A model generated the notes under the pieces. That model did no database searches. It was not told the DNA's origin and saw only the letters and a list, made by a program, of their open reading frames with translations. From NCBI GenBank assembly GCA_903837075.1, contig CAILTI010000029.1, positions 1-39,225 of the forward strand: a DNA stretch of 39,225 bases. Direction: 5' to 3'. Shown here one piece after another: positions 1 through 39,225 of this stretch. Positions within the stretch are counted from its first letter, which is position 1, and the number at the start of each line of letters is the position of its first letter. The position numbers and the translations under genes are program-made. This DNA is from an uncultured bacterium. GTDB lineage: Bacteria; Patescibacteriota; Minisyncoccia; Phycocordibacterales; PALSA-1337.

Positions 1-151
1 GTGACCAATATACCAGCGCATTTTCCAAAGGATGAGTGAATCCTTGGAGCGAGTCCTTTGTGAAAATGCTGGTATATTGGGAACAAAGCCGCAGACGATT
101 CAGCAGAATCGTGTCGTCTGGACTCTGAAAAGAGGTGTGAGAGGTTACTTT
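1..151. repeat. Dispersed structured repeat (MITE-like), partial copy cut by the window start
   Basis: 1-94 matches 29373-29466 at 92/94 nt; 131-151 (AGAGGTGTGAGAGGTTACTTT) resembles the right inverted repeat of the 29333-29495 copy. Confidence 0.85.
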
Positions 152-159
152 TATAGCTA

Positions 160-187
160 TTGACTTTTACCTATATTGCGGTATAAT
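160..187 (+). promoter_or_regulatory. Sigma70-type promoter for the DGR target gene
   Basis: TTGACT (160-165), 16-nt spacer, TATAAT (182-187). Confidence 0.65.
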
Positions 188-215
188 ACATGCAGTTCTT
201 TGATATGCTAACTTA

Positions 216-295
216 GTAGGTGATTTTGCAAAATCGCCTACGTTCGCTACAGCATTTAGTGGTCTAGGAGGTAGACTATTGAATGCTGTGGCGAA
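216..295 (+). promoter_or_regulatory. Structured 5' leader of the DGR target gene (two long hairpins)
   Basis: Hairpin 216-241 and a fully paired 24-bp stem 243-266/272-295 (4 G-U pairs) with a GGAGG loop. Confidence 0.6.
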
Positions 296-364
296 GAGTC
301 CAGCGACAAAAATAACCGAGCTTGCCATTTGAGGCTTGCTTAACAATAGAAAGGACACGTTATT

Positions 365-997
365 ATGAATAGCACGTTCACGTTGAGTCAGGGTGCCGGT
401 CAGAAACTGGAATTCGCATTCCAACGAAATGATGGTAATACAGCCGATTTGGAGTGGTTATCGACGGGCGACAACCTCAGGTCAGTCATCCAACTCGCAC
501 GAGGCGAAGCGGATCTGGGTCTCAAGGCTAAACCCGCTCTTGAGCCCGAGCCGGCGATCGACTCGATCATCCGTGTGGATCGTTCGATCCGCCCCACTTA
601 TCCAGACTGGGTGAAGACAGTGATGCATCCTGAATTGGAATCCATTGGCCCAGCTGAGTACGATATCTCACGAGTCGAGCAGTGGCTCCATGACGGCCAG
701 AAGGATGGGAAATGTATCGAAGGTAGCAAGATCTATGCCCATCTCAAGGAGACCTACACACTCAAGACTTGTCTAGGACTGTGTGACCTGAAGGTAATCC
801 AGAATAAAGGCACCGCCTTTTTCCGGGAGCACTTCAAGTACAAAGCAGTCTTCGCGTGGAAAGGGGTCGTGCGGAGCCGCGATGGCGACCTCCGCGCCCC
901 GTACCTCTACGATCTCGGCGACGATGTCGCCCTGTCTTGGTTTTGGCTCGGCAACGGCTGGTTCGACAGTGACCCGGCCCTGCGTCTCGCAAGTTAG
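365..997 (+). CDS. DGR target (variable) protein, 210 aa, C-terminal VR-encoded region, probably C-type-lectin-like fold
   Basis: Last 43 codons match the TR with adenine-specific substitutions; AAGGA upstream of the ATG; fold is inferred from typical DGR targets with a C-terminal VR. Confidence 0.9.
   Translation: MNSTFTLSQGAGQKLEFAFQRNDGNTADLEWLSTGDNLRSVIQLARGEADLGLKAKPALEPEPAIDSIIRVDRSIRPTYPDWVKTVMHPELESIGPAEYDISRVEQWLHDGQKDGKCIEGSKIYAHLKETYTLKTCLGLCDLKVIQNKGTAFFREHFKYKAVFAWKGVVRSRDGDLRAPYLYDLGDDVALSWFWLGNGWFDSDPALRLAS
866..992 (+). repeat. DGR variable repeat (VR), ending in an invariant GC-rich/IMH-like segment (974-992)
   Basis: 127-nt ungapped alignment to 1337-1463; 22 mismatches, 19 at TR adenines. 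Confidence 0.95.
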
Positions 998-1095
998 TAC
1001 TTTGGACTGAGTCACTTTGCACTTTCTGCACTTTGACCTTAGCTCTAAAAATCTGGTGGTATAACCACTCGGCATGGAATGAGCCGCTGACATTC

Positions 1096-1126
1096 AAAAC
1101 CCGAACGATGAGATCGTTCGGGTTTT
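1096..1126. terminator. Perfect 14-bp hairpin downstream of VR (terminator and/or DGR homing cruciform)
   Basis: AAAACCCGAACGAT-GAG-ATCGTTCGGGTTTT. Confidence 0.75.
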
Positions 1127-1140
1127 CTAATATTGAAATA

Positions 1141-1149
1141 TGCTATGAT
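1141..1149 (+). promoter_or_regulatory. Extended -10 promoter candidate for the TR RNA
   Basis: TGcTATGAT; predicted start near 1156 coincides with the first stem of the structured leader. Confidence 0.5.
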
Positions 1150-1155
1150 TATTTG

Positions 1156-1510
1156 CGGTAGTAGGTGAATACGCTGGCGGCCATGTGCTTCCGGCTACCG
1201 AATCCAGTATCCATAAACTGAGAGCGTCTGCGGCCAACCCAGTAGGTCATCCTACTGGATGAGACGCTAAATCAGATTCAATCCTGAGATCGCTAATGGC
1301 TTCGAGGGGTGGTGATATGGATGGTGTTTTGTATGTATCGTGCGGAACCGCAATGGCAACCTCAACGCCCCGTACCTCTACGAGAACGGCGACAATGTCG
1401 TCCTGAACTGGAATTGGCTCGACAACGACTGGAACGACAATAACCCGGCCCTGCGTCTCGCAACTCTCTTCATTTCTCTCCCTTTTACATTTTCGTAGAT
1501 TTGGGAGAGT
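1156..1510 (+). ncRNA. Putative DGR template RNA (structured leader, TR, 3' spacer hairpin)
   Basis: Stems 1156-1161/1195-1200, 1209-1215/1316-1322, 1223-1229/1262-1268, 1239-1246/1251-1258; TR 1337-1463; 3' stem 1476-1482/1503-1509. The 3' end is uncertain. Confidence 0.55.
1337..1463 (+). repeat. DGR template repeat (TR)
   Basis: 12 AAC/AAT codons in the VR frame; differs from VR almost only at adenines; next to Avd-like and RT genes. Confidence 0.95.
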
Positions 1511-1844
1511 TTTGTTTTGTAAGCTGTCCGCTCCAACCGCCGAGATTTTTGCCAATTTCCTCTAATATTAACGAAAGCGCAATGTATCGCTTGTCAATTA
1601 GCGACTTGGTTTCCCACAAGATCATGAGAAGTATTTTCAATGCATCTAGCTTCTTAATAGCCAACCTTACATACGGTTGCTTTTCGGTTGGACCGAGGAA
1701 GCTGGCTGCGGCGATTGCTTCAATGATTTCAACAAATAATGATTCAATCCTGAAACCGATTGAGTGTCTATGCAGTTTCGGTATGTCTTGATAATATGTG
1801 TACCAAAGCAAATATGCATCCTTCACTTTACTCAAAACAGGCAA
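1485..1844 (-). CDS. avd: DGR accessory variability determinant (Avd-like four-helix-bundle protein), about 119 aa
   Basis: Basic helical protein with IPKLHRHSIGFRI and EEIGKNLGGW, typical of the bAvd/four-helix-bundle family. Start uncertain: TTG 1844 gives the usual size, ATG 1916 would overlap RT. Confidence 0.8.
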   Translation of the reverse strand: MPVLSKVKDAYLLWYTYYQDIPKLHRHSIGFRIESLFVEIIEAIAAASFLGPTEKQPYVRLAIKKLDALKILLMILWETKSLIDKRYIALSLILEEIGKNLGGWSGQLTKQNSPKSTKM

Positions 1845-1875
1845 AATTCGTGCGGGGGGGGGTCCGATTAATAGT

Positions 1876-2895
1876 ATGTCTAGAATCCAATTCAACCATA
1901 CATACGATAGTATCATTTCTGTAGAGAATCTGCTCGGAGCATGGAAAGATTTTTTGAAAGGCAAAAAGAAGAGGAAAGATGTGCAGGAATTTGAACGCGA
2001 TCTGATGGCGAACATCATTTCATTACATAACGATCTGCAATCCAAGACCTACAAACATTCAGTGTACGAATTTTTCCGAATATATGACCCAAAACTGAGA
2101 GACATTCATAAAGCTACTGTGCGAGACAGGGTATTGCACCGAGCTGTGTACAGGGAGTTGTACCGATTTTTTGACAAAACATTTATAGCGGATTCATTTT
2201 CATGCCGGATGAGAAAAGGAACACATAAAGCTATTGATAGATTCAGGTCATTTGCTCGCAAGGCATCTCGTAATCATACAATGACAGTATGGGTTCTAAA
2301 ATGTGATATACGAAAATTCTTTGCATCGATTGATCAGAATATTTTGAAGGAGATAGTCAAACTGTATGTATATGACAGATACATCCGTAAATTGCTCTTG
2401 GAAATCACTAATAGTTTTTCGTCTGGTGAAAAAGGTGTCGGTCTTCCACTAGGGAATCTAACGTCTCAACTGTTTGTGAACATTTATATGAATGAATTTG
2501 ACCAATATGTAAAGCATAAGATGAAAGCAAAACACTACATACGTTATGCAGATGATTTTGTCATCATTTCACGAGATAGAGAATGGCTTTGTAATCTCAT
2601 TCCTCAAATTGGTGACTTTCTCTGGTACAGATTGAAGTTACGACTTCATCCTGATAAGGTCTCCATAGGAACTATTGCCGCTGGTGTAGACTATCTTGGC
2701 TGGGTAAGTTTTCCTGATCACCGAATAGTTCGTACATTGACGAAAAAGAGAATGTTTAGAAGACTTAAGGATGTTGATGGTAAAGTTGAGACGGTCCGTT
2801 CGTATCTCGGATTGTTGAAACATGGAAATGCCAAGATGTTACGAGATAAGGTCGAATCAATGAAAACTACCCATAAACGCCGAGACACAGTATAA
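1876..2895 (+). CDS. DGR reverse transcriptase, about 339 aa
   Basis: KCDIRKFFASID, GLPLGNLTSQ (DGR-type GxxxSQ), YIRYADDF, DYLGW; no maturase or endonuclease extension; ATG 1876 preferred over GTG 1798. Confidence 0.95.
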   Translation: MSRIQFNHTYDSIISVENLLGAWKDFLKGKKKRKDVQEFERDLMANIISLHNDLQSKTYKHSVYEFFRIYDPKLRDIHKATVRDRVLHRAVYRELYRFFDKTFIADSFSCRMRKGTHKAIDRFRSFARKASRNHTMTVWVLKCDIRKFFASIDQNILKEIVKLYVYDRYIRKLLLEITNSFSSGEKGVGLPLGNLTSQLFVNIYMNEFDQYVKHKMKAKHYIRYADDFVIISRDREWLCNLIPQIGDFLWYRLKLRLHPDKVSIGTIAAGVDYLGWVSFPDHRIVRTLTKKRMFRRLKDVDGKVETVRSYLGLLKHGNAKMLRDKVESMKTTHKRRDTV

Positions 2896-2904
2896 TTAAC
2901 CCCA

Positions 2905-4047
2905 ATGAAAACACTCAAAGATATCGAATATCTATCTGGCGTAAAGGTGCTCGTGCGCGTTGATTTCAATGTACCTATCAAGAACGGCCTAGTTGCTGAT
3001 GACTTTCGTTTGAAAGCGGCTTTGCCGACGATAGATTTCCTCACAGGTAAAGGTGCCAAGGTGATCTTGATGAGTCATCTAGAGTCTGCAGATGGTACCA
3101 ATCCATCCCTTGCGCCAGTTGCCGACAGACTGAAGAAACTCGGCCGAGAGGTAATATTCATCAAGGATTTCAATAAGGCGCATGAAGTTATCAATGAACA
3201 ATTGAAAGGTGGAGCATGCGCACTGCTAGAAAATTTGCGTTATTTTGATGGTGAAAAGAAAAACGATCCGAAGTTTGCAAGAGAGTTGTCTTCACTCGGA
3301 GATCTATATGTGAACGATGCTTTTTCCGCCTCACATAGAGAGCATGCGTCGATCGTCGGTGTGCCGAGATTGATGCCTAGTTACGCAGGATTACAGATGG
3401 AGAAGGAAGTCACGAGTCTGTCAAAGGCGTTCGATCCAGCACATCCATTCCTATTCATTTTGGGAGGGGCGAAATTCGGCACCAAATTGCCATTGGTAGA
3501 AAAGTTCATGAATATCGCCGATCAGATCTTTGTAGGAGGGGCATTGGCGAACGATCTATTGAAGGCGAAAGGATATAATGTTGGCATGTCGAAGGTTTCT
3601 GAGGAAAAGGATTTCCCAGTTCCCATGTCAGATCTCAGAACTATGGCACAAAATACGAAACTCATATTGCCTATAGATATCATAAACGAGCAGAAAGTCG
3701 CAAAGATGACAGATGCACTATCAGCGAGTGACAAGAATGTCGACATGGGACCGAAAACACTAGAAAATATCAAGGATATAGTTTCCAAGTCTAGATTCGT
3801 TCTCTGGAATGGGCCGATGGGAGTATATGAGTCTGGATTCAAGGAGGGAACTATAGAATTGGCGAAGATAATGAGTGAGGCAACAGCCAGAGGTGTCGAG
3901 ACGATAGTCGGCGGGGCAGATACATTGGCGGCGATCGCTGAGCTCGGCAGTCGAGAGACATTCTCTTTCATTTCTACTGGAGGTGGTGCGATGCTAGATT
4001 TCCTAGCAAAGGGAACTCTACCAGGAATCGAGGCGTTGAAGGATTAG
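2905..4047 (+). CDS. pgk: Phosphoglycerate kinase
   Basis: RVDFNVP, LLENLRY, VNDAFSASHR, LGGAK, WNGPMG, STGGGA motifs. Confidence 0.97.
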   Translation: MKTLKDIEYLSGVKVLVRVDFNVPIKNGLVADDFRLKAALPTIDFLTGKGAKVILMSHLESADGTNPSLAPVADRLKKLGREVIFIKDFNKAHEVINEQLKGGACALLENLRYFDGEKKNDPKFARELSSLGDLYVNDAFSASHREHASIVGVPRLMPSYAGLQMEKEVTSLSKAFDPAHPFLFILGGAKFGTKLPLVEKFMNIADQIFVGGALANDLLKAKGYNVGMSKVSEEKDFPVPMSDLRTMAQNTKLILPIDIINEQKVAKMTDALSASDKNVDMGPKTLENIKDIVSKSRFVLWNGPMGVYESGFKEGTIELAKIMSEATARGVETIVGGADTLAAIAELGSRETFSFISTGGGAMLDFLAKGTLPGIEALKD

Positions 4048-4161
4048 TAATCAATATTGTAATAGGGATATTTCTGCCCGTAATAAGGTAGGGTGGGGAT
4101 AAAATGAGGTTATCCACAGATATGCTTGCTATTTTAAGTATATATATTGTATACTATACCC

Positions 4162-5283
4162 ATGAATTACAATAGGACAATAAATAAGATCCTAGTTGAA
4201 AATATAGGCAGCAAGCCGATATTGGTGCTTTATGGTGCACGACAAGTCGGTAAGACAACATTGATGAAATCAATAATGGAAAGGTTTACAAAAACCCTAT
4301 ATTTACAAGGAGATGATCCGAAGGATGCGTTACTGCTCGAACACAGATCATCAGATGAGTTGTCCAGTCTCGTATCTGGTTATGATCTCATAGTTATAGA
4401 TGAAGCTCAGAGGGTGAAGGATATAGGTACAACACTCAAGTTGATCGCTGATAATGTAAAAGATGTGAGAGTTATCGCATCGGGGTCGTCTTCATTTGAA
4501 CTAGCTAATAAATTGAGTGAGCCTCTGACGGGTAGGAATCGTAAATTTTACCTTTACCCATTATCTGTATCAGAATTGGTGGAGGCATATGGGAAAATAA
4601 ATACAGACAAGGAACTTGAGACATACATGACTTTTGGTATGTATCCAAAGATCGTTTCTGCGCAATCTAGAGAAGAAAAGGCGATCCTTATAAAAGAATT
4701 AGCAGGGGATTATCTATTCAAGGACTTGTTCATGTTTGGGGATATTCGAAACTCATTTGCTTTTGAGAAGTTGATCAAGCTTCTAGCGCTTCGCATAGGC
4801 AGTGAGATTTCGTACTCAGAATTGGCCAAAGAAGTGGGAATAAGTAGAGATACTGTTATGAATTATATCAAATTACTCGAACAGGCATTCATCATATTCC
4901 GATTGACACCACTATACACCAATAAGGCAAAGGAGATAAATAAAAGTCATAAGATTTACTTTTATGATATTGGTATAAGGAACGCTCTCATAAATAATAC
5001 CGATCCGATGGAATTACGCCCTGATAAAGGTGCGATTTTCGAAAACTTCTTTATTGCGGAAAAAGTGAAGGAAAGAGAATATTCCGGTCGATCAGGAGAA
5101 ATTCATTTTTGGAAGAGTCGAAGTGGAAGCGAAATTGATTTTGTTGAAGTCTCTGGCGGTATTATCAAGGCATATGAATGTAAATGGAAGGAGATCGCTA
5201 AAGCGCCGAAGGCGTGGCTAGAGACATATCCAAAGTCTAGTTTTGAATGTGTTACAACAGAAAATGTTGTTGACCATTTCTAG
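4162..5283 (+). CDS. AAA+ ATPase (AAA_14 plus DUF4143-type)
   Basis: Walker A GARQVGKT, Walker B VIDEAQ, SGSSS, LTGR, KIYFYDIG, EIDFV...ECKW tail. Confidence 0.88.
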   Translation: MNYNRTINKILVENIGSKPILVLYGARQVGKTTLMKSIMERFTKTLYLQGDDPKDALLLEHRSSDELSSLVSGYDLIVIDEAQRVKDIGTTLKLIADNVKDVRVIASGSSSFELANKLSEPLTGRNRKFYLYPLSVSELVEAYGKINTDKELETYMTFGMYPKIVSAQSREEKAILIKELAGDYLFKDLFMFGDIRNSFAFEKLIKLLALRIGSEISYSELAKEVGISRDTVMNYIKLLEQAFIIFRLTPLYTNKAKEINKSHKIYFYDIGIRNALINNTDPMELRPDKGAIFENFFIAEKVKEREYSGRSGEIHFWKSRSGSEIDFVEVSGGIIKAYECKWKEIAKAPKAWLETYPKSSFECVTTENVVDHF

Positions 5284-5372
5284 AACAGCGGCTCGCAGAG
5301 TGGGGGGTTTCTTATCCGTATGTTCAAATCGGTGAACACGATCGACAGTGAAATATTGAATTCACGGTCTTT

Positions 5373-5738
5373 CTAATTCTTCAGCGCATCGATCAACTTT
5401 TTCTTGTTTCCATCAAAATCCATCTTTTCTCCTTTTACTGTCGAATTTGGGAAGACCCAGATGTGCGCATGCGGCACCTCATCGCCGATGATCTTGCTCA
5501 TGACCCATTCGGTATCGAAAGCTTTTCTCTCTGCGAGGGCCAGTTTCCTAGCTACTTCGAAGTATTCCCCAATATTCGGTAAATCCCAGACCCATCTGAC
5601 ATGCGTTTTCGGAATAACTTGTACGTGTCCAGGTGTGTGAGGGTGAATGTCTAGAAATGCCAGGAAGTTGTCATCTTCATAGACGATATGGGCGGGAATC
5701 TCTCTGCTCACTATTTTACAAAATATGCATGATGTCAT
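5373..5738 (-). CDS. HIT family nucleotide hydrolase
   Basis: CIFCKIV, AFLDIHP, GHVQVIPK, variant triad VPHAHIWV. Confidence 0.9.
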   Translation of the reverse strand: MTSCIFCKIVSREIPAHIVYEDDNFLAFLDIHPHTPGHVQVIPKTHVRWVWDLPNIGEYFEVARKLALAERKAFDTEWVMSKIIGDEVPHAHIWVFPNSTVKGEKMDFDGNKKKLIDALKN

Positions 5739-5837
5739 AGATGTATAATAACATAGATATTCGGCGCGTCGTGGTGGGATGGTGGTGGCTTAAAAAAGCC
5801 CACCAAATGAATGGCAGGCTGAACTAGTGTCTAGATA

Positions 5838-6524
5838 TTATACGGGATGACCGTAACGTTCCAGGAAGAAATCGAAGGTGGACTTCGGAGATGACAATTT
5901 CTTCAAAATATCTACGAATTTGCGGTCCGTAGGAACAGTAGTACGTGGGGAGTACTCTGTAACCTTGAAGTGGTTGACGGTGCTCTCGACCAAAATGAGA
6001 TTCGATGCCATCACCTGTGCGATTGTTGGCGCGTTGAATGGTTCATACAGTGTTGCGAGAGCGAGGGTTGGACGATCGCTATATGGACTTTTATCACTGT
6101 TCTTCTGTTCAGGCTCGTTTTCTTTGTATAGATCCAGAACATATACTCGTTGGTCGCTAGGAACCAAGACTTGTTCGAAGATCGTATGAGTGTCTAGTAT
6201 GCGGGTAGAGTTTATGCTTTCGCTCCACTGGACTCGCTTCGGAGCAAAGCCGCATATGCCGGTGCCGTCAGAGAACTGAACGCAATGATCGTCGTTGGTA
6301 AATAACTTCTCTACAAACATACGAAATCCTTGGTCATGTTTCAACTGATCACGCACGTTATCTTGAGCTACAGACAAGAGGTTTGTGAGCCATCTCATTT
6401 GTTCTTTTCCCAACTTTTGTTTGGCGAGTAGGTCTCGCTTGGCTATTTGCTCTGCTAATGTTTTGGCCCGATCTCGAGCTAACTCGAATTGACGGGCTCT
6501 TTCGATGAAACTTCCTTTTTTCAT
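5838..6524 (-). CDS. Hypothetical protein, 228 aa
   Basis: Long ORF filling the gap between HIT and recJ; no motif recognised. Confidence 0.65.
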   Translation of the reverse strand: MKKGSFIERARQFELARDRAKTLAEQIAKRDLLAKQKLGKEQMRWLTNLLSVAQDNVRDQLKHDQGFRMFVEKLFTNDDHCVQFSDGTGICGFAPKRVQWSESINSTRILDTHTIFEQVLVPSDQRVYVLDLYKENEPEQKNSDKSPYSDRPTLALATLYEPFNAPTIAQVMASNLILVESTVNHFKVTEYSPRTTVPTDRKFVDILKKLSSPKSTFDFFLERYGHPV

Positions 6525-6611
6525 TGTAATGTTCCTTTCTGAATATCAGATTACGCCAACTCGGTATATTGTCAATGATGTTTGTCTAGAAGCTTGGTGT
6601 ATAATTCACGC

Positions 6612-8453
6612 GTGTCATATATCGTCCGACAGCCATTATCAGAAAAGGAACGAGCGAAACTCGGGGCTTTTTCGCCGTTGTTGGCGCACCTCTTGTTTCA
6701 TCGTGGAATAGTTGGAGGGGAAGAGGCGGAGCGGTTCATCTCGCCAAATTATGAGAATGGTACACATGATCCATTCCTATTGAAAGATGCGGAAAAAGCA
6801 GCGATCAGGGTGATCAGTGCCATAGATAAAGGTGAAAGGATCGCTATATATTCTGATTATGATGCGGACGGTATCCCTGGTGCGGCTATTTTCAATGATT
6901 TCTTCCAGAGAATTGGTTACAAGAATTATTCGGTTTACATTCCTCATAGGCACGATGAAGGTTTCGGAGTGAATGCTGAGGCAGTGGAATTGTTGGCTAG
7001 CGAAGGGGTTAAACTCATGATCACTATAGACTGCGGGATCACAGATGTTGAGCCGATCAAGTTGGCTAGAGAAAAGGGGATCGATGTCATCATCACTGAC
7101 CACCATGAAGCGCCGGTACAGCTGCCAGAAGCCTACGCGATCATCGATCACAAGCAGGTAGGTTGCATGTATCCAGACAAGAATCTATGCGGCTCCGGTG
7201 TGGCATACAAGCTGATCCAGGCGATCTTGAAGAAAGATAGATTTGGTCTCAAGGATGGAATGGAAAAATGGTTGCTCGATCTGGTCGGCATCGCTACGAT
7301 GTCAGATATGGTGCCGCTCATGGGGGAGAATCGTATCTTTGCTCACTACGGTTTGGCTGTTCTACGCAAAAGTCCGAGAAAAGGCATCATGCAGTTGCTG
7401 CGCAAGCTCGGTATCAACCAGCGCCACCTCACCGAAGATGACATTGCTTTTATGATAACGCCGCGTATCAATGCCGCTTCCAGGATGGGGGTGCCCATGG
7501 ATGCATTCAAGTTATTGGCGGCAGATAATGATGATGATGCTTATACGGCGGCCAATCATCTGGATAAGATCAATAACGAGAGGAAGGGGGTGGTCGCTTC
7601 TCTCGTTAAGGAGGTAAAAAAGATATTGCATACGAGATACGCGGAAAATATCCAATATCCCATGCCAGCTGTCATAGTCATGGGCAACCCTGACTGGAGG
7701 CCATCATTGTTGGGTTTGGTGGCGAACTCTGTAGCCGAAGAGTATAGTCGACCAGTTTTCCTCTGGGGCCGCGATGGTGATAATATCATCAAGGGATCGT
7801 GTAGATCTGGAGGCAAGACCGATCTCGTCGCACTCATGCGTGCTGTGCCCGTGGGATCTCTGGGACATTTTGGTGGTCACAAGCAGGCGGGGGGATTTGA
7901 AGTGCATAATGACGCTATTCATTTTCTAGAAAAGCATCTGAATGATGCTCATAAGGCTGTTACAAATTTATCGGCTCACCCTTTTGGGGAGAGTAGTTCC
8001 TCTCCTCCTGCCTGCCGGCAGGCACGGCAAACCTCGCAAGGGGGAATCGTAGAGAAATTCTCTCCCCAAGCGGGTGAAATGAATGTTGCAGCTATTAATG
8101 AAGACATGGTCGACATGGAATTGACATTAGACGAAGTCAGTTATGCATTTCATGATGATCTGAACAAATTGGCACCATTCGGGATGGCCAATCCCAAACC
8201 GATATTTTTATTTAAAAAAGTGTCACCAAGTTCGGTGAGAACATTTGGTAAGACCAACAATCACGTGGAGCTGGTCTTCAAAAAGTCGAATGGAGTGAAA
8301 ATTCCAGCGATCTCATTCTTCGGTGCTGAAAACGAATGGGCCAAGACCGTGCAGGTCGGAAAACCCATCGACCTCGTAGCATCAGTGGAAAAGTCCTTGT
8401 TCAGAGGAAGGGAAGAGCTAAGATTGAGAATTATTGATACAATACAATTATGA
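6612..8453 (+). CDS. recJ: Single-stranded DNA exonuclease RecJ
   Basis: DYDADG, PHRHDEGFG, TIDCG, TDHH, PRINAASR, GSCRS, GGHKQAGG, LAPFGMANPKP; GTG 6612 chosen as start. Confidence 0.95.
   Translation: MSYIVRQPLSEKERAKLGAFSPLLAHLLFHRGIVGGEEAERFISPNYENGTHDPFLLKDAEKAAIRVISAIDKGERIAIYSDYDADGIPGAAIFNDFFQRIGYKNYSVYIPHRHDEGFGVNAEAVELLASEGVKLMITIDCGITDVEPIKLAREKGIDVIITDHHEAPVQLPEAYAIIDHKQVGCMYPDKNLCGSGVAYKLIQAILKKDRFGLKDGMEKWLLDLVGIATMSDMVPLMGENRIFAHYGLAVLRKSPRKGIMQLLRKLGINQRHLTEDDIAFMITPRINAASRMGVPMDAFKLLAADNDDDAYTAANHLDKINNERKGVVASLVKEVKKILHTRYAENIQYPMPAVIVMGNPDWRPSLLGLVANSVAEEYSRPVFLWGRDGDNIIKGSCRSGGKTDLVALMRAVPVGSLGHFGGHKQAGGFEVHNDAIHFLEKHLNDAHKAVTNLSAHPFGESSSSPPACRQARQTSQGGIVEKFSPQAGEMNVAAINEDMVDMELTLDEVSYAFHDDLNKLAPFGMANPKPIFLFKKVSPSSVRTFGKTNNHVELVFKKSNGVKIPAISFFGAENEWAKTVQVGKPIDLVASVEKSLFRGREELRLRIIDTIQL
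7976..8077. repeat. Palindromic element inserted in frame in recJ, with a nested REP-like CCTGCCTGCCGGCAGGC unit
   Basis: Terminal IR TCACCCTTTTGGGGAGAG/CTCTCCCCAAGCGGGTGA (16/18); 102 nt; similar to 25468-25547. Confidence 0.75.
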
Positions 8454-9190
8454 AAAACATTCACACAACGATCTTTACTGACGGGTCTTCACGTGGCAAT
8501 CCAGGTCCGGGAGGATGGGCCAGCGTTATCATTGAAGATTCGAAGATCGATAGCCAAAATGCAGAGGTAATAGTTACGGAGTTGGGTGGACACGAAGCGA
8601 TGACGACGAATAACAGGATGGAACTATCGGCGGCATTGCACGGGATCTCGCACCTACCTGATGGTGCTCAGGCGAAAGTATTGACTGATTCGTCTTATGT
8701 GATCAATGGGATTACAAAATGGATAAATGGCTGGAAGAGAAATGGCCGGAAAACCAAGACGAAAGATGACGTGATGAATCGAGATTTGTGGGAGAAGATC
8801 GATGAGGCGATAGTTGGCAAGAAAATCGAGTGGAAATATGTCGGAGGCCATGTTGGCATCATCGGTAATGAGAGGTGTGACCATATCGCTACGGATCTCG
8901 CGGATGGTAACAAGATAGATCTGTACCATGGACCACTCAGCGGATATGATCTGCCGAATATTCTGGATATTTCATATGATGAAGTCAAAGCGAAATCGAA
9001 GAAATCATCTTCGTCGCATTCACGAGCAGTGGCGTATTCGTACGTCAGTTCTGTCGGAGGAGTGATCGAAACTCACAGGGTGTGGACGGACTGTGAGAAG
9101 AGGGTAAAAGGTATGAAAGGGGCGAAATACAAAAAATCAACCAGTGTCGGAGATGAGGCCAAAATAATATCTGAATTTGAGGCGATCTAG
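8450..9190 (+). CDS. rnhA: Ribonuclease HI with a C-terminal viroplasmin-like hybrid-binding domain
   Basis: FTDGSSRGNPGPGGW, TNNRMEL, TDSSYV, NRDLW, GHVGIIGNERCD; C-terminal WTDCEKRVKG..AKYKK. Confidence 0.92.
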   Translation: MKNIHTTIFTDGSSRGNPGPGGWASVIIEDSKIDSQNAEVIVTELGGHEAMTTNNRMELSAALHGISHLPDGAQAKVLTDSSYVINGITKWINGWKRNGRKTKTKDDVMNRDLWEKIDEAIVGKKIEWKYVGGHVGIIGNERCDHIATDLADGNKIDLYHGPLSGYDLPNILDISYDEVKAKSKKSSSSHSRAVAYSYVSSVGGVIETHRVWTDCEKRVKGMKGAKYKKSTSVGDEAKIISEFEAI

Positions 9191-9365
9191 TAGTGTTCAC
9201 TGATCGGAAATAGCAGATCCCGGTCTTCGAGGTTTGATACAACGGCCATACTAGGCCGTTGTTTTCGACGAGGGTAGGCCGCGATTCTTTATATCTTCTT
9301 TATCATTTCTTCATTGTTTCTTCACCGGATCTTTATCGGACTTTTGATATGTTAAGTGAACATAT

Positions 9366-10832
9366 ATGAAGAAAGGTACATACATATTTTGGAGCATATT
9401 TGTTGCCGCGGCCATTTTTCGTGTCTACCAATCTCTATATGTTATACCTCCATCGATAGGTCCCTGCGTCAAACAGGTAGTTTCCGGTAATGGCACAGTG
9501 ACGGATGAGCCGGAGATCAAGGACACGGGTCAGGTATTGGTTGTCTCGGTCAGTGCATTGTCTGTGACGAGTTCATCTCGTCAGTGTGGAACTGATTTCC
9601 TGATCAGAATGAAAACCAAAAGCTATCCGAGATTTCAATATGGTGACGGGGTTTTCTTCAAGGGGAAATTGCTGAAACCGATGAATTTCGTGAATGGTGA
9701 CGACCCTGGTCGGTCTTTTGATTACGAAGGATATTTGGCAAAGAGTGATATTTTCTATGAAATGAAAAGTGCGGAGGTGCACATATTCGCCGAGCGCACT
9801 GGTCCGAATACGAGCGAGTCATTCCTGGCCACTCTAGCTCATGATATTAACGGGTTGTTGTATTCACTGAAAAGGCATTTTGTGGCAGTTTTAGAGAAAA
9901 CTCTCGGTGAACCACATGCGGCACTGGCGTCAGGACTGGTCGTGGGAGAAAAGTCTGCGTTAGGAGCCGATCTTCTAGCGGATTTTAGAACTGTCGGACT
10001 CATACACATCGTCGTTCTGTCTGGTTACAACATCACGATCGTCGGTGATGCGATGCGTAGATTGCTCATATTTCTACCCCGCATCTGGGGCATATCGATA
10101 GGGGGGATCGGTATCGCGCTGTTCGGTATGCTCGTTGGTGGTGGAGCGACTGTCGTTCGATCATGCTTCATGGCTGGGGTGGCATTGTCTGCAGACATCA
10201 TCCGTCGTGACTATGATGTCACTCGAGCTCTCATCTTTGCGGGACTCATCATGCTCATACAGAGTCCGATGATCTTGTTACATGACCCGTCATTCCAGTT
10301 GTCATTCTTGGCGACTTTGGGGCTCATATTGCTGGCGTCGCCTATCGAGGAGAGATTGACTTTCATTCCTGACAAGTTCGGTGCACGAGGGATCGTCGCG
10401 GCGACGGTAGCCACACAGATATTCGTCTCGCCTTACATACTATATATGATGGGCAATCTCTCTATCGTTGGGATGATAGTAAACATATTGGTTCTTCCAT
10501 TCATCCCGATAACGATGTTGTCGGTATTTTTGACGGGCGCGATCGGGCTGTTCTCTATGCCCATCGCACAGCTTTTCGCCTGGGTGACGCACCTGCTCCT
10601 GTCTTATGAGCTATTCATGGTGCAAACCTTCGCCAAACTACCATTCGCGGCTGTTCATCTGCCCGCATTTTCGAAATGGTGGGTGGTGGGATTCTATGTG
10701 ATATTTTTCGTGGTCTATTTTAGGCGGAATCCGAATATTATTCAGATTATGCGAGGCATCTATGGATATGCGAGTTCAGTGGTCACTCATGTAACATTTA
10801 GAAAATTTCAAAAACTTCCAAAAGAACTTTGA
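9366..10832 (+). CDS. comEC: ComEC/Rec2 competence protein (OB-like plus membrane Competence domain)
   Basis: FDYEGYL, GLIHIVVLSGYN, VVRSCFM, PSFQLSFLAT, many transmembrane segments. Confidence 0.92.
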   Translation: MKKGTYIFWSIFVAAAIFRVYQSLYVIPPSIGPCVKQVVSGNGTVTDEPEIKDTGQVLVVSVSALSVTSSSRQCGTDFLIRMKTKSYPRFQYGDGVFFKGKLLKPMNFVNGDDPGRSFDYEGYLAKSDIFYEMKSAEVHIFAERTGPNTSESFLATLAHDINGLLYSLKRHFVAVLEKTLGEPHAALASGLVVGEKSALGADLLADFRTVGLIHIVVLSGYNITIVGDAMRRLLIFLPRIWGISIGGIGIALFGMLVGGGATVVRSCFMAGVALSADIIRRDYDVTRALIFAGLIMLIQSPMILLHDPSFQLSFLATLGLILLASPIEERLTFIPDKFGARGIVAATVATQIFVSPYILYMMGNLSIVGMIVNILVLPFIPITMLSVFLTGAIGLFSMPIAQLFAWVTHLLLSYELFMVQTFAKLPFAAVHLPAFSKWWVVGFYVIFFVVYFRRNPNIIQIMRGIYGYASSVVTHVTFRKFQKLPKEL

Positions 10833-10947
10833 GATTCTCTGGAGGACGGGCGGCTCACGTTAGTGAGTCGATCCCTCCATACTGCGTATTCGCTTTTGGC
10901 GAACGCTGGCGGCCGACCCGAATTTTCCGCTCTTAGAGAATCTCAAA
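10828..10947. repeat. Multi-hairpin element bounded by a 13-bp inverted repeat
   Basis: TTTGAGATTCTCT/AGAGAATCTCAAA with internal hairpin CGGCTCAC-GTTA-GTGAGTCG; contains the comEC stop codon. Confidence 0.6.
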
Positions 10948-11003
10948 ATGCTCAAGGTACTTCATTTCCGATCAGTCGTATACTATTCGAAAATACTCGA
11001 AGG

Positions 11004-11594
11004 TCAAGGTTTCAATAAGTTTTTTTCTACAACATTCCAATTCAGGTTCGTGAAAAAGTCATCGATATAAGTTTTCTTTCCTGATGGTTGGTAATCATAG
11101 ACAAATGAGTGTTCCCACATGTCGAGTCCGAGTATGAGGGTGCAGTCTTGGAGTTGGCCGAGATGCTGTTCGTCTACCCAGGTATTCAATAGGCGACCAT
11201 CTTTGCGGTCATAGTAGAGCATGGCCCAGCCGATGCCGCGTGTTAGAGCTAGGGCTTTGAATTCATCCAGCCATGCGTCGAACGACCCCCAGGTTTCGGT
11301 GATCGATGTTTTGAGGGCACTATTTTCTGCCAATTGCGCCGGACCACCTTCGAGTGTGGCGAAATATACTTCATGATTGCGCATGCCGTTGTATTCAAAT
11401 CCGAAACGACGACTGATCTCGCTGATAGCATAAGCATTGTTGCCGGCATCCTTTCTGAGTTCTGCGATCTTTTCCACGATGAAGTTGGTATTTTTCACAT
11501 AACCGGCATATAACTTTAGATGCTCCTCGATATTCTTTGCTGAGATTCCTCGGAGTGCGGGAATTTTGAATGATTTTGTTTCAAATGGTTTCAT
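11004..11594 (-). CDS. sod: Fe/Mn superoxide dismutase family protein
   Basis: EEHLKLYAGYV, NHEVYF, WGSFDAW, GIGWA, LDMWEHSF; ATG 11594. Confidence 0.9.
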   Translation of the reverse strand: MKPFETKSFKIPALRGISAKNIEEHLKLYAGYVKNTNFIVEKIAELRKDAGNNAYAISEISRRFGFEYNGMRNHEVYFATLEGGPAQLAENSALKTSITETWGSFDAWLDEFKALALTRGIGWAMLYYDRKDGRLLNTWVDEQHLGQLQDCTLILGLDMWEHSFVYDYQPSGKKTYIDDFFTNLNWNVVEKNLLKP

Positions 11595-11799
11595 AATCGT
11601 TGATTTTTTATATCTGATAAATGGTTCCAACTGCGACCCAGACGCGGTGAGCGTGTATCTAGTATACGTCAACAACACGAATATAGGTGAGGATGATCAG
11701 GATATGTAGCAGTGAAGCCGTGTATGGAGACAAGGGTAGGCCTCGTTTCTGCATTGTTTCTTTATCAGATCTTGATCTGGCTTTTGGTAGTATTCGTAT

Positions 11800-12636
11800 A
11801 TGAAAAGAAAAAGACCATTAACATTCATAGTAGCCATCATTGCCATCACGGTATTGTTCGTAGGGATCAGTGGCTATGTCTGGAAAGAAGGACATCGGCC
11901 AAAAGTATTGGAGATATACATATTCGCCTTGAAGAATGGTCGGTCGATGTTCGTACGTACTCCAGATGACGTGAGAATTCTCATCGACGGTGGTGGAAAT
12001 TCAGATATTGTTCGTGAGATCACAAAGATTTTGCCGTTCTATTCACGACGAGTAGATACCATTTTCGCTACGAACACTGACGGCAAGAATGTAGCAGGAA
12101 TCATCGATGTTGTCAGTCGTTATAAGGTTGTGAATGCATATATGCCTGCTATTTCCACTCAATCTCTCGGACTCGCTAGTTCCACTGACGATATATATGA
12201 GACTTTGATAGAGAAACTGCACATTTCGAACGTGCCGGTCTACAGATTATCAGCCAATGATTCTGTCGATCTCGGGCTCGGTGTGCGGATGAACATACTA
12301 TTTCCGATCTCTATGGAGCAGGCATCCAGCACCAAGTTCAAGTATTCGAAGGCCAGCGCACCAGAACTACTATTCAATATCGAGTATGGTAGGACATTCG
12401 TGAGTTTCCTCGGCAATGCTAGTGTAAAAATCCAAAAATATATATCTGCACACTTGGCAACTTCGACTGATCAGCAGGGAAATGTCCTCATCGTTTCTCA
12501 TGGTGCAGAACCTACAAAGATGTCGCCGGCTCTCCTTCAGAAATTGAAACCAGCAGACTCGATCTATAAAGAAAAAAAGACCATTCATCTGGTCTCTGAC
12601 GGGGTATCTGTGACGCTCACAGGGGAAGTGGACTAA
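11800..12636 (+). CDS. ComEC-type metallo-beta-lactamase-fold protein with degenerate metal site and N-terminal membrane anchor
   Basis: ILIDGG...LPFYSRRVD resembles the ComEC MBL domain; HxxxDH position reads TNTDGKN. Confidence 0.75.
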   Translation: MKRKRPLTFIVAIIAITVLFVGISGYVWKEGHRPKVLEIYIFALKNGRSMFVRTPDDVRILIDGGGNSDIVREITKILPFYSRRVDTIFATNTDGKNVAGIIDVVSRYKVVNAYMPAISTQSLGLASSTDDIYETLIEKLHISNVPVYRLSANDSVDLGLGVRMNILFPISMEQASSTKFKYSKASAPELLFNIEYGRTFVSFLGNASVKIQKYISAHLATSTDQQGNVLIVSHGAEPTKMSPALLQKLKPADSIYKEKKTIHLVSDGVSVTLTGEVD

Positions 12637-12875
12637 ATGAGGCCGGCCTTTTTGAGGGTGGCATAGGCGCCGTTCTTCTCGATGGTGCGGAGGCCGCGTG
12701 TGGATACTTTGATAACGACAGACTTCTTGAGTTCTGGAACGTAGACGCGCTTCTTCTGCATGTTTGGGTACTTTCGGATAGCTCCGCAAGGGTTGTATTG
12801 GGTAGCACGAGTCCTGTTGGAGTATCTACCTCCGACGACTGATGTTTTCTTTGTTATTGCGCATATTTTGGCCAT
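12633..12875 (-). CDS. rpmB: 50S ribosomal protein L28
   Basis: MAKICAITKK...RKYPNMQKKRVYVPEL...VSTRGLRTIEK. Confidence 0.93.
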   Translation of the reverse strand: MAKICAITKKTSVVGGRYSNRTRATQYNPCGAIRKYPNMQKKRVYVPELKKSVVIKVSTRGLRTIEKNGAYATLKKAGLI

Positions 12876-12957
12876 ATGGGTGTTGTGGTGGTATGCTATC
12901 ATAGACAAATGGAAAAGGCAAAATGGAAAGTGGAAAATGACAACTTAAATTAACGCA

Positions 12958-13569
12958 ATGCTAACCGTCCTATTCATCATTATCCTCATATTCTCGGTTA
13001 TCGTCCATGAAGTTTCACATGGATATATGGCTGATCTCCTGGGTGATCCTACAGCCAGACTGCAAGGTAGACTGACGTTAAATCCATTGAAGCATATCGA
13101 CCCTGTCGGTTCTATCATAGTACCGATCATCACATCATTTGCCGGTTTTACCTTTGGTTGGGCAAAACCGGTGGTTTACAATCCATACAACCTGAAGGAT
13201 AGACGGAAAGGGGAGTTCTTGATCGCCGCGGCAGGACCGCTGTCCAATCTATCTCTAGCTATCATTTTTGGGCTGTTGATACGTTATCTAGTTAGCGGAG
13301 CTGGCGTCGTTACTCCGTTTGCAGAGTTTGCTTCATATATAGTGATCATAAATATCGTTTTGGCTGTATTCAATCTAGTCCCTGTACCACCATTAGATGG
13401 ATCGAAATTATTCCTAGCGTTCCTGCCAGATCAATATGGCCAGATACGGATGATCATGGAAAGATATGGACCGATCCTCGTTCTTATCGTTATTCTCTTT
13501 GTTTGGCAGGTTATCTCACCGATAGTGCCGTATTTGTTCCAGTTGATTACAGGAATAAGTATGGGGTAG
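12958..13569 (+). CDS. Site-2 protease family (M50) membrane metalloprotease
   Basis: HEVSHG, GRLTLNPLKHID, AGPLSN, FNLVPVPPLDGSK. Confidence 0.93.
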   Translation: MLTVLFIIILIFSVIVHEVSHGYMADLLGDPTARLQGRLTLNPLKHIDPVGSIIVPIITSFAGFTFGWAKPVVYNPYNLKDRRKGEFLIAAAGPLSNLSLAIIFGLLIRYLVSGAGVVTPFAEFASYIVIINIVLAVFNLVPVPPLDGSKLFLAFLPDQYGQIRMIMERYGPILVLIVILFVWQVISPIVPYLFQLITGISMG

Positions 13570-13851
13570 GGATGTAGAAGGAATAGATTTGTTGGATTAT
13601 GGCGGAATTTATCATTCCGTGTTATGGTGTAACCAATGTCCTAGTCGTATTGGGACACGTTCATTATCAAGGTAAACCGTGAGTAATCGTCTAGGCAGGG
13701 CCACATATGGTCCACTCAAGCCAAAAGCGGTGAAAAATTCAAGGGTTACCACAGAGTTCATAAAGTCTTTTAAGTCTGTAAAGTCCATAAAGTGGGCACA
13801 AAGACTGCGATTGGCTTTATAGACTTTCTAACTTTAGGTACTATATTATCC

Positions 13852-14271
13852 ATGCCTACAATTAACCAGCTTACAAAGAGCAACCGTGCTCGTTTCAAGA
13901 AGAAGTCCAAGTCTATAGCATTGACTCGTACTTTCAACTCGATCCAGAATCGTCCGAGTTTCTTCCCAGCACCATTCAAACGCGGTGTTTGCGTGAAGGT
14001 CACAACAAAGACACCAAAGAAGCCGAACTCAGCTATCCGCAAGATCGCTCGTGTACGTCTCACGAACGGTGTCGAAGTTACAGCATATATCCCAGGTGAG
14101 GGTCACAATCTGCAGGAACACTCAGTCGTATTGCTTCGTGGTGGTCGTGTAAAAGATGTAGGTCTCCGTTATTCAGTCGTTCGTGGTGTCCTAGATGCAG
14201 CAGGAGTAGAGAAGCGTAGAAAAGGTCGCAGTCAATATGGTAATAAACGCCCAAAGGCAGTTAAAGTATAA
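13852..14271 (+). CDS. rpsL: 30S ribosomal protein S12
   Basis: [34 protein letters not shown]. Confidence 0.98.
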
Positions 14272-14277
14272 ACTAAC

Positions 14278-14748
14278 ATGAGAAGAAAACTAAACATAAA
14301 AAGAGATCTTAGGCCTGACATCAATTATAATTCATTGAAATTGGGCAAATTTATCAATTATATTATGGAATCTGGCAAAAAGAATGTTGCTCGTTCTATA
14401 GTTGCAGATTGTATGACCCTTATAAAAGAGAAGGCTAAGGTAGAGAACCCACTCGAAGTCTTCGAATTGGCGTTGAAGAATACTACACCAGCTATGGAAG
14501 TACGATCACGTCGTGTTGGTGGAGCGAATTATCAGGTTCCTCGCGAAGTTCGTCCTGAACGAAAACAATCATTATCTATGAAGTGGATTATAGAAGCAGC
14601 GCGAAGTAAGAAAGGCAAACCTATTCATGAGAAATTAGCAGATGAGATCATTGCTGCTTCAAAGAATGAAGGCGAAGCTGTGAAGAAACGTGAGAATGTC
14701 CACAAGATGGCAGAAGCTAACAAAGCTTTCGCTCACTTTGCTTGGTAA
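14278..14748 (+). CDS. rpsG: 30S ribosomal protein S7
   Basis: EVRSRRVGGANYQVP, HKMAEANKAFAHF. Confidence 0.98.
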   Translation: MRRKLNIKRDLRPDINYNSLKLGKFINYIMESGKKNVARSIVADCMTLIKEKAKVENPLEVFELALKNTTPAMEVRSRRVGGANYQVPREVRPERKQSLSMKWIIEAARSKKGKPIHEKLADEIIAASKNEGEAVKKRENVHKMAEANKAFAHFAW

Positions 14749-14835
14749 GTTTGCTCTGTAAAATTATCCCTAACGAAGTCGGGGGGTAATTTAAAGAAAA
14801 ATCCATTCGAGAATACAAGAAATGTCTAGTCAATA

Positions 14836-14863
14836 TTGACTGGGCATTTTTTGGGAGTAAAAT
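14836..14863 (+). promoter_or_regulatory. Promoter of hicBA, probably leaderless
   Basis: TTGACT, 16 nt, TAAAAT; ATG 6 nt further. Confidence 0.6.
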
Positions 14864-14869
14864 AGTGGT

Positions 14870-15106
14870 ATGACAACGAAAAATCAGTTTACAGCTATAT
14901 ATAAAAAGACCAAGGATTGGTTTATTGCATGGATTGAGGAAATCCCTGGTGTAAATACGCAAGGTAAAACTCTCAAGGAAGCCCGTGAAAATCTACAGGA
15001 AGCCCTTTTAATGGTTCTGGAATCAAATCGTGCTTCTTCGCGCACTCAGGTTAGAAAGAACCAAAAGGCTCGTAAAGAACTGATGGAGGTGACTCTTCCA
15101 GCGTAA
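14870..15106 (+). CDS. hicB: HicB family antitoxin (short form)
   Basis: WFIAWIEEIPGVNTQGKTLKEARENLQEAL. Confidence 0.9.
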   Translation: MTTKNQFTAIYKKTKDWFIAWIEEIPGVNTQGKTLKEARENLQEALLMVLESNRASSRTQVRKNQKARKELMEVTLPA

Positions 15107-15110
15107 AATC

Positions 15111-15299
15111 ATGCGTCGTAGCGATCTTGTCCGCCACATTGAGCGGTATCATTGTAGATTAGTTCGTGAAGGAGCTCGGCATTCAATATTTCGTAATACT
15201 ATTTCCGGTAGAACGTCTACAGTGCCAAGACATACCGAGATTGATGATTTTTTAGCAAAGAAGATATGTAAGGATCTCGGTATCCCGAAGAAGTCATAG
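15111..15299 (+). CDS. hicA: HicA family mRNA interferase toxin
   Basis: LVREGARHSIF...TVPRHTEIDDFLAKKICKDLGI. Confidence 0.9.
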   Translation: MRRSDLVRHIERYHCRLVREGARHSIFRNTISGRTSTVPRHTEIDDFLAKKICKDLGIPKKS

Positions 15300-15325
15300 T
15301 TTATTAGTCTAATCAATAAATTATC

Positions 15326-15583
15326 ATGCAAACGCAAACAATCCAAGGACCGATGCACGGTTTAATCCATAAATGGAAAGCCCTCCGCCGCTGTCGCAAA
15401 TGTGATCATTTGATGTTTGTTGTATTTTCAAGCGACGGCACGTATTTTGGAGCACATTACTCTAGTATCTGTACTCAATTTCCAGAGAATGAATCGTGTT
15501 GGACTTGTAATGAATGTTTTGGAGACAAGAAAGAGGCAGATAAGCCGGCCAAGAAGAAAGGGAGGATGGGGTTTAGGATTTGA
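15326..15583 (+). CDS. Small Cys-rich hypothetical protein (possible Zn-binding)
   Basis: CRKC and CWTCNEC motifs; 85 aa. Confidence 0.5.
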   Translation: MQTQTIQGPMHGLIHKWKALRRCRKCDHLMFVVFSSDGTYFGAHYSSICTQFPENESCWTCNECFGDKKEADKPAKKKGRMGFRI

Positions 15584-15633
15584 CGTATGACGCTATTGTA
15601 CAAGTTGAAACTTCTTGTTAAACTTTCTTCATT

Positions 15634-17205
15634 ATGTCAAATTCTCAATTGCTCGATTACATCAAGAAGCAGTTAGCTCAAGGTTTTAGTAAAGAGGTAA
15701 TCCAACAAAATTTGATCTCTGCGGGTGGATGGAACTTGTCTGATATTGCAGAGGCATTTTCTGAGCTTGGTATCAGTAAAGATACATCAGATATTAATAA
15801 AGATAAAATTGTAACAAAAAAGTTTAATAAATCATCGTTGGTTATCATCGCAGTTATCGTCATATTAGTGGTTATGGGTGTCAAAATCTATTTGGGAAAT
15901 AAAGGAATAAAAGTTCAGGAATTACCAACGGTTTCTTCTCAAGAAGAATCACAGCCTGTGGTCCCAATTTCTGTCGAGACATCTCTACCTTCGTGTGTAA
16001 AGGATGTCAATGAGGGACATTTTGTTGAAGGTAGTAATAAGTACTATTCTATAAGGCCGTATTTTAATATTTCAGCATCTGAATCAGATTGTGATGTGTA
16101 TTATGTTGGAACTTATGCCACAGAGACTAGCCCACATGATTGGTATTATGATGATGTAATTGTAAGAAATAATATTGAAGTCACATCTCGACAGAGTGGT
16201 CGAACTATTGGTGGCGTCAGTATCATAGATAAAAAAATTGCTTATATTAGTATGTTACCGAGTCTAGGGAAAAGTCAGGTCATATGGGGTGATTTTGTCG
16301 GTAAGAGCTACGATACTATTTTTGGTCATTTTGATGCGGGAAAGTATGTAAAAGATATTGAAAGTTTGGAAAATAAACCAGTTTATGTTGCTGGTGATGC
16401 AAAATTACAAGGTAGTGACGAGGCGGGTGGAGACATTGTAGTTGTATGGTGGAACAAAGAAGTTAAGCGTTTGAAAAATTTAGTGTTCGTTGACGGTTTA
16501 AATTTATCTGGTGATATAGTTTCATTCGATGCAGTAGATACTAATTCATCCAAGAATATTAAAAGTTTTGAAGAAATTAAAGCTAATACGAAGAAATATT
16601 CAATAAATATACGTACAGGCAATGTTACTATAGAAAAAAGTGCTACAGATAATAAATCCTCATGTGTATCGCCGTATGGGTATGATAATACAAAAAAATG
16701 TTTCGTAACCCAAAAGAGTGGAGGGAACTTTTTTGTTAGTTATAAAAATAACACGTGGGGACCATATAAATATGTGCAAGATATCATCGTAATCGATGGG
16801 AAGCTTACGTACTTGGCCGCCGAGCAAGTAAACACGAATTTATATTCTGACGGGAAACAGATTTCAGACAGCACGGTTAATGTTTGGAGTTTTGAAAAAA
16901 TTGGAAAGGAAATTGCTTATTTTGGTACAGAAAATAAATCTAAAAAGATGGTTGTTGTAGACAAAGGAATAAAAAGTAGTGAGTATAGCGGTAAAATAGT
17001 GAATCTTTTTGATGTTCGCGGCAAGCCAGCCTTCTTGGTTGAGGATAAGAATGAGAGTTTTATTGTTTTTAATGGTGTAGAACAGAAACATTATCCTAAG
17101 ATTGATTATTTTAAAATTGGAATGCTTGGTGGGAAATTATTTTATACTGTAGAGTATCCCAGCAAAGGTTTTGAGAGTAAAGCAATGGCGGTTTATGAAC
17201 AATAG
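15634..17205 (+). CDS. Membrane-anchored hypothetical protein with a large beta-rich extracellular region
   Basis: Short helical N-terminal domain, one transmembrane helix (about aa 69-88), AT-rich coding sequence. Confidence 0.8.
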   Translation: MSNSQLLDYIKKQLAQGFSKEVIQQNLISAGGWNLSDIAEAFSELGISKDTSDINKDKIVTKKFNKSSLVIIAVIVILVVMGVKIYLGNKGIKVQELPTVSSQEESQPVVPISVETSLPSCVKDVNEGHFVEGSNKYYSIRPYFNISASESDCDVYYVGTYATETSPHDWYYDDVIVRNNIEVTSRQSGRTIGGVSIIDKKIAYISMLPSLGKSQVIWGDFVGKSYDTIFGHFDAGKYVKDIESLENKPVYVAGDAKLQGSDEAGGDIVVVWWNKEVKRLKNLVFVDGLNLSGDIVSFDAVDTNSSKNIKSFEEIKANTKKYSINIRTGNVTIEKSATDNKSSCVSPYGYDNTKKCFVTQKSGGNFFVSYKNNTWGPYKYVQDIIVIDGKLTYLAAEQVNTNLYSDGKQISDSTVNVWSFEKIGKEIAYFGTENKSKKMVVVDKGIKSSEYSGKIVNLFDVRGKPAFLVEDKNESFIVFNGVEQKHYPKIDYFKIGMLGGKLFYTVEYPSKGFESKAMAVYEQ

Positions 17206-17385
17206 GTTGTGACATTGCCCCTACTTTTAACCACAATTCTAATATATTTTATAGCCACAAAACGCCTATAAAGATCGCTTTTATAATCTTTAGATTCTAA
17301 TAAAGTTATAATAGCTTTTGTACAGTGACCCAAAGAGAATTGTAATCGTTCCGTGACTCATTCTTGTAGTAAAGGGTACACCAAT

Positions 17386-17414
17386 TTGATTTCTTCCATC
17401 TTTTCCCGTATAGT
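17386..17414 (+). promoter_or_regulatory. Promoter candidate for fusA
   Basis: TTGATT, 17 nt, TATAGT. Confidence 0.55.
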
Positions 17415-17514
17415 ATGTGTATTAAGCAGTCTCTGCTTTTTTTAGATATTATTTAATAAATTAACCTTAGATTCCCTTCGCCAACTGGCGAATTAGGGGA
17501 CGAAAAAGACCATC

Positions 17515-19659
17515 ATGAACCGCGACTACCCATTAGAAAAAGTTAGAAATTTCGGAGTCATTGCTCACATCGACGCCGGCAAGACTACTACTTCAGAGCG
17601 CATCCTGTTCTATACAGGTATGACTCACAAGATCGGTGAAGTTCATGATGGTAATACCACCACTGACTGGATGGAACAGGAAAGGGAACGCGGTATCACG
17701 ATCACGGCCGCAGCCATCACATGTTTCTGGAATCCGTCATATATGCCACTCACTGACACTTCAAAGAAGGTCAGATTTAACATCATCGACACACCTGGGC
17801 ACATCGACTTTACTGTAGAAGTGAAGCGCTCTCTCCGTGTTCTAGATGGTGCAGTCGTAGTTTTTGACGGAGTTGCCGGAGTAGAACCTCAGTCTGAGAC
17901 GAATTGGCGCTATGCCGATGATGGTAAAGTTCCACGGCTATGTTTCATCAACAAGATGGACCGCATGGGTGCGTCCTTCGAACGTTCATTCAAGTCTATC
18001 CTGGAACGCCTCAATAAAAATGCTATCAGATTCCAACTCCCGATCGGTCTAGAAGGTGACCATGTCGGTGTTGTCGACCTTATGCGCATGAAAGCCTTCT
18101 ATTTCGAAGGTGAAATGGGAAGCAAAGTCATCGAAAAGGAGATTCCAGCAGAACTCCTCGAAGATGCAAAGAAATACCGAGCAGAAATGGTTGAAAAGAT
18201 CGTCGAACATGATGATGCTGCTATGGCCAAGTATCTCGAAGGGAAGGAGGTGAGTACCGAAGATCTGAAGACTATCACCAGAAAAGCCGTTATCGGCAAC
18301 TTGATTTTCCCAGTCTTTACAGGCTCAGCGCTGAAAAACGTCGGTGTCCAGCTAGTATTGGACGCTGTCGTTGATTACCTACCGTCACCACTCGACATGC
18401 CACCAGTTAAAGGTATCGATCCGAACACAGGCGAAGAGATCGAGAGACACGCATCAGATACAGAACCTTTTGCTGCACTCGCATTCAAGTTACAGAACGA
18501 TCCTTTCGTCGGGGCACTAACATTCTTCCGTGTGTACTCGGGATCTATCGAAGCGGGTACTTATATATACAATTCCTCAACTGGCAAGAGAGAACGTCTC
18601 GGTCGTATCGTCCGCCTCCAAGCTGACAAGCGCGAAGAGGTAAAGAAAGTATATGCTGGTGAGATCGCCGCCGCAGTGGGACTCAAAGATGCATTAACTT
18701 CAAATACGTTCTGTGACGAAGAGAAACCTATAGTACTGGAGATCATCAAGTTCATGGAGCCAGTCGTTTCTCTACGTATCGAGCCAAAGACCAAGGCTGA
18801 CCAAGAGAAAATGGGTATGGCACTGAAGAAGCTCGGTAACGAAGACCCAACATTCCGCGTCTCATCGAACCAAGAGACTGGCGAGACGATCATCTCTGGT
18901 ATGGGAGAACTCCACCTCGAGATCATGGTTGATCGTATGAAGCGAGAATTCAGTGTCGAAGCCAATGTCGGTGAACCTCAGGTAGCATATCGCGAAACTA
19001 TTCTCGGAAAAGCAGAGGCTGAACACAAATACATCAAGCAAACTGGAGGTAAGGGTCAGTATGGTCACGTCCGTCTCAATGTGAAGCCTATGGAAGCTTG
19101 GCCAGAAGGGGAGAAGATACCAAAGACTGTACATAGATATGATGATTATGAATTCATCAACTCTATCAAGGGAGGTGTTATTCCAAACGAATTCATTCCT
19201 GCTGTCGAGAAAGGTGTCCATGAAGCCATGGATCGCGGTATTGTTGCCGGATTCAAGATGGTCAATATCTCTTGTGAGCTAACATTCGGTTCCTACCATG
19301 ACGTTGACTCATCCGAGATCGCCTACAAGATCGCCGCTTCTCAGGCCTTCCAGGATGCCGCCAAGCGCGCCAAAGCCGTCATTCTCGAACCTATCATGAA
19401 ACTCGAAGTGGTCTGTCCAGAGAAGTACATCGGTGACGTCAATGGCTCGATCGCCTCAAAACGTGGTCTTATCGAAGGGCAGAATCCAAAAGGTCAGAAT
19501 ATCTCTATCATTGCCAAGGTTCCTCTCTCAGAAATGTTCGGTTACACCACACAGCTACGCTCTATGACATCAGGTCAGGGTAGTGCCATGATGGAATTTG
19601 ACCACTATGAGGTTGTGCCAGCCAATGTTGCTCTAGAAATTGCTGAAAAGAGGAAATAA
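17515..19659 (+). CDS. fusA: Elongation factor G
   Basis: [47 protein letters not shown]. Confidence 0.99.
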
Positions 19660-19688
19660 ACACCTCAAGGATCGTTGGCGAACGTTGT

Positions 19689-19812
19689 AGTAAAAGCTTG
19701 GAACTACTCCACTAGACACGAAAAGCCCCTGCAGGGGCTTTTCTCGGCTTCAGAAATTTTGTGCTCAAAATTTCTTGCAGATGGTCTATCGGATCAGTTC
19801 CAAGCTTTTACT
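19689..19812. repeat. Multi-hairpin element bounded by a 17-bp perfect inverted repeat, includes a terminator-like hairpin
   Basis: AGTAAAAGCTTGGAACT/AGTTCCAAGCTTTTACT enclosing hairpins 19720-19743 and 19752-19775. Confidence 0.7.
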
Positions 19813-20066
19813 CTGCGTACAATTAACTGATATCTTATCTCGGGAACTCCTCAAGTAACTCATCTGAGTAATAGAAACTCCCAGCGAGCCCGCCGAAACT
19901 ATATGTAGTAGTTCCTATATCTATCTTCGCACCACCTGATAGAGGGTTCGGATTGGGTCGAGAATTGGCGAAGCCGATATTGAATGCAGCAGTATCCTTC
20001 AGGTACAAAGAATCAACTATGGTACAAGAATTGCGTGAGTGGTATCAAATAGATTAGAATGAGGTT

Positions 20067-20222
20067 ATGAAACAAGAGGTATCACTGTTCGGCAAAAACT
20101 TCAAATATGTCTTGGCACTGACCTTTCTCGCTTGGTTCGTTTATACGATGCCAGCAATAAGGATTCTGCTTTCAGGAGTGTCAAAATTGAGCCCAGTGCA
20201 AACGGCGCTTCCTCCATTGTGA
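20067..20222 (+). CDS. Putative small membrane protein, 51 aa (not in the ORF track)
   Basis: MKQEVSLFGKNFKYVLALTFLAWFVYTMPAIRILLSGV...; TAGAAT 6 nt upstream; terminator downstream. Confidence 0.5.
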   Translation: MKQEVSLFGKNFKYVLALTFLAWFVYTMPAIRILLSGVSKLSPVQTALPPL

Positions 20223-20247
20223 AATAGTCTCGGAATATCACTAGAGA

Positions 20248-20279
20248 AAAACCACATCAGACGATCCTGGTGTGGTTTT
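20248..20279. terminator. Intrinsic terminator-like hairpin
   Basis: AAAACCACATCAG-ACGATC-CTGGTGTGGTTTT. Confidence 0.65.
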
Positions 20280-20281
20280 CG

Positions 20282-21304
20282 GGTCTAATGGTAATTTAAG
20301 CAGTCTGTTTTCGTAGAATCTCTGTAGCAATTTTTCTGATTCTTTCTTTGTTTTTTCCTCTGTGCGCGCTCAAAAGATTTTTAATTCGACTCCAATAACC
20401 ATCCAACGAATTGGTTGTGTTCGGAATTTTTAGATCTGGGTATTTTTGATATGTATATAGATATGGGAGATTTCTTTTTAGACTGTTGTAAGCAGACCTC
20501 ACCCTCCTGTGCGTATATCTCCATCGTTTTGTACCGTTCGTGTAGGTGTGTTCATTAATGAAGTCACCATACTTTTTGAACCACTCTGTGAGGTCACTGG
20601 TTAAGATGGCCTCTGTCTTTTTTGATATTGAAAATCCAATTGCGAGAAGCGTTTGACCAGCTTCGGTCTCCGGTCTAAGTGTCAGTTTTCGTCTGACGAT
20701 TTGTAATTGATGGAACTGACAAATCTGTACTGGAATACCCTCAAAAACCCTTGGTATGCCTGTTCTGCCGTCTAAAATGACCGCCTTGAGGTTGAACCCT
20801 CTCGACTCTAGATTTGCTTTGAGTGTGGCGTAGCCTTCCTTGGTTTCCGATTCGATCCATGCCCAGCCGAGATTCAATTTGAGATTGGGTTCTCGAGCAT
20901 TCAAAAGGACATCGTCTCCAATATGAGTGGCGTCAAAAATACAGACCACGCACTGTGGTGGAATGTATACACTGGGCCGAGTCTCTGCTCGGTCAAGAAT
21001 TGTTCGTATAGTCTTTTCGCTTTTTTCGTAGGTTTTCGTCAGATCATTTACGGTCTGTCTTTTCCATACATGGTCCTTCCACATCTGCTGATCAGACCTA
21101 TCTGGTCTTCTGTCATTTTGAAATTGTTTACCACAATCAGGACATCTGTAATGTTGTACTCCTCGTCGCTTTCCATTCTTTTTAACGGCGGTTTTACCGC
21201 ATTCTGGACACTTTTTTTACGCATGGTATGTAGTTAATTAAGTTGTTACCCATACAAGGTAACACAGAACAGTCAAAACAGACTGCTTAAATTACCATTA
21301 ACTC
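20282..21304 (-). mobile_element. Insertion sequence, IS256-like (Zn-ribbon variant), 1023 bp
   Basis: 30-bp terminal IR with a 26-bp perfect core (20286-20311/21275-21300); 8-bp direct repeat GGTTTTCG at 20274-20281 and 21305-21312. Confidence 0.9.
20296..21224 (-). CDS. DDE transposase; the full-length form (about 309 aa) needs a -1 shift at the A7 run after ATG 21224
   Basis: IFDATH, ILDGRTG, QICQFHQ, PNTTNSLDG; upstream in-frame CPECG...YRCPDCGKQF has no in-frame start. Confidence 0.82.
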
Positions 21305-21406
21305 GGTTTTCGTTTGGTTATCACCGTGTTGTAATATTTCAGCATAGTGTTAATCTTAGGCCATACTAACAATATGGATATAATCATATTAAATAAATAC
21401 AACATT

Positions 21407-22858
21407 ATGAAAAAAGCAATTATTCTCGGAGCTGTGGCTATTCTCGGATTCGTAGGTGTAACCAATGCGCAAAGTTATGTATATAACAATGATCTCGTGC
21501 TTGGCTCATCTGGTCCAGATGTTGTCCAGTTACAAGCCTGGCTCATGGATAATGGCTTCAACATCCCGTCGATCGCATCTGGCGCCATGGTTAAGGGTTA
21601 TTTTGGCGCACAGACTCAGTCGGCCCTCATCTCATATCAGAAGTCGGTCGGCCTGCCAGCTTATGGATTCTTTGGCCCGATGACTCGACAGTATCTGAAT
21701 AATAGTATCAATAATAACAATGTTGCGGTCGCTTTCCGTATCACCAGGCCTGTGGGGGGCGAATCTTGGCAGCGAGGATCAACGCAAAATATTACTTGGA
21801 CATCACCATCCTTTGCGCCATCCTTCGTTCGTACGACCTATGTAGATATCAAACTGCAACCGAGCAACGCGTGTAGTACAGGCCAAGTCTGTATCGCGTT
21901 ATACAGGATGCCTTACACTATAGCTACAGGTGTGAGTATCAACCAGAATACATATAGTTGGAATGTAGGTACATATACGAACCCAGGAGTGGTATCTCCG
22001 CCAGCCTGTTCAGGAGGCGTCATCAATGGCGTTTGTCTGTCATCAGCTAGCTATGCACCAGATGGTCAATATTCCATCCAGATATGTCAAACAGGTACTT
22101 CTGTATGTACGTCCAGCAATTCCAATTTCACTATTTATTCCAATGGCCAGACAGTGAGTCCGATCTCAGTGCTATCTCCGACCGGCGGGGAGGTCTGGAA
22201 TATAGGTGAGAACAGAACGATGTCGTGGACGGCCAACAATTATGCGGGATATTATGGCAATTCTTATGCCACCACCAATCAAACATATGACGTGTATCTA
22301 ACGTCTGAGGGGTGTGTCTATCCGATGATGTGCGCATCAAGCCTTGTGGCACCACAGATACTGGCAAGATACGTTTCTGGTACTAGCTATACCTGGTCTG
22401 TTGGCACTCTGATGGCCAATACTGGTGTGACAGGTAGATATAGGATACAGGTTTGTCAGGCTGGTTCTACGACAGTATGTGGTTCTAGCAATGCACCATT
22501 CACCATCAATTCCTCTTCGTATTCGTCGACTCCTGATATCAATGTTCTGTCTCCGAATGGGGGAGAAGTCTGGTATATGGGTAATAGTCAGCAGGTTTCA
22601 TTCAATATCACTGGCGATCCAGCTAGAGTCGGCAATAATGTGACGGCGTATCTGGTAAACACAAACAATCAGCAGATCTATCTAGGAACATTTTCACAAG
22701 GTATCTCAGCTGGGCAGAAGACATTCTATGTCACAGTACCGACGAATCTAGTTTCTGGACCATACAAGTTATTCGTCAATCTGAATTTTGCAGGCCAGCA
22801 GCAGGCTTATGACTATAGCGATAACTACTTTACCATTACAAATGGGCGTCCTTTGTAG
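21407..22858 (+). CDS. Secreted protein with a peptidoglycan-binding domain and three Ser/Thr-rich Ig-like repeats
   Basis: Signal peptide MKKAIILGAVAILGFVGVTNA; LGSSGPDVVQLQAWL...GYFGAQT; repeats RPVGGESW, SPTGGEVW, SPNGGEVW. Confidence 0.85.
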   Translation: MKKAIILGAVAILGFVGVTNAQSYVYNNDLVLGSSGPDVVQLQAWLMDNGFNIPSIASGAMVKGYFGAQTQSALISYQKSVGLPAYGFFGPMTRQYLNNSINNNNVAVAFRITRPVGGESWQRGSTQNITWTSPSFAPSFVRTTYVDIKLQPSNACSTGQVCIALYRMPYTIATGVSINQNTYSWNVGTYTNPGVVSPPACSGGVINGVCLSSASYAPDGQYSIQICQTGTSVCTSSNSNFTIYSNGQTVSPISVLSPTGGEVWNIGENRTMSWTANNYAGYYGNSYATTNQTYDVYLTSEGCVYPMMCASSLVAPQILARYVSGTSYTWSVGTLMANTGVTGRYRIQVCQAGSTTVCGSSNAPFTINSSSYSSTPDINVLSPNGGEVWYMGNSQQVSFNITGDPARVGNNVTAYLVNTNNQQIYLGTFSQGISAGQKTFYVTVPTNLVSGPYKLFVNLNFAGQQQAYDYSDNYFTITNGRPL

Positions 22859-22872
22859 TGTTGCTCGTCGAT

Positions 22873-22902
22873 TTGACTTATAACCACCCGATCTGCTAGT
22901 AT
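22873..22902 (+). promoter_or_regulatory. Promoter candidate for the rpsN-secY cluster
   Basis: TTGACT, 18 nt, TGcTAGTAT. Confidence 0.55.
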
Positions 22903-23007
22903 CAACATTACCTTATACACAAGGTTTTGGAGGATATATGGATTGGAAGCACATACCTCGTCGAGGGACAGCTAACCAATCATCTTTTCTTTCAAAAATT
23001 CAACTCA

Positions 23008-23193
23008 ATGGCAAAGACATCAGTTATAGCAAGATCCAAAAAGAAACCGAAATTCAAGTCGCGCGTAGTTCGCCGATGCTTTAGATGCGGCCGAAAGCGT
23101 GGCTACATGAGGGATTTTGACCTTTGCCGTATCTGTTTCAGAGAGTTTGCTAACGACGGCGTGATTCCAGGCATAAAGAAATCTTCTTGGTAA
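23008..23193 (+). CDS. rpsN: 30S ribosomal protein S14 (Zn-binding type Z)
   Basis: 61 aa; RCFRCGR...LCRICFRE...IPGIKKSSW. Confidence 0.97.
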   Translation: MAKTSVIARSKKKPKFKSRVVRRCFRCGRKRGYMRDFDLCRICFREFANDGVIPGIKKSSW

Positions 23194-23285
23194 TTTCATA
23201 AATTAAATGATTGAAAGATTAAAAATTGAAAAATAGGCGCAAAATCATCCAATCATCCAATCATTCAATCATTCAATATAAATAT

Positions 23286-23681
23286 ATGGTAACAGACCCA
23301 ATTTCAGACTTAATAATCAGACTCAAGAACGCTAGTGATGCGAAGAAGGCAACGGTTGCCATCTCGTATTCCAAGTTTGCAGAGAATGTCGCTCACGCCC
23401 TAAAGAAGTCCGGATATGTTACGACCGTCGACAAGAAGGGTAAGGCACCGATCATAGAGTTGGAGCTTGGTATAGTCTCGAATGAAGTAGATGGTGCTCG
23501 TATCCATGGAGTCGAACGAGTTTCCAAGTCTTCCCGCAGAGTATATAGGAAATACAGTGATATCAGAGTATTTCGAAGCGGTTTTGGAAACACTTTCCTT
23601 TCAACCCCAAAGGGTATATTGGTAGATCATGATGCCAAGAGGCTGAAAGTCGGAGGAGAGGTTTTATTCAAGATTTGGTAA
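23286..23681 (+). CDS. rpsH: 30S ribosomal protein S8
   Basis: TDPISDLIIRLKNA, LSTPKGI, VGGEVL. Confidence 0.97.
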   Translation: MVTDPISDLIIRLKNASDAKKATVAISYSKFAENVAHALKKSGYVTTVDKKGKAPIIELELGIVSNEVDGARIHGVERVSKSSRRVYRKYSDIRVFRSGFGNTFLSTPKGILVDHDAKRLKVGGEVLFKIW

Positions 23682-23722
23682 TACAATTTTCCATTTTGAT
23701 TTTTACATTTTAAATTAATTAT

Positions 23723-24256
23723 ATGTCACGCATCGCAAAAAAACCCATAGTAATACCAGCCAAGACAGAGGTGTCTTTTTCGGGCGGCATTTTTACTGTC
23801 AAAGGTCCTCTAGGAACACTGTCCAAGGTGATGAAGCCACATATCAAGATACTGATAGAGAATGGCACGATCACACTCACTCCAACAAACCAGTCTCTGC
23901 AAGCCAAGGCTCTGTGGGGAACTTATGCTGCGCATATCAAGAATATGCTGGCAGGTGTTAACAAAGCCAATGAACGAAAGCTCATTATCGAAGGTATCGG
24001 ATACAAAGCTGATGTAAAAGGCAAGGATATCGTTCTGGCCCTAGGATTCTCTCATACGATCACGATGCCGATCCCAGCGGACCTCAAGGTTATTTCTGAG
24101 AAGAATACCGTTACCATATCAGGCAATGATCTAGAGAAGGTTAGTCAGTTTGCGGCCGTTATCAGGGCGCTCAAGAAACCGGAACCATATCTAGGTAAGG
24201 GTGTCAGATATTCTGATGAGGTTATCAGAAGGAAGCAAGGAAAGAAGGCGGCATAA
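23723..24256 (+). CDS. rplF: 50S ribosomal protein L6
   Basis: MSRIAKKPI, VKGPLGTL, PEPYLGKGVRY. Confidence 0.97.
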   Translation: MSRIAKKPIVIPAKTEVSFSGGIFTVKGPLGTLSKVMKPHIKILIENGTITLTPTNQSLQAKALWGTYAAHIKNMLAGVNKANERKLIIEGIGYKADVKGKDIVLALGFSHTITMPIPADLKVISEKNTVTISGNDLEKVSQFAAVIRALKKPEPYLGKGVRYSDEVIRRKQGKKAA

Positions 24257-24307
24257 AGAATGTTCAATGTCCAATGACGCAATGATCAATAGGTATCAAA
24301 TAAATTT

Positions 24308-24658
24308 ATGAAAACATTACAGAAAAAACAATTACAGTTCGCTCGCAGGAAGGCTCGTACTCGCGCCAAGATCAGTGGCACAGCAGAACGACCACGTCTG
24401 TGTGTTTTCAAGTCGCACAAGTATATCTATGCCGCTATAGTCAACGATGACAAGGGGCATACGTTAGTTGCGGTTGATTCTAGACTGATGAAGGGTAAGA
24501 CTCCAGTAGAGAGGGCCAAGGAAGTAGGAGTCGAGATCGCCAAGAAGGCCAAGGTTGCCAACATCACCAAAGTAGTTTTTGATCGCGGAGGCTATATCTA
24601 CACTGGTAAGATCCAGATGGTGGCAGATGCAGCGAGGGCAGGAGGACTGGAGTTCTAA
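24308..24658 (+). CDS. rplR: 50S ribosomal protein L18
   Basis: RPRLCVFKS, VVFDRGGY, ARAGGLEF. Confidence 0.97.
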   Translation: MKTLQKKQLQFARRKARTRAKISGTAERPRLCVFKSHKYIYAAIVNDDKGHTLVAVDSRLMKGKTPVERAKEVGVEIAKKAKVANITKVVFDRGGYIYTGKIQMVADAARAGGLEF

Positions 24659-24694
24659 TTTTCAATGTTCAATAACCAATGACCAACAAATAAC

Positions 24695-25549
24695 ATGACG
24701 GCAAAAGATATAAAAAACAATAACGACTCAGGTGCTTCCAATGAAGCAGATTTGAATGTAGCTATTCCTGCAACTGGTCTAGACACAGCAGCCGTCGTTA
24801 CTGAAGATGTCGCTGGTGCAGTACCAGTAGTCGCAGCAGCAGCGGTTCCGGCAGTTTCAACATCCAAGTTTACTCAAGGACGCAAGATGCGTGGTGATCC
24901 AGCTCGAAGGGGAGGTCGCGGAGGTACGGGTGCTCCTCAACAGGGTGGTCCAGGTCGTGGCGGTCCTCGTGGTGCTCGTAGTGGAGATCGTGAGCGCGTC
25001 AAGCCAGAATTCGATAGCAAGATCATCGATATCCGTCGTGTGACTCGTGTGACCTCAGGTGGTAGACGCATGAACTTTAGTGTAGCTGTCGTCGCCGGTG
25101 ACCATAAGGGTCGCGTCGGTGTTGGTCTAGGTAAGGGTATCGACACGGCTGGTTCTGTGGAGAAAGCTACTCGTGAGGCCAAGAAAAACATGATCAGAAT
25201 ACCTCTGTCTCCTCAGATGACGATCCCTCACGCTGTCGAAGCCAAGTACGGTAGTGCCGTGATCAAGATCTTCCCAGCTCGTGGTAGTGGAGTCGTGGCA
25301 GGAAGTTCTGCACGTGCAGTTATCGAACTTGCTGGTATCAAGGATATTTGCGCCAAGTTCCTCTCTGGTTCGAAGAATAGGCTGAATAACGCACGAGCTA
25401 CTATCGAGGCATTGAAGAAACTATCCAAGTCGCCGAGATTTGGGACGAAAATCAAAGCACCAGTAGTCCGCCCTTTTGAGGAGAGTAAATCTTCCCCTCA
25501 AACCCCCAAGGGAGAATCGGAGAATATTTCTCCCCTCAAGCGGGCGTAA
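24695..25549 (+). CDS. rpsE: 30S ribosomal protein S5 with long N- and C-terminal extensions
   Basis: RRVTRVTSGGRR, GRVGVGLGKG, TIPH, GSGVVAG. Confidence 0.95.
   Translation: MTAKDIKNNNDSGASNEADLNVAIPATGLDTAAVVTEDVAGAVPVVAAAAVPAVSTSKFTQGRKMRGDPARRGGRGGTGAPQQGGPGRGGPRGARSGDRERVKPEFDSKIIDIRRVTRVTSGGRRMNFSVAVVAGDHKGRVGVGLGKGIDTAGSVEKATREAKKNMIRIPLSPQMTIPHAVEAKYGSAVIKIFPARGSGVVAGSSARAVIELAGIKDICAKFLSGSKNRLNNARATIEALKKLSKSPRFGTKIKAPVVRPFEESKSSPQTPKGESENISPLKRA
25468..25547. repeat. Palindromic element encoding the S5 C-terminal tail
   Basis: IR CGCCCTTTTGAGGAGAG/CTCCCCTCAAGCGGGCG; similar to the recJ insert. Confidence 0.75.
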
Positions 25550-25602
25550 TAGGTTTTGATTTGAATTTTCCATTTTAATTTCTACATTTTACATTAACTA
25601 CC

Positions 25603-26253
25603 ATGCAAACCCATCAACTAAAAAGAAACAATCCAAACATGAAGCGTGTGATCGTCGCGCGTGGAGGTAAGCGTGGAAAGACTGCCGGTCGCGGTGGTAA
25701 AGGTCAGTCCGCTCGTGCTGGTAACAAGCGCCGTCCAGAATGGAGAGATATCATCAAGAGACTGCCAAAGTTGCGCGGTCGTGGTATCAGCCCTCAGAAA
25801 TCATTCGTTGCGAAGCCTGTTATCATCAACCTAGAAGCGTTGGAGGTCGCGTTCGTAGCCAATGATCAGGTTTCACCAACCACTCTCATAGAAAAGGGTC
25901 TAGCCAGTACTATTTCGGGTCGCGTTCCTGCGATCAAGATCCTAGGTGACGGTGAAGTCACGAAGGCTTTGAAATTGTCAGGTCTCTCTATCTCAGGTTC
26001 TGCAAAAGAGAAGATCATCAAGGCAGGTGGTACAGTAGTTGAGATCGTCCCGAAAGTTATTTCGAAGCCTGAGAAGGTCAAGAAAGTGAAGTCTGAAAAG
26101 AAAGAGGTGGTCAAAGAAGAGGGGGATAAGAGTGAAAAATCAAAAGATTCCAAAAAAGAAGCTAAACCTGCGAAAAAGGAACAAGTAGAACAAGTAGTAG
26201 AAAAAGTCGCCAAGATAGAAAAGAAAGTTGCCAAGGAAGATACGAAGAAATAA
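25603..26253 (+). CDS. rplO: 50S ribosomal protein L15 with a Lys/Glu-rich tail
   Basis: RGKTAGRGGKGQSARAG, IKILGDGE, SAKEKIIKAGG. Confidence 0.96.
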   Translation: MQTHQLKRNNPNMKRVIVARGGKRGKTAGRGGKGQSARAGNKRRPEWRDIIKRLPKLRGRGISPQKSFVAKPVIINLEALEVAFVANDQVSPTTLIEKGLASTISGRVPAIKILGDGEVTKALKLSGLSISGSAKEKIIKAGGTVVEIVPKVISKPEKVKKVKSEKKEVVKEEGDKSEKSKDSKKEAKPAKKEQVEQVVEKVAKIEKKVAKEDTKK

Positions 26254-26316
26254 CAGGCAGCAGTAACAGGAAATATAAATAGTTATTCGAGATTCTAAAT
26301 AACCAATTTCAAAACA

Positions 26317-27591
26317 ATGAACAATTTCCTAGCAAAAATATCATTGGCATTCAGAGACCAGGTCTTGCGAAAGAGGATTGGTTTCACTATTTTGATCTTG
26401 ATATTGTTCAGATTGATGGCGACTATTCCAATACCAGGTGTCGATGTTGCCAACCTAGCGAAACTCCTATCTTCGAGCCAATTCTTCGGATTCCTCAACA
26501 TCTTTTCTGGTGGTGGCCTTTCCAACCTTTCTATCGTTATGCTCGGTGTCGGACCATTCATCACGGCTAGTATCATCATCCAGCTACTCACTATGATGTA
26601 TCCGAAGTGGAAGAACCTCATGCACGAAGAAGGTGAAGCTGGTCGCATGAAACTTTCTCAATATTCTAGATATATATCGATACCGCTCGGCGTCATATCA
26701 GCTATCGGCTTCTTGTCATTGCTACAATCACAGGGCGTACTCCCACAAATCTCGACGTCAGCATTCGTCATGAATGTGATCGTCATCACTGCTGGTTCTA
26801 CGCTCCTCATGTGGTTAGGTGAACTCGTATCAGAGTTCGGTATAGGTAATGGAGTTTCCCTCATCATTTTTGCGGGTATTGTTTCCAGTTTGCCGACCGC
26901 AGTCAATCAGTTCATAGTCCAGTTCAAAGCCATAGATATACCAGTTTATATCATAGCTGTAGTTATAGTACTCATCGTCGTTGCTGGTGTCGTCTACATC
27001 ACCGAGGCTGAGCGATCAGTACCAGTCACATATGCCAAACAAGTGAGAGGGAACAAGGTCTATGGTGGTGCTTCGACATATCTACCACTACGTTTGAATC
27101 AGGCTGGTGTTATCCCGATCATCTTTGCCCTCTCAATACTACTCTTCCCTCAGATCATTTCTAACCTGTTGTCTCATTGGACAGCACATCCTACTATCGC
27201 TGCCTGGGCGACATCATTCACGGTGTTATTCAATAACCAGTGGGTATATGGTGCTGCATATTTCGTACTGGTTGTTTTGTTCACGTATTTCTATACTGCA
27301 GTCACATTCGATCCAAAGCAGATTTCTGAAAATCTACAACGTTCAGGAGCCTTCATTCCTGGTGTACGTCCCGGCACTTTCACAATGGAGTATCTCGGCA
27401 ATATCGTAACCAGAATAACTCTCGTAGGGGCATTATTCCTAGGTATTATCGCTATTCTGCCTCTCTGTATGCAAGCGTTCACGTCTAGTAAGTCCCTGGC
27501 TATCGGCGGCACAGCACTCCTCATCGTTGTTTCCGTAGTTCTCGATCTATTGAAGAAGATAGATGCTCAGGTGGCGATGAGAGAATATTAG
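26317..27591 (+). CDS. secY: Preprotein translocase subunit SecY
   Basis: LGVGPFITASII, GIGNGVSLIIF, AGVIPIIFA, FIPGVRPG, GGTALLIVV. Confidence 0.98.
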   Translation: MNNFLAKISLAFRDQVLRKRIGFTILILILFRLMATIPIPGVDVANLAKLLSSSQFFGFLNIFSGGGLSNLSIVMLGVGPFITASIIIQLLTMMYPKWKNLMHEEGEAGRMKLSQYSRYISIPLGVISAIGFLSLLQSQGVLPQISTSAFVMNVIVITAGSTLLMWLGELVSEFGIGNGVSLIIFAGIVSSLPTAVNQFIVQFKAIDIPVYIIAVVIVLIVVAGVVYITEAERSVPVTYAKQVRGNKVYGGASTYLPLRLNQAGVIPIIFALSILLFPQIISNLLSHWTAHPTIAAWATSFTVLFNNQWVYGAAYFVLVVLFTYFYTAVTFDPKQISENLQRSGAFIPGVRPGTFTMEYLGNIVTRITLVGALFLGIIAILPLCMQAFTSSKSLAIGGTALLIVVSVVLDLLKKIDAQVAMREY

Positions 27592-27600
27592 AGAAATTTT

Positions 27601-27652
27601 CAATATTTCCTTCTTCGCCAAGGCTTCGAAGGGCAGGCAATGACACAATATT
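27601..27652 (+). repeat. REP-like 52-nt dispersed repeat, copy 1 (after secY)
   Basis: 51/52 identical to 30160-30211; core CCTTCTTCGCCAAGGCTTCGAAGGG. Confidence 0.85.
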
Positions 27653-27706
27653 GAATTTCAAAATGGACGGTTTCATAGCCGTCCTTTTTGATATATAATG
27701 GAAGGT

Positions 27707-28300
27707 ATGAAACCCCAAGCATTCATCTTTATAGGTCGCTCAGGCTGTGGCAAGGGAACACAGGTAAAGTTACTCATGGAAATCTTAGCCCAGAAAGATC
27801 CGTCACTCGAGAGTCTCTATGTTCAGACTGGACAAGAGTTCCGTCAATTCATTCAAGGCGAAACATTTACCCAAAAGAAAAGTAAGGAGATATATGACGC
27901 CGGTGGTCTACAGCCAGAATTCTTGACTGTAGATATGTGGGGCAGGGTACTCATAGAGAAGTATAAAGGCGATCAGCATCTCATCTTTGATGGAACCCCT
28001 CGAAAGCTGCATGAAGCAGGTGCGTTGCATTCGTGCTTCGGATTTTATGGTTTTGACAAGCCCTGGGTGATCAATATAGACATCAGTAATGCGGAGTCAA
28101 AGAAGAGACTCCTAGCACGCAAGAGGTTCGACGATACCGAGGAGGAGATAACCAAGCGTCTGGAGTGGTATGAGACTGATGTTGAGCCGGCGCTCGGATA
28201 TTACGATGGCAATCCCAAATATACCTTTTTGAAAATCTCGGGAGAGAGGTCTGTTGAGGAGATCCATGCCGATATTGTGAAAAGGCTGGGTTTGGTGTAG
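27707..28300 (+). CDS. adk: Adenylate kinase family nucleoside monophosphate kinase (short LID)
   Basis: GRSGCGKGTQ, FDGTPR, RFDD; position between secY and map. Confidence 0.88.
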   Translation: MKPQAFIFIGRSGCGKGTQVKLLMEILAQKDPSLESLYVQTGQEFRQFIQGETFTQKKSKEIYDAGGLQPEFLTVDMWGRVLIEKYKGDQHLIFDGTPRKLHEAGALHSCFGFYGFDKPWVINIDISNAESKKRLLARKRFDDTEEEITKRLEWYETDVEPALGYYDGNPKYTFLKISGERSVEEIHADIVKRLGLV

Positions 28301-28354
28301 GTTGATAAGGTAGATTTGAGATAAATCATAAATCTATTTATTCCCCTCACCTCA

Positions 28355-28438
28355 TAACAATGAAGGTTCCAGGGGTACGGATATTTTCCTGCTGGAAAAT
28401 TCCTCGTGCTCGCAAGCCCCCTTCAACCTTCATTGTTA
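28355..28438. repeat. Palindromic intergenic element with a 14-bp perfect IR
   Basis: TAACAATGAAGGTT/AACCTTCATTGTTA with an internal hairpin. Confidence 0.6.
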
Positions 28439-28479
28439 CTCGGCTCGTGGTAATATTATTCATTGACGTAAGCTATTTT

Positions 28480-29247
28480 ATGATAACAATAAAGACAAAG
28501 GAAGACATCGCTATCCTCCGTGAGGGGGGGCGTCGTCATGCGGAAATATTGCGCGAATTGGCCAAGATGGTGAAGCCTGGTGTCCGTAGCAGTGAACTCG
28601 AGGATGCGGCGCGCAAGATGATCACCGAAGGTGGTGATGAACCGGCCCTACTCAACTACATGCCATATGGAGCAAAGAGACCATATCCTGCGGCACTTTG
28701 CGTCTCAGTGAATGATGAGATAGTGCACGGGATCCCCAATGAAACAGACAAGATCTTGAAGGAAGGTGATATTGTTGGACTCGACCTAGGCCTCACCCAT
28801 AGAGGACTGATCACAGATGCGACATTGACTGTTGCTGTCGGCAACGTGTCATCTGAAGTCCAGGAACTCCTAGAAGTCACCAAGAAAGCTCTAGCTGCCG
28901 GTGTGAAGGCCGCCAAAGGTGGCAAACGTATCGGCGATATAGGTAATGCCATAGCACGTGTAGCGGCATCGAAGGTTTACGGCGTAGTCGAAGAATTGGC
29001 TGGCCATGGTGTCGGATATGATGTCCATGAAGAACCATATGTTCCGAATTTCGGCACAGCTGGTAGTGGTCCTATATTGAAACCTGGAATGGTTCTCGCT
29101 ATCGAGCCGATGTTCAATCTCGGTTCAAAGAAAATAAAATTAGACAAAGATGGCTATACTTACAGAACTGCTGATGGTAGTTACAGTGCACACTTCGAGC
29201 ATACAGTTGTCATCACGAAGGGGGGTGCTGAGATTCTGACTATTTAG
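28480..29247 (+). CDS. map: Type I methionine aminopeptidase
   Basis: CVSVNDEIVHGIP, GHGVG..VHEEP, AIEPM, SAHFEHTV; ATG 28480. Confidence 0.97.
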   Translation: MITIKTKEDIAILREGGRRHAEILRELAKMVKPGVRSSELEDAARKMITEGGDEPALLNYMPYGAKRPYPAALCVSVNDEIVHGIPNETDKILKEGDIVGLDLGLTHRGLITDATLTVAVGNVSSEVQELLEVTKKALAAGVKAAKGGKRIGDIGNAIARVAASKVYGVVEELAGHGVGYDVHEEPYVPNFGTAGSGPILKPGMVLAIEPMFNLGSKKIKLDKDGYTYRTADGSYSAHFEHTVVITKGGAEILTI

Positions 29248-29332
29248 ATTTTATTCTGACAAGCGAAGATGTGTGAATATTTTTATATTCACAACATCTG
29301 AGTCGAAGTCAGAACAAACGAGTAAATACTAA

Positions 29333-29495
29333 ACAGTAACTCCTAACACCTCTTGAGTCCCGAGGATATTTTGCGACCAATATACCAGCGCATTTTCCAA
29401 AGGATGAGTGAATCCTTGGAGCGAGTCCTTTGTGAAAATGCTGGTATATTGGAAACAAAGCCGCAGGGACGAAGAGAGGTGTTAGGAGTTACTGT
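29333..29495. repeat. MITE-like element, 163 bp, 21-bp perfect terminal IR, internal long hairpin
   Basis: ACAGTAACTCCTAACACCTCT/AGAGGTGTTAGGAGTTACTGT; interior shared with 1-94. Confidence 0.85.
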
Positions 29496-29546
29496 CAGCG
29501 GTCAAAAATTGAAATACTGCCACATTTACTATATAATCACGGAACT

Positions 29547-30155
29547 ATGAAAAATCACCCAAAGTACGAGCGCACGCTAGTTATTATCAAGCCAGATGGA
29601 ATACAGAGGACGTTGATCGGAGAGATTATAAAGAGATATGAGCAAATAGGGCTGAAATTGGTCGGCATAAAGATGTTGGTACCGACAGCGGATCTGATCG
29701 AGGAGCATTACACATTGGATCCAGAATGGCGAACCAAGACAGGTCTAAAGACTATCAAAGGTTATACGGACAAGGGACTAAAGCCACCACATACAGATCC
29801 ATTGAAGATCACCGCGATCATTCTGAAGAACCTAGTTAAATATATGACCAAGGGACCAGTCGTGGCCATGGTATGGGAAGGGGCGCATGCTGTCGAGATA
29901 GTACGAAAAGTTACCGGTGGAACTGAGCCGTTGACTTCACCTATCGGTACGATACGCGGTGATTATGTTATCGATTCATATAGAATGAGTGACGTTGATG
30001 GTCGCGCCGTTCGAAACCTCGTACATGCTTCTGGATCAGTCAAAGAAGCCAATGATGAGATCTCCCATTGGTTCAAGAAGGACGAAGTCTTCGCATACAG
30101 ACATATCTCAGAGGCGATGCTCTACGATGTCGATCTCGATGGCATACTCGAGTAA
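29547..30155 (+). CDS. ndk: Nucleoside-diphosphate kinase
   Basis: ERTLVIIKPDGIQR, GPVVAMVWEG, GTIRGDY, RNLVHASGS. Confidence 0.96.
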   Translation: MKNHPKYERTLVIIKPDGIQRTLIGEIIKRYEQIGLKLVGIKMLVPTADLIEEHYTLDPEWRTKTGLKTIKGYTDKGLKPPHTDPLKITAIILKNLVKYMTKGPVVAMVWEGAHAVEIVRKVTGGTEPLTSPIGTIRGDYVIDSYRMSDVDGRAVRNLVHASGSVKEANDEISHWFKKDEVFAYRHISEAMLYDVDLDGILE

Positions 30156-30159
30156 TTAC

Positions 30160-30211
30160 CAATATTCCCTTCTTCGCCAAGGCTTCGAAGGGCAGGCAAT
30201 GACACAATATT
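30160..30211 (+). repeat. REP-like 52-nt dispersed repeat, copy 2 (after ndk)
   Basis: 51/52 identical to 27601-27652. Confidence 0.85.
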
Positions 30212-30597
30212 CAAGTCTACATACTAAAGCTAATTTAAAATTGCAATAGACAACAACTTCATGACACGTCTTTTGATTCGATATCAATAAATGTGTCGCA
30301 AATAGTTTTCCCCATTGCGATCTTCGTCAGTAATGAATAAAATGTATTCAGGTTGCGAGAGTAAATTCCACAAAATTTACATCTACGGGAGATCGACGAA
30401 TGTTACACATTCAAATTCCTGGGCACTCCGGTGTTCTGGGTGAGATCACCCACCTGTATCCACAGGTATTCTACTCTTGCAATCCTTGGAGAATGTCTGC
30501 AGACATACGTTTGCAGGCATTTTTCTTTATATATGGCCTATAAAGTCCTTATGGTCTGCAAAGTGATGTGTAGGCATATAACTGCTATAATGAACCC

Positions 30598-30978
30598 ATG
30601 TTAACATACATATTTGCACTGATCATATTATTCATCATGTTGGTGGCGCACATATTCGGTATTAACGGGTTATATTATCACTACCCATTTTATGACATAT
30701 TCATGCACGTACTGGGTGGGGCAGGGATAGGGTTGTTATTGATAGCTTTCATCAGATCGAATTTTTCCAATTTTGCCAATATACTATTTTTACGTCGGAA
30801 AGTCGTTCTAGGTGTACTGGTTGTGGGGCTCATGTGGGAGCTATTCGAGATGTATTTCGATATTGCTGGTGCGCCATTGTGGACGACGGCTTACTATATA
30901 GACACGGCCAAAGATCTCATCAATGATGTTATCGGTGCGAGCATCGTCGCCTGGTTGATCTTTAGAAAAAAGAAATAG
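30598..30978 (+). CDS. Small integral membrane protein (four TM helices)
   Basis: YDIFMHVLGG, WELFE, DTAKDLIND motifs; hydrophobic. Confidence 0.8.
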   Translation: MLTYIFALIILFIMLVAHIFGINGLYYHYPFYDIFMHVLGGAGIGLLLIAFIRSNFSNFANILFLRRKVVLGVLVVGLMWELFEMYFDIAGAPLWTTAYYIDTAKDLINDVIGASIVAWLIFRKKK

Positions 30979-30994
30979 TATTGGTTCAATAACG

Positions 30995-32452
30995 ATGTCC
31001 CATTCAGAAAACAATAAAATCAAATTTTGCTCCGGTGTAGGAACTGTAACTGGCGCGAATTTCCTATTGGAAACAGGGAAGGGTACAAAGATCCTGATCG
31101 ATTGCGGATTAGTCCAGGGCGAGAGGGTTGCTGAGGAGATAAATAGCGAAGCATTCCCATATGACCTCTCGACGATCTCGGCTATGTTCGTTACCCATGC
31201 ACACCTAGATCATGTTGGTCGTATTCCAAAATTGGTAAAGGACGGTTACAAGGGGCCGATATATTCGACACCGCAGACTAGAGATCTGGCAGAGTTGGTA
31301 TTGAATGATGCAGTCGGAATCCTGACCACTGAGGCCGAGCAGGATGGTAGAGAGCCGCTGTATGGTCAGTCTGATGTTGACGCTGTGTTCCCGTTGTGGA
31401 AGACGATCGGATATCATGAGGAGTTCAGATTGGACGACGAGGTATCTATCACATTCAAGGATGCTGGGCATATTCTCGGATCCTCGATGACTGAGGTGCG
31501 TATTCTCGCGCCGCACCGGCCGGCGGATTCCCTTGCGATTCCCCTTGCGGGTTTGAGCAGGGGAACTCCAGAGGCCGACAGTGGCGCGAGTATAAAAATT
31601 CTCTTTACTGGTGACCTAGGTAACTCGCCGGCGCCTTTGCTACGAGATACAGAGGCGGTGGGGGATGCTGATTATCTAATTATGGAAAGTGTCTATGGGG
31701 ATCGCAATCACGAAGACAAGGAAGGCCGCGAAAATAAGTTCAAACAGATAATAGATCAGACGATGGCACGTGGCGGAACATTGGTCATACCAGCGTTTTC
31801 CATCGATCGTACGCAGGTCATCCTATTCGAGTTGAATAATATGGTTGAACAGGGGAAGATCCAGTCTGTACCAGTATTCGTCGATTCACCAATGGCTATA
31901 AAGGCGACAGATATATATGCCGCGAATACTCAACTATTCAATAGCCGTGTCGCCGAGCAGATCGCTAAAGGCGATGACGTATTCCATTTCCCACGACTCG
32001 AGTACACCATGTCGTCCAATGACTCGAGAGATATCGAGCGTATGAATGGTGCCAAGATCATTCTCGCTGGTTCGGGGATGTCCGTTGGAGGACGTGTGAT
32101 CGGTCATGAAGCGCATTATTTGCCTGATGAGAAGAGTACCATCCTCCTTGTAGGATATCAGACGACTGGTTCACTCGGCCGACGATTGGCTGAAGGTGCA
32201 AAAAAGGTTCATATACATGGACAGGAGGTTAAGGTAAAGGCACATATCGAAACTCTATACGGATATTCCGCTCATAAAGATAGTGATCATTTGCTCGAGT
32301 TCGTCTCGACTGGTACGGATAGACTAAAAAAGGTATTCGTAACGATGGGCGAACCTGGTGCATCTATGCATCTGGCACAAAGGATCGGTGATGAGTTGGG
32401 TGTGAAGGCTGTAGTGCCGGGAAGAGGGGACAGTTATGAATTGAATGATTGA
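30995..32452 (+). CDS. MBL-fold beta-CASP ribonuclease (YSH1-like)
   Basis: LIDCG, THAHLDHVGR, AGHILGS, FTGDLG, ESVYG, SGMSVGGR, YSAHKD. Confidence 0.93.
   Translation: MSHSENNKIKFCSGVGTVTGANFLLETGKGTKILIDCGLVQGERVAEEINSEAFPYDLSTISAMFVTHAHLDHVGRIPKLVKDGYKGPIYSTPQTRDLAELVLNDAVGILTTEAEQDGREPLYGQSDVDAVFPLWKTIGYHEEFRLDDEVSITFKDAGHILGSSMTEVRILAPHRPADSLAIPLAGLSRGTPEADSGASIKILFTGDLGNSPAPLLRDTEAVGDADYLIMESVYGDRNHEDKEGRENKFKQIIDQTMARGGTLVIPAFSIDRTQVILFELNNMVEQGKIQSVPVFVDSPMAIKATDIYAANTQLFNSRVAEQIAKGDDVFHFPRLEYTMSSNDSRDIERMNGAKIILAGSGMSVGGRVIGHEAHYLPDEKSTILLVGYQTTGSLGRRLAEGAKKVHIHGQEVKVKAHIETLYGYSAHKDSDHLLEFVSTGTDRLKKVFVTMGEPGASMHLAQRIGDELGVKAVVPGRGDSYELND
31501..31594. repeat. Palindromic in-frame insert in the beta-CASP gene
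   Basis: IR TATTCTCGCGCC/GGCGCGAGTATA; minus-strand core CTCAAACCCGCAAGGGGAATCG shared with the recJ and rpsE inserts. Confidence 0.65.
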
Positions 32453-32707
32453 AAGATCGTGGAAAGCATTCGCCACGTCCAGGTTCAGCGATTTTGCCAG
32501 TAAATTTTTGGAGATCTATATATTCGCAGACAAAAAAGCGCTTCGAGAGTATAAAAAACCCCTCGAAGCGCCGATGCAAACCGAATGATTTGGGGCATCC
32601 TGGCCAGTCACCGATGTGAATTGAGTCGACGGGACTCGCACCGGTTGCTGAAAAAAAACGAAAACAGCAGACTAAGCAGGCTCCAAATGAAAGGATCGCG
32701 CCAGTTA

Positions 32708-33052
32708 CTACTTTACCATACTCACGACTTTTGTGAAAGTCTCAGGTTTGAATTCGGCGAGATGGGCTAGAGACTTGCGGTCTAGAGCGATACCTTTCTT
32801 CTTTGCGGCACCGATGAATTTGCTATATGAAAATCCTAGTGGTCGGAGTGCGGCGTTGATCTTTACATTCCAGAGGCGGCGAAAATCACCTTTCTTGTCG
32901 CGGCGGTGAGCGAATGAGTATGCGCCAGCGTGCATGAGGGCATCTACTGCAGCTCTCTCAGTCTTGGAGCGGCGGAAACGAAAGCCTTTGGCGGCTTTCA
33001 GGATCGTGCGGCGGTTCTTTAGGGCGTGTACTGCTTTTTTGACTCTGGTCAT
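32708..33052 (-). CDS. rplT: 50S ribosomal protein L20
   Basis: MTRVKK, RRDKKGDFRRLW, INAA, LDRKSLA. Confidence 0.97.
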   Translation of the reverse strand: MTRVKKAVHALKNRRTILKAAKGFRFRRSKTERAAVDALMHAGAYSFAHRRDKKGDFRRLWNVKINAALRPLGFSYSKFIGAAKKKGIALDRKSLAHLAEFKPETFTKVVSMVK

Positions 33053-33136
33053 TTTAGTTAGTGGTTAGTAGTTAGTGATTAGTTGTTAGTGAATGGTATT
33101 TGTGATTTCTAATCACTATTCACTAGTCACTGGCTT

Positions 33137-33331
33137 TTAAATGGTTGCTAAAAATCTACTCTTCGCCTTGTTATTCATATGCAAGATCGCATTCATACGA
33201 TGCTTGTTGGTGCTCTTTTTGGAAGAGTCCTTGGCATTGAAATGGTTCTGACCTGGTTTACGTGCCAGAATCTTGCCATTTTTGGTGACCTTGAGGCGCT
33301 TCATGAATGATTTGTGGGTTTTGATGCTCAT
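33137..33331 (-). CDS. rpmI: 50S ribosomal protein L35
   Basis: IKTHKSFMKRLKVTKNGK; between infC and rplT. Confidence 0.93.
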   Translation of the reverse strand: MSIKTHKSFMKRLKVTKNGKILARKPGQNHFNAKDSSKKSTNKHRMNAILHMNNKAKSRFLATI

Positions 33332-33416
33332 AGTATTTAGTCGTTAGTGACTAGTGGTTAGTGGTTAGTGTTTGCGATTACTAATCACTAGTCACTATTC
33401 ACTAATAACTGATTAA

Positions 33417-33926
33417 TTATTTCTTTTCTATATAAATGGTTAAACCCTTTGGTCCTTTCGTTGCTGATTGGGCGATCTTGTATTCGACGGTCACCAGCTT
33501 CAGGATACGTTCCAATCTCTCTTTCAGGAAATTCATATCCATATACTTGGATCGTCCGACTAGGAAGAGGTCGATCTTGACACGATTGCCTTCGGACAGC
33601 CATTCGGAGACTTTCTTGGCTTTTAGCTCAAGGTCATGGTCTCCTGTACCGATCTTGACTTGGATAATCTTGACTTCGGTAGTGGTGGTCTTGGACTTGG
33701 CGACCTTCAGTTTCTTCTTTTCATCGTACAAATACTTCCCATAATCCATGATCTTGGCCACTGGAGGTACTGCGGTAGGGGAGATCTCTATGAGATCCAA
33801 ACCTCTCGCCTGTGCCTCTGTTAGGGCCACCTGTAAGCTTATTACTCCAAAATTCGTTCCGTCATCGGCAAGGACCCGTAGTTCGGGTGCTTTGATCTGA
33901 TGGTTGATTTTGACTCGTATACTCAA
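33417..33926 (-). CDS. infC: Translation initiation factor IF-3 (non-ATG start)
   Basis: INHQIKAPELRV, LDLIEISP, PPVAKIMDYGKY, HDLELK. Confidence 0.96.
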   Translation of the reverse strand: MSIRVKINHQIKAPELRVLADDGTNFGVISLQVALTEAQARGLDLIEISPTAVPPVAKIMDYGKYLYDEKKKLKVAKSKTTTTEVKIIQVKIGTGDHDLELKAKKVSEWLSEGNRVKIDLFLVGRSKYMDMNFLKERLERILKLVTVEYKIAQSATKGPKGLTIYIEKK

Positions 33927-34095
33927 GGGATTACAGAGTGTATTTATAGCATATATGGGTCATTGATGCAAGGTAGAAGTGCTCGGGGCCAATGATCAAT
34001 ACTCAATAACGCAATGACCAGTGAATATTGGAATATTGAATATTCAATGAACATTGTGTCATTGGGTATTGCCTGCCTGCCGGCAGGCCGGAACA

Positions 34096-35181
34096 TTACA
34101 AAAACTTTCTCACCAACCGTATCAGTATCTCAGGTATCTTCTCGATGAAAAACCTATTTTTCCAATCACTCCATAGAACTTCATTGGTTTCTTGGATGTC
34201 GCGGACGAAATGTGCGGAAAGTTCTTCGGCGAAGGAGGTGTTGGTCGTTATGATATTGGCTTCGAAATTGTAAAGTAGGCTGGCGCTGTCTAGATTCATG
34301 GAGCCGACGCTCGCCCAGGTACCGTCGATAACGGTGGATTTGCTGTGGATCATATTGCCAGTGAAAAGGAAGATGCGCACACCAGATTCTAGAAGCATGT
34401 TGAAGAATGCTCTAGCACCGAGGTCGACAGTATAATAGTCGGACTTTTCCGGAATGATGATACGTACATCGACACCTCTCTTTGCGGCCAATTTCAAAGT
34501 ACGTGCCAGACGATGAGTCGGTACGAAATATGGGGTGGTTATGTATATGTAATGTCTAGCGTTACGTATAGCTTCTATGAGATCTGCATATATATGCCTC
34601 TTGCCCGGGGCGGGGTAGTTGGTGGTGTAACGAAACTCTTCGTCACGAGCATGTTTTCGTGGAGGGAGGTCGTGGCTATCTTTGGCTCTCGCCCACATGC
34701 GTTCAAAGGCGTTCTTCATCTCCTTGGCTACTTTGCCTTCTATACGTACGTTGGTATCACGCCATCCTTTCATCCGATCATCCATACAGATACTGCCGGT
34801 ATAGCCGACATTCTCATCGATGACTAGAGTGCGGCGATGATTGCGAAGGTACCAAGAACGGAAATTGGGCACTTTGAAATATGAGGGAATGAGTGTTCTC
34901 CAGAAGACCATTTCGATACCTTTCGTTTTGAGGTCATCTGCGATATTCGTACCAAAGAATGTGAAGCTCCCCGCGGCATCCCAGAGGAAGCGGACCGTAA
35001 CACCGGCAGCAGCCCTCTCCGCGCAGACATTGATAAGTTTCTGACCGAACTCGTCGTTGGCAAAGATGAATTGTTCGAGGACGATGGACTTTTCTGCGCG
35101 AGCGCAGTCTGAAAGCATGGAGTACCACGCCTCCTCGTTGGTGTAATAGAGTTTCCAGGATGTGGGGGTGGAGGAGGACAT
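34096..35181 (-). CDS. cls: Cardiolipin synthase-like phospholipase D (ClsB-like)
   Basis: RNHRRTLVID, WRDT, TPYFVP, HSKSTVID, GSMNLD. Confidence 0.9.
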   Translation of the reverse strand: MSSSTPTSWKLYYTNEEAWYSMLSDCARAEKSIVLEQFIFANDEFGQKLINVCAERAAAGVTVRFLWDAAGSFTFFGTNIADDLKTKGIEMVFWRTLIPSYFKVPNFRSWYLRNHRRTLVIDENVGYTGSICMDDRMKGWRDTNVRIEGKVAKEMKNAFERMWARAKDSHDLPPRKHARDEEFRYTTNYPAPGKRHIYADLIEAIRNARHYIYITTPYFVPTHRLARTLKLAAKRGVDVRIIIPEKSDYYTVDLGARAFFNMLLESGVRIFLFTGNMIHSKSTVIDGTWASVGSMNLDSASLLYNFEANIITTNTSFAEELSAHFVRDIQETNEVLWSDWKNRFFIEKIPEILIRLVRKFL

Positions 35182-35290
35182 CAGGGATAGTCTACAGTTA
35201 TATTGACTTTGGCTCAAGTTTTGATATTATTGTAATGTAACTAGTCGCCAATGATTGGCAAACTGAACCCGCCTATAGGCGGGTTCCGAC

Positions 35291-35704
35291 TTATACCAGG
35301 TCAGAGACGTATTTTCTGATCCTTTGAAAGTCCTGAAAAGAGACCGTGTCGATGTATCTGTCTAATCTTCTACTACTGAGTAATCTCATTTGGTGTATTT
35401 CCGCAGCCCTCACTATACCATTACATTCAAAAGTGTAGTGGATACGACTTTCGTCTGGCCACTTTTTTGTTGTAAGTGGAATTGCCCAAAAAGTATTTTC
35501 GGAAAATATTCGGAATATGATGACTGGCCGCTCGAAATGTTCATGTTTTCCATCTTCTTCACTACCAACATTACAACCAAGGAAACACCACCAAATTTGA
35601 CGTTCTACCAATCGCGGAGACTTAGTCCGCAAATGCACCTCCTGTTTTCGAATATTCCATAGGTCAAATTGTTTTATTTGTTCGTTCGGTATATTTCCTA
35701 GCAT
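35291..35704 (-). CDS. PemK/MazF-like toxin family protein
   Basis: IWWCFLGCNVGSEEDGK...RPVII...AIPLTT. Confidence 0.8.
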   Translation of the reverse strand: MLGNIPNEQIKQFDLWNIRKQEVHLRTKSPRLVERQIWWCFLGCNVGSEEDGKHEHFERPVIIFRIFSENTFWAIPLTTKKWPDESRIHYTFECNGIVRAAEIHQMRLLSSRRLDRYIDTVSFQDFQRIRKYVSDLV

Positions 35705-35726
35705 ATTTTAACCATATCATAGAGGC

Positions 35727-35792
35727 GATGAAGATCTGATAAAGATCTGATCAAGATTCGATAAAGAAAAGATCAAATTTTGATGAAGATTT
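35727..35792. repeat. Six tandem degenerate 11-mers (GATnAAGATyT)
   Basis: GATGAAGATCT GATAAAGATCT GATCAAGATTC GATAAAGAAAA GATCAAATTTT GATGAAGATTT. Confidence 0.75.
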
Positions 35793-35866
35793 TAGACGAA
35801 GCTGGAACTAGATAATATCGCCAACCTCATCAATTATTTGTATTTATATGGTACGATATCTGTGTC

Positions 35867-36313
35867 ATGACGACATATATAGATAACAAAAAGGCACATT
35901 TCGACTACGAAGTCCTCGACAAATACGAGGCGGGTATAGAGTTGCTCGGTTTCGAAGTGAAGTCTATAAAGAAAGGTCAGGGATCACTGGATGGTGCTTA
36001 TGTCATCATCCGTGGCGGGGAAGCGTATGCTATGAATGTATTCGTACCACCGTATCAGGAAAAGAATACTCCACCGGGGTATGAACCTAGGAGAAACCGT
36101 CGCCTCATCATGCGGAAAGAAGAGATCGCCAAACTGTCCCACACAGAGGCAGACCGTGGTTTGACAATAGTGCCTATTTCGATATATAATAAGTCCAACC
36201 TCATCAAAGTCGTCGTCGCTGTCGTCAAGGGCAAGAAGAAGTATGACAAGCGAGAGGTGACGAAGAAACGCGAAACAGATCGCGAGATCAGGAGGGATTT
36301 TAAAGATCGTTGA
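35867..36313 (+). CDS. smpB: SsrA-binding protein
   Basis: NKKAHFDYE, EAGIELLGFEVKS, KGKKKYDKRE. Confidence 0.97.
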   Translation: MTTYIDNKKAHFDYEVLDKYEAGIELLGFEVKSIKKGQGSLDGAYVIIRGGEAYAMNVFVPPYQEKNTPPGYEPRRNRRLIMRKEEIAKLSHTEADRGLTIVPISIYNKSNLIKVVVAVVKGKKKYDKREVTKKRETDREIRRDFKDR

Positions 36314-36400
36314 AAAATGAAAGTCCATAAAGTCCGTGAAGTCCATAAAGTTTTTTCTTTATAGACTTTAGAGACTTTCTGACTTTAAGGACTTCTATAT

Positions 36401-36800
36401 GGGGATGATCGGCATAGACAATCAACCGTTCCCGTTCGTGCGGTGCGAGCACCATTAACTCGGAGTCCTTCGAAGCTCTCTTGTAGAGCGTAGTAGGACG
36501 AAAATCTGATGGAAATTCTAAATGCTAAATCAACCGTTTCGCCGTATTTCGGCCAAAAGGACTTTGCATTCGCTCTCGTTTAACGAGGCCGTCCTTCTAT
36601 AGGGATCCTAACTATAGTGTGGGCGTAATAACGTGGATGTAGGGTAGTGTGTCTTCTCAACACATCACCTGAAATCTAGAGATCGTGACTGTGTGTTTCG
36701 CAATACTTTTAGCACAGTCATCAAACTTCAAGTTTTGCTAACATCGTAGATTCGTTCGACGAACATTGATTGCACGGCGGTTCGATTCCGCCCATCTCCA
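36401..36800 (+). ncRNA. ssrA: tmRNA
   Basis: 5' GGGGATG pairs with 3' CATCTCC (G3-U), T-arm GGCGGTTCGATTCCGCC, tag frame 36524-36583, directly after smpB; CCA not encoded. Confidence 0.93.
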
Positions 36801-36806
36801 CAACAC

Positions 36807-36840
36807 AAAAACTGACCTAGACTGCTCTGGGTCAGTTTTT
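36807..36840 (+). terminator. Intrinsic terminator after ssrA
   Basis: AAAAACTGACCTAGA-CTGC-TCTGGGTCAGTTTTT. Confidence 0.8.
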
Positions 36841-36958
36841 CGTGTGTATGAAAGAGATGGTTGGATGAGAACGGCGGAGGCTATATGCGAGCAGTAGCGA
36901 GCATGCTGAGCCGGTGCCCAGACCGAGGCGAACGGGTAGTGAGCCGAGAGTCGCGGGA

Positions 36959-36978
36959 GATTCCGCCCATCTCCACAA
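36959..36978 (+). repeat. 20-bp duplication of the ssrA 3' end (att-like)
   Basis: GATTCCGCCCATCTCCACAA identical to 36784-36803. Confidence 0.85.
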
Positions 36979-37054
36979 AAGAAAATAGCCCTAATAATAT
37001 GGGCTGTTTTTTCATAAAGAATGTGAAGTTAGGACTGTGTTATAATATTGATAT

Positions 37055-37624
37055 ATGAAAAACTCTAATAAAGGTTTTGCGGTCCCATTATTAATAGGGA
37101 TTATTGTATTATTAGTTATCGGTGGTGGTGTCTATATTTATACTAACAAAAAGGTTGAAGTTCCTGCGGTTGTTGATAATGCAACAGTGCAATCAAATCC
37201 TACAGGCTCAACTCCTTTGGTTGGTGATATGGTAAATAAATCTTTTGATAAATACGTTAAACTCGCTGACAAAGAGTTATTGTTAGGTTTTGGACAGAAC
37301 TATTTTTCAGCAAAAGAAATTTTAGTACCAAAAACTAATAATGATAAATTGTATGGTGATATTTTATATAAGATGATTTATGAAAATAATACAGTTTATG
37401 ATATGTATGTAGCAGGATCGAACACTCTATATGAACATGGTAATTTTCAGTCTTGGCTAGCTAGACAGATAGCTCGATACAATTCTATTGTGCCAAGTGG
37501 TAATGGGGTTGAATTTGAAAAATGGTATGTCGAATTTAGGGGGACTGGTTCTGCCAGAGTAATTGGTAAATATGTTGATAATCAATCGATAAAAGTTGAA
37601 AAGGTTGTAACATATGTTCAGTAG
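37055..37624 (+). CDS. Membrane-anchored hypothetical protein with a pilin-like N-terminus
   Basis: MKNSNKGF followed by a hydrophobic helix; AT-rich; extended -10 upstream. Confidence 0.75.
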   Translation: MKNSNKGFAVPLLIGIIVLLVIGGGVYIYTNKKVEVPAVVDNATVQSNPTGSTPLVGDMVNKSFDKYVKLADKELLLGFGQNYFSAKEILVPKTNNDKLYGDILYKMIYENNTVYDMYVAGSNTLYEHGNFQSWLARQIARYNSIVPSGNGVEFEKWYVEFRGTGSARVIGKYVDNQSIKVEKVVTYVQ

Positions 37625-37970
37625 CAATAATGTTATAGGATTATTTTTTTGAAATTAATCTTATCTATATTTACTCAAATCTACATAGGCACGAGTTTTT
37701 GCCTCTTCAACTGCCTCGTGCCACTCCATAACATAGCTCTGTAACTGATTCCAAGTATTTGGGTCTATGTCCACATGTACAATAAAATATTCCACTCCCG
37801 TCTTGTGATACCAACAGGGCACTATATCAAGCAAAACTCAGCCCCTTTTCAAACCCCCTAGCCCCTATAATCGCCTCAGACGCTTCAAAAACCCAAGGAT
37901 ATAGTTTGGTTCCAACTTTGGCTCAATCTGAATACGATGCTGGCCATATGGTTTATCGTAGTGGTAGTAT

Positions 37971-38192
37971 ATGATTAATCATATGAATAACATATCTGTC
38001 AATAAAACACTCATTCAGCGGCTACGTAGCGCCGTCATGGTTGCTCATAGGGCCATTTTACAGGTCACGCCTAAAGAGAAAAACAAACTGGAAGATGTTT
38101 GGGATGTTGAACACGCATACTATTCTAGTGCTCTGGAAGGAAGTAATATTGATCGAAAAGAATTTGAGGCGTTGGCTAAACAAACAAGCTAG
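37971..38192 (+). CDS. Putative Fic antitoxin
   Basis: YYSSALEGS matches the (S/T)xxxE(G/N) Fic inhibitory motif; directly upstream of the fic gene; start may be 37983. Confidence 0.7.
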   Translation: MINHMNNISVNKTLIQRLRSAVMVAHRAILQVTPKEKNKLEDVWDVEHAYYSSALEGSNIDRKEFEALAKQTS

Positions 38193-38207
38193 TCATACAG
38201 CTAAACT

Positions 38208-38854
38208 ATGTCGGAACGACCGAAGAATGAAGAAGAATTGCAACGGTTGGAAGCAATCGGTGTGATTCGTGCATCTCGCTTTGTTAGAAAATACGCAAAT
38301 ACGCATAAAAGTCCTAACATGGATACCATTTTGATATTCATAGAAATATTTTTCAAGATGCATGGCCAGAGATTGCTGGTAAGATGCGAACAGTTGGGCT
38401 TAAGATTACAGATTCTTATCATCTTCCGCCACACCATTCGGTGGTGCCCAAATTGATTAAAGACGCCAGCGAGGAATTCAATAGTCGTCTCTTAAAATTG
38501 AGATCAACCGAATCATTTTGGTTGGAGGATGCAGAACTATCAGAAGAAAAGATGATGAAGATTGATCAGATCGTAGATACTGCAGCGTGGATTCATCACA
38601 AAATAACCTTTATTCATCCATTTCAGGATGGTAATGGTCGAACTGCTCGTTTGGCAGCCAATCTTGTTCTCGAATGTTACGGTCTTGTTGGTATTTCAAT
38701 AAAAATTGAAAGGGAGAATAAAAATCAATATCGTCAGGCGTTGGCACAAGTCGATAAGATGAGTGATTTAGAGCCATTGAAGACACACATCTACGAAGGT
38801 CTTATTGATCGTCTTGCGGGCGTTCCGATGTTTTTCGATAAAAGTCAGCATTAA
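38208..38854 (+). pseudogene. fic: Fic/Doc family protein, frameshifted near 38329-38332
   Basis: HPFQDGNGRTAR in 38384-38854; adding one base at ACCATTTTGATATTCAT joins the 38208 ORF to IHRNIFQDAWPEIAGKMR (about 215 aa). Confidence 0.75.
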
Positions 38855-39176
38855 TCTAGATCCTATCCAGCATATGGACATAAACTAGGTATGTAAATGT
38901 AGAGATTTTCCTGCTCAAACAAAGTTCTAACGTCCTTCACGGTTTTCCACAGGTACAATTAGATACAATTTAGTACAGTTTTGCCTTATTCATCTTCCTG
39001 GTAAAAAGTCATGGGTCAAATGTGACATGATAAATGTTGTTTCTATAGAAAGACTAAATCTTGTCCGTGATAGAAAATCAGGATTACGCCACGCTCCGGC
39101 CACGCTCCGAATGTAGGAGATATTTTTTTAAAGAAGATCAAAGAATCTATCAAAAAATTTCATAATTTTTAAATCA

Positions 39177-39198
39177 GAAACCGCTTTAGGCGGTTTCT
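39177..39198. terminator. Terminator-like hairpin
   Basis: AGAAACCGC-TTTA-GGCGGTTTCT. Confidence 0.55.
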
Positions 39199-39225
39199 AC
39201 TAAGGACATGGTCAGTTTGCATTCA

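Follow-up and report, generated by a model that had tools for sequence, protein, structure and literature searches.

We consider it likely that positions 1141-1336 of the window, by which is meant the whole 39,225-nucleotide stretch that was analysed, are the promoter and 5' leader of a self-contained DGR template RNA gene, that the leader is a scaffold for RT and Avd, and that the copy carried here is probably impaired; the estimate applies to the three statements jointly. The leader is conserved and its helices covary, it holds a regular place in the DGR layout, and in the window it is internally deleted. The order of the DGR elements in the window (target, TR, reversed avd, RT) is a known one. 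The features, with the source of each, are as follows.

365..997, plus strand: DGR target gene, 210 aa, with the VR at 867-992 (ORF list, translation).
1096..1127, plus strand: GC-rich hairpin, stem 1100-1109/1113-1122, then TTTT; likely the terminator of the target gene (read from the sequence).
1141..1149, plus strand: extended -10 box TGcTATGAT, with a predicted start near 1156 (sequence; homologue alignment).
1157..1205, plus strand: Domain I, with P1 (GG 1157-58/CC 1204-05 and GGUG 1164-67/UACC 1196-99) and the P2 hairpin, 1173-1195 (mutual information, pair counts).
1206..1236, plus strand: 5' strands of P3 (AGUAU), P3b (CCAUAAAC) and P4 (CGUCUG), and the start of the P4 apical loop (same-genus and family alignments; pair counts).
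1237..1268, plus strand: rearranged segment specific to the window, a hairpin (1239-1246/1251-1258) and then AGACGCU, which pairs with 1223-1229 (MAFFT alignment A2; covariance-model alignment).
1269..1323, plus strand: conserved single strand AAAUCAGAUUCAA (1269-1281), P8 stem-loop 1281-1285/1306-1310 with an apical extension, and junction GGUGAUAUGGAUG (match to model R1; invariant columns in alignment A4).
1324..1337, plus strand: P6 3' strand GUGUUUUGUAU, abutting the TR 5' end; in the window the 5' partner has been lost or has degenerated (window alignment).
1338..1463, plus strand: TR, with conserved CGCAA at its end (BLAST against VR 867-992; tail alignment).
1464..1520, plus strand: conserved tail CUCUCUUCAUUUCUC, terminator hairpin 1476-1482/1504-1510 and UUUUGUUUUG tract (sequence, homologue tails).
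1485..1850, minus strand: avd, encoding a bAvd-like accessory protein, convergent with the TR RNA (translation, Pfam PF22296).
1876..2895, plus strand: DGR reverse transcriptase, 339 aa (Pfam RVT_1, E 1.4e-21).

The TR and VR differ by BLAST at 21 positions, 18 of them TR adenines and three elsewhere, ie a repeat pair with the adenine bias that defines a DGR. A Pfam scan of the target gene gave no match. The avd frame has TTG and GTG start codon candidates near 1850, and its product scores 32.9 bits against bAvd (PF22296, E 1e-7), under the curated cut-off of 40 bits. All 69 reverse-strand frames scanned in relatives match bAvd. The preliminary description of this DNA was right that avd is not upstream of the TR; the gene sits between TR and RT in reverse orientation, both in the window and in all 69 of those frames. 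The frames of RT and avd are both intact. In 730 kb of the organism's own genome assembly (77% complete) neither the leader nor the TR has a second copy. Relatives of the RT numbered 173 among genome contigs, and 80 were kept as the locus set; the window RT is 55-71% identical to the RTs of these 80 loci, and a TR/VR pair is visible in 69 of them.

A leader of about 240 nt lies directly 5' of the TR in 71 of the 72 relatives with enough upstream DNA (nhmmer, E ≤ 1e-3). The search covered the 80 fetched loci. Nine gave no match, of which eight have at most 517 nt upstream of the RT; the ninth, L067, is the 72nd testable locus and gives, in a search with filters off, a weak match to positions 81-231 in the 3' part of the model (E 0.0015). 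Leader and RT share a strand in 70 of the 71 loci, and in those 70 the leader's 3' boundary, as defined in the script, is 477-557 nt before the RT start. With a covariance model, R1, matches were obtained in 28 of the 151 genomes sampled from the phylum; among the further R1 loci checked the RT is downstream in seven of eight, and the eighth stops at a contig edge. The folded domain had been put at roughly 180 nt from the window alone, a length short of the canonical leader. We rejected the leader as a coding sequence because stop codons interrupt it in all three plus-strand frames in nearly every case (stop-free leaders, 0, 0 and 3 of 48), and there is no conserved open frame.

Against Rfam the leader had no match at gathering score, either in the window or in the 12 homologue loci scanned, and at E ≤ 10 (window 1000-1900 and L005 1050-1600) only chance-level rows. 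The only Rfam match in the window at gathering score was a tmRNA elsewhere. The literature searched does not describe the upstream leader, and the family appears to be undescribed; the CPR DGR elements predicted in the Handa preprint (Table S3, Fig. S18), or the CPR DGR survey of Paul et al. (2017), may bear on its novelty. The suggestion of a candidate new DGR RNA motif therefore stands for the family, which is conserved, covarying and unmatched in Rfam, but the internally deleted window copy is no model example of it.

Taken as a single sequence, the window interval is not persuasive. Its MFE fold contains three of the four helices that had been drawn there, without CGGTAG/CTACCG, and its energy of -62.5 kcal/mol compares with -57.7 ± 4.5 for shuffles (z -1.07, plus strand; 32 of 200 shuffles were equally stable); the minus strand gives z -1.18. 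Since this stability is within the shuffle range, the four helices taken alone are no better than chance. All four can be read where they had been placed, but none is backed by covariation as drawn. CGGTAG/CTACCG (1156-1161/1195-1200) is paired in 71.3% of cells, against 69.1% in shuffles, 67 of 500 of which reach its covariation score, and the corresponding values for ATCCATA/TATGGAT (1209-1215/1316-1322) are 64.5%, 63.8% and 155 of 500; ATCCATA is the 5' strand of the family helix P3b. AGCGTCT (1223-1229) holds the 5' strand of the covarying helix P4, whereas AGACGCT (1262-1268) is ambiguous as its original partner. The hairpin CCAGTAGG-TCAT-CCTACTGG (1239-1258) is specific to the window, its insert being shared in part with L068 only. 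The helix observation is thus partly confirmed; its sequence facts hold, and the homologues show which parts of it are real.

The homologues support a fold of the leader into multiple helices, P1 to P8. Over 66 pairs in 47 sequences, 89.8% of cells are paired against 70.8% in shuffles (0 of 500), with a covariation score of 0.620 against 0.252 in shuffles and 0.115-0.170 in slid controls, and for the core pairs in 66 sequences the values are 90.5% against 68.6% and 0.721 against 0.277; the shuffles take no account of kinship among the sequences, so these counts overstate significance. An unbiased mutual-information scan yields the same helices. Conservation and covariation were what the preliminary description had proposed to look for in the TR-upstream regions of homologous DGRs, and both were found. 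That the complementarity within 1141-1336 arose by chance in an intergenic spacer, with no conserved RNA, would suit the low z values and the two drawn helices that lack covariation, but it is hardly credible given that 71 of 72 testable loci have the leader, that the remaining one matches weakly, and that 56 of the 66 pairs (47 sequences) are changed on both sides. At the level of the family, conservation and covariation refute it.

In Domain I, helices 1-3 show 88-92% pairing, with both sides changed in 14 of 15 pairs, and covariation favours the two segments of P1 in place of the drawn register CGGTAG/CTACCG. P1 encloses an internal loop, UAGUA/GAAU, which is putatively loop-E-like. Stems of about 9 bp capped by YAMG tetraloops form P2 and P4, the tetraloop being UACG in 20 of 47 and 10 of 47 sequences, respectively. 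P8 covaries, while P3 (AGUAU/AUACU) and P5 are nearly invariant, so that covariation is uninformative about them either way. After P6 the order is P7, GAAU..., 12-13 conserved unpaired bases and P8. P7 is followed by GAAU or AAAU in the family, one A and the following U each being present in at least 90% of alignment A4, and P7 and the adenosines after it are kept across the 66 sequences of that alignment.

The extended -10 box had been noted at 1141-1149 and is indeed there. A TAnnnT box is found at the same aligned place in all 49 full-length leaders, with the TG extension (TGnTAnnnT) in 31 of them. There is no -35 box, the best match being at most 4/6, and a scan of the window for sigma-70 promoter pairs did not list the site at 1141-1149. 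In most homologue rows a hairpin and T-run comparable to that at 1096..1127 are visible before the promoter, as judged by eye and not counted. At the other end, a perfect stem of 5 bp or more, followed by at least five T in seven, is present in 67 of 71 distinct tails; in the window the tail and terminator region (1464..1520) overlaps the final codons of the antisense avd. The order of the unit is upstream terminator, -10 box, leader, TR, tail and terminator. A promoter and a terminator of its own, both conserved in place, are what marks a small-RNA gene, with ends here predicted from sequence, and at the family level they bear out the earlier proposal that the TR is an independent ncRNA unit. 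In one locus, L031, the leader-TR unit is inverted relative to the RT. A 325-nt contig from an RNA library, at a depth of 367.6, links the leader of one relative to its TR; it derives from that relative and not from the window organism, transcript ends are not visible in a contig, and DNA may be present in RNA libraries. No contig of the RNA-library run covered 1467-1700, an absence that has no bearing on transcription there. The template RNA would start about 7 nt past the extended -10 box and comprise a leader of about 240 nt, a TR of about 95-145 nt and a 15-nt conserved tail. Its predicted end is the intrinsic terminator overlapping the antisense avd 3' end, for a predicted total of about 430 nt.

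Two duplexes bracket the TR. P6 in the family is 11 bp, paired in 97.4% of cells and changed on both sides in 9 of 11 pairs; both of its strands are upstream of the TR, and the 3' strand abuts the TR 5' end. The other involves a leader strand with the consensus AAAUGAAGA-UAC-UUG, just 5' of an invariant GG, which is complementary to the last three TR bases and the tail (CAA-CUC-UCUUCAUUU) and is followed directly, on the same strand, by P6. In a fixed register of 16 positions over 69 distinct pairs, with two tail anchors and three leader anchors set by hand beforehand, pairing was 71.3% against 62.3 ± 0.8 in shuffles (0 of 2000) and 40-47.5% in slid controls, and compensatory cells numbered 117 against 47.4 ± 7.3. 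The mean energy of cognate leader-tail duplexes was -7.01 kcal/mol, compared to -5.14 for non-cognate ones, and the cognate mean was reached in 0 of 20000 permutations. These counts support a duplex between one strand of the leader and the TR 3' end together with the tail. With that end paired to the leader and P6 at the TR 5' end, the TR would therefore be looped out between two stacked duplexes. The tail resembles the 5' arm of P5, and P5 and the leader-tail duplex are for that reason expected to be mutually exclusive, in the manner of a switch.

To our knowledge, all mechanistic understanding of DGR RNA comes from one Bordetella phage, in which the essential RNA is downstream of the TR. The Rfam family RF03022 (Phage_DGR), the Sp part of the BPP-1 RNA, matched neither the window nor the 12 homologue loci at gathering score, nor at E ≤ 10 the stretches scanned (window 1000-1900, L005 1050-1600); BPP-1 as positive control scores 104.7 bits. 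Model R1 gave only a chance-level match, on the wrong strand, in the BPP-1 cassette (4.9 bits, E 4.3). Covariance models in both directions thus detect no homology of sequence or structure between the leader family and the phage RNA. The leader lies 5' of the TR, unlike RF03022, which lies between TR and RT, an interval filled here by the antisense avd. The RT-10 motif of Weinberg et al. 2017 is reportedly located in the same TR-RT interval as RF03022, and we infer that the two are identical.

The resemblance to the Bordetella phage RNA is in the arrangement of its parts. In a preprint (bioRxiv 10.1101/2023.10.23.563531) the phage RNA is described as having a stop duplex of 11 bp followed in turn by a short stem-loop, adenosines that are unpaired, a long single-stranded stretch and a stem-loop that binds RT; a further stem-loop, with a UNCG tetraloop, binds Avd. 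By analogy with BPP-1 (avd 3' end, TR, Sp spacer), the leader family would be non-coding RNA around a TR and may likewise be required for making cDNA. In the phage RNA, and as predicted for the leader family, the TR forms a loop closed by a duplex at its 3' end and by one of 11 bp that has a strand just 5' of the TR. Each then runs on with a short stem-loop, adenosines, a long single-stranded stretch that is conserved and a stem-loop interrupted by internal loops, and stem-loops with UACG-type tetraloops occur in both. Unlike in BPP-1, nearly all of the structured RNA in the leader family is upstream of the TR and not between TR and RT, in circularly permuted order, the 11-bp duplex lies with both strands ahead of the TR, and the unit has its own promoter and terminator and an antisense avd. 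The Handa-type stop duplex, of about 11-13 bp, has a candidate counterpart in the family P6, which abuts the TR but has its partner strand upstream; in the window that 5' strand is lost or degenerate. The stem-loop and adenosines next to the stop duplex would correspond to P7 with GAAU or AAAU, and in the window P7 is deleted. The leader-tail complementarity, with its compensatory changes, is a candidate template:primer duplex, most of whose leader strand is missing from the window, and P2, P4 and the terminator hairpin are candidate Avd-binding stem-loops. The earlier idea that the leader stands in for the avd-derived 5' segment fits well, as the P6 3' strand adjoining the TR occupies that place of the phage RNA.

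The same leader might instead be a regulatory or stabilising 5' domain (a switch for a ligand or protein, or protection from RNase), with leader-tail pairing controlling termination or stability only. The mutual exclusion of P5 and the leader-tail duplex is switch-like, the terminator comes directly after the tail, and homology to the phage RNA is not detectable. We nevertheless think such a role quite improbable. The leader adjoins only this DGR cassette in all the loci examined, the order of elements after P6 tracks the phage RNA element by element, and P6 and the tail duplex bracket both TR ends exactly, which template positioning predicts and a stability element would not need.

The window leader is a lineage-specific, internally deleted variant of the canonical one. 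The segment 1237..1268 stands where the family has P5, the A-rich loop, the 3' strand of P3b and the main strand for pairing with the tail; P7 is absent, as is the family partner of P3b and possibly that of P4. MAFFT alignment A2 and the covariance-model alignment place the gaps differently and agree on the missing parts. The variant is real in DNA contigs, two of which span 1158-1355 and 1030-1307 with zero differences, covering the deletion junctions, and it is fixed in contigs from three lake runs. With P5, P7, the partner of P3b and all or most of the tail-pairing strand gone, the copy is probably impaired or inactive; we regard the loss of function as a deduction from the missing parts. 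The intact RT and avd frames and the 18 of 21 TR/VR differences at adenines point to an element that was active in the past. Non-A mismatches between TR and VR were counted in 70 pairs, with none in 43, one in 20, two in five, three in the window and eight in L074; three such mismatches are weak evidence of decay.

The deleted leader may still be functional, and the shortened copy could even be a working minimal form, in which P5, P7 and the P3b partner are dispensable and CCUACUGG-AUGAGACGC is kept as the priming strand and the P6 5' strand. R1 aligns 1242-1339 end to end (31.9 bits, E 2e-4), a P6 of nine pairs can be drawn (AUG/UAU plus AGACGC/GUGUUU) with UACUGG matching UACUUGG, and the intact frames, the adenine bias and the fixation of the variant in the lake contigs accord with a working element. 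Against this, the nine bases AAAUGAAGA, which make up most of the leader-tail duplex, are absent and the window leader has no complement to the canonical tail. P7 and the subsequent adenosines are kept throughout the 66 sequences of A4. AGACGCU and CCUACUGG have perfect pairing partners at 1223-1229 and 1239-1246, respectively, and would be sequestered by them. The full leader is present in G017 and G024, the two same-genus relatives whose leader was examined, and the window exceeds 68 of the 69 other pairs in non-A mismatches. We hold a working minimal form to be unlikely, and continue with the canonical leader as scaffold and the window copy as an impaired one.

Binding of RT-Avd and priming by the leader RNA are deduced from this arrangement. 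The leader would be a scaffold that recruits RT-Avd and sets the start and stop sites of the cDNA, taking over, in circularly permuted order, what the Sp and avd segments do in the Bordetella phage RNA. A more specific form of this proposal can be put forward only tentatively, at somewhat less than even confidence for the whole of it: B3 DGRs would use a circularly permuted template RNA, with priming, stop and RT-binding elements in the leader of about 240 nt; the invariant G at the leader-tail/P6 junction would supply the 2'-OH that primes cDNA, the first templated base being the G of CGCAA; the A-rich loop and P5 would form a switch competing with the tail; and the window copy would be a natural knock-out.

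Other systems offer partial parallels. The B3 layout, TR-(avd)-RT, is reported as 90% of CPR DGRs in Wu et al. 2018 (PMC5758913), whose B3 elements have the same gene order and reversed avd as the window; the accessible part of that survey classifies genes and repeats and does not describe a leader RNA, promoter or terminator. In the cyanobacterial Trichodesmium DGR, as given in the accessible part of its report (PMC6596454), the TR is an abundant discrete transcript of 265 nt and is not confined to the operon transcript, comparable to the discrete small RNA predicted here, but it belongs to another phylum, is given no structure there and leaves far less flanking RNA than the predicted 430 nt or so. 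The retron RNA fold has a conserved guanosine that primes cDNA from its 2'-OH (PMC8867640). Like the leader RNA, the retron msr-msd RNA is structured, non-coding and adjoins an RT, and the invariant GG at the duplex junction is a candidate primer here; the retron product is a multicopy RNA-DNA hybrid, whereas that of a DGR is a mutagenised cDNA homing to the VR. The Rfam scans gave no match to retron families.

DGRs are most abundant in the tiny-celled Patescibacteria (CPR). A covarying leader upstream of the TR provides a concrete RNA for the commonest CPR layout, with a promoter, a terminator and a tail pairing back to it. If the scaffold is indeed circularly permuted, the RT-Avd-RNA particle would tolerate a different RNA connectivity, the leader would have been missed by surveys limited to 40 nt before and 100 nt after the TR, and the boundaries of a minimal CPR DGR RNA would be known for reconstitution or engineering. 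The deleted copy in the window is a natural variant for asking which parts of the leader matter.

The DGR cassette lies at the start of the window and has the following features.

365-997, target gene, 210 aa
867-992, VR, inside the target gene
1096-1127, GC-rich hairpin and T-run
1141-1336, flagged interval, with the leader (the RNA segment directly 5' of the TR)
1338-1463, TR
about 1850-1485, minus strand, bAvd-like gene
1876-2895, RT

The gene order corresponds to B3, TR-(avd)-RT, a layout already described and reported to account for 90% of CPR DGRs (PMC5758913), and 18 of the 21 differences between the window's TR and VR fall at TR adenines. The best 80 RT relatives come nearly all from Patescibacteria genome bins, with a bAvd match in the reverse-strand frames between TR and RT in 69 of 69. 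A strong sigma-70-like promoter match (TTGACT-16-TATAAT, 11/12) lies on the plus strand at 160-187, about 180 nt 5' of the target gene start, with a hairpin-like inverted repeat at about 205-235 between the two. A long inverted repeat, CCAATATACCAGCGCATTTTC ... GAAAATGCTGGTATATTGG, occupies 1-80 at the window start, and a full-length tmRNA gene is found at 36401-36803 on the plus strand (Rfam RF00023, 71.9 bits).

The preliminary description drew four helices in 1141-1336 and proposed a new DGR RNA motif. All the strings it named are present where it placed them, and three of the four helices appear in the MFE fold. The stability of that fold is at the level of shuffled sequence (z -1.07, 32 of 200 shuffles equally good; minus strand, z -1.18) and, considered by itself, the interval proves nothing. 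The homologous TR-upstream regions, whose alignment and modelling had been suggested, show a leader that is conserved and has covarying pairs. Iterated nhmmer, started from the window's leader, recovered homologues about 240 nt long from 71 of the 80 RT-relative loci; in 70 of these loci the homologue is on the RT strand, with its 3' boundary (as our script took it) 477-557 nt before the RT start. Eight of the nine non-matching loci have at most 517 nt available upstream of the RT; the ninth, L067, matches the model's 3' part weakly (positions 81-231, E 0.0015). Among 151 genomes sampled from the phylum, 28 have a match to R1, a covariance model of the leader 3' core, and an RT homologue lies about 480-580 nt after the leader end in seven of eight further loci examined, the eighth running off its contig. 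No reading frame stays open through the leader (0, 0 and 3 of 48 leaders open, by frame).

Some loci have features of their own. Only at L031:2670-2905 (minus strand) are leader, TR and VR opposite to the RT strand, the whole leader-TR unit being inverted. At L014:2096-2196, about 1.1 kb upstream of that locus's full leader, domain I of the leader occurs once more as a partial copy (model positions 10-86). A subgroup of 21 loci (eg L069, L057, L041 and L077) has shorter leaders of about 160-200 nt, which match the model only from position 41-110 on. In G017, the closest same-genus relative, the RT homologue (L083, 2086-3068) aligns as two pieces overlapping by one base, which suggests a frameshift or sequencing error.

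The leader structure was taken from a MAFFT alignment (A1) of 47 full-length leaders together with an unbiased mutual-information scan.

P1, GG/CC and GGYG/YRCC around a UAGUA/GAAU internal loop
P2 and P4, similar hairpins of 6 bp + 3 bp with YAMG tetraloop caps (UACG in 20/47 for P2 and 10/47 for P4)
P3b, helix from the alignment and scan
P5, CUUCA, A-rich loop, UGAAG
P6, long helix, 11 bp
P7, short hairpin
conserved single strand, GAAUAMGAUWCAR
P8, stem with internal loops
junction, GGUGG...GGA

Across the 66 pairs, 56 of which vary on both sides, 89.8% of cells are paired compared with 70.8% in shuffles, and the covariation score is 0.620 compared with 0.252 (reached by 0 of 500 shuffles); because the shuffles ignore the relatedness of the sequences, these and the other pairing and covariation figures are not probabilities. 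The covariation argument rests on the slid controls (0.115-0.170) and on the variety of pair types, with as many as six at a single pair. For the 3' core (66 sequences) 90.5% of cells are paired compared with 68.6%, the score is 0.721 compared with 0.277 in shuffles, and P6 is 97.4% paired. P3 and P5 are nearly invariant, and covariation is uninformative for both.

What stands of the proposed motif is a real, apparently undescribed domain; none of the four helices is backed by covariation as drawn. The CGGTAG/CTACCG register (71.3% against 69.1% in shuffles; score reached by 67 of 500) and ATCCATA/TATGGAT (64.5% against 63.8%; 155 of 500) are unsupported. AGCGTCT does contain the P4 5' strand, with no covariation behind the helix itself, and the CCAGTAGG hairpin is likewise unsupported and peculiar to the window. 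These helices were drawn from a damaged copy of the leader.

The same-genus relatives G017 and G024 have a canonical leader, and that of the window is about 45 nt shorter. Gap placement differs between MAFFT and the covariance model; both alignments show the window to lack P7 and the P3b 3' strand, P5 together with its A-rich loop, and the UGAAG portion of the tail-pairing strand, with about 25-30 nt of other sequence in their place. The canonical leader of locus L068 (L068:3220-3472) has its P4 apical loop enlarged by an insert of about 25 nt. This insert and the window's replacement sequence (at 1241-1264) have a 10-mer and a 6-mer in common, AGUAGGUCAU and AUGAGA, equally spaced in both, and the CCAAGUA of the insert complements the UACUUGG strand of L068's own leader. 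Zero-difference DNA contigs span 1158-1355 and 1030-1307 (lake runs of one study, which may be the source of the bin), and since they cross the junctions the variant exists as real DNA and did not arise through binning. In the window the tail, the conserved stretch 3' of the TR, is canonical, yet no part of the window's leader is able to pair with this tail. Three of the differences between the window's TR and VR are non-A; among 70 pairs there are none in 43, one in 20 and two in 5, and only L074 exceeds the window. The lost leader parts, the unpairable tail and the three non-A differences are indirect evidence, on which the window's RNA is read as probably impaired. In L074 8 of 24 differences are non-A, the highest of the 70, and the leader matches the model full-length; that DGR may be decaying.

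A TAnnnT hexamer occupies the same aligned place, 7-8 nt before P1, in 49 of 49 full-length leaders, 31 of which have the TG extension of the -10; no -35 box was seen in these 49. Directly after the TR's conserved CGCAA comes the tail, consensus CUCUCUUCAUUUCUC, and then a hairpin and U-tract: among 71 distinct tails, 67 combine a perfect stem of 5 bp or more with at least 5 T in the 7 positions that follow. This terminator of the TR RNA overlaps the last avd codons on the opposite strand. Antisense to the terminator's 3' arm and U-tract (window 1485-1520, and relatives' tails) lie the codons of the conserved Avd C-terminus (...GGW.GQL.KQNSP), so that protein and terminator are under mutual constraint. 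A 325-nt contig from a wetland RNA library, with a depth of 367.6 (other contigs, 6-23), links a relative's leader, on 1187-1215, to its TR, on 1339-1449, with 162 nt between them compared with 123 in the window. Another RNA-library contig connects the shared 5' part with canonical P4/P3b sequence. Because contigs show no transcript ends and DNA can be present in RNA libraries, these contigs give no more than a hint.

CAA plus the tail is complementary to the leader strand (consensus AAAUGAAGAUACUUG) that immediately precedes the invariant GG. Pairing was counted over 69 distinct leader-tail pairs in one fixed 16-position register, with three leader and two tail anchors hand-corrected beforehand: 71.3% of cells are paired compared with 62.3 +/- 0.8 in shuffles and 40-47.5% in slid controls, and 117 are compensatory compared with 47.4 +/- 7.3, each value being reached in 0 of 2000 shuffles. 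The duplex energy is -7.01 kcal/mol for cognate and -5.14 for non-cognate combinations, the observed mean being reached in 0 of 20000 permutations. Examples are as follows.

L050, GUGAG with CUCAC
L043, AACCAAAGA with UCUAUGGUU
L034, AGGAGA with UCUCCU
L025 and L077, AGUA with UACU
L041, UUUGUU with AACAAA

The short-leader subgroup of 21 loci has AGUUGG where the main group has ACUUGG, and therefore pairs with tail AACU without the main group's C-C mismatch.

In the Bordetella phage RNA, as described in a preprint (10.1101/2023.10.23.563531), Sp53-56 pairs with TR118-121 and A56 primes, while Sp59-70 and the avd segment just upstream of the TR form an 11-bp stop duplex. There follow a short stem-loop, unpaired adenosines, a 13-nt single-stranded 'thumb ring' and an RT-binding stem-loop with internal loops; Avd is bound by an 11-bp stem-loop with a UNCG tetraloop. 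The published positions were checked on the phage sequence. The leader family runs tail-pairing strand, P6 5' strand, P7, GAA..., 12-13 conserved unpaired bases, P8, P6 3' strand and TR, ie the same series of elements opened at a different point. The likeness is one of architecture only. Against the Bordetella phage RF03022 reaches 104.7 bits, and it has no match in the stretches scanned here (window and homologue loci), and R1 matched nothing real in the phage. The preprint's screen was limited to the 40 nt before and the 100 nt after the TR. Weinberg et al. (PMC5737381) locate their RT-10 motif in the TR-RT interval of BPP-1 and guess that other RT motifs serve other DGRs. No description of the leader was found in the literature searched, a search that lay outside the Paul et al. 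2017 survey and the Handa preprint supplements. The leader is a real DGR RNA domain and apparently undescribed so far. P6 begins at the base next to the tail-pairing strand, on the same strand, and the last base of the P6 3' strand lies two bases before the TR; thus the TR is a loop closed by two adjacent duplexes.

Follow-up and report, generated by a model that had tools for sequence, protein, structure and literature searches.

A DGR with avd reversed between TR and RT

The window that we analyzed is positions 1-39,225 of contig CAILTI010000029.1, from an uncultured member of the Patescibacteriota. It contains a DGR with the following features:

160-187, plus strand: promoter-like TTGACT-16-TATAAT site of the target gene, from a motif scan
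365-997, plus strand: target gene from the list of open reading frames, 210 amino acids, with the VR at its 3' end
867-992, plus strand: VR, a 126-nt direct repeat of the TR (83% identical)
1096-1126, plus strand: target-gene terminator, a perfect 14-bp hairpin (inverted repeat I11, 100% complementary) followed by TTTTC
1141-1149, plus strand: extended -10-like element TGnTAnnnT, the putative promoter of the TR RNA
1157-1337, plus strand: leader of the TR RNA, shortened here relative to the structured leader that is conserved in the clade
1338-1463, plus strand: TR, the direct repeat of the VR
1464-1475, plus strand: linker after the TR, CUCUCUUCAUUU, conserved in alignment A1
1476-1509, plus strand: hairpin with a 7-bp outer stem and a 5-bp inner stem; the avd stop codon lies in the loop
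1510-1518, plus strand: U tract, TTTTGTTTT, directly 3' of the hairpin
1485-1844, minus strand: avd, with stop codon TAA at 1485-1487 and start codon TTG at 1842-1844
1854-1862, no strand assigned: G9/C9 homopolymer within the 31-nt gap between avd and RT
1876-2895, plus strand: DGR reverse transcriptase (RT), 339 amino acids from the ATG at 1876; the reading frame is also open from a GTG at 1798

Most of the differences between the TR and the VR (18 of 21 mismatches) lie at adenines of the TR, with 3 at other bases, and the VR ends 5 nt ahead of the stop codon of the target gene. The adenines of the TR fall at codon positions 1 and 2. The repeat pair has both marks of a DGR: adenine-directed mismatches and a VR at the 3' end of a coding gene. 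Three non-adenine mismatches is on the high side, as just 6 of 72 elements have at least 3. The VR is the only other copy of the TR in the 730-kb genome. The target protein does not match any family in Pfam or NCBIfam. Given its promoter-like site and the terminator at 1096-1126, the target gene would form its own transcription unit.

The RT matches RVT_1 (E = 1e-21), and its translation includes an intact YADD catalytic box and an LGNLTSQ stretch. The motif [I/L]GxxxSQ is a mark of DGR RTs, and this RT belongs to the DGR lineage. There are 8,000 homologs at E ≤ 1e-20; of the best 120 listed, those with names are from Patescibacteria. In 71 of 80 related loci, the RT homolog adjoins a TR/VR pair.

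The assignment of the reversed gene as avd is borne out by a significant match to bAvd in Pfam (E = 5e-8), at 33.8 bits, which is below the curated cut-off of 40. It also matches DivGenRetAVD in NCBIfam (E = 3.8e-14), at 52.9 bits where the curated cut-off is 80. A search of the PDB with a sequence profile from the Avd alignment gave no matches at E ≤ 0.01. The AlphaFold model of Avd has four helices (pLDDT 93.6) and superimposes on Avd from Bordetella phage (4dwl; TM scores 0.83 and 0.89, rmsd 1.5 Å), and it also matches the Avd chains of 8ub7 and 8ubb. At the level of the predicted fold, the protein is the four-helix bundle of the Avd accessory proteins. Besides the TTG, there is an alternative start codon for avd, an in-frame ATG at 1916-1914 that would be read through the C9 tract.

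The initial annotation of this DNA described the order target(+), TR(+), avd(-), RT(+), and both the list of open reading frames and the repeat search give exactly this order. Its account of the spacing is also accurate: 21 nt (1464-1484) separate the end of the TR from the avd stop codon, and avd and RT are head to head, with 31 nt between the nearest avd start codon (TTG) and the ATG of RT.

How widespread this layout might be had been left open. We found VR(+)-TR(+)-avd(-)-RT(+) in 70 of 80 related loci from Patescibacteria, as well as in the window. Nine of the other ten loci end prematurely upstream, and one (L039) is arranged differently. Of the 75 related loci with a match to Avd, 74 have avd on the minus strand and immediately before RT, and in all 71 elements that could be assessed, the TR and RT are on one strand with avd between them. 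Passages of Wu et al. (PMC5758913) describe an architecture B3, TR-(avd)-RT, which accounts for 90% of their set of DGRs from CPR bacteria. With its reverse-strand avd between TR and RT, the window has this architecture, and it shares the order, the orientation, and the upstream target gene with the B3 DGRs; the named relatives from our searches belong to Patescibacteria, and at 730 kb the genome is small. The locus is an ordinary DGR of the Patescibacteria/CPR type. Its layout is nearly universal in the clade and is already published, so the gene order adds nothing new. The DGR probably belongs to DGR clade 2 of Roux et al. 2021 (PMC8144416).

As for the RNA features described below, the passages of Wu et al. 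(PMC5758913) mention neither a hairpin and U tract after the TR, nor an upstream structured leader, nor a repeat tract between avd and RT. Similarly, we found no account of the G tract, the U tract, or the upstream leader in the limited collection of DGR literature that we searched.

A conserved hairpin and U tract follow the TR

A stem that straddles the avd stop codon, CTCTCCC (1476-1482) with GGGAGAG (1503-1509), had been pointed out in the initial annotation, and the letters are as it gave them. Five of the 7 base pairs of this outer stem are GC pairs. The 67-nt stretch at 1464-1530 has a predicted folding energy of -15.4 kcal/mol (z = -3.3), which was equaled by 1 of 200 shuffled sequences. 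A scan for consensus promoters and terminators did not call the hairpin, as it allowed loops of 3-8 nt only and the outer loop is 20 nt. Rfam had no match to the window at 900-2000 (E ≤ 1), and for the related locus L003 (3000-4100) it had three matches, all at chance level.

The hairpin is nonetheless a conserved feature of these elements. Of 71 elements, 67 have a hairpin with a T run on the plus strand between -10 and +90 of the TR end, as compared to 3 of 71 for the minus strand and 69 of 657 random windows. In most elements, the hairpin starts 10-15 nt after the TR. Model R1 had 71 matches in 81 sources, all of them on the plus strand and with at most one per source; its match in the window is at 1451-1537 (68.7 bits). 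With alignments that were fitted to the model and related sequences that are not independent, 89.2% of cells are paired, versus 64.8% in shuffles and 36-73% with slid partners, and there are 144 double-change cells, versus 44 ± 6. RNAalifold predicted no pairs from the plain MAFFT alignment (A1), and the pairs of the hairpin were recovered only once the structure was supplied and the alignment was refitted. Its conservation among the relatives, with compensatory changes, shows that the stem exceeds chance.

The position of the avd stop codon is not conserved relative to the hairpin. In 43 elements it lies inside the hairpin, whereas 22 have it ahead of the hairpin and 2 have it beyond. The hairpin keeps its distance from the TR end, while the stop codon floats from -73 to +61 nt. 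Also, avd reads the GGGAG-TTTT motif in three frames (30:20:5 among the 55 of 71 elements that could be assessed). Given the plus-strand hairpin near the TR end, the floating stop codon, and the three frames, we attribute the constraint to the nucleic acid, and specifically to the TR RNA.

In textbooks, intrinsic termination is signaled by a GC-rich hairpin directly before UUUUGUUUU. Both the window and 67 of 71 elements have this combination of a GC-rich hairpin and then a U tract. Because the U tract directly follows, the hairpin most likely also terminates the TR RNA, and because both are tied to the TR end, we predict that the TR RNA of the window ends near 1515-1520.

Could the hairpin instead be only a binding site for Avd, with the U tract having some other role in the ribonucleoprotein? 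Parts of Handa et al. (10.1101/2023.10.23.563531) report putative Avd-binding stem-loops just 3' of the TR in 207 of 278 Avd-containing DGRs, including those of CPR bacteria, and most commonly a 9-bp stem with a tetraloop. The longest perfect stems across our elements are of a similar kind (5-14 bp, with loops of mostly 3-6 nt), and the outer stem (CUCCC/GGGAG) is more conserved in sequence than a plain terminator requires, which fits a protein-binding role that need not include termination. In the RNA that they describe, flipped-out bases of the stem-loop contact Avd. The hairpin agrees with the reported stem-loops in position and conservation, and its contact with Avd is putative. But binding by Avd and termination are mutually compatible. 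The signal itself is that of an intrinsic terminator, one of the same kind follows the target gene in this genome (1096-1126), and we see no constraint further 3'. A non-terminating stem-loop therefore seems doubtful to us, and we prefer a hairpin that most likely ends the TR RNA, whether or not Avd binds it.

A structured leader precedes the TR

In 72 of 80 related loci, a leader model (R2) matches at full length directly upstream of the TR (57-127 bits). R2 represents the 130 nt that adjoin the TR. Again with alignments fitted to the model and sequences that are not independent, 97.1% of cells are paired, versus 73.4% in shuffles and 30-51% with slid partners, and there are 395 double-change cells, versus 100 ± 16.

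The start of the leader is marked by an AGTAGG motif. Among 20 relatives and the window, a TGnTAnnnT element lies 17-19 nt before this motif in 15 of 21 elements, and TAnnnT lies within 32 nt of it in all 21. We suggest that this element is the promoter of the TR RNA. The proposed promoters are both weak on the -35 side, and the consensus scan did not call them.

In the relatives, the linker after the TR pairs with an A-rich segment of the leader, with many compensatory examples. The predicted duplexes are stronger between cognate leaders and linkers (mean -6.24 kcal/mol) than between non-cognate ones (mean -4.01 kcal/mol; Wilcoxon p = 7.5e-11, n = 70). In our reading, the large RNA scaffold of the relatives is 5' of the TR, and pairing of its A-rich segment with the 3' linker closes the TR into a loop.

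The window differs from the relatives in this respect: the regions 5' and 3' of the TR pair in the relatives but not in the window. The A-rich partner motif has no match within positions 1-3000 of the window, where the leader is internally deleted and the match to R2 is partial. Specifically, only model positions 39-130 align, at 1242-1339 (27 bits, E = 0.023), and after about 1236 the sequence lacks both the A-rich partner and the 5' strand of the long helix. Correspondingly, the distance from AGTAGG to the TR is 178 nt, versus 187-264 nt in the 20 relatives. Exact contig pieces at 1158-1355 and 1245-1583 bridge the junction in the leader, and these may derive from the same samples as the window's assembly. 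One contig of a relative departs at 1232 into sequence that resembles the canonical leader. (The four runs listed for 1000-2100 are all sets of DNA contigs, with no RNA run among them; they come from a single study of lake water and have word shares of 0.23-0.28. The contigs are short, have low depth, and cover the locus in part.) Because the partner segment and part of the leader are lost, the DGR copy in the window may be impaired.

A close comparison is to the DGR ribonucleoprotein of Bordetella phage BPP-1 (PDB 8ub7 and related), which also has a four-helix-bundle Avd and a stem-loop directly after the TR. In BPP-1, avd, TR, and brt are co-oriented, while avd is reversed in the window. Parts of Handa et al. 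(10.1101/2023.10.23.563531) describe a requirement for about 140 nt 3' of the TR, including the priming adenosine, the Thumb Ring, and an RT-binding stem-loop, and for only about 20 nt upstream of the TR. In the CPR elements, about 50 nt 3' of the TR are conserved, ending in the U tract, and the leader extends for about 190-260 nt upstream and its 130 nt adjoining the TR covary. The upstream strand of the duplex in the CPR elements is about 115 nt before the TR, which is beyond the 40 nt that, according to those parts of Handa et al., were scanned. We identified no primer site in the TR RNA of the CPR elements, in contrast to BPP-1.

A simple repeat separates avd from RT

Of 75 elements, 73 have a simple repeat at a fixed spot between avd and RT. 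Among 17 groups of relatives whose copies have identical flanks (600 nt), 7 show variation in the length of the tract. The contigs do not cover the G tract of the window (1854-1862).

Contingency loci, such as the poly-G and poly-C tracts of Neisseria and the TA repeats of hifA/hifB in Haemophilus, are located at promoters or gene starts. The tract between avd and RT is similar in that it is a homopolymer or dinucleotide repeat between divergent genes and its length differs among otherwise identical copies. In a contingency locus, the change in length also alters expression; here such an effect is hypothetical, and the tract might lie in the spacer of a promoter, in a 5' leader, or at the start of avd.

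We considered whether the tract lies within the avd reading frame. In 35 of 73 elements, there is a TTG or GTG between the C tract and a conserved proline of Avd. Of the 73 elements, 26 have an open upstream ATG in the core frame, 41 have one in frame +1, and 28 have one in frame +2, so the core-frame ATG is not enriched. The excess in frame +1 may come from a conserved histidine codon of RT; in the window, the frame +1 ATG is the complement of this codon.

On the RT side, the bases after the G tract are conserved, with T at +1 (49 of 69), A at +2 (37 of 69), and T at +6 (44 of 69), and there is an ATG at +14 in 18 of 69. We also considered a fixed distance from a -35 to a -10 element spanning the G tract, and we rejected this idea: the flanks that we examined vary in length, and we found no clear -35 element.

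A proposed separate TR RNA

We favor, with moderate confidence, the view that this is a CPR-type DGR with three transcription units, and that one of these is a separate TR RNA that ends at the hairpin and U tract. The TR RNA would begin at the extended -10-like element (1141-1149) and comprise the leader, the TR, the 12-nt linker, and the hairpin and U tract (1476-1518). Its hairpin occupies the place of the Avd-binding stem-loop in the RNA of Bordetella phage. The avd gene would converge on this unit, with its stop codon and the codons of an unstructured C-terminal tail written over the hairpin, and RT would diverge from avd across the gap that contains the G9 tract.

The initial annotation proposed something different: a priming spacer encoded antisense to the 3' end of avd, so that avd mRNA could pair with the TR RNA and gate mutagenesis. 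In its strongest form, the TR RNA would run through avd, possibly as one transcript from the TR to RT. The TR and RT do lie on one strand around avd in every assessable element (71 of 71), and the 140 nt 3' of the TR in Bordetella phage hold the primer and the RT-binding elements. Also, just 3 of 71 elements have a terminator-like site on the minus strand at the end of avd, so avd transcripts may enter the TR in the antisense direction, and some overlap between the RNAs is likely either way.

However, the conserved hairpin and U tract come directly after the TR, and if the TR RNA ends near 1515-1520, then only about 35 nt of it is antisense to avd, instead of a 140-nt spacer as in Bordetella phage. 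On this prediction, the idea of an antisense overlap survives in this short form, but the long priming spacer does not. The initial annotation also proposed a test for suppressed synonymous variation at the 3' end of avd. In this test, the conservation of third codon positions in avd is raised (0.74-0.88) only at 1512-1520, which is the U tract. It is 0.3-0.5 at most codons of 1521-1845, where the higher values are at invariant Trp or Met codons or at residues with two codons, so no constraint on the nucleotides extends through the rest of the gene. Furthermore, RT is itself preceded by conserved features that follow the G tract, and the RNA that covaries strongly lies 5' of the TR, not 3' of it. 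Finally, cDNA synthesis requires both Avd and the TR RNA, so mutual silencing of the two is not an obvious design. We consider read-through with gating by avd mRNA to be unlikely, and the two RNAs probably overlap only slightly.

That the hairpin is a terminator for avd, or a two-way terminator, in a layout that reflects mere gene packing and has no bearing on the TR RNA, is very improbable: the avd stop codon is in or beside the hairpin in most elements and CPR genomes are compact, but the T run is found on the plus strand only (67 of 71 versus 3 of 71), the hairpin keeps its distance to the TR while the stop codon floats, and avd reads through the motif in three frames.

A separate TR RNA could be part of a larger scheme, which we put forward as a tentative possibility. 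The scaffold of the CPR elements would be permuted relative to that of BPP-1, with the elements that hold RT and Avd in the 5' leader (about 190-260 nt, of which the 130-nt domain next to the TR covaries strongly), the TR closed into a loop, and a hairpin that both terminates the RNA and binds Avd. The length-unstable G tract (or GT or GA repeat) would be a heritable random switch for the whole mutator, and read-through from avd would be an antisense brake on the TR RNA.

The RNA anatomy behind this layout may be of interest for the study and engineering of DGRs. If the template RNA of the CPR elements is self-contained, then it consists of the leader, the TR, the linker, and the terminator hairpin, or about 360 nt in the window and about 400-450 nt in the relatives. 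It would then serve as a defined minimal RNA with which the DGR lineage that is most abundant in nature could be reconstituted, and the rule from Bordetella phage that the scaffold trails the template would not be general. With a slippery repeat separating the two enzyme genes, targeted hypermutation would gain a second layer of control, a stochastic one. The copy in the window has a truncated leader and three mismatches at non-adenine bases, and it can serve as a natural contrast to relatives that are intact.

As terminators leak, a portion of the TR RNA may nevertheless extend across avd, antisense to it, as far as RT.

Anatomy of the element and identity of Avd

The window carries, in its first 2.9 kb, a complete diversity-generating retroelement (DGR) with a template repeat (TR), a variable repeat (VR), the accessory gene avd, and a reverse transcriptase (RT):

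365-997, plus strand: target ORF, whose 3' end is the VR
867-992, plus strand: VR, 126 nt, the terminal part of the target ORF
1096-1126, plus strand: terminator signal of the target gene, of the hairpin-plus-U-tract type
1141-1149, plus strand: extended -10-like element, ahead of the leader-start motif
1338-1463, plus strand: TR, 83% identical to the VR
1485-1487 (TAA stop) to 1842-1844 (TTG, possible start), minus strand: avd ORF, with its stop 21 nt past the TR end
1854-1862: G9 tract, within the 31-nt gap between avd and RT
From ATG at 1876, plus strand: RT, as read from the ORF

These ORF and repeat coordinates bear out the order of target, TR, reversed avd, and RT that was claimed in the initial annotation. 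Most of the differences between TR and VR (18/21) are at TR adenines, at codon positions 1 and 2. The VR is the sole other copy of the TR in this 730-kb, 60-contig genome.

Among promoter-like sequences in the region, the best one (TTGACT-16-TATAAT, 11/12) is at 160-187, and a 24-nt inverted repeat (243-295) lies upstream of the target gene. Directly past the target's stop codon, a block of about 50 nt (993-1045) is kept across relatives and includes a CACTTTG direct repeat; retrohoming may recognise the target through this block. At the other end, the gene for phosphoglycerate kinase (2905-4047; PGK in Pfam, E = 1e-113) starts 10 nt past the RT stop, so the element directly adjoins a housekeeping gene.

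The minus-strand ORF has significant hits to bAvd in Pfam (E = 5e-8) and to DivGenRetAVD in NCBIfam (E = 3.8e-14), both under the curated cut-offs. A profile of 36 homologues had no match among PDB sequences at E <= 0.01. From the 36-homologue alignment, AlphaFold predicts, with pLDDT 93.6, a four-helix bundle (helices 2-18, 23-48, 52-78, and 84-112) with a tail of low confidence. Foldseek neighbours of this model include 2gsc, the Avd chains in the DGR ribonucleoprotein structures 8ub7/8ubb, and Bordetella phage Avd, 4dwl, to which it aligns with TM 0.83/0.89 and rmsd 1.5 A. Judging from the profile hits and the predicted fold, the ORF is Avd, as had been proposed: it matches both bAvd and the four-helix bundle.

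The layout is the norm in this lineage

An avd on the reverse strand between TR and RT is an already published layout (Wu et al., PMC5758913, define architecture B3 as TR-(avd)-RT), and it is the norm for this lineage. We compared 80 loci from GTDB genomes that were retrieved with the RT (55-71% identity; nearly all are labelled as Patescibacteria lineages). An Avd homologue was found in 75 of these, on the minus strand and head to head with the RT in 74; the other five loci have no DNA upstream of the RT. We found an adenine-biased repeat pair in 71 of the 80 loci, and 70 of the 71 have the order VR(+), TR(+), avd(-), RT(+), as in the window. In the related loci, the avd stop is a median of 15 nt past the TR end (range -73 to +61). 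In two near-identical loci (L058, 3131-3264, and L060, 3132-3265), the avd ORF extends 73 nt into the TR. The sole locus that is arranged differently is L039 (1882-2794), with its Avd homologue on the plus strand (1882-2469) and its TR (2519-2669) and leader, the RNA segment 5' of the TR (2667-2794), on the strand opposite to the RT by which it was retrieved.

A conserved hairpin belongs to the TR

The stem that the initial annotation noticed across the avd stop is exactly where it was claimed, with CTCTCCC at 1476-1482 and GGGAGAG at 1503-1509 (local fold -15.4 kcal/mol, z = -3.3). Comparison of related sequences shows that the window's stem exemplifies a conserved element of the TR rather than of avd. 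A hairpin of 5 bp or more with a T-rich run after it, within -10 to +90 of the TR end, is present on the plus strand in 67 of 71 elements, with onset mostly 10-15 nt past the TR, versus 3/71 on the minus strand and 69/657 random windows of the same loci. The avd stop codon falls within the hairpin in 43 elements; in 22 it precedes the hairpin, and in 2 it follows. In the 55 of 71 elements that could be assessed (U tract within the ORF), avd reads the GGGAG-TTTT motif in three frames (30:20:5), with tails such as KQNSP, KTP, and KLP; therefore, the conserved object is the nucleotide motif. A nine-pair covariance model gave 71 hits in 81 sources, with one site per source. Every hit is at the TR end and on the plus strand, and the one in the window covers 1451-1537 (68.7 bits). 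In an alignment that was fitted to the structure, and with sequences that are mutually related, 89.2% of cells are paired, where shuffles give 64.8% and slid partners 36-73%, and there are 144 double-sided changes versus 44 +/- 6.

In the cryo-EM work on the Bordetella phage BPP-1 ribonucleoprotein that is described in the preprint of Handa et al. (10.1101/2023.10.23.563531), a stem-loop just downstream of the TR binds Avd, and putative equivalents are given for 207/278 Avd-containing DGRs, CPR members among them. In our clade, a conserved U tract, UUUUGUUUU, lies directly 3' of the hairpin. A hairpin and then a U tract is the classical intrinsic termination signal. Two compatible readings fit, and the hairpin most likely serves both as an Avd-binding stem-loop and as an intrinsic terminator. 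Since it probably terminates transcription too, we place the predicted 3' end of the TR RNA, most likely, near 1515-1520.

This bears on the earlier suggestion that the TR 3' spacer is antisense to avd: the TR RNA is predicted to overlap the 3' end of avd by a short stretch, about 35 nt, and a long antisense spacer is unsupported. To look for the suppressed synonymous variation that the initial annotation proposed as a test, we took the frequency of the commonest third-position base in a codon alignment of 75 avd genes. A rise to 0.74-0.88 is confined to 1512-1520, the U tract. Across 1521-1845 the frequency is 0.3-0.5 in most codons, and the higher values are at invariant Trp/Met or two-codon residues. 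Thus, there is no sign of conserved RNA sequence antisense to the body of avd, although this test detects sequence conservation and a structure kept purely by covariation could escape it. Read-through from avd into the TR unit is possible because 68/71 elements have no avd terminator of their own. Gating of mutagenesis by avd mRNA paired with the TR RNA, as the initial annotation suggested, would be conceivable, but these comparisons gave it no positive support.

An RNA scaffold upstream of the TR

Comparative sequence analysis also places an RNA scaffold upstream of the TR. The VR-TR spacing is nearly constant (median 335 nt) and includes conserved blocks, and RNAalifold predicts many covarying helices across the 215 nt preceding the TR. 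A 130-position model of the TR-proximal leader domain scores 57-127 bits in 72 of the 80 loci, and each match directly adjoins the TR on its upstream side; in L039, the match is on the same strand as that locus's own TR. (Example coordinates of the domain are 1157-1337 in the window and 3348-3479 in the related locus L003.) In this domain, 97.1% of cells are paired, versus 73.4% in shuffles and 30-51% when slid, with 395 double-sided changes versus 100 +/- 16. No Rfam family matched positions 900-2000 of the window or one canonical locus.

About 115 nt before the TR, the leader has an A-rich segment complementary to the 12-nt linker just past the TR, and the two co-vary in many loci (such as L013, L019, L037, L045, L051, L062, and L077). 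The mean duplex energy is -6.24 kcal/mol for cognate pairs versus -4.01 for non-cognate pairs (Wilcoxon p = 7.5e-11, n = 70; these statistics ignore kinship). This pairing is similar to the duplex between upstream and downstream segments of the Bordetella RNA in the Handa et al. preprint, but the leader strand in our loci lies beyond the 40 nt that the preprint describes as scanned. An extended -10-like element is 17-19 nt before the leader-start motif in 15 of the 21 carriers of that motif (20 relatives and the window).

A repeat tract between avd and RT

Besides the G9 tract, the 39-kb window has only one G/C run of at least 7. A simple repeat occupies this position in 73/75 elements, among loci numbered L003-L162. 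In 69 elements it is a G run of at least 6 (range 6-14, mode 9-10), while two have (GT)n and another two (GA)n; L058 and L060 have GA repeats of 12 and 14 nt in place of the G run. In 578 kb of related loci there are 76 G/C runs of at least 7, and just ~9 are away from this spot.

To compare tract lengths, we added 80 further metagenome loci, which gave 17 groups with 300 nt of 100% identity on each side. The length varies in 7 of the 17 (for instance 10/11, 14/9, or, for GA, 12/14 nt). Groups of equal length may stem from a single assembly deposited twice, and homopolymers may have been miscalled. Candidate sites of action for the tract are the RT promoter, the avd leader, or the start of the avd coding sequence.

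At 1863-1875, the stretch that separates the G tract from the RT start, the window has TCCGATTAATAGT, while close relatives have the near-palindromic TAnTATTAATAGTA. The latter resembles two -10 elements placed back to back, and the RT ATG follows after about 7 nt. This suggests that the RT mRNA lacks a leader and that the site is weakened in the window copy.

The window copy as a variant

A leader deletion, the repeat mismatches, and the sequence past the G tract together hint that the window copy is impaired; because its RT and avd are intact, we only infer this. Relative to its nearest relatives, the window's leader has an internal deletion past ~1236. Lost with it are the linker's A-rich partner and, from the 12-bp closing helix, the 5' strand. 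The partner motif is absent from 1-3000 of the window. The leader model matches the window partially, at only 27 bits (model positions 39-130), and the leader-start motif is 178 nt from the TR, versus 187-264 nt in relatives. The window has three non-adenine mismatches between TR and VR, and only 6/72 elements have at least three. The six bases past the G tract are TCCGAT in the window, where relatives tend to TAnnAT.

Follow-up and report, generated by a model that had tools for sequence, protein, structure and literature searches.

A B3-type diversity-generating retroelement from Patescibacteria with a putative template-RNA hairpin overlaid on the 3′ end of the inverted avd gene

Positions 160–2895 of the analysed window, a 39,225-nt stretch of DNA from an uncultured member of Patescibacteria (contig CAILTI010000029.1), carry a diversity-generating retroelement (DGR) of the known B3 cassette type, which comprises a target gene, a template repeat (TR), an inverted avd gene, and a reverse transcriptase (RT) gene. 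The best overall explanation of the data, to which we assign a probability of about 0.65, is that the TR of this B3 element forms a small transcription unit of its own, that this unit would end in a hairpin and U-tract laid over the 3′ end of avd, and that RT and avd would be expressed from the region of a G run located between them. The layout itself adds nothing new. The points not met with in the literature covered are the RNA elements upstream of the TR, the dual-coded hairpin, and the conserved repeat between avd and RT.

The elements follow each other in the order target(+) at 365–997, TR(+) at 1338–1463, avd(−) at 1485–1844, and RT(+) at 1876–2895. This is the gene order proposed in an earlier sequence-only reading of the same DNA, which had placed every element that it named at, or within 1 nt of, these positions. 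The target ORF encodes a protein of 210 aa without a match in Pfam or NCBIfam, and its 3′ end is the variable repeat (VR, 867–992), which aligns with the TR over 126 nt. The final 21 nt of the TR (1443–1463) are the same in the VR. The two repeats differ at 21 positions, 18 of which are adenines in the TR; the three other differences are 1384 G>T, 1401 T>C, and 1408 C>T. Adenine-specific differences of this kind, in a VR that ends the target ORF, are characteristic of DGRs. No VR variants were listed in the contigs of four DNA runs, which are low in depth and consist of pieces, none of them spanning 1581–1864.

The RT gene starts with the ATG at 1876 and encodes 339 aa that match PF00078 (E 1.2e-21). 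Its best NCBIfam match is a group II intron RT, below the cut-off of that model, in a comparison that held no DGR-specific RT model; its assignment as a DGR-clade RT adjoining the TR is based on PF00078 and on the TR/VR pairs of the relatives examined. Such relatives are encoded in 173 genome and 313 metagenome stretches, and those examined have TR/VR pairs. Their RTs share 55–73% identity with that of the window, and none closer than 73% was found among the genome and metagenome stretches searched.

The avd gene lies on the minus strand and encodes 119 aa from the TTG at 1844–1842, where the match to NF033474 begins (model positions 1–102), to the TAA at 1487–1485. Its identification in the sequence-only reading is supported by both the family models and the fold. 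The ORF passes the curated cut-offs of PF22296 (E 9e-8) and NF033474 (E 6.6e-14), and PF22296 is matched by the Avd proteins of 30/30 relatives. The AlphaFold model of the window Avd is a four-helix bundle (pLDDT 93.2), as expected of the DGR accessory protein. In a fold search, it matched the Avd of the Bordetella phage (4dwl; TM 0.83/0.89, rmsd 1.5 Å) as well as 8ub7–8ube. The structural identity is taken from the fold search, since a sequence-profile search of the PDB with the window Avd gave nothing at E ≤ 0.01 and found Avd chains only at E 0.25 and 1.3.

How widespread the inverted avd is among CPR DGRs had been left undecided in the sequence-only reading. The layout is near universal among the relatives and is the published norm in CPR/Patescibacteria: the core order of TR, reverse-strand avd, and RT is the architecture named B3, which makes up 90% of the CPR dataset according to the main text of Wu et al. 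2018 (Nucleic Acids Res 46:11, PMC5758913). The survey of avd orientation suggested in that reading gave a near-uniform result. The order VR(+)–TR(+)–avd(−)–RT(+) is found in 69 loci, including the window and the second DGR that the source genome carries, and in 36/36 additional metagenome loci. With the window Avd as query, a match was obtained in 75/80 genome loci, and 74 of these matches are minus-strand and immediately 5′ of RT; in the five loci that gave none, the sequence upstream of RT is no longer than about 110 nt. One further locus arrangement can be noted: in L036, the 3′-to-3′ pairing of TR and avd is retained although the module is inverted relative to RT. The median distance from the TR end to the avd stop is 15 nt in the 69-locus set. 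In the window it is 21 nt (1463 to 1485), so that the close spacing described earlier stands and its value of 22 nt does not. The head-to-head gap between avd and RT, previously put at about 30 nt, is 31 nt (TTG 1844 to ATG 1876).

A conserved hairpin occupies positions 1476–1509 of the plus strand and overlaps the avd stop together with the last seven avd codons. The stem noticed in the sequence-only reading, CTCTCCC (1476–1482) with GGGAGAG (1503–1509), does straddle the stop codon; the hairpin also has an inner 5-bp stem and a folding energy of −14.7 kcal/mol. In the relatives, 85.7% of the alignment cells are paired, as against 41–60% when the partner strand is slid. Seven of the ten pairs are altered on both sides, and two-sided changes occur in 36 cells versus 12.2 in shuffled alignments, with 0/500 shuffles reaching this value. 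The hairpin is followed by the U-tract TTTTGTTTTGT (1510–1520, plus strand), the antisense of which encodes the Avd residues T-K-Q-N. At least five T in the eight positions after the hairpin are found in 60/68 loci on the plus strand and in 0/68 on the minus strand; the remaining 8/68 loci have no U-tract. In the metagenome set, the tract is present in 33/36 loci. Thus, the stem-loop at 1476–1509 with TTTTGTTTTGT has the form of an intrinsic terminator. A terminator scan picked up the site in the loci L010 and L013; the scan of the window omits it, its 20-nt loop being above the limit of the scan and weaker than the loops of 3–6 nt in most relatives. Taken together, these features suggest that the hairpin and U-tract are the 3′ end of the TR RNA, with intrinsic termination probably occurring near 1515–1520.

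The region 1476–1520 might instead be conserved as a C-terminal peptide of Avd or as a terminator of avd. This is very improbable. The tail peptide KQNSP does recur in many relatives, and a hairpin at the stop codon could stabilise the avd mRNA; however, it is the nucleotides that are shared. Across 57 loci, the reading frame of avd runs through the motif GAGTTTT in three different phases (32/21/4), and the same nucleotides are translated as QNSP, KTP, or KLP according to the phase, which largely refutes conservation of the peptide. Additionally, the Avd family models of Pfam and NCBIfam stop short of this tail, and residues 117–119 of the Avd model have a pLDDT below 50. As for a terminator of avd, the hairpin lacks a following T-run when read on the minus strand (0/68), and a terminator-like site after avd was found on that strand in 0/68 loci. 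Suppressed synonymous variation at the avd 3′ end, which the sequence-only reading had proposed as a check, was indeed found: AAC is used in 30/31 cases in the tail versus 36/99 in the gene body (p 6e-10), CAA in 26/26 versus 113/172, AAA in 40/43 versus 355/493, and ACT in 12/15 versus 60/221, all in a comparison that treats loci as independent and leaves their relatedness uncorrected. Because the motif occurs in three phases and the synonymous choice is suppressed, an RNA or DNA element is overlaid on the avd 3′ end. The roughly 35 bp shared by the TR unit and avd are constrained as nucleic acid and not as Avd peptide.

A putative beginning of the proposed TR unit can also be recognised. After the target gene, a hairpin of 10 bp with the loop GAG and the flanks AAAA/TTTT is located at 1100–1126 (plus strand). 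Read from the sequence, it is terminator-like in both directions; it is absent from the terminator scan of the window, and its equivalent in L010 is present in the scan of that locus. It is followed by an extended −10-like promoter, TGC-TATGAT (1141–1149, plus strand), which precedes the conserved start of the leader, GGTAGTAGG at about 1157, by 7 nt. In 34/41 relatives, a TAnnnT hexamer is found 3–10 nt 5′ of the leader start, often preceded by TGn. The TR would thus have its own small unit, in which a promoter placed after the target terminator is followed by the leader, the TR, a 12-nt tail, the hairpin, and the U-tract. The promoter and the hairpin with its U-tract would bound a discrete TR RNA starting at about 1157.

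In the relatives, the leader is about 230 nt long and lies 5′ of the TR. It can be folded into 60 pairs in nine helices, with 92.5% of the cells paired versus 41–50% in the slid controls, over which the helices are favoured by having been chosen and counted on one alignment. Changes on both sides are seen in 52/60 pairs and in 572 cells, as against 157 in shuffles (0/500 as high). These leader values, like the statistics of the duplex described below, treat the loci as independent, relatedness being uncorrected. The 9-nt motif AAAUGAAGA of the leader, about 100 nt before the TR, pairs in the relatives with the tail just 3′ of the TR, which in the window is CTCTCTTCATTT (1464–1475, plus strand). 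The leader–tail duplex AAAUGAAGA/UCUUCAUUU is paired in 82.9% of the cells, with 7/9 pairs changed on both sides; its energy is −4.65 kcal/mol for cognate combinations versus −3.03 kcal/mol for non-cognate ones (0/20000 permutations). A TR-bracketing duplex of the kind known from BPP-1-type DGR RNA is therefore present in the relatives, and the long-range pairing of leader and tail would bracket the TR beside the terminal hairpin. The U-tract and an A-run next to the leader motif could pair instead; because both are invariant, covariation is uninformative about this pairing. An unbiased scan of paired columns gave no covarying partner for the 3′ end of the TR. If the RNA terminates at the U-tract, no equivalent of the Bordetella-type priming site was found.

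The sequence-only reading had placed the cis-acting RNA 3′ of the TR; in the relatives, the large conserved structured RNA is 5′ of it. The predicted cis-acting RNA is mostly upstream of the TR, and about 35 nt alone are antisense to avd. The claim that the 3′ spacer of the TR is antisense to avd is thus correct for the RNA immediately 3′ of the TR, and the overlap would amount to about 35 nt, not to a 140-nt spacer. This bears on the model built on that claim, in which a functional spacer, comparable to the 140-nt Sp of the Bordetella phage, would extend deep into antisense avd, and avd mRNA would pair with it or with the TR and so gate cDNA synthesis. The convergent overlap of TR and avd is real and conserved, the 3′-to-3′ pairing withstands the module inversion of L036, and, as no minus-strand terminator follows avd (0/68), the avd mRNA may reach the two-way hairpin at 1100–1126 across the TR. 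Against this model, conservation past the U-tract has a period of three, as for coding sequence, and the unbiased scan of paired columns revealed no covarying helix in that stretch. Moreover, the hairpin, U-tract, and promoter point to a short RNA, and the structured cis-RNA sits 5′ of the TR. We consider this long-spacer gating model quite unlikely.

The leader of the window itself is a truncated form (1157–1337, plus strand). It retains H1 and H6 but has lost the 3′ strand of H2, H3, the tail-pairing motif, the 5′ strand of H4, and H5, in whose place there is a local hairpin at 1239–1258. When the window is added to the alignment of the relatives, the pairs retained are 5/5 in H1, 4/4 in H6, 1/6 in H2, 0/10 in H3, 2/11 in H4, and 0/5 in H5. 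The upstream partner of CTCTCTTCATTT is absent, and with it the bracketing duplex. The fold of the whole window RNA is unremarkable (z −1.59). A search of Rfam with positions 1–3000 gave no match at E ≤ 1, the whole window gave only tmRNA at the gathering threshold, and a tRNA and a c-di-GMP-II riboswitch were the sole matches in seven related loci. With most of the leader core gone, including the partner of the tail, the window copy may be impaired. Because this core is lost, the copy is unfit as a working reference. One contig of the DNA runs that matches 1189–1232 runs on into the canonical leader sequence of the relatives, which suggests a co-occurring relative.

The 31-nt gap between avd and RT contains a homopolymer of nine G (1854–1862, plus strand), separated by 9 nt from the start of avd and by 13 nt from the ATG of RT. 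A G run of at least six is found in this gap in 70/76 loci and dinucleotide repeats in four more, which gives 74/76. In the metagenome set, 51/56 loci have a G run, two others a dinucleotide repeat, and one a (TGAC)12 repeat. As a background, seven runs of at least seven occur in 453,878 nt. In some lineages, (GT)n, (GA)n, or (TGAC)n takes the place of the G tract; retention of the tract while its sequence type changes is what phase-variable repeats display. The length of the run differs in 5/13 clusters with 300-nt flanks of 99.7–100% identity, a difference to which homopolymer assembly errors may contribute. No stretch in the metagenome contigs matched the exact-flank pattern across the G run of the window.

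Expression of RT and avd from this compact head-to-head region with its G run is part of the preferred reading and has to be weighed against co-transcription of TR and RT through antisense avd, in which the hairpin would be chiefly an Avd-binding stem-loop without a terminating function. Avd-binding stem-loops are predicted downstream of the TR in 207/278 DGRs, CPR included, in the available text of Handa et al. (bioRxiv 10.1101/2023.10.23.563531), and a promoter for RT alone would have little space in 31 nt. Upstream of the ATG, the RT frame continues without a stop across the G run in the window, up to the GTG at 1798 (ORF 1798–2895), and does so in 53/70 loci versus 34 and 30 in the other two frames, an enrichment partly built in by the true start lying within the tested stretch; an upstream ATG, GTG, or TTG exists in only 26 of these 53 loci. 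On the other hand, a U-tract after a GC-rich stem, on one strand only (60/68 vs 0/68), is the signature of a terminator. Hexamers resembling a −10 element abut the G run in 25/69 loci, and a promoter scan of L013 found a promoter-like site with the repeat run in its spacer. Such co-transcription seems to us unlikely. The Avd-binding and terminator roles of the hairpin are mutually compatible, and in a separate TR unit the hairpin may double as the stem-loop for Avd binding predicted by Handa et al. to lie just downstream of the TR.

A joint reading of these data can be put forward tentatively. DGRs of Patescibacteria may be contingency loci, in which a slipping tract toggles the mutagenesis machinery. 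Slippage of the repeat, either in a promoter spacer or in the first codons of RT, would switch avd and RT on and off stochastically. The TR would be a self-contained small RNA, with a protein-binding scaffold 5′ of the TR clamped to a 3′ tail embedded in the end of the avd gene. Judged from the sequences compared, this combination is a possibility to which we give less than even odds.

The DGR type considered here is the commonest one in a very large bacterial radiation, and the RNA elements that should recruit RT–Avd would in this type lie mainly upstream of the template. This bears on the generality of the Bordetella cis-priming model and on the design of minimal DGR cassettes; the scaffold 5′ of the TR, if true, is a solution differing from that of the Bordetella phage RNA. 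A few dozen bases appear to form the end of a protein gene on one strand and a hairpin with a U-tract on the other, a clear example from nature of dual coding within a minimal genome. Stochastic switching of hypermutation is suggested by the simple repeat conserved in the avd–RT gap. The leader RNA elements are not in Rfam 15, and a literature search on DGRs found no paper on a homopolymer or slipped-strand tract, or on covarying noncoding RNA.

Compared with B3 as described in the main text of Wu et al. 2018 (PMC5758913), TR, avd, and RT are arranged and oriented in the same way, the target is likewise upstream, the hosts are again CPR/Patescibacteria, and the layout is identical. The words "spacer", "promoter", "antisense", and "operon" never occur in that main text, which does not discuss a dual-coded hairpin, a leader, or a G run.

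Like the BPP-1 DGR, the present elements combine RT and Avd with a TR/VR pair showing adenine-specific differences, share the Avd fold (4dwl, 8ub7–8ube), and have a stem-loop just 3′ of the TR. According to the available text of Handa et al. (bioRxiv 10.1101/2023.10.23.563531), essential RNA surrounds the TR in the Bordetella phage DGR RNA, and the 3′ spacer gives the cis-primer; the upstream strand of the bracketing duplex of the relatives, about 100 nt before the TR, is outside the 40 nt folded there. Unlike the avd–TR–brt order of BPP-1, in which avd is co-oriented, avd is here convergent and abuts the TR (median gap 15 nt). Also unlike BPP-1, the covarying RNA of the relatives is located on the 5′ side of the TR, as a leader about 230 nt long, and no priming duplex was identified in the present clade.

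Rho-independent terminators at junctions of convergent genes consist of a GC-rich hairpin with a U-tract after it. The element described here has the same composition and is likewise located where two convergent units meet; in contrast to them, the hairpin is within the coding end of one partner and the U-tract is on one strand only. Because of this one-sided U-tract, the hairpin can serve as a terminator for the TR RNA alone.

Phase-variable simple-sequence repeats in the promoters or 5′ coding regions of contingency genes are known from Neisseria, Haemophilus, and the fim genes of Bordetella. The repeat of the present loci is similar to them in that 9–10 G, or at times (GT)n, (GA)n, or (TGAC)n, lie between divergent genes. 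Its recorded length also differs among otherwise identical sequences, which may reflect true variation or homopolymer errors of assembly. In contrast to these cases, the hosts are uncultured Patescibacteria, and the genes under control would be the mutagenesis machinery itself.

The window opens with a complete diversity-generating retroelement (DGR), contained in its first 2.9 kb. Its target gene (ORF at 365–997, plus strand) is preceded by a strong promoter-like site, TTGACT-16-TATAAT, which a promoter scan placed at 160–187. The last 126 nt of this gene are the variable repeat (VR, 867–992, plus strand), and its second copy, the template repeat (TR), lies at 1338–1463 on the same strand. 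The repeats differ at 21 positions, 18 of which are TR adenines; the three non-adenine differences are at 1384, 1401, and 1408. The accessory gene avd is encoded by the minus strand from TTG 1844, where the match of the Avd models begins, to the TAA stop at 1487–1485, and the reverse transcriptase (RT) gene starts on the plus strand with ATG 1876 (PF00078, E = 1.2e-21). The stem CTCTCCC/GGGAGAG, read from the sequence at 1476–1482 and 1503–1509, spans the avd stop. Since the repeats, avd, RT, and the stem were all found in place, the sequence-only reading of the locus as target, TR, inverted avd, and RT with a stem across the avd stop stands; the avd stop is indeed close to the TR end, although at 21 nt rather than the 22 nt it had given.

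The RT frame is open 5' of ATG 1876, across a G run, as far as GTG 1798 (1798–1875), and the avd frame is also open upstream, up to ATG 1916. Judging by these frames, an extended form of RT or avd could overlap the start of the other gene. Additionally, a long inverted repeat (TACCAGCGCATTTTC ... GAAAATGCTGGTATA, 10–77) is located at the very start of the window, 5' of the promoter-like site of the target gene, and a tmRNA gene at 36401–36803 (RF00023, 71.9 bits).

The possibility that the inverted ORF is not avd was considered, and the ORF proved to be Avd. Its matches to NF033474 (E = 6.6e-14) and PF22296 (E = 9e-8) are both below the curated cut-offs; PF22296 matches the Avd of 30 of 30 relatives. 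The AlphaFold model built on the alignment of the relatives is a four-helix bundle (pLDDT 93.2). A Foldseek search superimposed it on the Bordetella phage Avd 4dwl (TM 0.83/0.89, rmsd 1.5 Å) and also matched it to the Avd chains of the DGR ribonucleoprotein structures 8ub7–8ube.

The sequence-only reading left the spread of the inverted avd as a question. This question is answered by locus counts and is already in print: the layout is the published architecture B3, TR-(avd)-RT (Wu et al. 2018, PMC5758913), where it is pointed out that at least two transcription units are required if components lie on different strands, and it is ordinary for Patescibacteria. In 80 loci from other Patescibacteria genomes, an Avd match was found in 75, of which 74 carry it immediately 5' of RT on the minus strand; the five loci with no match have hardly any sequence 5' of RT. 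Sixty-nine loci (the window and the second DGR of its genome included) have the order VR(+), TR(+), avd(−), RT(+), with a median of 15 nt from the TR end to the avd stop (range −73 to 70) and 335 nt from the VR end to the TR start. In the metagenome set, minus-strand avd adjoins RT in 56 of the 59 loci with enough upstream sequence, and a 57th was flagged solely because the ORF overlaps RT. When 37 metagenome loci, eight of them identical to loci of the first set, were examined for repeats, all 36 with a detectable TR/VR had the same order. The sole exception is the related locus L036, in which the target–TR–avd module is inverted relative to RT and TR and avd are still 3'-to-3'. A two-way hairpin is kept at this junction (L036, 882–3963), and avd stops before it.

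The second DGR is on another contig of the genome (C19, about 8400–11000; 2419–5012 of the extracted locus L005). It has the same B3 element order, and its RT and Avd are 51% and 25% identical to those of the window. Its leader is divergent, and its TR and VR differ at 21 positions, all of them adenines.

The 3' end of avd lies over a conserved plus-strand signal. In the relatives, a hairpin starts 0–20 nt past the TR, usually in the form CTCnnnn-loop-nnnnGAG TTTTGTTTT. At least five T among the eight nucleotides after it were found on the plus strand in 60 of 68 loci and, by the same search, on the minus strand in 0 of 68; in the metagenome set, the T-tract follows the hairpin in 33 of 36 loci. 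The terminator scan picked exactly this site in two relatives, L010 and L013. In a 26-sequence alignment, the ten stem pairs are 85.7% paired versus 41–60% with the partner slid, seven pairs have changes on both sides, and compensated cells number 36 versus 12.2 in shuffles (0/500). In 41 of 68 loci, the hairpin contains the avd stop. Conservation of this tail for the sake of the Avd peptide is ruled out by two observations. First, avd reads GAGTTTT in three codon phases, which occur in 32, 21, and 4 loci out of 57 and give QNSP, KTP, or KLP. Second, in 40 loci chosen by peptide pattern, with statistics that ignore kinship, the tail uses AAC in 30/31 cases (36/99 in the avd body), CAA in 26/26 (113/172), AAA in 40/43 (355/493), and ACT in 12/15 (60/221). 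By these codon counts, the synonymous choice is forced to the form needed by the plus strand, and the suppressed synonymous variation that the sequence-only reading had suggested looking for at the avd 3' end was thus detected.

The 335 nt from the target gene to the TR is not empty either. The terminator-like hairpin of the target gene was read from the sequence at 1100–1126, and the terminator scan found its counterpart in L010. In 34 of 41 loci, a −10-like TAnnnT, often after TGn, precedes the conserved start GGTAGTAGG by 3–10 nt; in the window, this element is TGC-TATGAT (1141–1149), with the start near 1157. From the conserved start to the TR, an eight-helix structure is common to 44 canonical relatives. 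The 60 pairs of the leader helices and terminal hairpin are 92.5% paired versus 41–50% when slid, 52 of them show two-sided changes, and there are 572 compensated cells versus 157 in shuffles (0/500). One of these helices is long-range and joins the motif AAAUGAAGA, about 100 nt before the TR, with UCUUCAUUU, which lies between the TR and the hairpin; its pairing reaches 82.9%, and seven of its nine pairs show two-sided changes. Across 56 loci, the stability of leader–tail duplexes is greater for cognate pairs (−4.65 kcal/mol) than for non-cognate pairs (−3.03 kcal/mol; 0/20000 permutations). These covariation controls overstate the case, because the helices were picked by pairing on the same alignment and the loci are related; many two-sided changes remain nevertheless. 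Rfam 15 gave no match to positions 1–3000 of the window, and in seven related loci it matched nothing but a tRNA and a c-di-GMP-II riboswitch; the RT-1 to RT-19 motifs of Weinberg et al. (2017) were therefore rejected as the leader structure.

Aligned with the relatives, the window keeps helices H1 (5/5) and H6 (4/4) and the terminal hairpin (6/6). The 3' strand of H2 (1/6) and the 5' strand of H4 (2/11) are missing, H3 (0/10) and H5 (0/5) are lost, and so is the tail-pairing leader motif. In place of about 80 nt of core sequence conserved in the 44 relatives, the window has 31 nt at 1233–1263, with a local hairpin at 1239–1258. Independent contigs back the window sequence over 1030–1583. One DNA-run contig departs from it exactly at 1233–1263 and then runs on with canonical leader sequence. 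The RT and Avd frames are intact in the window copy; given the lost leader core and the three non-adenine TR/VR differences, this copy may be decaying.

Another conserved feature is found in the gap between avd and RT, which is 31 nt in the window and contains G9 (1854–1862). A run of at least six G (mode 9–10, range 6–14) is present in 70 of 76 gaps; four others have (GT)8–10 or (GA)6–7, and two have no repeat. Metagenome gaps have a G run in 51 of 56 cases, dinucleotide repeats in two, and (TGAC)12 in one. The rest of these loci, 453,878 nt in all, contains seven G/C runs of length 7 or more, and a run of this kind is absent from L036, whose avd and RT are not arranged head to head. In the 730-kb genome of the window, the two DGR gaps are the sole sites of G/C runs of at least 9, apart from the end of a repeated element. 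An element of about 120 bp is repeated on contigs C8, C26, C28, C34, C40 (e.g., 12306–12436), and C43 of this genome, bounded by inverted copies of a motif (C/G run of 6–9, A-rich stretch, GTTGTCATGACAAC); possible identities are a small mobile element and a repeat family.

The length of the run differs in 5 of 13 clusters whose 300-nt flanks are 99.7–100% identical (10/11, 9/10, 10/9, 10/9, and 14/9), differences which may include homopolymer assembly error, and some equal-length pairs are probably the same data. ATG lies 13 nt past the run in 17 of 69 loci, a TAnnnT hexamer abuts it in 25 of 69, and in L013, the promoter scan found CTGGCA-18-TAGAAT with the run in the spacer. L013 also has a c-di-GMP-II riboswitch (4217–4336; 60.2 bits, above gathering) shortly 3' of its RT. 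Fifteen of 69 loci lack any start codon from the run up to the conserved RT N-terminus, and translation of the run gives Gly-Gly-Gly; the second DGR is among them, with G10 (3955–3964 of L005) in the first codons of the RT frame and ATG seven codons upstream. We hypothesize that the run is a slippery repeat located where RT expression begins, which would act by promoter spacing in some lineages and by reading frame in others, and the avd–RT repeat may switch the DGR machinery by phase variation.

One strand carries a promoter-like element, the structured leader, the TR, the leader-pairing tail, and a hairpin with a U-tract, and avd converges on this unit, with about 35 bp common to both. The unit would produce a discrete small RNA with an approximate length of 365 nt (window) or 420 nt (relatives), which intrinsic termination would end within the 3' end of avd. 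The sequence-only reading had proposed that avd mRNA pairs with the TR RNA and gates mutagenesis. As no terminator-like site follows avd (0/68), its mRNA may run antisense over the TR; however, if the hairpin marks the end of both RNAs, they would overlap over a short stretch. The antisense overlap at the avd 3' end is real and selected, whereas that reading overreached on novelty and mechanism.

Our search of the literature on DGRs found no mention of a dual-coded terminal hairpin, a template-clamping structured leader, or a conserved avd–RT simple repeat. Handa et al. (bioRxiv 10.1101/2023.10.23.563531) assign the scaffold role in the Bordetella phage to RNA on both sides of the TR, and the downstream spacer also provides the cis-primer. 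In the TR RNA of the window and relatives, the leader would fill the scaffold role, and a priming duplex was looked for and not found. For 207 of 278 DGRs, including those of CPR, the same authors predicted stem-loops just downstream of the TR and upstream–downstream duplexes, folding 40 nt upstream and 100 nt downstream. Compared with the DGR RNAs they describe, the upstream strand of the duplex here falls beyond those 40 nt, and the hairpin may double as their Avd-binding stem-loop and a terminator.

Follow-up and report, generated by a model that had tools for sequence, protein, structure and literature searches.

How is the RNA of a diversity-generating retroelement (DGR) laid out when avd is inverted and ends almost against TR? 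Few known groups of DGRs are as numerous as those of CPR bacteria, yet to our knowledge only the element of a Bordetella phage has had its mechanism elucidated. The DGR RNA of BPP-1 consists of 20 nt of avd, TR and a spacer of which 140 nt are needed (Handa et al., bioRxiv 10.1101/2023.10.23.563531). In the BPP-1 element as described there, avd is co-oriented with TR and lies upstream of it, whereas in the locus studied here avd is inverted and lies downstream. The initial annotation of this locus proposed that a BPP-1-like priming spacer is encoded antisense to avd. We analyzed the 39,225-nt contig CAILTI010000029.1 of assembly GCA_903837075.1, from an uncultured PALSA-1337 bacterium (Patescibacteriota), hereafter called the window, together with related elements from genomes and metagenomes.

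Gene order and identity of the components

The window carries a Patescibacteria (CPR) DGR with the B3 layout. The order target(+), TR(+), avd(-), RT(+) and the coordinates first assigned to these elements were all confirmed (Table 1). TR and VR differ at 21 of 126 positions (83% identity), with 18 mismatches at TR adenines and 3 elsewhere, and VR ends 5 nt before the stop codon of the target gene. The locus thus shows two traits expected of a DGR, a TR/VR pair that differs at TR adenines and a target gene that carries the VR at its 3' end. The target gene itself matched no Pfam or NCBIfam family in a profile search, and the perfect hairpin that follows it is probably terminator-like. The DGR also has its RT gene: the translation matched RVT_1 with an E value of 1.2e-21 and a score of 77.9 bits (cut-off 29.6), and contains YADD and LGNLTSQ, motifs that are marks of DGR RTs. 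Relatives of this RT, about 55-71% identical, adjoin avd and TR in 80 genome loci and 80 metagenome loci.

Table 1. Positions and strands of the DGR features in the window, with the basis of each assignment
Feature	Position	Strand	Basis or remark
DGR target gene, 210 aa	365..997	+	ORF; VR at C-terminus
VR	867..992	+	Direct repeat with TR, 83% identical
Perfect 14-bp hairpin, terminator-like	1096..1126	+	Inverted repeat, 100% complementary, 3-nt loop
Leader remnant	1199..1337	+	Leader covariance model, weak partial match
TR	1338..1463	+	126-nt direct repeat with VR; adenine-biased mismatches
Pyrimidine-rich linker CTCTCTTCATTT	1464..1475	+	Conserved in alignment of relatives
Linker strand TCTTCATTT	1467..1475	+	Counterpart in relatives provisionally pairs with leader AAAUGAAGA
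TR RNA 3' hairpin	1476..1509	+	Outer stem CTCTCCC/GGGAGAG; avd stop in apical part
avd, about 119-121 aa	1485..1850	-	Profiles, AlphaFold model, Foldseek
U-run TTTTGTTTTGT, predicted TR RNA 3' end	1510..1520	+	Near-invariant TTTT(G)TTTT after the hairpin
Run of 9 G	1854..1862	+	Inside the 25-31-nt avd-RT gap
DGR reverse transcriptase, 339 aa	1876..2895	+	RVT_1 profile match

The reading of the minus-strand ORF as Avd held up. Its product matched NCBIfam NF033474 (DivGenRetAVD; E 3.9e-14, positions 1-102 of 104) and Pfam PF22296 (bAvd; E 5.3e-08), and despite near full-length coverage both scores, 52.8 and 33.8 bits, fell short of the curated cut-offs of 80 and 40. Searching the PDB with the single Avd sequence gave no usable match, and a profile built from 59 Avd homologues had no PDB match at E <= 1. 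The AlphaFold model (pLDDT 93.6) has four helices at residues 4-20, 25-50, 58-80 and 86-113, and low pLDDT at residues 114-121. Foldseek aligned this model with BPP-1 Avd (4dwl_C; TMq 0.82, TMt 0.90, rmsd 1.4 Å) and also matched the Avd chains of 8ubb, 8ub7 and 8ube. The protein encoded beside the DGR RT is thus predicted to be a four-helix bundle with the fold of BPP-1 Avd.

Both ends of avd lie close to their neighbors, as had been noted. The minus-strand stop codon (TAA, 1485-1487) is 21 nt past the last TR/VR-homologous base at 1463. At the other end, the conserved Avd N-terminus extends to 1844-1850 and the start codon is ambiguous (TTG at 1842-1844 or ATT at 1845-1847), so the head-to-head gap to the RT ATG, put at about 30 nt in the initial annotation, comes to 25-31 nt, the exact value being set by the choice of non-ATG start.

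The initial annotation contrasted the inverted avd with the co-oriented avd of BPP-1. The inverted layout is already published and is the ordinary part of the finding. The B3 architecture, TR-(avd)-RT, accounts for 90% of a 126-element CPR DGR set (Wu et al. 2018, PMC5758913), and TR, the reverse-strand avd and RT of the window have the identical order and orientation. B3 was reported there for CPR, and the relatives of the window element are likewise all Patescibacteria. A survey of avd orientation, as proposed initially, found avd on the minus strand and immediately before RT in 75 of the 80 genome loci and 67 of the 80 metagenome loci. The other genome loci were four that have no upstream DNA and one, L031, with an inverted module; the other metagenome loci were ten without upstream DNA and three that have upstream DNA yet lack avd. 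Across 66 elements, the avd stop lies a median of 15 nt past the TR end (range -4 to 70). The target-leader-TR-(avd) module of L031 is flipped in its entirety relative to RT, and even there TR and avd still converge. The passages on B3 in Wu et al. 2018 give the gene order alone, and do not mention an avd stop within a TR-flanking hairpin, the leader described below or a G-run. Among the papers listed by a literature search, none described a leader, a G-run or an antisense overlap of this kind.

The 3' end of the TR RNA and its overlap with avd

The CTCTCCC/GGGAGAG stem that was reported across the avd stop was confirmed: 1476-1482 pairs with 1503-1509, and the stop codon lies in the apical part. 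The 76-nt segment containing this hairpin folded at -17.6 kcal/mol, compared with -9.6 +/- 2.3 for its shuffles (z = -3.4; 1 of 200 as good). The window hairpin (-14.1 kcal/mol) is followed by TTTTGTTTT, which gives it the sequence features of an intrinsic terminator. A simple consensus terminator scan did not flag it, because the rule was limited to loops of 3-8 nt and the apical part here is 20 nt. We then scanned each of 65 elements for a hairpin of dG <= -8 with a T-run immediately after it. Such a hairpin was present on the plus strand just 3' of TR in 59 of the 65, starting about 12-13 nt past TR, compared with 5 shuffled segments, 1 RT-internal segment and no minus-strand segment among 65 each. 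The family hairpins have a median of about -14 kcal/mol and their U-runs are near-invariant. In a MAFFT alignment of the 3' flanks, RNAalifold recovered just five outer stem pairs, because inner stems and loops vary in length between loci. Most likely, judging from these sequence features, the hairpin and U-run end the TR RNA by intrinsic termination.

The antisense overlap of the TR RNA with avd was borne out by the relatives, with the 3' end of the RNA taken as predicted. The 3' arm of the hairpin plus the U-run overlaps avd by 34 nt in the window, and the overlap of avd with the 3' element is above zero in 58 of the 59 hairpin-bearing elements (median 25 nt, range -20 to 58), so that a conserved RNA element lies opposite the last avd codons. 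The avd stop falls before the hairpin in 16 of these elements, in its 5' arm or loop in 38 and later in 5. avd translates GGrGAG-TTTT(G)TTTT as K-Q-N-S-P in 33 loci and as K-T-P in 20, and 4 loci have other readings. Because avd reads the motif in two frames, it is conserved as nucleotides and not as protein. The final 8-11 codons of avd, together with its stop, are encoded opposite the hairpin 3' arm and U-run, and the RNA element probably dictates the sequence there, with the disordered Avd tail following suit.

Does this constraint continue into avd? Third-codon-position entropy is 1.8-2.0 bits along most of the gene up to window position 1521, is lower at two-fold-degenerate and invariant-Trp codons, and falls only at the U-run, 1510-1520. 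RNAalifold found no conserved pairs in the 187 nt past the U-run of 50 elements. The suppression of synonymous variation that had been suggested at the avd 3' end is thus present for about 35 nt and absent deeper in the gene, where variation is free from 1521. Since RNA-level constraint ends about 35 nt into avd, a 140-nt priming spacer antisense to avd is unlikely. Primer and stop strands of the BPP-1 type were not found in the roughly 140 nt downstream of TR.

The 3' element resembles intrinsic terminators between convergent genes in that a GC-rich stem with a U-run directly after it sits at the point of convergence. Unlike a plain shared terminator, it has its U-run on one strand only. The outer stem sequence, the linker and the spacing of about 12-13 nt from TR are also kept among loci with Avd proteins that share just 30-75% identity. 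As judged from the alignments, this conservation exceeds a terminator's needs. In BPP-1 the Avd-binding stem-loop (Sp 3-33 in Handa et al.) also lies directly after TR, and the family hairpin may be its counterpart.

A structured leader upstream of TR

Relatives of the window element have a structured leader of about 187 nt on the 5' side of TR. Its 34 pairs were paired in 95.4% of alignment cells, compared with 37-53% for slid partners, with 425 compensatory cells compared with 74-112; none of 500 shuffles matched the observed values. We assigned the leader to the plus strand because it contains many G-U pairs. A covariance model built on it matched 72 of the 80 genome loci and 55 of the 80 metagenome loci, with the DNA absent at every missed locus but L152, and was found in 31 of the 151 genomes sampled from this phylum. 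Rfam release 15 gave no match at E <= 1 in window positions 1-3000, and in five typical loci gave three chance-level matches alone, all outside the leader.

A 12-bp helix, which shows covariation, joins one strand of the leader to the bases immediately preceding TR, and this pairing to the TR 5' flank is well supported. The neighboring strand would pair with the linker on the other side of TR (AAAUGAAGA:UCUUCAUUU), an assignment that we make provisionally. In the MAFFT alignment, this leader-linker duplex was paired in 75.2% of cells compared with 43-54% for slid partners, a quarter of the cells being unpaired, and had 44 compensatory cells compared with 9-28. On the two measures that tally pairs or the types of pair, 126 and 49 of 500 shuffles scored as high as the real data. 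Cognate duplexes averaged -4.62 kcal/mol compared with -2.75 for non-cognate ones, a difference that kinship of the sequences inflates; 38 of 47 cognate duplexes beat their own non-cognate mean and none of 5000 permutations equaled this, a test inflated by kinship in the same way. The leader-linker helix is therefore moderately supported.

Other candidate pairings were set aside because they are G-U-rich or invariant and lack covariation: the leader GGUGG with the linker UCAUU, the loop AUUC with GAGU, and the leader A-run with the U-run. The outer stem and U-run are uninformative on the A-run pairing because both hardly vary, and the A-run may also sit on the U-run as part of a three-way junction.

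A permuted RNA model, its alternatives and the state of the window copy

We propose that the TR transcript of these elements would run, from 5' to 3', through the leader, TR, the 12-nt pyrimidine linker, the hairpin and the U-run. One leader strand would lie on the sequence before TR as the 12-bp helix and its neighbor on UCUUCAUUU after TR, so that TR would loop out between two adjacent duplexes. This topology would be that of the stop and template:primer duplexes of BPP-1 with the order permuted: RNA parts that lie in the 140-nt downstream spacer of BPP-1 would appear upstream of TR, and the TR RNA and avd mRNA would share only about 35 nt. The pairings of the leader are shown by covariation (provisionally for the 3' one), and its priming role is suggested by analogy with BPP-1. 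This B3 account, with upstream leader strands bridging the TR flanks, a hairpin/U-run 3' end and a short avd overlap, is the one that we favor as probable.

The comparison with BPP-1, as far as that element is described by Handa et al., has both likenesses and differences. In both cases one duplex lies on the sequence before TR and a neighboring duplex on the template 3' end, and both are formed by adjacent segments of one bridging strand that reads, from 5' to 3', primer-side segment, short gap and stop-side segment. The bridging strand is in the upstream leader here, whereas it is downstream of TR in BPP-1; the conserved RNA 3' of TR is only about 57 nt here compared with the 140-nt spacer; and we identified no counterpart in the family RNA of the 3' bRT-binding stem of BPP-1. 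Putative stop duplexes between upstream and downstream sequences were listed for 207 of 278 Avd-DGRs, CPR included, and in the BPP-1 stop duplex compensatory mutations failed to rescue (Handa et al., bioRxiv 10.1101/2023.10.23.563531).

The run of G between avd and RT is a further conserved feature. A G-run of at least 8 occurs within this gap in 60 of 74 loci, and just 4 runs of at least 8 G or C occur across the other 489 kb of the same loci. A wider form of the permuted model would place an RT-binding scaffold, probably, as well as the bridging strands in the upstream leader and leave only the hairpin 3' of TR, would have this arrangement enable the convergent avd, and would make the conserved run, 8-14 G in length, a slippage on/off switch for the system as a whole; we offer it tentatively, with more doubt than confidence.

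The account given in the initial annotation, in which a long BPP-1-like 3' spacer holds the priming site antisense to avd and avd mRNA gates mutagenesis, draws on the convergence of TR and avd. Across such a short gap any long 3' extension of the TR RNA would be antisense to avd, the convergent pairing is retained in the inverted L031 module, and BPP-1 does require its 140 nt of spacer (Handa et al., bioRxiv 10.1101/2023.10.23.563531). However, the stretch in question opens with the terminator-like hairpin and U-run in 59 of 65 elements, its synonymous sites are free and its conserved pairs nil beyond the U-run, and the strands pairing with both TR flanks (provisionally for the 3' flank) sit upstream. 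We consider a priming spacer there very improbable. The shared hairpin region, about 25-45 nt, could instead couple the supply of Avd and TR RNA by pairing or by polymerase collision. Besides the near-universal overlap and the inheritance of convergent TR and avd as one unit in L031, such coupling would fit the lack of a U-run after the hairpin on the avd strand (0 of 65), since avd transcription may then continue into antisense TR. On the other hand, the stop moves between positions before, within and after the hairpin, an overlap of -20 to 58 nt means that a fixed antisense register is not kept, and gene packing in small genomes accounts equally well for hairpins common to convergent genes. 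Coupling of this kind seems unlikely.

If the TR RNA ends at the U-run, RT then requires a promoter within avd. No conserved promoter was visible inside avd in the relatives, where third codon positions vary freely, and the avd-RT gap, 25-31 nt in the window and for the most part about 10-50 nt among relatives (range -5 to 48), leaves no room for two separate divergent promoters. Both points would be met if the hairpin were an attenuator and RT were made from a read-through transcript spanning the leader, TR, antisense avd and RT, comparable to the co-transcription of TR and brt in BPP-1. Such strong hairpins with near-invariant U-runs nevertheless resemble efficient terminators, the TR module and RT of L031 are on opposite strands and cannot be co-transcribed, and TR and RT need not share a transcript (Wu et al. 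2018, PMC5758913). We regard read-through as quite unlikely, and retain the permuted RNA ending at the U-run. For the TR RNA itself, a consensus scan of positions 900-3000 found no promoter-like site on the plus strand. By eye only, TGCTATGAT at 1141-1149 resembles an extended -10 box.

What the present analysis adds is a testable RNA architecture, in which a strongly covarying leader outside Rfam pairs with the 5' flank of TR and, provisionally, with the 3' flank, and a 3' hairpin and U-run are conserved as nucleotides and read by avd in two frames. If the leader primes and stops, a primer downstream of the template is not needed for cis-priming, and surveys confined to the 100 nt 3' of TR would overlook B3-type cis elements.

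The leader of the window copy is decayed. The model's match to it, at 1199-1344, contains mispairs and skips 30 model positions; it scores only 22.1 bits (E 6e-4), compared with 71-177 bits for full-length copies in genome loci and 90-179 bits in metagenome loci. About 70 nt of the consensus are gone. One hairpin is absent, as are the A-run, UACUUGG, the AAAUGAAGA strand and the strand that forms the 5' side of the 12-bp helix. The missing strand was not found elsewhere in the window, and no other leader copy was found in its own genome, which is 77% complete. A sister element with the same deletion was also not found, the closest in the metagenome scan having 73% RT identity. Because both bridging strands are lost, the window copy may no longer diversify its target. 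The 18 adenine-specific VR changes imply that the element worked once, with the present leader or before the deletion. The strands that the window leader lacks are the very ones underpinning the permuted-RNA model. The leader model score could serve as a simple marker of intact and decayed elements, with 22 bits in the window compared with 71-179 bits for the full-length copies among the 160 loci.

The inverted avd and its spread

A complete diversity-generating retroelement (DGR) cassette occupies the first 2.9 kb of the window. The template repeat (TR) and the variable repeat (VR) differ at 21 positions, with 18 of the mismatches at TR adenines and 3 elsewhere.

Features of the DGR cassette in the window
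Feature	Position	Strand	Remark
Target gene, 210-aa ORF	365-997	+	VR at its end
VR	867-992	+	126 nt
TR	1338-1463	+	83% identical to VR
avd ORF	stop 1485-1487; conserved N-terminus to 1844-1850	-	
RT gene	start 1876	+	RVT_1, E 1.2e-21

The minus-strand ORF, taken as avd in the initial annotation, matched NF033474 and PF22296 over the whole length with 52.8 and 33.8 bits, under the curated cut-offs of 80 and 40, respectively. The model of the protein, built on 59 homologues, was a confident four-helix bundle (pLDDT 93.6) that superposed on BPP-1 Avd 4dwl (TM 0.82/0.90, rmsd 1.4 A) and on the Avd chains of DGR RNP structures. Since the profiles match whole-length and the four-helix bundle superposes, the ORF is indeed Avd. 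We also found that a canonical start codon is not conserved in avd (minus strand, window 1842-1850 and the homologous positions): the conserved N-terminus opens with I/L-L-P, encoded by ATT, CTG, CTA or TTA followed by TTG, TTA or CTC. A start further upstream is excluded, because in-frame stops lie a few codons up in the related loci L002, L009, L013, L015, L048, L056 and L061.

The TR-(avd)-RT order, where brackets denote the reverse strand, has been described as architecture B3 (Wu et al. 2018, PMC5758913). We analyzed 80 genome loci, all from Patescibacteria-type MAGs with RTs 55-71% identical to the window RT, and 75 of them carried a minus-strand avd immediately before RT; four loci had no upstream DNA, and L031 was the only one with a plus-strand avd, 1.5 kb from RT. 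Among 80 metagenome loci, which are not fully independent of the genome set because some metagenome contigs duplicate MAG contigs, avd was adjacent on the minus strand in 67, on the plus strand in none, and missing in 13 (10 without upstream DNA and 3 with some). The inverted avd, whose spread the initial annotation had left open, is thus the rule among these relatives and corresponds to the published B3. TR was located in 70 elements, and the 66 clean ones gave a median distance of 15 nt from the TR end to the avd stop (range -4 to 70) and of 336 nt from the VR end to the TR start. In L031, the sole locus of this kind, the whole target-leader-TR-(avd) module (1622-2700) is flipped with respect to RT; even so, a hairpin followed by a U-run remains the point on which TR and avd converge. 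Because L031 keeps only the convergent TR/avd junction, the head-to-head avd/RT junction is the less constant of the two.

The avd-RT gap, 25-31 nt in the window, is very short in these loci, and in 60 of 74 of them it holds 8-14 consecutive G residues, mostly 9-10, on the RT-sense strand (window 1854-1862). Elsewhere in these loci, over 489 kb, only four runs of at least 8 G or C were counted. The G-run could serve in ribosome binding, as a promoter element, or as an on/off switch of the cassette that is prone to slippage; no description of it was found in the literature searched. In most loci, the first ~70 nt after VR contain several degenerate repeats of ~8-9 nt with the pattern nnCTTnGnn, followed by a terminator-like hairpin. 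The repeats read GTACTTTGGACTGAGTCACTTTGCACTTTCTGCACTTTGACC in the window (998-1045), and a search for the exact motif found it in only 5 of 65 elements. They may be the counterpart of the BPP-1 target-recognition element that follows IMH.

The hairpin after TR and its overlap with avd

The stem CTCTCCC/GGGAGAG, which the initial annotation had placed at 1476-1482 and 1503-1509, is present at these positions, its folding beats 199 of 200 shuffles, and TTTTGTTTTGT directly follows it. Downstream of TR, the loci share the consensus CGCAA-CTCTCTTnATTT-CTCyCC(variable inner stem and loop)GGrGAG-TTTTGTTTT. A plus-strand hairpin (dG <= -8 kcal/mol) with a T-run directly after it was found in 59 of 65 elements, compared with 5, 1 and 0 of 65 for shuffled segments, RT-internal segments and the minus strand, respectively; four of the six elements failing the scan do carry the hairpin, its T-run being weaker or offset. 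The inner stems vary between loci with pairing retained. Of 59 cases, 58 showed an overlap of avd with this hairpin/U-run element; the median overlap was 25 nt (range -20 to 58; 34 nt in the window). The motif is read by avd as K-Q-N-S-P in 33 loci, as K-T-P in 20 and otherwise in 4. Since it is translated differently between loci, the nucleotide sequence is conserved and not the Avd protein tail, which is the one region that the Avd model predicts with low confidence. The proposed overlap of the TR RNA with avd is therefore conserved, and the predicted 3' end of the TR RNA does not fall before 1485.

It had also been proposed that the priming spacer 3' of TR is antisense to avd, so that avd mRNA could gate mutagenesis, and suppressed synonymous variation was to be sought at the avd 3' end. 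We found that, for the majority of codons as far as window 1521-1523, the third-position entropy of avd was 1.8-2.0 bits; it was lower at two-fold-degenerate and invariant-Trp codons, with a local run of low entropy only over the U-run. RNAalifold predicted zero pairs in the 187 nt after the U-run in 50 elements; in contrast, the leader upstream of TR, at equal length, gave 34 pairs and -37 kcal/mol. Deeper in avd, neither the entropy nor RNAalifold revealed an overlapping RNA element. The overlap is restricted to the terminator-like hairpin, and most likely the priming spacer is not antisense to avd; none of these results favors gating of mutagenesis by avd mRNA. On the avd strand, where no U-run follows the hairpin, transcription may continue into antisense TR.

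A structured leader upstream of TR

About 190 nt before TR are conserved across loci. In an alignment of 45 loci (20 of 65 elements were excluded for large insertions or for being the window itself), 30 of the 34 RNAalifold pairs had compensatory changes. The cells were paired at 95.4% vs 37-53% with the partners slid by 1-3 columns, compensatory cells numbered 425 vs 74-112, and 0 of 500 shuffles attained any observed measure. The many G-U pairs assign the leader to the plus strand. With 12 bp, the largest helix (98.5% paired, 9 covarying pairs) connects a strand inside the leader to the sequence ending a few nucleotides before TR. R1, the covariance model built from this alignment, matched 72 of 80 genome loci with 71-177 bits, including the 20 loci outside the seed, and all 8 loci without a match lack the DNA. 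Among the metagenome loci, R1 matched 55 of 80; 24 of the other 25 lack the DNA, and the remaining one, L152, also lacks avd. Of 151 genomes sampled from the phylum, 31 had an R1 match, and no Rfam counterpart was found for window 1-3000 or five typical loci. Several Patescibacteria genomes (G075, G141, G050, G080 and others) have 2-3 leader copies and hence presumably several DGRs. In genomes, a few R1 matches were weak or short (29-56 bits, 77-102 nt) and may represent leaders truncated like that of the window.

The leader probably also pairs with the 3' flank of TR. Directly behind an A-run, and 6 nt upstream of the internal strand of the 12-bp helix, lies AAAUGAAGA. Its complement, UCUUCAUUU, is found in the linker that separates TR from the 3' hairpin, and many loci have matched changes on both sides (AAAUAAAAA/UUUUUAUUU, AAACGA/UCGUUU, AACCA/UGGUU, GUGAG/CUCAC, and one G-C to C-G flip). 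In a 50-locus alignment, leaving out 14 non-window elements that failed the anchoring rules, the cells were paired at 75.2% vs 43-54% in slid controls, with 44 vs 9-28 compensatory cells. The covariation score was attained by 0 of 500 shuffles, and the two pair-count/pair-type measures by 126 and 49 of 500. Without alignment, cognate leader-linker duplexes averaged -4.62 kcal/mol vs -2.75 for non-cognate ones, 38 of 47 were better than their own non-cognate mean, and 0 of 5000 permutations equaled this; because relatedness of the loci inflates such tests, the helix is supported but provisional.

Comparison with BPP-1 and the leader of the window

In the BPP-1 RNP, TR is followed directly by Sp 3-33, a stem-loop that binds Avd. 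The priming A56 is presented by Sp 47-56, which is paired with TR 117-129; Sp 59-70, two nucleotides on, forms the stop with the 11 nt immediately upstream of TR, and Sp 95-139 binds bRT (Handa et al., bioRxiv 10.1101/2023.10.23.563531). Like BPP-1, the CPR family has a hairpin right after the template and one bridging strand: its 5' segment is paired to the 3' end of the template region, its 3' segment to the sequence immediately before TR. Unlike in BPP-1, the CPR bridging strand is in the leader and not downstream of TR. Covariation shows its pairings, provisionally for the linker helix, and by analogy we infer that the leader bridging strand would prime cDNA synthesis. The same study surveyed 40 nt upstream and 100 nt downstream of TR in 278 Avd-DGRs and reported putative Avd-binding stem-loops in 207, CPR members included (10.1101/2023.10.23.563531); the CPR 3' hairpin probably belongs to this class. 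In B3 elements, the 100-nt "spacer" of that survey is mostly antisense avd coding sequence, which its main text does not mention, the words "antisense" and "opposite" occurring there 0 times.

The window's own leader gave only 22.1 bits with R1 (1199-1344), and none of the full-length leaders elsewhere in the 160 loci scored below 71 bits (71-179 bits). It is about 70 nt short of the consensus: the 3' strand of the first helix, the A-run, AAAUGAAGA, UACUUGG, the 5' strand of the 12-bp helix and one hairpin are missing, and the missing part was not found elsewhere in the window or in its genome, which is 77% complete. The short leader and the three non-adenine TR/VR mismatches suggest that the window DGR once worked and may now be impaired; judged from its sequence, it may be decaying. 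It is also possible that the gap is an assembly error. The second hairpin of the leader has the insert CCCAGUAGGUCAUCCUACUGG. The motif AGTAGGTCAT sits in a hairpin, CCAGTAGG-TCAT-CCTACTGG, inserted in the loop of this second hairpin (1233-1267), and the L068 leader has a similar insert, CCAAGTAGGTCAT. Window 207-241, upstream of the target gene, contains the related hairpin GTAGGTGATTTTG/CAAAATCGCCTAC (repeats D15 and I19).
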